Shown: positions 1-25,903 of the stretch, one piece after another
Position numbering within the stretch: the stretch's first letter is position 1
Layout: the number at the start of each line of letters is the position of its first letter
Assembly (NCBI GenBank): GCA_031285465.1
Contig: JAITWD010000087.1
Span: 1 to 25,903, forward strand
Direction: 5' to 3'
From: Lachnospiraceae bacterium
Lineage (GTDB): Bacteria > Bacillota > Clostridia > Lachnospirales > Lachnospiraceae
Length of the DNA: 25,903 nt
Notes under the pieces: model-generated
The model's input: only the letters and a program-made list of their open reading frames with translations
What the model was told of the DNA's origin: nothing
The model's database searches: none
Position numbers and translations under genes: made by a program

Positions 1-1370
1 TCCTCATAGGAAATGAACCAGCCGTAATATTCAGATCCCTCATCATCATTGTACAAATAGGGGGCCTTTGCACTATCACTATAGTCAAAGTGCCAGCCGG
101 TGCCACCATTGTCAAAATCGGCCTCTTTAACCGCCCGCCCATTCTCCAGCTTTACCGTATATCCACTGACCGATTGGCTCATAAAATCAATGATCATACT
201 CTGGTCGATCTCCACCGCGCTGGGACGGACCGCCTCGATCGACGCACCAACAATCACCTCAGGATTGACCGCGGTCATCTTAAGATCCATTCCATAGAGT
301 GGTGAACCGATATTCAGCTTAGCGGTCGGAATATTCTTACCCATCAAAAAGGCTACCGCACTGACCGTATCGGTGATACTGCTGTTATGCGAAGTGACCC
401 CTGCCCAGGTTCCGGCAAAATCATAGGTCATAATATTGATATAATCAAGATACGGCTCTGCTGCCACCCAATCCTGACAGGGCAATGTATATCCGTATGA
501 AGCCGATGCACAGGCAGTCATCTTTTTATTGCCGGCACCATATTGGGCATCCAGTGCCTCGCGAAGCCCTTTTAACATCAGCGCAAAATTGGCATTATCC
601 TCTTCCGCCGTTCCCCAGATCGGGCAACCCTGATCATCGGCATTTTCCGGCAACCGTTCTCCATCAGGATTCCCCGCCGGATACTCCCAGTCCACGTCGA
701 TCCCGTCGATCCACGGATATTCTTCGATCAATGCCACACAACTGTCAATGAAAGTCTGCCGTCCTTCCTCGGTATAGGCCATTTCGGAAAAATAACCACT
801 TTCGGTCCAGCCACCCAGTGAGATCATAATATTGACATCCGGGTACTGCTCGGCATAATACTCATACTGGGCAAAATGATTCTTCGGTAGCGAACCATCC
901 ATCTCACTGGGGGTTTCATCAAGATAATCGGCATCAGGATCGGTCGAAATAATCTCAAATTCGGTCCGCGGTTCAGCTCCGCTATCACGCCGGTCAAAGC
1001 TACTCTCGGTCGTTCCATCTGCCGGTGCAACCGACCAGAAAGCATGATTAATATATGTAATATTATCCCACGGGATCGATGCCACTTCACCAAGTGCCCC
1101 CCGCGTATACACCGCCCAGTTACTGAAGTAGATAATAACCTCCTTCGGAGAGGTGTTGACCGGATAGGATACCTCGGTGACCTCTTCCGGTGTCACTTCC
1201 TCTTCCTCCGGGACCTCGACCGGCTCGGTCGGCTCATCGGCTGGCGCCGTCTCCTGTGGCGTCTCACTCTCATTACCTTGTTCCGCCGCATTACCGCAAC
1301 CCGCTAACACGGTCGTACCAAGGAAAATCATCAGAATAAACAACAATAAACTTTTTTTCATTAATTTCAT
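1..1370 (-). CDS. GH18 chitinase-family lipoprotein, 3' end truncated by the window edge
   Basis: My translation from ATG 1370 (RBS-like GAGAGGGA upstream) gives MKLMKKSLLLFILMIFLGTTVLAGC (lipobox, Cys25), an E/P/T-rich linker, then VIIYFSNWAVY, ISLGGW, the catalytic DGIDVDWE (684-707) and DYINIMTYDF. The frame stays open to position 3. It is absent from the ORF track because there is no stop in the window. Confidence 0.92.
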   Translation of the reverse strand, partial: MKLMKKSLLLFILMIFLGTTVLAGCGNAAEQGNESETPQETAPADEPTEPVEVPEEEEVTPEEVTEVSYPVNTSPKEVIIYFSNWAVYTRGALGEVASIPWDNITYINHAFWSVAPADGTTESSFDRRDSGAEPRTEFEIISTDPDADYLDETPSEMDGSLPKNHFAQYEYYAEQYPDVNIMISLGGWTESGYFSEMAYTEEGRQTFIDSCVALIEEYPWIDGIDVDWEYPAGNPDGERLPENADDQGCPIWGTAEEDNANFALMLKGLREALDAQYGAGNKKMTACASASYGYTLPCQDWVAAEPYLDYINIMTYDFAGTWAGVTSHNSSITDTVSAVAFLMGKNIPTAKLNIGSPLYGMDLKMTAVNPEVIVGASIEAVRPSAVEIDQSMIIDFMSQSVSGYTVKLENGRAVKEADFDNGGTGWHFDYSDSAKAPYLYNDDEGSEYYGWFISYE

Positions 1371-1441
1371 AATCCCTCTCCCTTTTTATTATGGCAATCA
1401 TGCAACTGCCTATTGATATGTACTATACAAGCTTATCTTTC

Positions 1442-1470
1442 ATTGTATCTGCTAACGCCTAATATTTCAA
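1442..1470 (-). promoter_or_regulatory. sigma-A-like promoter for the GH18 lipoprotein
   Basis: TTGAAA-N17-TACAAT on the minus strand, about 70 nt upstream of the ATG. Confidence 0.5.
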
Positions 1471-1580
1471 CCAGAAATTAAAATTATTTTGTGCTGTTTT
1501 AAGACATTTCGCCACCTTAATGACTATCGCGACCTTTAGCCTTGGCCCACAAGAATTTCATTTGATTTATTATTTTATAT

Positions 1581-1685
1581 AATTTTATATGATTTATATA
1601 ATTAATTTTATATGATTTAAATAATTAATTAGGAAGTCATAAGTATTTTATTAAATTTGAAAATTAGCAGTATTTTATTAAATTT
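1581..1685. repeat. AT-rich tract with two pairs of perfect direct repeats
   Basis: AATTTTATATGATTTA at 1581-1596 and 1604-1619; AGTATTTTATTAAATTT at 1642-1658 and 1669-1685. Only 12 of 120 bases in 1561-1680 are G/C. Confidence 0.8.
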
Positions 1686-1718
1686 TAATTAAACAATCTT
1701 AGGCAGTGAGTATAGTCA

Positions 1719-1747
1719 TTGAATATAGTTATTAACTAATGTATAAT
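1719..1747 (+). promoter_or_regulatory. sigma-A-like promoter for the DUF6056-like gene
   Basis: TTGAAT-N17-TATAAT. Confidence 0.5.
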
Positions 1748-1839
1748 GAAATATTATTGTCTAATGGCAGGACTTTGCGTACATTTCAGGTTTTAAAAAG
1801 GGGGCTTTGCCTAAAGGTAATAAAAATCAAACACAAATA

Positions 1840-1910
1840 CCCATGCATTTCGCAGATTTTATTTGCGAAACTGCTTAAATAAAAGTTTAAAAAATCTATG
1901 ATTTTTTAAA
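1840..1910. repeat. Intergenic double-hairpin repeat, family A copy 1
   Basis: 65/71 identical to 9349-9419. Hairpins TTTCGCAGA-TTTTA-TTTGCGAAA and GTTTAAAAAATC-TAT-GATTTTTTAAAC. Confidence 0.9.
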
Positions 1911-1940
1911 CTATCACTTTAAACTATCACTAAGGAAAGA

Positions 1941-3407
1941 ATGCCAATGCAAAGTATGATCAAGTTATCCCGGCGGTTACAGAAATTTTGTCTACCACTG
2001 ATTATGGTTACCCTCTTTATTATGATTTTTTTGTATAATGCCTTAACCCCTCATTTGTCAGATGATTTGGCTTATCGTCTGGAGGTTAGCTACAGCAACT
2101 CACTTTGGGGGCTGATCGTTCAGCAGTATCAGGAATATCTGCTCCATAACGGACGTTTTATCACCCAACTTTTCATCCGACTGTTCTTGTCCGCCGATAA
2201 ATGGCTTTTTAATCTACTTAACAGTGGCATGTTTATATTATTGGTGATGCTGATTTATGAAAATATATTGATGTCTTTGAGTGGAAAAGTGGCTGGGCAC
2301 AAACACCATCCGAGCTTATTGCTTCTCATCGCCGGAATGCTCTTTCGGTATAGTGTTCAATTTGGTCAAACCATACTCTGGTTGAGTGGCGCCTGCAATT
2401 ATTTGTGGGGTATGGTAATAATTCTTGGCTTTATTACTTTTTACCGAAAAAATTTAGGGATGGCAAAAGAGCCGCATGGTATCGTTATGGCGATAATATG
2501 CCTCTTTTGGGGATTTGTGGCGGGATGGTGCAGTGAAAACACTTCCGGTGGCGCCTTGGTATGTATCTTTATAATGACTTTATTTTCTGTCAGGACAAGA
2601 AGGAGGACCGGTGAAAAGGCCATTCGGGCGTTTATGGTAACCAGCCATGTGGGCCTCACCGGCGGAATGGCTGGGTTGCTGTTATCACCCGGCATATCGA
2701 TGAGAGCATCGTTGATGAGCGACAATTATACCGGGCTTTGGGCATATCTATCAAGATTATATAAATGCACGTTGACGATTGAACGGTTATTTTTTGAACT
2801 GCTGTGCCTGCTTTTGGTTTTGGTTGTGTTGGCGCTGGTAGTCAAAAAGGATATGACCGTTATTAAAAATAATATTTCTTTTTTCTTTGCCGCCGTGGCC
2901 GCTACCGGAGCATTAATTATGATTCCCCCGCCGACCGACCGTGCCTATTTTGGAATCGGCATTTTTCTGATCCTTATCTGTTTGCAGAGCTTTGCGCGCA
3001 TTTTTTATGATAATAACGAAAAGGCAGATCATGCGGTGAGCATTGATGAGGGGGACAAAAAAACTTCGGAGCTCGGGCGGTATTATCTTGTCGGCCGGAT
3101 CGTGGTAATATCCATCATGACTTTGTGGCTCTTTTTTACCTATACCGAAAATCTGGTAAACCTTGCCCGAATATACCGTGAAGAAAATGAACGGATCGCC
3201 TTGCTTGAGGATGCGGCGGCGGCAGGTAAGACGACCGTGATCGTGCCGATGCACCGACCGGAATTTGCCAACCGGTACAGCACAGCACACGATAATGATC
3301 TAAGTGATGATCCTGAATACTGGATTAATACATTTTACCGTGATTATTATCATGTCAGTAAAATAATTGCGCTACCGTGGGAAGAGTATAATTTGATCAA
3401 TGATTAG
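1941..3407 (+). CDS. DUF6056-like polytopic membrane protein (putative GT-C fold glycosyltransferase), 488 aa
   Basis: Many hydrophobic segments. SDD motif after the first TM helix, HNGR, WLSGACNYLW and ENTS motifs, which I associate with DUF6056 proteins. AAGGAAAG before the ATG. Confidence 0.7.
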   Translation: MPMQSMIKLSRRLQKFCLPLIMVTLFIMIFLYNALTPHLSDDLAYRLEVSYSNSLWGLIVQQYQEYLLHNGRFITQLFIRLFLSADKWLFNLLNSGMFILLVMLIYENILMSLSGKVAGHKHHPSLLLLIAGMLFRYSVQFGQTILWLSGACNYLWGMVIILGFITFYRKNLGMAKEPHGIVMAIICLFWGFVAGWCSENTSGGALVCIFIMTLFSVRTRRRTGEKAIRAFMVTSHVGLTGGMAGLLLSPGISMRASLMSDNYTGLWAYLSRLYKCTLTIERLFFELLCLLLVLVVLALVVKKDMTVIKNNISFFFAAVAATGALIMIPPPTDRAYFGIGIFLILICLQSFARIFYDNNEKADHAVSIDEGDKKTSELGRYYLVGRIVVISIMTLWLFFTYTENLVNLARIYREENERIALLEDAAAAGKTTVIVPMHRPEFANRYSTAHDNDLSDDPEYWINTFYRDYYHVSKIIALPWEEYNLIND

Positions 3408-3465
3408 TTACGAGGAGGGCGTTGGCCAACTATCCATTACCGGCGTTCTATTAGAGCAATATTGG

Positions 3466-3494
3466 TTGAAAAAAGCGTCGCAATAAATTATAAT
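3466..3494 (+). promoter_or_regulatory. sigma-A-like promoter for the hybrid kinase
   Basis: TTGAAA-N17-TATAAT. GGAGG RBS upstream of ATG 3569. Confidence 0.55.
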
Positions 3495-3568
3495 GGGGTA
3501 GATCATCCTCAGAATCAACCGATAAACATAAACCCTAATAATTTTATGCCACTGGAGGAATAAACCCG

Positions 3569-6500
3569 ATGTCTGACCCTATTCCTAACAATTCTACCAA
3601 CAATACCACTGATCCTGTTGATCATATTGCCGATACGGAAACCTCGCTTGCCATCCTTAAAAGTATCCTCAATGGACTGAATGCCTTTATTTGCGTTACC
3701 GTGCCGGAGACCGGCGAGATTCTTTTTCTCAATGATAATATCCGGAAGGCCTTTAATATCTCTGATGACGGCATTGGACAATACTGCTATACGCTCATCC
3801 AGGGACTTGACCGCAAATGTGACTTTTGTCCTTATAATCAGCTACAGCTTGATCCCGATCAGGTCATCGTATGGGATCATTGCGAATCGGATGGACGTAC
3901 TCACCAGAAAACCGCTCTGCTCATCGACTGGCCGGGCGGACACAAAGCCCACTTGGAATATGGTATTGATATTACCGCCATTAAGCAGGTTGCCGAAGCA
4001 CTGGAAGACCGTGAACAAATGCTATCGGCATTGAATCAAGCCGCTCTGCTGCTTTTGTCCTTCCGTGAAGGACAGTTTGTTGAGGCGATGAGCGATGGAC
4101 TCTCCATTATTGCCGACATTGCACATTTTGACCGGATGTCGGTTTTTCAAAACTATGAACAGGATAACCGGCTCTATGCTACCCAGACCTATCGCTGGGA
4201 CCATCGGTCGGGCGGTTCTGCTCCCCCCCATCACTATCTTACCGACCTATCTTATGCCGATGTCGCCCCAAGCTGGCAGACCATCCTGGCAGGCGGTGAT
4301 TATATTAATGGCATTGTCAGCCAGATGCCCGACGGTGACTCGCTTAAACAATTTAATTGTCAATCGGTTCTTGCCTTTCCAATCTTTACCGGCGATCGGT
4401 TCTGGGGATTGGCACTCTTTGAGAACCGTAAGGAGGAGCGGCTATTTTCCGATTATGAAACCGATATCCTCCGTTCCGCCGGCATGATGATCACCAATAT
4501 GGTCGGTCGCCACGAGGAGGCGGAGCGCATTCGTGCCGCCGATGAGCGGACCAGGCTTATGCTTGATGCCACCCCACTTAGCTGTTATCTCTTTAACCGC
4601 CAGCACCAATTGATCGACTGCAATGAAGCGGCTGTAAAGCTCTTTCACTTTCGCAATAAGCAGGAGCAGATCGAAGGCTTCAGCCGTTGTCATCCAACCT
4701 ATCAGCCCGATGGAAGTGCCTCCTTAGAGCAATGCAACGATAATATAAAGCGGGCCTTTAACGAGGGCCGTCATGTCTTTGAATGGATGCATCAGACCAC
4801 CGATCGGATCCCCCTGCCTGCCGAGGTCACCCTTGTGCGGGTTAAATATGATAATGAGTATGTTGTGGCCGGTTATGTCAGAGATCTTAGGGAACACCGC
4901 CGGATGATCGACGAGATTGAAACCCGTAATAAGCTTTTGTTCGCCGTCAACCAAATGTCTACCACCCTGTTAAGAGCCGATGCCACCGAATTTGAGTCGG
5001 CTTTACTGCACGCGATGGGGATTATGGCGGAAGCCGCCGGTGCCGATCGTGTCTATATACGGCAGATCATTTACCAGGATGAGCGGATTTATTGTACACA
5101 GTTATATGAATGGGCTGATGCCATGGAATCACCGCACGATTACCCCGACCCCAAGATCATCCTGTCCGAAACTGCCCCTGGGTGGGAAGAACGCCTGGCA
5201 AAAGGATCGTGTATCAATGAAATTATCAGTCAGATCGAAGGTGATCCACAGCAAATGCTGGCTTCCCAGGATATTCAAGCTATCTTACTGGTTCCCATTT
5301 TTGTAAAGGATGAACTATGGGGATTCCTTGGCTTTGACAACTGCCATGAGGAACGACTTTTTACCCACAATGAAGAAAGTATCCTCCGCTCGGCCAGTGA
5401 GCTGATCGCCGATGCACTGTTACGTAATGATATGGAAGCCAATCTTTTGTCCACCACCGTAAAGTTACAGCAAGCGCTGACCGAAGCGCAGAATGCCAAT
5501 CAGGCCAAAAGTGAATTCCTATCCCGCATGAGTCACGAGATGCGCACCCCGATGAACGCCATAATCGGCATGACCACCGTCGGACACAATACCACCGAAC
5601 TGGGGCGTAAAGATTATGCGCTCGGTAAAATTGATGAAGCCTCCAAGCATCTGTTGGGCATCATCAACGATATCCTTGACCTGTCAAAGATCGAGGCCAA
5701 CAAATTTGAATTGTCCGATCTCCCTTTTCCCTTTCGGGAGATGCTTAATAAAGCGGTTTCCTTCGTCCGTTTTCGTATCGAAGAAAAAAAGCTGTTCTTT
5801 TCGCTGACCGTCGATTCTGATGTTCCGTCCTGTGTGTTGGGCGATGAACAGCATCTTACTCAGGTGATCATCAATCTGCTAGCCAATGCTGTCAAATTCA
5901 CTCCGGAAGGCGGGCACATTCATCTTGGCACCACCCTGATCAGGGATACCGACGATGCCTACGAACTGCAGATTGAAGTCTCCGATAGCGGTATCGGTAT
6001 TCCGATAGAGCAGCAAGATAAAATCTTCCAAGCTTTTGAACAGGCCGAGGGTGGTATTACCCGCCGTTATGGCGGTACCGGTTTAGGTCTGGCGATCTCT
6101 CGGCGTATCGTCGAGAAGATGGGCGGTACGATCGCGGTTAAGTCCAAGGAAGGACACGGTTCCCGATTCTTTTTTACCGTTAAGCTTAAGCGAGCTGACA
6201 GCCAGTGTGAACGCACTGATAGTACCGAAAGGAACACTGAAATAATCAGCACCGAGCTTCAAACTGGTGAATTCTCCGGCAAACGGATTTTAATAGCCGA
6301 AGATCTGCCGATCAATCGTGAGATCCTTCAAGCTCTGCTGGAACATACCGGCTTAATTATGGATATGGCGGAAAATGGCAGGGAAGCGGTCGAGATGGTG
6401 GCCGACGCTCCGGGGGCTTACGATCTTATCTTCATGGATGTACAAATGCCGGAAATGGATGGCCTGGAAGCCACCCAATACATTCGGGCGACTCTGACTA

Positions 6501-6649
6501 GTGAAAACCATCTTCCGATCGTCGCCATGACCGCCAATGTTTATCGGGAGGACATCGAGCGTTGTCTCGCAGCGGGAATGGATGACCATCTCGGCAAGCC
6601 CATTGATATCAACCTGATGATGGAAAAGTTGCGCCACTACCTATCATAA
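3569..6649 (+). CDS. Soluble hybrid sensor histidine kinase (PAS-like, GAF, PAS, GAF, HisKA, HATPase, receiver), 1026 aa
   Basis: H-box FLSRMSHEMRTPMNAI, N-box NLLANAVKF, DSGIGI, GGTGLGL; receiver ILIAED...DLIFMDVQMPEMDG...KP. No transmembrane segment seen. Confidence 0.95.
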   Translation: MSDPIPNNSTNNTTDPVDHIADTETSLAILKSILNGLNAFICVTVPETGEILFLNDNIRKAFNISDDGIGQYCYTLIQGLDRKCDFCPYNQLQLDPDQVIVWDHCESDGRTHQKTALLIDWPGGHKAHLEYGIDITAIKQVAEALEDREQMLSALNQAALLLLSFREGQFVEAMSDGLSIIADIAHFDRMSVFQNYEQDNRLYATQTYRWDHRSGGSAPPHHYLTDLSYADVAPSWQTILAGGDYINGIVSQMPDGDSLKQFNCQSVLAFPIFTGDRFWGLALFENRKEERLFSDYETDILRSAGMMITNMVGRHEEAERIRAADERTRLMLDATPLSCYLFNRQHQLIDCNEAAVKLFHFRNKQEQIEGFSRCHPTYQPDGSASLEQCNDNIKRAFNEGRHVFEWMHQTTDRIPLPAEVTLVRVKYDNEYVVAGYVRDLREHRRMIDEIETRNKLLFAVNQMSTTLLRADATEFESALLHAMGIMAEAAGADRVYIRQIIYQDERIYCTQLYEWADAMESPHDYPDPKIILSETAPGWEERLAKGSCINEIISQIEGDPQQMLASQDIQAILLVPIFVKDELWGFLGFDNCHEERLFTHNEESILRSASELIADALLRNDMEANLLSTTVKLQQALTEAQNANQAKSEFLSRMSHEMRTPMNAIIGMTTVGHNTTELGRKDYALGKIDEASKHLLGIINDILDLSKIEANKFELSDLPFPFREMLNKAVSFVRFRIEEKKLFFSLTVDSDVPSCVLGDEQHLTQVIINLLANAVKFTPEGGHIHLGTTLIRDTDDAYELQIEVSDSGIGIPIEQQDKIFQAFEQAEGGITRRYGGTGLGLAISRRIVEKMGGTIAVKSKEGHGSRFFFTVKLKRADSQCERTDSTERNTEIISTELQTGEFSGKRILIAEDLPINREILQALLEHTGLIMDMAENGREAVEMVADAPGAYDLIFMDVQMPEMDGLEATQYIRATLTSENHLPIVAMTANVYREDIERCLAAGMDDHLGKPIDINLMMEKLRHYLS

Positions 6650-6764
6650 TGAAAGCTTACTGCCTATAATTGGCAATAATAAATACCACTCCCCCCTGTC
6701 CTGTACCCTCCAACTAGCCGATATACTTATTGAGGTTGAAATATGTATCCAAGGAGGGATCATT

Positions 6765-6941
6765 ATGCAGGTAAATGGAATTATCGACCGTTTCAGCGTC
6801 CAATCCATCCTAATGCTTTCCCACCTCCAAATCCCGGAAACGGAAGGCAGACAGGATAAGCGCCGGAAAGAACCGGAAAGTGCCGGTTTCAATTCAATTC
6901 TGGCCAAACAAATGATAACGGCTAAAACAGCCGCATATTAA
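6765..6941 (+). CDS. Small hypothetical protein, 58 aa (not in the ORF track)
   Basis: AAGGAGG RBS 7 nt before the ATG. MQVNGIIDRFSVQSILMLSHLQIPETEGRQDKRRKEPESAGFNSILAKQMITAKTAAY*. Confidence 0.6.
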   Translation: MQVNGIIDRFSVQSILMLSHLQIPETEGRQDKRRKEPESAGFNSILAKQMITAKTAAY

Positions 6942-7064
6942 GCAACATGAGTAGCTTCACAGGGACGCTCAGGAAACCGTTGAGAGGCGCGAGACGCCAA
7001 AGGAGTAGGATCGGAAGTGAAAAGTGAAATCAGAAGTAACGTTCCAACAAGACATCGCATCACA

Positions 7065-7106
7065 TAAAAAGCCGCCATCGGATCTACCTCCGGGAGCGGC
7101 TTTTTA
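7065..7106. terminator. Bidirectional intrinsic terminator
   Basis: TAAAAAGCCGC...GCGGCTTTTTA between convergent genes. Confidence 0.85.
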
Positions 7107-7132
7107 CATGATTTAACCATTCGTACGACAGC

Positions 7133-8587
7133 TTATGCTTTATAGGCCTCGATCAAGCGCAAATAAAACTCAATGGTCTTGTAAAAGCTTTCTAACGGGA
7201 TCCGTTCGTTGTGTCCATGGATCATCGCTCGTTCTTCTTTACTGAGCTGCATTGCCGAAAAACGGTAAACCCGGTCGGTTATCCGACAGTAATGACGCGA
7301 GTCGCTGGCACCCATCATCAGATAGGGGGCGATAAGGATATCTGGCCAGGTAGTATGGATAACCTGCTTCAGGGTTGCCCACTCTGCACCTGATGTATCG
7401 GAGCAGATGGATGCCTCCATACCGCTTACCAGACGAAGATTAATCTTATCATTTTTCATTACCTTACGAAGATGATCTAACGCTGAGGATATCGTGCTAC
7501 TCCCGAGCAGGCGTAGATTTAAACCGATCGTTGCATATGGTGGCAAAATATTGTAAGCTTTACTGCCCTCCATCCGGGTGACGGCACAGGTAGTGCGCAT
7601 CATCGCGTTTAGTTCACCGCCGGCTTTGCGACAGACCAGTTTAAGCAAGGGCAGGAAGCACCACAGATTAGCAAAAATGAGCTTAACTGCCAGACCGGAA
7701 TGACGACCAAGTGTATCAAACATTGCGGCCACCGCCGGCGTAAACTCCGCGGGAAAAGGATGGCTTTCCAGACGAACGACGGCGGAAGAAAGCTGTCCAA
7801 TAATGGTATGGGTTGGCGGAGTGGAGGCATGACCGCCTTCACCTTCCATACTACATTCGATGTTTACCGTTCCTTTTTCGCTGATGCCTACCATAGCACA
7901 GGCCGATCCTATTCCTGGGAAAACCCCTTCAACAATCGCCCCGCCTTCGTCCACCACCATGCCCGGTTTAATGCCCTTTTCCTCAAACCATCTGACAATT
8001 GCAATACAGCTTTCTCCGTCAAGCTCTTCATCACCGCCGAAAGAAAGGTATATATCCTGCTCAGGCACAAAAGAATCGCCGATCAGCTGCTCCACCGCTT
8101 CGAGGATTCCGCACAAGGTCCCCTTGGTATCCAAGGTACCCCGCCCCCACAGCACACCGTCTTCGATCAAACCGCCGAAAGCCGGCCGTTCCCAACGTTC
8201 CTCATCGGCAGGTACCACATCATAATGGGCCATCATGACAAGCGGTGACCGACTTTGCTTTCCCTTCCAATGATAGAGCAGTCCTGCCGGTCCGATCTGC
8301 TCGCGGGTACAGGTCTGGTGGATCAACGGAAAGCGCTCGGCCAAAAGGTGGACAAACTTAGCAAATTCAGCCCGATCCACCAATGCTTCGTCACGATAGG
8401 AAACCGTTTTACACCGGATCATCGCCGCCAGATCATCGGCTGCCTTGGCACGGGGGATGGTGTAGGTACCTGGCAATTTTGCCGGCAACAACTCCGGTTG
8501 GAAGCGGAATGCCCTAATAAATATAGTAATTATGAAAATGAAAAGAACGGCGATTATTAATATAGTAACGATTGATCCTATGCTCAT
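7133..8587 (-). CDS. M20 family metallopeptidase/amidohydrolase (Gly-X carboxypeptidase / PM20D1-like) with N-terminal membrane anchor
   Basis: MMAHYDVVP, WGRGTLDTKG, GGDEE, VVDEGG and HGHNER metal/catalytic motifs. Hydrophobic N-terminus. Start moved to ATG 8587 because GGAGG directly abuts ATG 8593. Confidence 0.92.
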   Translation of the reverse strand: MSIGSIVTILIIAVLFIFIITIFIRAFRFQPELLPAKLPGTYTIPRAKAADDLAAMIRCKTVSYRDEALVDRAEFAKFVHLLAERFPLIHQTCTREQIGPAGLLYHWKGKQSRSPLVMMAHYDVVPADEERWERPAFGGLIEDGVLWGRGTLDTKGTLCGILEAVEQLIGDSFVPEQDIYLSFGGDEELDGESCIAIVRWFEEKGIKPGMVVDEGGAIVEGVFPGIGSACAMVGISEKGTVNIECSMEGEGGHASTPPTHTIIGQLSSAVVRLESHPFPAEFTPAVAAMFDTLGRHSGLAVKLIFANLWCFLPLLKLVCRKAGGELNAMMRTTCAVTRMEGSKAYNILPPYATIGLNLRLLGSSTISSALDHLRKVMKNDKINLRLVSGMEASICSDTSGAEWATLKQVIHTTWPDILIAPYLMMGASDSRHYCRITDRVYRFSAMQLSKEERAMIHGHNERIPLESFYKTIEFYLRLIEAYKA

Positions 8588-8615
8588 GTGCATCCTCCGA
8601 TTAAAATCTATCTCT

Positions 8616-9311
8616 TTATAATTTATTCCTTTTATAGAGGATTCGGGCGGCTCCGATAGAGATTAGGGCACCGACCGGAACAAGTATGCCAACCGACGAC
8701 GCCAATGATGGGACCAAAAGGAAAAGCACCAACATAAACAATAATGGCACAAGCGCAATCTTCCAGTTCTTACCGACATAGACCACCGCCAGTCCGCCAA
8801 AAAGCGACGGCAGGATATTTTCAAAAGCAGGTTGCAGTACCGGAGAATTAAGAACCGGCGTTAATTGCGCGAGTAAAAGCACTCCGGCTCCGATAACCAC
8901 CGTGGTGACCAAAGAGCTGGTCGCCACGGCTATCGTGGAAACCACCTCTCCTTCAGGAGTCCCCGGCTTGACCTTAACCGCTTCCATCGCATTAAGTGCT
9001 GCCGGCACCTTTAGATTGGTCAGATTGCCCGTTACAAAACCAAGATAAGATCCGCCGGTGCCTAACATCGGCGTAAAGGTGATGACCTCAATGGTGCCGA
9101 CGGTCCAGAAGATGGGGGCGACGCCGAGCAATCCCTTAAAGACCGGCTGAAATCCCGGCCATGCGTCATAATAGACGCAAATAGCAATCGGAACAAAGAG
9201 CAGCAGAACCGCAGCGGTCCATATCCATATTTTCCCGTACAAATGACTTTGAGCCGCATAAAGATTGTTATCTGCAGTTTTATTGGATTTGTTATTATCT
9301 ATCTTGTTCAT
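8616..9311 (-). CDS. Uncharacterised polytopic membrane protein, 231 aa (DUF5058 partner)
   Basis: About 6 hydrophobic segments. Same orientation as DUF5058 upstream and the M20 gene, which starts 28 nt after its stop. Confidence 0.85.
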   Translation of the reverse strand: MNKIDNNKSNKTADNNLYAAQSHLYGKIWIWTAAVLLLFVPIAICVYYDAWPGFQPVFKGLLGVAPIFWTVGTIEVITFTPMLGTGGSYLGFVTGNLTNLKVPAALNAMEAVKVKPGTPEGEVVSTIAVATSSLVTTVVIGAGVLLLAQLTPVLNSPVLQPAFENILPSLFGGLAVVYVGKNWKIALVPLLFMLVLFLLVPSLASSVGILVPVGALISIGAARILYKRNKL

Positions 9312-9348
9312 ATCTTATTCCTACTTTCTTATTTTCTATCGCTCTAAT

Positions 9349-9419
9349 CCCATGCATTTCGCAGATTTTATCTGCGAAACTGCTTAAATAAGAATTTGAA
9401 AAAACTATGATTTTTCAAA
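9349..9419. repeat. Intergenic double-hairpin repeat, family A copy 2
   Basis: 65/71 identical to 1840-1910. Perfect TTTCGCAGA/TCTGCGAAA and TTTGAAAAA/TTTTTCAAA stems. Confidence 0.9.
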
Positions 9420-9444
9420 ATGTAGCTTTTTTATATCTTTTATT

Positions 9445-10170
9445 TTAGCCGACAATTATGGGAGTGATCACGGTAGCGAATGCCATCGCACCAAGCATAC
9501 TTATCGGTAAAGCATAATTTTCCAACCACTTAAGACCACATTTTTTGATGAGCAAACCACAAACCGCCATGAGTATCGCAGAAAAAAGCAAAACAAAAAT
9601 GGGGATAAAGCCCGGCAATCCACTGCGTATATCCGCAAAAACCATCCCCAGAAAGGCCGATATCATTCCAAGGAACATGGCCGTAATAAACAGGTCGCCC
9701 CACTTAGCATCTTTATTCTTAATACTGACCAGCCCCTTCTGAATCCGCCTAAGCAACAGCGGCACAAGAATAATACTCGGCATGATGCCCAGGGTCATCA
9801 CCCATGCAATGGCCGAATAAACCTTGGGATCAGCGATAGTTTCGGCAAGGGGTATTCCCAGTGCCGTTGCCGTTGAGGTAGCCGCCGGCAATTCATAGGT
9901 GATGGCACCAACAACACTGAGCCGGATCCACGGCAAAGGCAGACCAAGGAACTTGGAGAGGGTAATCACACCCAGCAAAATGGAAACGGCCGGCGCAATG
10001 GTAAAAAGGGCGGTGGATGCAATAATTTTATTGATCTGTCTGGTATCCATATTAAGCATCTTCGCCTGACGATAGGCCCGAATGAGAAAAAAAAGCGATT
10101 GTGCGATAACGAAAAGGATGACAATAGCCGCCAAGGCATAAAGAAAGGGGGCATTAGTGGTAAAACTCAT
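9445..10170 (-). CDS. DUF5058 family membrane protein, 241 aa
   Basis: AQSLFFLIRA and LGLPLPWIRLSVVGAITYELPAA segments match my recollection of DUF5058. GGAGG RBS. Confidence 0.8.
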   Translation of the reverse strand: MSFTTNAPFLYALAAIVILFVIAQSLFFLIRAYRQAKMLNMDTRQINKIIASTALFTIAPAVSILLGVITLSKFLGLPLPWIRLSVVGAITYELPAATSTATALGIPLAETIADPKVYSAIAWVMTLGIMPSIILVPLLLRRIQKGLVSIKNKDAKWGDLFITAMFLGMISAFLGMVFADIRSGLPGFIPIFVLLFSAILMAVCGLLIKKCGLKWLENYALPISMLGAMAFATVITPIIVG

Positions 10171-10246
10171 GGTGATTATCCTCCGTAGAAAATTATAGTT
10201 TGTTCTCTTGTAACTATGAAGGTACTAAATAGTTTCCGTTTTACAT

Positions 10247-10275
10247 AGTATACTACTTTGGGACAGGTGTGTAAA
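10247..10275 (-). promoter_or_regulatory. sigma-A-like promoter for the DUF5058 operon
   Basis: TTTACA-N17-TATACT on the minus strand. Confidence 0.55.
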
Positions 10276-10296
10276 CCGACCACTTACAGGACAAAA

Positions 10297-10329
10297 TCGA
10301 GTAGGAAGAGATAACCCCCTCCTACTCGA
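10297..10329. repeat. Hairpin repeat, family C copy 1
   Basis: TCGAGTAGGA/TCCTACTCGA 10-bp stem; 27/32 identical to 15531-15562. Confidence 0.8.
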
Positions 10330-10370
10330 CGTGATAAATGTATTTGCCTCTGCTTAGTCAGAATTTTAAT

Positions 10371-10401
10371 AGGGAAACACTGATCAACTCAGCGTTTCCC
10401 T
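10371..10401. repeat. Palindrome, family D copy 1 (just downstream of sleC)
   Basis: AGGGAAACACTGA-TCAAC-TCAGCGTTTCCCT; shares the GGAAACACTG arm with 12482-12520. Confidence 0.75.
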
Positions 10402-10417
10402 GACACCCCTAAATTAT

Positions 10418-12262
10418 TTATGCAAGCGGTGCTATCCGTGTGGATCCATTGGTCTGATTATATACATCAACGATCCGTTGCCAGGTCTGCGGTCCGATAA
10501 TACCATCCTGACTCAAACCAAACTGCCGCTGAAAAGCACGAACCGCTGTCTGGGTCGCCGGCCCAAAGGCTCCGTCAACCGTAAGCTTCGGAATCGCCGG
10601 ATAACTATAACCGATCATATTCAAAAATTCCTGCATGGTGGCAACACCGCTGCCAACCGATCCGACCCGTAACAAAGTTCCGGGATATTGCGGGTTTGCC
10701 TGCGGCGGATTGGTCGGCGGGACCGCTTCATTTAAACTGTTATAAACCTCATATAATTTTGCCCAGGTCGCCGGACCCACAATACCATCGGCGGTCAAAC
10801 CAAACCGTTGCTGAAACTGCTTAACCGCAGCCGTCGTTTTAGGGCCGAAAATCGTATCCTGAACCACCGTCCCGACTTCGGGATAAAAAGCCGCAATATA
10901 ATCCAACAGGTATTGGAGGGTAACCACGTCATGACCTCTGGCACCTTCTCTGATCACACTACCAGGCATTGAGTTGCCAACCTCCAGGCGTTCACCTTCA
11001 CTTTCCAATTCCGCCAATTTAGTGACCGCCACATAGATATATGATATTTTATACCAGGTCGCACGATCCACCACCCCGGTCTGGGGCAGATTGAAAACCC
11101 CCTGAAAGGTACGGACTGCCGCCGCGGTATCAGCGCCATAAGTGCCGTTTCGATTGACAATGGGCGGAATAAGCGGATAATTGGCACGGATTCGGTTGAG
11201 CTGATCCTGAATGACCCTAACTGCATTCCCCTGCGAACCGGTCTGCAAATTATAGCCCGGATAGGACTGCAATGTACCGCCAATGGAAGTGGCTTCTTTG
11301 ATAACCAGATCACGTGGATAGTAGTTCCGTAATATCTCCATTGGTGTATAGCCATTATTGGCCAAGGTCACCGTTCCCCACTGGTGAAGACCGGGGCAGG
11401 TCACGGTCGATCCATTGCAAAATTCGGTAAAATAAGGGTCACGAAAACCCGATCGGGTCAAATACTGCATAAAGACCTGATCCACCACATCACTCACACT
11501 CTTAAAAATAGTCTGCCCCGGCTTATAATACTGATCGGAGGAGGTTGAATTTGTTATATCAAAGTTATAACCTTGACTGCGATACCATTCGGTATAGATA
11601 CGATTCAGGGCAAAATTAATGATCGCACGGATATTAGCTTCCAGTGAGGCGGTCGGCCAGGTGGGATAAATCTCACTGCTGGCGACATTCTTTATGTAAT
11701 CAACAAAGGGAACGGTTACATTAGTGGCTGCAGAATTCTTGGTACCAAGATGAACGGTAATATGAGCCGGTATCACCACATTAGGTAATACACGAGGCGG
11801 ACGCCCGCCAGTTGCTCCCGGTTGGGATGCGCGTGTCTGACCATCTGCCGGTCCTTCCTGATCCCATGATGTATCAAGCAGCAGCGAATTATCCGGAATA
11901 TCAATATATTCTATTTCATCCGCCGAACTGGCTCTTGATGAAGATAATCGCGGATGCATCTGAACCGATTGGATCGATGTCTCGGTATCAAAAATCTCCA
12001 CACCGTGTAACATTACCGGCTGATATCCCTCCCTCTGAACAATGACATCGTACTTGGCATATGGAATATTTGCATAATCCTCCTGCAATGAGCCCGCTTT
12101 ATCCGGTGCCCAGAGTGCCACCGTATCGGTCTCACCATCTTCATTGGTGCCCAGACGATATAACTCATTTCCCTCATAGTCATTGATCACCACCGTTGCA
12201 TCACCAAGCGGTACGGTGTTCTCCCCAGCATATATCTCCAACTTCAATAGTCCTGTTCCCAT
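10418..12262 (-). CDS. sleC: SleC-type spore cortex-lytic enzyme with three C-terminal peptidoglycan-binding domains, 614 aa
   Basis: N-terminal pro-region; catalytic segment ITVHLG...YIKNVASSEIYPTW...LNRIYTEWYRSQGYNFDITNST..DQ; three repeats of the type G..V..Q..LN...G.yG..T.AAVR.FQ..F.L..DG.VG..TW. Confidence 0.85.
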   Translation of the reverse strand: MGTGLLKLEIYAGENTVPLGDATVVINDYEGNELYRLGTNEDGETDTVALWAPDKAGSLQEDYANIPYAKYDVIVQREGYQPVMLHGVEIFDTETSIQSVQMHPRLSSSRASSADEIEYIDIPDNSLLLDTSWDQEGPADGQTRASQPGATGGRPPRVLPNVVIPAHITVHLGTKNSAATNVTVPFVDYIKNVASSEIYPTWPTASLEANIRAIINFALNRIYTEWYRSQGYNFDITNSTSSDQYYKPGQTIFKSVSDVVDQVFMQYLTRSGFRDPYFTEFCNGSTVTCPGLHQWGTVTLANNGYTPMEILRNYYPRDLVIKEATSIGGTLQSYPGYNLQTGSQGNAVRVIQDQLNRIRANYPLIPPIVNRNGTYGADTAAAVRTFQGVFNLPQTGVVDRATWYKISYIYVAVTKLAELESEGERLEVGNSMPGSVIREGARGHDVVTLQYLLDYIAAFYPEVGTVVQDTIFGPKTTAAVKQFQQRFGLTADGIVGPATWAKLYEVYNSLNEAVPPTNPPQANPQYPGTLLRVGSVGSGVATMQEFLNMIGYSYPAIPKLTVDGAFGPATQTAVRAFQRQFGLSQDGIIGPQTWQRIVDVYNQTNGSTRIAPLA

Positions 12263-12481
12263 AATTTCACTTCCTTATGTCGAATGCGCTATTACCTATA
12301 TGATTATGATGGGGATATTAATTTGTTACTGATGGCTTAACCAATTTAGCGGAACTTAAATATGGTAACGACCTTCCGCTTGGAGTATACTTAGTGAAAC
12401 GCTTATAAAATCGTTTCCCGCGCCGGATTTGCGGTACGAAGTGCCAATGCCCGTTGCGCATCCGTACGCATCCCGCGGAGC

Positions 12482-12520
12482 TTCTAAGGAAACACTGCTT
12501 TAATCAGTGTTTCCTTAGAA
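12482..12520. repeat. Perfect 16-bp inverted repeat, family D copy 2 (upstream of sleC)
   Basis: TTCTAAGGAAACACTG-CTTTAAT-CAGTGTTTCCTTAGAA. Confidence 0.85.
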
Positions 12521-12741
12521 AGATATAAACAGCATAATGGAGACGCTGATGAAAAAAAAGATAATCTTAACCTGTTTAAAATAATGGATTTGCCTTATTT
12601 GAATTTAGTAATGTTTCCACTACCGGAATGGTAGACAACTATGTGATCTGTATTAGCATATATGTTGATCTAAACTCTCATACGGCATATCGGATAGACT
12701 ATGAACAAGGGCACGGTAAACGCGTTTTAGGTGGCCGACCG

Positions 12742-12921
12742 ATGATCAACGGAAAAGATCAGGATGCATTACTGGTTTATCAGACCGCCTTGGAGAAAAT
12801 AATTTTTGATCATACAAGCGTGGATTACGTTACCGTAGAAATTTTAGATGATTATTTGCGGATTGATTTTGGGGATAATGAAGGTGCATATTTTGATGGT
12901 TTTAATATGGACTATCGCTAG
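12742..12921 (+). CDS. Small acidic hypothetical protein, 59 aa
   Basis: AGGTGG 7 nt upstream of ATG 12742 (internal Met39 of the 97-aa track ORF). MINGKDQDALLVYQTALEKIIFDHTSVDYVTVEILDDYLRIDFGDNEGAYFDGFNMDYR. Confidence 0.5.
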   Translation: MINGKDQDALLVYQTALEKIIFDHTSVDYVTVEILDDYLRIDFGDNEGAYFDGFNMDYR

Positions 12922-13124
12922 AACATTTTGCCACCACTTTTTTTACTTTTCCTCAATGGTACGTATTTGTACATTGTGCTCCCGTCGTGCTGTGATTTTT
13001 TTGTCGCATGTACAAATCCGCACAATTGTCCCGTCCGATATGCATATTTATTTGTCACAATTGTCCAGTCTTATTTCAGGAAACCGTCAACTGTGCAAAA
13101 AAACTGTCACTTGTGCAACATGGA

Positions 13125-13153
13125 TTGACTACGCTCCGCCTGCTTTATATAAT
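13125..13153 (+). promoter_or_regulatory. Near-consensus sigma-A promoter for the secreted chitinase
   Basis: TTGACT-N17-TATAAT. GGAGG RBS before ATG 13281. Confidence 0.75.
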
Positions 13154-13280
13154 AAATACAGACAAATAGACGGATGACACAATCAAGTCCGATTTGATGG
13201 ATGAATCGGCAAAACCATCAACTTTACTCACCAGATACTGGATGAGTAACCACACTTATTTCATATGGAGGAGATAACTT

Positions 13281-15320
13281 ATGAACAGCTTTATGCATCG
13301 ATTAACCCACAAGCGCATCCCGGCGGCGATTTTCGCTGTAGTGATTCTGCTTACCTCGATGGCGATCCCGAATCAAACCGCGGACGCCGCCAGCTCTCTT
13401 AATGAGCATCTTACCATCGGTTACTGGCTTGGTGGCAACGGTGGGTCCAATAAGACCCTGGCTGAAGCCGACGAAGGATGGGACGTTATCAATGTATCTT
13501 TTATCGAGACTAAGGGAACCTATTACACCCCCAATCTGAACATGGACTTAAAGGTAGTCTATCCCGGCTCCGAAGCCGATCAGATTGCTGCTTTCAAAGC
13601 GGATATCAAGGCTTTGCAGGCTAAGGGTAAGAAAATCGTCATCTCCTGCGGGGGACAGAATGGTGTCGTACACTTTGACACTCCTGCTCAACGCGATATC
13701 TTCCTTGAGGGAGTTATCGACATCGTCAGAGAGTACAATTTTGACGGATTTGACGTGGATTTCGAGGGTAGCTCCATCGCCGTTATGAATCCCGACAAGA
13801 TCGGCAATCTTATTACTCCCCAATCCATTAACCTGGAGTACATCCTGCGTGGACTTAAAGCAGAGTTCGGTGAAGACTTTATTATTTCAGCCGCTCCGGA
13901 ATACTGCTACGTTCAAGGTGGAGCCATCAGTACCGGGAACTTTGGTGCTTTCCTGCCAGTTCTTGATGCCTGCCGTGATATCCTGACCTATATCCATCCG
14001 CAGTACTACAATGGTTTCAACGGTGATTTTTCATGGCTTCAGGAATCAGCTAACGCCGGCGCATCTTTCTCACAGGTTTACTCTGCTGAAGGATATCGTC
14101 GTCTTTCCGAAATGCTCATCACCGGTTTTGTTACACAGGATAAGGGTGTTTTTGTCGGCTTAAGGCCTGATCAGGTTGCTTTCGGCGTTCCTTCCCGCGA
14201 TGGTGCTGGTAACGGCGCACAAAGTCCTGCTGTTTATGCAAAAGCTTTGCAGGATCTGATTGCCAAATATCCTACCTTCCGTGGTGTTATGACCTGGTCG
14301 ATCGGTTGGGATGAAACCGGCAACAATAGCTTTGTTGATACCCTTGATCCAATCATCGAAGCTGCCAATGGAAACAGTGGCAACACTCCTACTTACACCG
14401 ACGCACAGGCACCGACGATCACCGGACAACCGGCCGACCAATCGGTAGCAGTTGATGAAACCGCTTCACTTAATGTTATTGCCAGTGCTAATGGCAACTT
14501 AAGCTATCAGTGGTATACCGTTGCTAATAAGGTAAACTATGGCGGCACCGCTGTCAGTGGCGCAACCAGTGCAACCTTCAATGCTCCAACCAGCGTAGCC
14601 GGTACTAACTACTACTACTGTGTCGTCACCAATACCGATAACACAGCAACGGGCAACAAGACCGCCAGCAAGGCAAGTAATGCCGCCGCTGTAACGGTAA
14701 CCTCATCATCCACACCGGTAGTAGTTGATGCTCAGGCACCGGTTATCAATGTAGGACCGACCGATAAGACGGTTGCTCTGAACGCAGCTGCTAATCTTAC
14801 CGTAAGTGCTACCGTTGCCAAAGGCAACCTAAGCTTCCAGTGGTACAGTGTTAACACAAAGGTAAATTACGGTGGAACCGCCATTAACGGCGCTACTGCT
14901 GCAACCTATGTTGCACCGACCAACGAAAGCAATACCAGCTATTACTACTGTGTCATTACCAATACCGATAATACCGCTACCGGCAATCAAACGGCAAGTG
15001 TTACCAGCAATGCTGTTGCCGTAACTGTTAGCGGACCGGTAACCGGCGATACATGGGATGCTTCTAAAATCTATAACGGCGGCGAGGTTGTTATCTATCA
15101 GGGACAAACCTATATCTGTAAATGGTGGACCCAGGGCGACCTTCCTTCAGCCGGTGGTGCTTGGGAACTGCAAAGCAACAATGGCAACGGATCCAACGAA
15201 TATGTTCCGGGTGCAGCCTATTCAGGCGGTGCTGTTGTAGAATACCAGGGACAGACCTGGCGCGCAAACTGGTGGACCAATACGGCTCCCGGAAGCGACA
15301 GCTCTTGGACTCTGATATAA
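13281..15320 (+). CDS. Secreted modular GH18 chitinase (signal peptide, GH18, 2 Ig-like domains, 2 CBM5/12 chitin-binding domains), 679 aa
   Basis: Signal peptide ending A-D-A; ISCGG; catalytic FDGFDVDFE (13743-13766); GVMTWS; two DAQAP...YQWY...YYYCV.TNTD repeats from 14400 and 14727; two C-terminal modules with Y.GQT...KWWT / NWWT. Confidence 0.95.
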   Translation: MNSFMHRLTHKRIPAAIFAVVILLTSMAIPNQTADAASSLNEHLTIGYWLGGNGGSNKTLAEADEGWDVINVSFIETKGTYYTPNLNMDLKVVYPGSEADQIAAFKADIKALQAKGKKIVISCGGQNGVVHFDTPAQRDIFLEGVIDIVREYNFDGFDVDFEGSSIAVMNPDKIGNLITPQSINLEYILRGLKAEFGEDFIISAAPEYCYVQGGAISTGNFGAFLPVLDACRDILTYIHPQYYNGFNGDFSWLQESANAGASFSQVYSAEGYRRLSEMLITGFVTQDKGVFVGLRPDQVAFGVPSRDGAGNGAQSPAVYAKALQDLIAKYPTFRGVMTWSIGWDETGNNSFVDTLDPIIEAANGNSGNTPTYTDAQAPTITGQPADQSVAVDETASLNVIASANGNLSYQWYTVANKVNYGGTAVSGATSATFNAPTSVAGTNYYYCVVTNTDNTATGNKTASKASNAAAVTVTSSSTPVVVDAQAPVINVGPTDKTVALNAAANLTVSATVAKGNLSFQWYSVNTKVNYGGTAINGATAATYVAPTNESNTSYYYCVITNTDNTATGNQTASVTSNAVAVTVSGPVTGDTWDASKIYNGGEVVIYQGQTYICKWWTQGDLPSAGGAWELQSNNGNGSNEYVPGAAYSGGAVVEYQGQTWRANWWTNTAPGSDSSWTLI

Positions 15321-15398
15321 GTAGTAAACCGCTCTTTAGGTTTAAAACTGGCACTTAATAACGATATCCTTCCCTTGTAGGATGTGCCTCATATTTTT

Positions 15399-15438
15399 AA
15401 AAGTCGGTGTCAATGGTTTTCCATTGGCACCGACTTTT
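15399..15438. terminator. Bidirectional intrinsic terminator between the chitinase and glnA
   Basis: AAAAGTCGGTGTCAATGG-TTTT-CCATTGGCACCGACTTTT. Confidence 0.85.
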
Positions 15439-15439
15439 A

Positions 15440-15640
15440 TGTACACAGATGTGTATTGAAATTATTTGCCTGAACATGTATAGTCAGAAATAAATTCTGG
15501 CTATACATAGGCAAAACACATCTGGCACGGCGAGTAGTCGGAGATAAACTCCTCCTACTCGATTGTACACAGATGTGTATCGAAATTATTTGCCTGAACA
15601 TGTATAGTCAGAAGTAAATTCTGACTATACATAGGCAAAA
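15440..15640. repeat. Composite element: 77-bp direct repeats (family B, 15440-15516 and 15564-15640) flanking a family C hairpin (15531-15562)
   Basis: The two 77-mers differ at 3 positions. Each folds as TTTGCCT/AGGCAAA plus ATGTATAGTCAGAA/TTCTG(A/G)CTATACAT. Confidence 0.95.
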
Positions 15641-15672
15641 ATAAAAATAAATTCGTTCAAAGCGACCGAAAT

Positions 15673-17784
15673 CTAAATCTCATACATCAGGTCGGCATAG
15701 GTTGGCAGAGGCCACAATTCCCGATCCACCAGCATCTCCAACTCATCGGCCGGTACTCGCAATTCCTCCATTGCCACTGTCACCTGCTCTTTGTAAAAAT
15801 AAGCCTGCTCCTTACGATCGGTAATGGTAATGGCAACCCGCTCCAAATCTTCCAGATGCTCCATTGCCTTCTGCATGATCTCCAACTTATCCTGAATATT
15901 GTTAAGCAACCGTTGTTGAACCTTTGGTGACGCACCGGCATTGGTTATCTGATTGATGGTGGTCGCCAAAAAACCGGTATACTTAATAATGGCAGGGATC
16001 AACTGCTTAGCTGCCATGTCGATCATGGTTCGCGCCTCAATGTTAATGGTCTTGGCATAGGTTTCGTAGAGGATTTCCTGATTGGCAACCAATTCGGCTT
16101 TAGTATAGATGCCAAAGCGCTCAAATAACCGGACCGCCTTGTCAAAGGTCAGGGTTTCCACCGCCTCAACCATCGTAGCCAGATTGGGTAATCCACGCCT
16201 CGCCGCCTCTTTCACCCACTCTTCCGAATAACCGTTGCCATTAAAAATAATCCGCTGATGCTCACAGAAATACTGTTCGATCAAGCCATGCATCGCCGCT
16301 TCAAAATCGGGGGCCGCCTCAAGGATATCGGCTGCTTCACAGAAAGCTTCCGCCACAATCGCATTTAGCGTGGTATTGGGACTGGCAACCGAGTCAGCCG
16401 AGCCTGCCATCCGGAACTCAAATTTATTGCCGGTGAAAGCAAAGGGGGAGGTACGGTTTCGATCGGTGGCATCCTTAACCAGGTCGGGCAGGGTTGAGAC
16501 ACCGGTCATCAGCTTTCCGCCCGCTTTACAGGTCATCGCCTCACCGGTTTCCACCAACTGACGGACCACATCTTCAAGCTGCTCACCCAAAAAGACCGAG
16601 ATGATCGCCGGTGGTGCTTCGTTAGCTCCCAGACGGTGGTCATTGCCCACGTCCGAAGCACTTTGCCGAAGCAGGTCGGCATGGGTATCCACCGCCTTGA
16701 TAACACACGCCATCACCAACAAAAACTGAAAATTCTCATTGGGTGTCTCACCAGGATCAAGCAGATTGATTCCGGTGTCGGTTCCCAGTGACCAGTTATT
16801 GTGCTTACCCGATCCATTTACACCGGCAAAAGGCTTCTCATGGAGCAGACAGCGCAAATCATGCCGGACCGCAATCCGTTTCATTGTCTCCATTACGATC
16901 TGATTATGATCGACCGCAATATTGGCCGTTTCATAAATCGGTGCCAGCTCATGCTGCGCCGGAGCCGCTTCATTATGCTGGGTTTTGGCCGTTACACCCA
17001 TCTTCCACAGCTCTTCATTCAAATCCTTCATATAGGCACCCACCCGCTCCCGGATGACACCAAAATAATGATCGTCCATCTCCTGCCCTTTGGGGGCTGG
17101 TGCGCCAAATAAGGTCCGACCGGCAAAGATCAGATCGGGACGTTTCATGTACTTTTCCTTTTCCACTAAAAAATATTCCTGCTCGGCACCAACGAGTGGC
17201 ACCACCTTTGATGCCTGGTAGTTACCAAACAAACGGACAATACGCAGTGCCTGAGTACTGATCGCCTCCATCGAACGAAGTAGCGGTGTTTTTTTATCCA
17301 GTGCTTCACCGGTATAGGAACAAAAGGCCGTTGGGATACAAAGGAAAACCCCACTGGCCGCCTCCTTTAAAAAGGCCGGCGATGTGATATCCCATGCCGT
17401 ATATCCTCGCGCCTCAAAGGTTGCCCGCAACCCTCCCGACGGGAAAGAGGAGGCATCCGGCTCACCCTTGATCAACTCCTTGCCGGAGAATTCCATCAAC
17501 ATCCGCCCTTCAGCATCGGGGTGGGTCACAAAGGAGTCGTGTTTCTCCGCCGTAATGCCGGTTAGCGGTTGAAACCAATGGGTATAATGGGTCGCACCAT
17601 TTTCCATCGCCCATTCTTTCATTGCCCGTGCCACCACATCGGCCGCCGCCAATGATAACTCACCGCCAAAGTCGATGACCCTTTTTACTTCAAGAAAGAC
17701 CGCTTCCGGAAGGTAATCCTTCATCTTACCCATTGTGAAGACATTCTTAGCAAAGATTTCTTCAACATTTATGCCTGTTTTCAT
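15673..17784 (-). CDS. glnA: Glutamine synthetase type III, 703 aa
   Basis: [70 protein letters not shown] and [18 protein letters not shown] motifs; GSIII length. Confidence 0.97.
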
Positions 17785-17838
17785 TCGTTTCCTATTCCTC
17801 TTACTTTCGTAGCATTCACTTTGTAATTTAAATAACTA

Positions 17839-19080
17839 TTATTCTGACTTTTTATTTTGGTTACTCCGCAACAGATCGCCGGGTGCAGGGACCACCGATA
17901 ACTCTACGAACAGCACCTGACCGGCATGGGGCGCGGCATCGACCGCTTCTCCCGTCTCGGTGGTCAGCGAAAGTACCGTAACACCGATATTTTCTCCGGA
18001 AGGCTTCATAATTTCGATGGTATCACCGACACTGAATTTGTTCTTCTGACGGATCTTTGTCCATCCTTTTTCGTTAACCATTTCCACCGTTCCAAGATAA
18101 ACCGACTCGTTTAAATAGGTGCTGTTATCATAAATCTGATTATGCTCATCGGTTTTACCAAAGTAGAAACCGGTACTGAACGAACGATAGGTACAGCGGG
18201 CAATCTCGGTCCGATAGTGACTCCTATTGGCATGATAGGTAGCTTCCGATTGAAAAAAATCATCAATCGCCGCCCGATAGGTACGTGTTACCGAAGCGAC
18301 ATAGAGTGCCGCCTTCATCCGACCTTCGATTTTAAAACTGTCAATCCCTGCCGCGATCAACTCGGGGATATGTTCAATCATACACAGATCGCGGGAATTG
18401 AATAAATAGGTGCCACGCTCGTTTTCATATACCGGCAGATATTCACCGGGGCGCTGCTCCTCCATAACCGCATATTTCCAACGACACGGATGGGTACAAG
18501 CCCCCCGATTGGCATCACGGCCGGTAAAATAATTACTTAAAAGACAACGTCCGGAATAAGAAATACACATAGCACCATGAACAAACCCTTCTATCTCCAT
18601 ATCGGCAGGGATGGCACTGCGGATCTGAGCTATTTCATCTAACGACAATTCTCTTGCTGCCACCACCCGTCTGATCCCCTGCCCATGCCAGAAACGATAG
18701 GTCTGGTAATTAGTATTATTTGCCTGGGTGGAAATATGGATCGGTATGTCCGGGCAAATTTCCTGTGCCATCATAAACAAACCCGGATCGGCTATGATCA
18801 GACCATCCGGGTTCAATTCCTTTAATTCACTAAAATACCGGTCGACATCAGACAGGTCGTCATTATGAGCCAGAATATTGGCCGTAACATACACCTTTTT
18901 CCCGTACTCATGAGCAAAGGATATGCCCGCCTTCATTTCGTCGCTGGTGAAATTTTTCGCCTTTGCCCGAAGACTGTAGGCCTCGCCGCCAATGTATACG
19001 GCATCAGCACCAAACATCACTGCCGTTTTCAATACCTCAAGGCTTCCTGCCGGGACTAAAAGTTCAGGTTTTTTGATCAT
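17839..19080 (-). CDS. U32 family protein (YrrO/TrhP-like tRNA hydroxylation protein)
   Basis: ELLVPAG, GADAVYIGG, HGAMCISYSGRC, NRGACTHPCR, SFKIEGR; position after the O-methyltransferase matches the yrrM-yrrO synteny. Confidence 0.92.
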   Translation of the reverse strand: MIKKPELLVPAGSLEVLKTAVMFGADAVYIGGEAYSLRAKAKNFTSDEMKAGISFAHEYGKKVYVTANILAHNDDLSDVDRYFSELKELNPDGLIIADPGLFMMAQEICPDIPIHISTQANNTNYQTYRFWHGQGIRRVVAARELSLDEIAQIRSAIPADMEIEGFVHGAMCISYSGRCLLSNYFTGRDANRGACTHPCRWKYAVMEEQRPGEYLPVYENERGTYLFNSRDLCMIEHIPELIAAGIDSFKIEGRMKAALYVASVTRTYRAAIDDFFQSEATYHANRSHYRTEIARCTYRSFSTGFYFGKTDEHNQIYDNSTYLNESVYLGTVEMVNEKGWTKIRQKNKFSVGDTIEIMKPSGENIGVTVLSLTTETGEAVDAAPHAGQVLFVELSVVPAPGDLLRSNQNKKSE

Positions 19081-19107
19081 CTATTGCTCCAATAACAAAT
19101 TTTTTGT

Positions 19108-19746
19108 CTATATATTTATCTTACATGAAACCGCAACTCCGTCGGCTACCGGCAAAATGTCGGTACACAGATCGTTGCGATGTTTTAATTCATACAAATA
19201 CTCTCTCATACGTGAATGGATCGTCCGGTTACGCCGTGTCACCGCAAACCGTGATTCCAGTATCTCACCTTCCTGCAATACATTATCCGACACCAGAACA
19301 CCTCCGTCGGCAAGCAACCGTATTACCTCGGGCAAAAAACCCAGATATTGCCCTTTGGCCGCATCCATAAAAATAAAATCAAATTCGCCGGTCAGCCCTT
19401 TTAGGATCTCCAGTGCCTCGCCCTCTAATAGGCTGATCACTTTGCTTTTATCAAATTCTAAAAAATTTTCCTTCGCTGCCACGATCATCCGCTCGTCCCG
19501 CTCAATGGTCACGATCGTACAACCGTCCGGTGCATATTCCCGCATTAGTAGTGTAGAAAAACCGACAGCTGTCCCAACCTCCAATATCCGCTTGGGGCCC
19601 TTTATGGTTAGAAGCAAGTGCAACAAACTCTGCGCTTGTGTCCGAATGATCGGAACGCCATCATCATTGGCACGCTTTTCTATTTTTTCCAGATAGTCAG
19701 GCTTTCTCTGATTCATTGAGTTAATAAAAATATCTGCCCGGTCCAC
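19108..19746 (-). CDS. SAM-dependent O-methyltransferase (YrrM/TrmR-like)
   Basis: ILEVGTAVGFS, FDFIFMDAAKGQY and DNVL motifs; GTG start overlaps the upstream stop. Confidence 0.92.
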   Translation of the reverse strand: MDRADIFINSMNQRKPDYLEKIEKRANDDGVPIIRTQAQSLLHLLLTIKGPKRILEVGTAVGFSTLLMREYAPDGCTIVTIERDERMIVAAKENFLEFDKSKVISLLEGEALEILKGLTGEFDFIFMDAAKGQYLGFLPEVIRLLADGGVLVSDNVLQEGEILESRFAVTRRNRTIHSRMREYLYELKHRNDLCTDILPVADGVAVSCKINI

Positions 19747-20126
19747 TACTCCTGACCCACTTCGGTATCTGCTGACATTATTCTCATCATTTCCTCTGCC
19801 GTCATCGCCGTACTTAGGTCGTAGATCCCGGGCTTGATCATCCCATGATATTCGGACAGTAGTTCCTGAACGACGAACAGGTTAGCATCACGGATCAAAC
19901 CACGCTCCACCAACATTTCTGCCATGCCCATGACCGTATAATCTTCTGCTACCGACACGGTGATAATCCGTCCGCCCGAAACCGAAACTGGTTCCTCAGC
20001 AAAGACACGATAGCCAAAATCATATGCCGTGACCGCAGCACGATAAACAAACAGAACAATTATAATCAATGCTCCGCCCTTCAATACCGTTTCCAAAATC
20101 ATTCCTACCAAGTTTTTAGTTTTCAT
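19746..20126 (-). CDS. Short YceG/MltG-like membrane protein (N-terminal region only)
   Basis: One TM helix, then MAEMLVERGLIRDA...IKPGIYDLSTAMTAEEMM, typical of the N-terminal part of YceG; syntenic with mltG. Start placed at ATG 20126 by RBS spacing. Confidence 0.75.
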   Translation of the reverse strand: MKTKNLVGMILETVLKGGALIIIVLFVYRAAVTAYDFGYRVFAEEPVSVSGGRIITVSVAEDYTVMGMAEMLVERGLIRDANLFVVQELLSEYHGMIKPGIYDLSTAMTAEEMMRIMSADTEVGQE

Positions 20127-20152
20127 CACAACTCCATCTGCCGACAGTAACT

Positions 20153-20485
20153 TTATTGAAAATCCACCTCTCGGGCAATCATTCGGTTAATCTCCTGCAT
20201 CATTCGGCAAAAGGCCAGTTCAGCCCTTAAGAAATCACGTACTAACGGGTTATCAATAATTGGTTCATATTCTTCTTCTAACCGGTCGATCTTTTCCATC
20301 AGCCCTTCGGCCGGTTCTTCGGTCTGTAATATATAGTTTTTACGCCGATATTCATTGACCTTACCATACAACTCCTGCTCCCCCTTAATGCGATAAAGAT
20401 GCTTTACGTATTCGTTATAGGTTGACGACGCCTTTACCTTTTCGATAAGCTCACTTGTTATGTCTGTAATGGCCTTCTCCAACAT
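20153..20485 (-). CDS. YlbF/YmcA-family regulator
   Basis: Helical protein of about 110 aa with YRRKN and NPLVRDFLRAELAFCRMMQEIN. GGAGG 5 nt before ATG 20485. Confidence 0.8.
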   Translation of the reverse strand: MLEKAITDITSELIEKVKASSTYNEYVKHLYRIKGEQELYGKVNEYRRKNYILQTEEPAEGLMEKIDRLEEEYEPIIDNPLVRDFLRAELAFCRMMQEINRMIAREVDFQ

Positions 20486-20506
20486 TTCATCCTCCAAAGC
20501 TACTTT

Positions 20507-22186
20507 TTATACTTGTACTTCCATGATGATCGGTAATATCATCGGACGCCGTTTGGTCTTTTTCCAGACAAACTCACCTAAATTATCTTTGATCACATTC
20601 TTAATCTTTCCCCAGTCACTGATATTTTTATGCTCACAATAATATAGCGCATCGCCCACCGAAGCACGTGCTTCCTCCATCAACTGATCGGCCTCTTTGA
20701 CATAGACAAAACCACGTGAAACAATATCCGGTCCGGCGATTACGGTATTGCTGCGTTTATCCATCACCACAACCACTATTAAAATACCGTCCTCTGCTAA
20801 GGTATGGCGATCTCTAAGGACGACATTTCCAACGTCACCGACCCCTAAGCCATCAACAAAGATGGTTCCAACCGGCACTTTACCCACTACCTTGGCACTA
20901 TTCTCACTTAATTCCAGCACGTCACCTGAACGAAGGATAAAAATATCGTCTTTGTCAATGCCCAATTGATTGACTATCTTAGCCTGGGCTTTCAGATGCT
21001 TATACTCGCCATGCACCGGAATGGCATACTTAGGTTGAACCAATGAATATAATAACTTGATCTCTTCCTGACAGGCATGACCGGAAACATGAACATCCTG
21101 AAAGATCACGTCCGCACCCTTCATCAGTAGCTCATTGATGATATTGGTAACCGCCTTCTCATTACCAGGAATGGGATGGGAAGAAAAAATAACCGTATCC
21201 TTTGGTCCGATCGATATCTTACGATGGGAGTCGGTGGCCATCCTGCTAAGCGCCGCCATACTCTCGCCCTGACTGCCGGTAGTAATAATAACCGTTTTTT
21301 CAACGGGATAATTCTTTAACTGCTCAACCTCGATCAAGGTATTCGCCGGCATCTTAAGACAATCCAGCTTCATAGCGGTTGCAATGACATTGACCATGCT
21401 ACGGCCTTCCACCACCACCTTACGGCCGAATTTTTCCGCCGAATTAATGATCTGCTGTACCCGGTCTACGTTAGAGGCAAAGGTGGCAATGATAATCCTG
21501 GTGTTCTTATGTTCCTCAAACAGCAGGTCAAAAATACGTCCGACCGTTTGCTCCGATTGGGTAAAACCAGGACGTTCCGCGTTGGTAGAATCACACATCA
21601 TGGCAAGAACACCCTTGCGCCCTAAATCGGCAAAGCGTTGTAGATCAATCGCATCATTAAATACCGGCGTATAATCCACCTTAAAATCGCCAGTATGAAC
21701 GATTACCCCGACGGGGGTATAAATAGCCAGCGCTGCCGCATCCACAATACTGTGGTTAGTGCGGATAAACTCGATCCGAAAATTGGGAAAGGTCACAGCA
21801 TTGCCATGTTTTATCACCTTTCGCTTAGTACTGCCCAGCAAACCATGCTCTTCTAAACGATGCTCAATAATACCCATTGTCAGCTTAGTGGCATATATGG
21901 GCACATTGATCTCCTTCAAAACATAAGGCAGGGCACCGATATGATCCTCATGCCCGTGAGTGATCACGAACGCCTTAATCTTCTCTACATTCTCCCGCAG
22001 ATAGGTAATATCCGGAATAACCAGATCGATCCCGAACATATCCTCCTCCGGAAAAGAAAGTCCGCAATCAACCACAATAATACTGTCCTCGTATTCAAAG
22101 GCAGTAATGTTCATACCAATAAGTTCAAGACCACCCAGAGGGATGATCTTAAGTTTAGATCCTGTGCTTAAATCTGTTTTTTTCAA
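20507..22186 (-). CDS. rnj: Ribonuclease J
   Basis: IIPLGGL..IGMN, THGHEDHIG, HTGDFK, DSTNAE, TGSQGE, HVSGHA, PVHGE. Probable TTG start at 22186 behind GGAGG. Confidence 0.97.
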   Translation of the reverse strand: MKKTDLSTGSKLKIIPLGGLELIGMNITAFEYEDSIIVVDCGLSFPEEDMFGIDLVIPDITYLRENVEKIKAFVITHGHEDHIGALPYVLKEINVPIYATKLTMGIIEHRLEEHGLLGSTKRKVIKHGNAVTFPNFRIEFIRTNHSIVDAAALAIYTPVGVIVHTGDFKVDYTPVFNDAIDLQRFADLGRKGVLAMMCDSTNAERPGFTQSEQTVGRIFDLLFEEHKNTRIIIATFASNVDRVQQIINSAEKFGRKVVVEGRSMVNVIATAMKLDCLKMPANTLIEVEQLKNYPVEKTVIITTGSQGESMAALSRMATDSHRKISIGPKDTVIFSSHPIPGNEKAVTNIINELLMKGADVIFQDVHVSGHACQEEIKLLYSLVQPKYAIPVHGEYKHLKAQAKIVNQLGIDKDDIFILRSGDVLELSENSAKVVGKVPVGTIFVDGLGVGDVGNVVLRDRHTLAEDGILIVVVVMDKRSNTVIAGPDIVSRGFVYVKEADQLMEEARASVGDALYYCEHKNISDWGKIKNVIKDNLGEFVWKKTKRRPMILPIIMEVQV

Positions 22187-22203
22187 ATAAATAACCTCCA
22201 AAA

Positions 22204-22542
22204 TTAATAATTTCCATTTTCACCTAAAAGCGTTGTGTCGTCCAACAGGTTGCCAAATACAGCCGCAACAGCATCCAGCTCGGTCGCATCGCTAACGATT
22301 TCATATGCTACGGTTTTCGCTTCTTTGTTTGCATCCGCCTTTTTTTTCGCATCCGCATCTTTTTTTACATCTACTTCTTTTTGGGGCTCGGCATTCAATT
22401 CCTTTAAGATTAGTGCCTCCCCATCTTCCCCTTCTTCCGATTCGGTGACCAGAATATAATTATTTCCTCCTATCATCGTTTGCTCCAAAACGTAGAAAGC
22501 AACCGCTTCATCATTCTCCAACTGAAATACTATTTTTTCCAT
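22204..22542 (-). CDS. DUF1292 family protein
   Basis: Acidic protein with FYVLEQT..GG.NYILV and YEIVSD.TEL.AV..VF; usual position after ruvX. Confidence 0.85.
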
Positions 22543-22951
22543 TGTCCAAATACCCCTGTAAGATCATCACTGCCGCGATCATATCAACATAGTCCTTGCG
22601 GTGCTCCCGGCGGATCCCAGCTTCGATCATCGCCCTTTCAGCCGCAACACTAGTTAAGCGCTCGTCCCACATAACCACCGGCAGTCCGGTCCTTCTTTCT
22701 AATTTATCCTTAAATTCGAGGGTCATCTCGGCCCGCTCACCAAGGGAATTATTCATATTTTTGGGCAATCCCAGAACAATCCGGTCTACGCCAAATTCAA
22801 GGATCAAGGCTTCTATCCGTGCCAGGGTTTGCCGTTGCTTATTCTCCTCTTTTCGCCGGATGATCTCAATCCCCTGGGCAGTAATAAGCAGTGGGTCACT
22901 GATCGCCACACCCACTGTTTTTGAGCCATAATCTAAACCCATTATCCGCAT
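22511..22951 (-). CDS. ruvX: RuvX/YqgF family nuclease (pre-16S rRNA maturation)
   Basis: [42 protein letters not shown]. Confidence 0.95.
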
Positions 22952-22952
22952 A

Positions 22953-23231
22953 CTACTTCCACCCATTATTCTTAATATACTCGATCAGCAATTCTTCCAC
23001 CAGTTCATCCCGTTCCACCTTCATGATCAGACTTCTGGCACTTTCATGGCTGGTAATGTAGGTCGGATCACCCGACATGATGTAACCGACAATCTGATTA
23101 ACCGGATTATAACCCTTTTCGGTCAATGCCTCATAAACAACCGCCAAGGTTTTTTTGACGGTAATTTCATTATCGGTTTCCACTTTGAAAAACTGGGTAT
23201 TACCCAAATCCTGAATATTCTCCGACTGCAT
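22953..23231 (-). CDS. ireB: IreB/ReoM family (UPF0297) regulatory phosphoprotein
   Basis: NTQFF and [44 protein letters not shown]. Confidence 0.95.
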
Positions 23232-23494
23232 GTTGCTTTTGACTCCTATCTGTCCTGTTTAAATAAATAAAACAACTCATCAACTGTAACCATATTTATA
23301 AATTTATCCATACTGCACAAAATTATAATGCATTTTTGTGTGTTATTAAGCCATTAAATGCTGTAAAAACCCTACATGGTCAAATTATATTCCCTATTTT
23401 AACCTATTTATTTTAAAAATTCAATGCCCAAAGCACTATGTAAATCAATGCTCCTCTTTTATTCCTTATACGTGACTATTAAGTACCTTCATAG

Positions 23495-24952
23495 TTACGG
23501 TGAAAATCCATTCAAATCACCTGCGGTGATCTCATGACTGGTTGGGAGGATCAGCAGTATCTCCTCATTCAGATGACCGGTTATCTGCCCGCCGAGCACT
23601 TCACCAACCTGATAAGGCCGCTCCTCAACCTCTTTGACTGCCGCACATACATATTCTTTTGTATGTCCCAGCCAATAGCGCTGGTCACCGATTTCCTTAA
23701 CCTCTTCCAAAATGATTTCTGACCAACTGCCAATACATTCGTTATGATAGGCATGTATCATTTCTTTGCTAAGTGTGAGCAATCGTTCACTTCGCTCCCG
23801 CTTCACCGCTTCTGGTATCTGATCCGTCATCTCAGCCGCCTTGGTGCCAAGGCGTTTGGAATATTTAAAAACATGTAGCTGATAAAAAGAAGCTCTTTCA
23901 AGATATTTATATGTTTCCTCAAATTCTGCTTCGGTCTCACCTGGAAAGCCAACGATCACATCGGTAGTAAATACCGGCAATTGTTCGTTTTTATTAATTT
24001 TACCCTTTTCATTGTCGCGATTGTCCAACTCATTGTTACCGTCCACCCGCTCATAGGCCTGTCGAAGCATGAGCATTTTATCATAATACTCTGCCGCTGT
24101 GTAATGACGGTTCATCCGTTTCAAGGTAGCATCGCAACCACTTTGTAAAGATAGGTGGAAATGTGGACACACCTTTGGTAAGCCAGCAACCATCGCGCTA
24201 AATTCTTCGGTAATGATCCGCGGTTCCAAGGAACCCAACCGAATCCGTTCTAATTCGGAAATGTCATGCAATCGAACGATCAACTCCGATAATTGATTCT
24301 TTTCTCCCCAGTCCACACCATAGGAACCGATATGAATCCCTGTCAATACCACTTCACGGTATCCTTTGCGCGCAAGACCAGAGACCTCTTCAATGATTTC
24401 CGCCACTCTCCGGCTACGTACCCGCCCTCTCACATATGGAATAATGCAGTAAGAACAAAACTGATTACAACCATCCTGAATCTTTATATAAGCGCGCGCA
24501 TGTCCTCCGGTTTGATATAATTCCATCGACTCATATTCATGGACCGACCCGATATCGATCACTGAGCGTCCATCAAGGGTCTTATCTAGATTTTTACCCT
24601 CTTTCTCCCGTTTAATCAAAAACTCTTCTAAAATCGAAAACAATTCACTTTTACGGTCATTGCCTATCGCCAGATCAATATCGGCATCCAACCCTTCTCC
24701 CACCTTCGCCTGAACGAAACATCCCACTGCCACCACCACAGCATCCTTATTAAGGTGGCGTGCGCGATGAATCATCTGACGACTTTTCCGGTCAGCAATA
24801 TTGGTCACTGTACAGGTATTGATGATATATATATCTGCCAACCCATCAAATGGCACAATATTATAGCCATTTTCCTGTAGCATTTGTTGAATATAGTCCA
24901 TTTCATAACCATTCACTTTACAGCCCAGGTTGCGTAATGCGACACTTTTCAT
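23495..24952 (-). CDS. mtaB: tRNA t6A37 methylthiotransferase MtaB
   Basis: LGCKVN.YE, INTCTVT, radical-SAM QDGCNQFCSYCIIP, TTDVIVGFPGET, HVFKYSKR.GT.A. Confidence 0.95.
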   Translation of the reverse strand: MKSVALRNLGCKVNGYEMDYIQQMLQENGYNIVPFDGLADIYIINTCTVTNIADRKSRQMIHRARHLNKDAVVVAVGCFVQAKVGEGLDADIDLAIGNDRKSELFSILEEFLIKREKEGKNLDKTLDGRSVIDIGSVHEYESMELYQTGGHARAYIKIQDGCNQFCSYCIIPYVRGRVRSRRVAEIIEEVSGLARKGYREVVLTGIHIGSYGVDWGEKNQLSELIVRLHDISELERIRLGSLEPRIITEEFSAMVAGLPKVCPHFHLSLQSGCDATLKRMNRHYTAAEYYDKMLMLRQAYERVDGNNELDNRDNEKGKINKNEQLPVFTTDVIVGFPGETEAEFEETYKYLERASFYQLHVFKYSKRLGTKAAEMTDQIPEAVKRERSERLLTLSKEMIHAYHNECIGSWSEIILEEVKEIGDQRYWLGHTKEYVCAAVKEVEERPYQVGEVLGGQITGHLNEEILLILPTSHEITAGDLNGFSP

Positions 24953-24985
24953 ATTAATCCCTACTTTTTTTGTATTGTTTTATCA

Positions 24986-25014
24986 TTGACATTTATTACT
25001 CAAACCATTACTAT
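24986..25014 (+). promoter_or_regulatory. sigma-A-like promoter for the HPr-like gene
   Basis: TTGACA-N17-TACTAT. Confidence 0.7.
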
Positions 25015-25151
25015 ATTAAGCAGATGCTAATGGAATACAAACCTTCCGGGAGGATTACATAACCGGGCACACCGTTCCCTGATCCGGCTCTTTGAGCCAA
25101 TGCCCTCCGGGACATACATTCCATATGAAAACATTAAGGAGGTAATATAGA

Positions 25152-25382
25152 ATGATAACCGTACAGATTTCGTTAAATTCCATTGATAAGGTAAAGTCTT
25201 TCGTTAACGATGTAACAAAATTTGACTATGATTTTGATCTGGTTTCCGGTCGATATGTCATCGACGCTAAATCCATTATGGGTATTTTTAGCCTGGATCT
25301 CTCAAAACCGATCGACCTGAACATTCATGCCGAAGAAGGCGCCGAAGAAGTTGTGGCATCCCTCAAGCCTTACATTCTGTAA
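25152..25382 (+). CDS. HPr-family protein lacking the active-site His, 76 aa
   Basis: VIDAKSIMGIFSL (HPr Ser46 motif); TAAGGAGG RBS; no HARP motif. Confidence 0.9.
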   Translation: MITVQISLNSIDKVKSFVNDVTKFDYDFDLVSGRYVIDAKSIMGIFSLDLSKPIDLNIHAEEGAEEVVASLKPYIL

Positions 25383-25409
25383 GACTGACACGGTATACTA
25401 AAAGATGTT

Positions 25410-25442
25410 AAGCACATTCTCTGCAATGGGGATGTGCTTTTT
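25410..25442. terminator. Intrinsic terminator between the HPr-like gene and thiI
   Basis: AAGCACATTCTC...GGGGATGTGCTT followed by a T-run. Confidence 0.75.
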
Positions 25443-25490
25443 AGTTTTACGGTGAAATCCGGCGCGGAAAACGCTTTGATCAGCGTTTCC

Positions 25491-25903
25491 CTAAGATACA
25501 ATGATCACTTCATCATTATCCAGCGCCGCCTGGACCAATTGGTCGATTTTTTCTTCCAGATTTTTCTCATGCTTTTGGATCATTTTTATATTAGGTTTAG
25601 TTACCGGGTGCTTGGCGACAAAAATCGTACAGCAATCTTCAAAGGGCAGGATTGAAGTCTCATAGGTATCAATCTGCTCTGCCACCTTCACAATCTCCAT
25701 CTTGTCGAAACCGATCAACGGACGGTATACCGGCATCTCACAAACCTCATCGGTTGCCGCCAGTGATTTGAGGGTCTGCGAAGCCACCTGACCGATACTT
25801 TCACCGGTTATAAGACCCAGGCTTTCGGTTTCACCGGCAATCCGCTCAGCAATCCGCATCATGTAACGGCGCATGATAATGGTCAATTCTTCATGGGGAC
25901 ACT
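25491..25903 (-). CDS. thiI: tRNA 4-thiouridine synthase ThiI, C-terminal part (5' end beyond the window)
   Basis: Frame open to the edge: CPHEELTIIMRRYMMRIA, TGESIGQVASQT, RPLIGFDK.EI, EDCCT.F. Confidence 0.93.
   Translation of the reverse strand, partial: CPHEELTIIMRRYMMRIAERIAGETESLGLITGESIGQVASQTLKSLAATDEVCEMPVYRPLIGFDKMEIVKVAEQIDTYETSILPFEDCCTIFVAKHPVTKPNIKMIQKHEKNLEEKIDQLVQAALDNDEVIIVS

Follow-up and report, generated by a model that had tools for sequence, protein, structure and literature searches.

Computational analysis of a 25,903-nucleotide stretch of DNA from a Lachnospiraceae bacterium (here called the window) and of related loci in other genomes reveals a strict pairing of two membrane proteins, the DUF5058 protein (subunit A) and an unnamed partner encoded downstream of it (subunit B), which have opposite predicted topologies, share a predicted fold and are genetically linked to hydrolases. 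We favour the explanation that A and B together probably constitute an inverted heterodimeric secondary transporter, likely of 1:1 composition, which would import a substrate for the linked hydrolase. A sequence-only reading of the window had described the system as an undescribed one, and a literature search for DUF5058 and PF16481 found no paper in the library covered that mentions either name.

The two genes belong to a unit of three, in the order DUF5058, unnamed membrane protein and M20 hydrolase, all on the minus strand (Table 1). The coordinates agree with the earlier description of three co-oriented genes behind one predicted promoter, as does the site upstream of DUF5058, which is termed promoter-like on the strength of its consensus match, and a GGAGGA ribosome-binding site follows it. 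The M20 gene starts 22 nt after the end of B, and the 16-pair terminator-like hairpin sets the upstream sleC-like gene apart from the three-gene unit. A search for sequencing runs that match the stretch returned no RNA run, and the single DNA run that matched is a metagenome of the termite gut, presumably the sample of origin. The assignment of A to PF16481 covers the full length of the model and scores 238.8 bits against a cut-off of 28.2. B is without a match in Pfam or NCBIfam, and the DUF5058 model does not match it either.

Table 1. Features of the three-gene unit and its surroundings in the window
Feature	Position	Strand	Details
Subunit A, DUF5058 protein	9445..10170	-	241 aa; Pfam PF16481, E 6.8e-71
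Subunit B, unnamed partner membrane protein	8616..9311	-	231 aa
M20 metallohydrolase	7133..8593	-	486 aa; PF01546 and M20_dimer PF07687; PRK08262 type
Promoter-like site TTCATA-17-TATAAT	10192..10220	-	10/12 consensus matches; ~22 nt upstream of the DUF5058 start
Terminator-like hairpin	6918..6934	-	7 pairs, weak pattern match; ~200 nt downstream of the M20 stop
Terminator-like hairpin	10296..10330	-	16 pairs; after the upstream sleC-like gene
Dispersed hairpin repeat	9349..9419	.	71 bp; inserted in the A-B spacer

The pairing of A and B holds across genomes. Among 401 sampled genomes of the phylum, this one and 28 others score above the cut-off for DUF5058, and the partner is present in all 28 of the latter. 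Wherever both genes lie on one contig, B is immediately downstream of A, and in the 25 loci that were fetched it is the next gene on the strand of A, at a median distance of 12 nt. In the window, the spacer measures 133 nt with the hairpin repeat inserted, a sequence that is identical at 65/71 positions to 1840-1910. Either gene alone is not a frequent occurrence: one of the 401 genomes is firmly B-only, with its match at a contig end, and the four other one-sided matches are weak (E ~1e-4). The strict co-occurrence and fixed gene order, together with the strong complex prediction described below, support the earlier proposal of an obligate pair.

The proposal that A and B form a physical heterodimer is likewise supported, by this adjacency and co-occurrence and by structure prediction. 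The predicted A-B complex reaches an ipSAE of 0.77, compared with 0.00 for the best of three controls, and in the calibration of the tool this mark was passed by 58 of 80 solved complexes and by 2 of 110 mismatched pairs. Contact agreement between the runs was at least 93%, and the pLDDT of the partner was at least 76. As no solved relative was found (see below), it is unlikely that the score reflects a structure already known to the predictor. The prediction comprises approximately 540 contacts between the chains, which indicates that they are intertwined rather than placed side by side.

Opposite topologies of the two subunits, A with both termini outside and B with both termini inside, are predicted from the distribution of positive charges and from the modelled helix contacts. 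On family average, A carries ~14 Lys and Arg residues in the loops 27-52, 141-160 and 205-220 versus ~3.7 elsewhere, and B carries ~11.3 in 1-30, 101-120, 178-188 and 221-231 versus ~2.0 elsewhere. In the complex, the second transmembrane helix of A runs parallel to the third of B, and the first of A antiparallel to the third of B; furthermore, the contacts of A-TM4 with B-TM6 and of A-TM6 with B-TM4, both antiparallel, form a symmetric pair. These predicted helix directions agree with opposite topologies. The pseudo-symmetry of the complex was judged from a list of 40 contacts, and in this list E93 of A and K101 of B, for which a salt bridge or joint substrate binding had been suggested, are absent from the residues given as confident cross-interface contacts. 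A 463-aa representative of an ESM Atlas cluster resembles an A-B fusion and is regarded as a candidate only; no fused A-B protein was found among 400 genomes, among the top 150 representatives or by a profile search with a length limit of 527 aa. Since a direct fusion is difficult to square with an A that ends outside and a B that starts inside, either the 463-aa protein is a gene-calling artefact or the predicted topology is partly wrong.

Each subunit contains six transmembrane helices with a glycine-rich hairpin region at the centre, approximately residues 73-118 in A and 81-122 in B; helix count and hairpin placement are the same, and the lengths are similar. The residues, motifs and lengths quoted in the sequence-only reading proved exact on checking. 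The DUF5058 segment 68-97 includes V68, G76, W81, G88, E93 and P95-A97, and the partner segment 76-105 includes V76, G84, Y89, G95, K101 and P103-A105. In alignments of 25 members each, P60, G76, R83, E93 and M125 of A are invariant and W81 and G88 nearly so, and in B G26, G84, Y89, G95, P103 and S132 are invariant and position 101 is always Lys or Arg. The AP motif that had been noted in both proteins is conserved in DUF5058, where it contains P60, but not in the partner. At the family level, the positions paired in the by-eye register are the conserved ones, among them the glycines and the aromatic residue.

Whether this likeness reflects common descent was addressed with sequence profiles and predicted structures. 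BLASTP of the single pair finds 12/50 identities in the quoted segment at an E value of 2.2, and hhalign of 25-sequence profiles gives a probability of 2%, with a higher score for the reversed control; 6 of 60 shuffles equalled the real score in this comparison. These results, and an AzlC similarity that is seen for B and not for A, are compatible with a complex of unrelated helical proteins, like that of AzlC and AzlD, whose motif likeness would be convergent or accidental. We nevertheless regard this explanation as rather unlikely. Deeper profiles raise the comparison to a P value of 4.2e-4 and place K101 opposite E93, the same register as by eye, in which the invariant glycines and the aromatic residue coincide; this score was reached by 0 of 100 shuffles in 20-column blocks and by 3 of 100 in 40-column blocks. 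A profile search with alignment A1 added no diversity for DUF5058. Furthermore, in Foldseek searches of the 2.3 million clusters of the AlphaFold DB, the first non-family matches of model B are DUF5058 clusters (TM 0.55-0.63, probability 0.94-1.0), and model A, once DUF5058 itself is set aside, first matches clusters of the B family (TM 0.57/0.61 over 232 columns, probability 1.0). These reciprocal matches stand far above other folds. Apart from AzlC, a chromate transporter and a bicarbonate-transporter-like domain match partially and more weakly (probability ~0.6, TM 0.34-0.35), and everything else remains at a probability of 0.35 or lower and a TM below 0.3. The common helix count, hairpin placement and similar length, and the symmetric contacts of A-TM4/B-TM6 and A-TM6/B-TM4, also argue against unrelated proteins. 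The claim of paralogy probably holds, though on grounds other than those first given: the by-eye alignment on its own is not significant and the shallow profiles are at chance level, but the reciprocal best non-self structures (TM 0.55-0.63, probability 0.98-1.0) and the weak deep-profile signal make it probable, rather than proven, that A and B are homologous and ancient paralogues, a relationship that sequence does not establish.

The predicted fold shared by A and B found no counterpart among solved structures. A Foldseek search of the PDB with the two monomer models yielded no match at E <=0.001, and in VIA-align against 48,161 PDB representatives the best Z scores, 5.8 (B) and 7.7 (A), cover short helical stretches only. 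The first repeat of Band 3 aligned with residues 27-241 of A (Z 6.4, rmsd 7.0, 182 residues), a match too weak to retain. Profile searches of PDB sequences with A and B returned nothing meaningful, and a shape search of the ESM Atlas with model A recovered its own family only. The monomer models are of moderate confidence (pLDDT 75 and 83, pTM 0.50 and 0.60), and since monomers taken from an intertwined dimer are poor queries, these null results are no proof of a new fold.

The only characterised remote relatives are the AzlC systems. The B profile matches that of AzlC in hhalign with a probability of 72% (P 3.5e-5), which rises to 90% (P 1.7e-6) with a deeper profile, and none of 60 shuffles reached the score. 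The match involves the last three to four helices of B and the C-terminal part of AzlC, including an LPALFGAL-type motif, and Foldseek returns partial matches of the same region of B to AzlC entries by predicted structure (probability 0.82-0.97). B is remotely related to AzlC, in the C-terminal part only, and we place it in a wider group of AzlC-like proteins. A shows no similarity to the AzlC profile (probability 0.8%) or to the AzlD profile (0.4%). B compared with AzlD gave a probability of 25% over 42 columns, which was not counted as evidence. The AzlC Pfam domain PF03591, which covers the N-terminal ~137 positions, was found neither in A (E <=0.1) nor in 25 members of the B family (E <=1).

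Experiments have shown that AzlCD, a bipartite amino-acid exporter, exports histidine and azaleucine and that its large subunit, AzlC, is inactive on its own (bioRxiv 10.1101/2022.07.07.499250). Like AzlCD, BrnFE and YgaZH of the LIV-E family, A and B would form a two-gene membrane transporter for amino-acid-like solutes that operates without an ATPase or binding protein. The kinship of B with AzlC also suggests that A and B could be an exporter of this type, expelling an amino acid or another product of the hydrolase that is harmful when it accumulates, a role that would suit both the direction of transport in the AzlC systems and the AzlC-like C-terminal part of B. We consider export unlikely. 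The small AzlD-type subunit of ~100 aa is replaced here by a full-size 241-aa protein of B's own predicted fold, the AzlC Pfam domain is undetected in both subunits, and what accompanies the pair in the operon is a hydrolase, a combination more suggestive of uptake. The arrangement of membrane genes with one or more catabolic hydrolases, and sometimes a PucR-type regulator, is the usual layout of uptake and breakdown.

The proposed transporter has parallels in other known systems. SMR pairs (EbrAB, YdgEF), Fluc/CrcB pairs and short-chain chromate transporter pairs consist of oppositely oriented homologues encoded by adjacent genes, and A and B resemble them in gene adjacency, similar length, opposite Lys and Arg bias and the predicted antiparallel heterodimer. 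However, the protomers of those pairs have 3-6 plain helices, whereas A and B each contain six helices and a hairpin region, and their mutual sequence similarity is far lower. In E. coli, abgABT encodes a transporter, AbgT, and two M20 aminoacyl hydrolases, AbgA and AbgB, for p-aminobenzoyl-glutamate. If A and B transport, the two systems would share their logic: a secondary transporter imports an amide, and M20 amidohydrolases encoded alongside it cleave this amide in the cytoplasm. AbgT itself belongs to another family and consists of one chain of ~500 aa, and the Pfam and AlphaFold DB structure searches of A and B gave no sequence or fold match to it. Pfam searches with A and with the 25 B members did not return DUF969 or DUF979, which are different families.

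The linkage to hydrolases is a general property of the pair. A hydrolase gene adjoins A and B in 21 of 23 informative loci (the exceptions being L066 and L083), and the enzymes are amidohydrolases or exopeptidases of several unrelated subfamilies. In 18 of the 23 loci the neighbour is an M20 enzyme, from at least three M20 subfamilies, and in three further loci it is an M42 aminopeptidase, a dipeptidase-like enzyme of the Amidohydro_1 type or a PGA_cap protein. Two or three hydrolase genes occur together in some loci, and a gene for a PucR-type regulator is present in some. The coupling to an M20 hydrolase that had been proposed from the window thus extends to distant genomes as a linkage to hydrolases, but the enzyme is not always M20. 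The protein in the window matches PF01546 (E 2.7e-27) and PF07687 (E 1.3e-6), and its best NCBIfam model is the PRK08262 type, below the equivalog cut-off; phmmer against PDB sequences found no match at E <=1e-10. It contains the motifs AHYD, GTLDTKG, GGDEE, VVDEGG and IHGHNE, whose residues H123/D125, D155, E189-E190, D215/E216 and H459/H461 we take to be metal ligands and catalytic residues. An N-terminal transmembrane anchor spans residues ~5-27. Before the helix, the anchored hydrolases carry no Lys or Arg, or at most one if the start codon is in doubt, and after it they carry 2-4; by the positive-inside rule, their catalytic domain is predicted to be cytoplasmic. About half of the loci encode a hydrolase of a soluble cytoplasmic type that lacks an anchor, and no signal peptide was found in these non-anchored enzymes. 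Both observations favour import of the substrate over its cleavage outside the cell.

The PRK08262-type M20 enzymes are membrane-anchored in every such locus examined (11 sequences), and their nearest named relatives presumably include PM20D1-like enzymes, whose substrates are lipid-like N-acyl amino acids. Together with the fact that solved transporter folds match neither monomer, this could mean that A and B transport no solute and instead serve as a scaffold or activator of the hydrolase, or flip membrane-embedded N-acyl amino acids or lipopeptides or present them to a membrane-tethered enzyme. Such a role seems very unlikely to us. Because the linked hydrolase is soluble in about half of the loci, a fixed physical association with an anchored enzyme is not a general feature, and the invariant charged residues inside the membrane and the kinship with AzlC point to the binding of a solute.

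For the preferred explanation, an importer composed of A and B, we infer transport, its direction, the class of substrate and the roles of single residues as follows. The two subunits, each with six helices and a glycine-rich hairpin, would assemble in opposite orientations into one membrane complex, with an inverted pseudo-twofold design that is familiar from many secondary transporters and is here split over two genes. Conserved polar residues in or near the hairpins, R83 and E93 of A and E75, Y89, N96, N99 and K/R101 of B, may form the site for the substrate and a coupling ion. The cargo would be a small amide with a free carboxylate, such as an N-acyl amino acid, a dipeptide or a short peptide, and after import it would be cleaved in the cytoplasm by the neighbouring hydrolase, in this genome a membrane-tethered M20 enzyme.

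More tentatively, and with some doubt on our part, A and B could be a surviving unfused stage of an inverted-repeat transporter that arose by duplication of a protomer with six helices and one hairpin. They would then found a large unrecognised transporter family, with a fold that has no solved counterpart, which also explains the architecture of AzlC-type exporters and which imports N-acyl amino acids or short peptides for cleavage in gut and other anaerobic bacteria. Among the candidates scored, DUF5058 and the partner each comprise more than 6000 clusters at 90% identity, the partner family comprises 927 clusters at 50% identity (E <=1e-10), and most named members belong to Lachnospiraceae and other Clostridia.

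The partner protein B merits a family of its own. If the importer model is true, anaerobes would have a common and so far unannotated route for the uptake and cleavage of acylated amino acids or small peptides. A and B would then be a rare example of a large two-gene inverted-repeat transporter, in which the evolution and assembly of such transporters become directly testable. For the AzlC exporters, which are poorly understood, the pair offers a first hypothesis of their structure.

In the operon of the window, the DUF5058 membrane protein (A), its unnamed partner membrane protein (B) and the M20 hydrolase (C) are encoded in this order. A GGAGGA ribosome-binding site lies 5' of A, and the A-B-C unit is bracketed by hairpins, one 3' of the upstream gene and one about 200 nt 3' of C; no regulator lies next to the operon on the same strand. 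The best NCBIfam models for C are of the PRK08262 type, with scores under the equivalog cut-offs, and it carries each of the M20 motifs AHYD, GTLDTKG, GGDEE, VVDEGG and IHGHNE. Owing to a 71-bp repeat, the A-B spacer measures 133 nt in the window, compared with a median of 12 nt in other genomes. The second hairpin of this repeat lacks a U-tract and is thus probably not a terminator, and the repeat could shift the expression ratio of A to B. Among public runs, only one, a metagenome from termite gut and probably the source sample, contains the stretch.

Features of the A-B-C operon and its surroundings in the window
Feature	Position	Strand	Remarks
Upstream flanking gene	10418-12262	-	614-aa protein
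Promoter-like site TTCATA-17-TATAAT	10220-10192		5' of A; consensus pattern
A, 241 aa	10170..9445	-	full-length DUF5058 match (PF16481), E 6.8e-71
71-bp dispersed double-hairpin repeat	9349-9419		in A-B spacer
B, 231 aa	9311..8616	-	no family matched in Pfam and NCBIfam searches
C, 486 aa	8593..7133	-	M20 metallohydrolase with N-terminal hydrophobic helix
ORF on other flank	3569-6649	+	1026 aa; by eye resembles a receiver-domain hybrid sensor histidine kinase
Second copy of 71-bp repeat	1840-1910		65/71 identical to spacer copy

The sequence-only reading had taken A and B for paralogous halves of a heterodimeric transporter, and both their co-occurrence and their predicted complex support the heterodimer. 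DUF5058 scored above the cut-off in 29 of 401 genomes sampled across the phylum, the window's own included, and B was also found in all 28 of the others, although the surveyed genomes are partly related and these counts are not independent. The single firm match to B without A lies 5 bases from the end of the locus DNA examined, and the remaining four one-sided matches are weak (E ~1e-4). In 25 fetched loci, B directly follows A on its 3' side and on the same strand. Since identity to the window proteins varies among the pairs from 87% to as low as ~21-25%, the linkage is old. One genome (G394) carries two separate pairs (contigs C48 and C40; loci L061 and L085), so a single genome can carry more than one copy of the module, the copies presumably serving different substrates. 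In G016 (L005/L063, C1:837013-837657), where the surrounding ORF calls are irregular, the DUF5058 match includes one in-frame TGA, which may mean that the gene is a pseudogene, that the sequence contains an error or that the stop is recoded. In G321 (L030/L084, C98:14903-15707), the match covers profile positions 1-142 and 181-222 as separate pieces, and subunit A may be disrupted; the downstream B and M20 genes look intact.

Modelled with both alignments, the A-B complex is predicted with an ipSAE of 0.77 against 0.00 for the best of three controls, which supports binding; in calibration of the tool, 58 of 80 solved complexes and 2 of 110 mismatched pairs attained this mark. Three prediction runs share at least 93% of their contacts, with a partner pLDDT of at least 76, and the approximately 540 predicted cross-chain contacts imply that the chains would be interwoven. 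No solved relative of A or B was found by sequence or fold search, which makes recall of a known complex unlikely. The confident interface includes residues 92 and 95-96 of A and 99-100 and 103-104 of B. E93 of A and K101 of B, previously proposed as a charge pair, are absent from the listed confident interface residues, as is R83; in the model this fits cavity-facing side chains and carries no weight for or against a contact.

Family-averaged Lys+Arg counts of the non-membrane segments alternate strongly in both proteins, in opposite registers. A, with about 14 positive charges in loops 27-52, 141-160 and 205-220 versus about 3.7 in its remaining non-membrane parts, is therefore predicted to have both termini outside, and B, with about 11.3 in segments 1-30, 101-120, 178-188 and 221-231 versus about 2.0 elsewhere, to have both inside. 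These opposite topologies, which this analysis adds to the sequence-only reading, would give each protein six membrane-spanning helices, and the central glycine-rich, less hydrophobic region must then re-exit on its entry side in both (A ~73-118, predicted to enter from outside; B ~81-122, from inside). Contacts predicted with confidence in the A-B model agree with these independently derived orientations. Residue numbers rise together in the contacts between A-TM2 and B-TM3, which are thus parallel, both running in-to-out, and run in opposite directions in A-TM1/B-TM3, A-TM4/B-TM6 and A-TM6/B-TM4. The last two contacts, as a pair, match what would be expected if a twofold axis lay in the plane of the membrane. 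The 463-aa representative of an ESM Atlas cluster (54 members, 78% with PF16481; TM 0.82 to model B over 216 residues) looks like an A-B fusion without room for a linking helix; unless this fusion is an artefact, it is at odds with a C-terminus of A on the outside and an N-terminus of B on the inside.

The sequence-only reading quotes residues, coordinates and protein lengths exactly, and the positions of its by-eye alignment (A 68-97, B 76-105) are family-conserved, pairing G76/G84, W81/Y89, G88/G95 and E93/K or R101. Among 25 diverse DUF5058 proteins, P60, G76, R83, E93 and M125 are invariant and W81 and G88 nearly so; among their 25 cognate partners, G26, G84, Y89, G95, P103 and S132 are invariant and position 101 holds only K or R. 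The central idea largely holds and the finding is real, but the pairwise sequence similarity is not significant (BLASTP, same segment, 12/50 identities, E 2.2). Sequence evidence for homology is weak: with 25-sequence alignments, hhalign recovered the by-eye register at control level (probability 2%, P 0.025), a reversed control outscoring the real comparison and 6 of 60 block shuffles reaching its score. After 127 representatives (50% identity) from a whole-library search had been added to the B profile, the best alignment was of B 100-155 with A 92-144 (P 4.2e-4, probability 34%), with K101 on E93 and P103 on P95. None of 100 shuffles of 20-column blocks reached the real score (maximum 25.8 vs 30.4-32.5), and 3 of 100 with 40-column blocks did, such blocks being able to keep the matching segment intact. 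Structure-level evidence is stronger. Among 2.3 million AlphaFold DB clusters, the first matches of model B outside its own family were DUF5058 clusters (TM 0.55-0.63, probability 0.94-1.0), and those of model A outside DUF5058 were B-family clusters (e.g., TM 0.57/0.61, 232 columns, probability 1.0), a reciprocal similarity of predicted structures that had not emerged before this analysis. A chromate transporter and a bicarbonate-transporter-like domain matched partially and more weakly (probability ~0.6, TM 0.34-0.35); apart from these two and partial AzlC matches, the remainder stayed at probability ≤0.35 and TM <0.3. We consider it likely that A and B are homologous.

A further new result is the kinship of B with AzlC. 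Against an AzlC profile built from 25 genomes, the C-terminal helices of B matched with a probability of 72% (P 3.5e-5; 0/60 shuffles reaching the score), rising to 90% (P 1.7e-6) with the deeper B profile, and the distribution of Lys+Arg across the matched region indicates the same orientation in both. A matched neither the AzlC nor the AzlD profile, and the Pfam search detected the AzlC domain in neither A nor B. AzlCD exports amino acids as a bipartite system whose AzlC subunit is inactive by itself, and relatives of AzlCD in other bacteria have dissimilar small subunits (bioRxiv 10.1101/2022.07.07.499250). Whereas AzlCD has a small second subunit, B is paired with a full-size protein that shares its predicted fold, and the most fitting description of B is that of a remote AzlC-like protein with such a partner.

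A hydrolase gene adjoins the pair on the same strand in 21 of 23 informative loci. The proposed coupling to M20 enzymes stands at 18 of these: ten carry the anchored PRK08262 type of the window and eight other types (seven TIGR01891 amidohydrolases, including three that are CpsA-like, and one glutamate carboxypeptidase-like enzyme). It does not extend to one locus each with an M42 aminopeptidase, a dipeptidase-like Amidohydro_1 and a PGA_cap protein, nor to two loci without an adjoining hydrolase; the partners thus range beyond M20, as is newly found here. In some loci there is, in addition, an Amidohydro_3 enzyme or another M20. The linked families all cleave small amides to yield a free amino acid and, because different such families recur beside it, A-B would handle a substrate or product of amide cleavage. 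PucR-type regulators at three loci (L064:5108-6739, L075:2876-4498, L076:6082-7689) accompany a subgroup with a long TIGR01891-type amidohydrolase (~428-468 aa), which suggests an inducible catabolic unit. On contig C48 of G394, a complete Mur-ligase-family gene (L061:6678-8078, +; N, M and C domains, 466 aa) stops 14 nt 5' of the DUF5058 gene; it could be a housekeeping murC there by chance or hint at a cell-wall peptide substrate.

The soluble linked hydrolases have no signal peptides. Anchored M20 enzymes (11 examples) carry no Lys/Arg before the helix (no more than a single one in cases of an uncertain start codon) and two to four just after it, which by the positive-inside rule predicts a cytoplasmic catalytic domain. 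This predicted location of the linked enzyme, likewise new, favours import followed by cytoplasmic cleavage. We infer transport by A-B, together with its direction, substrate and coupling ion: A-B would import the substrate, which the hydrolase would then cleave in the cytoplasm.
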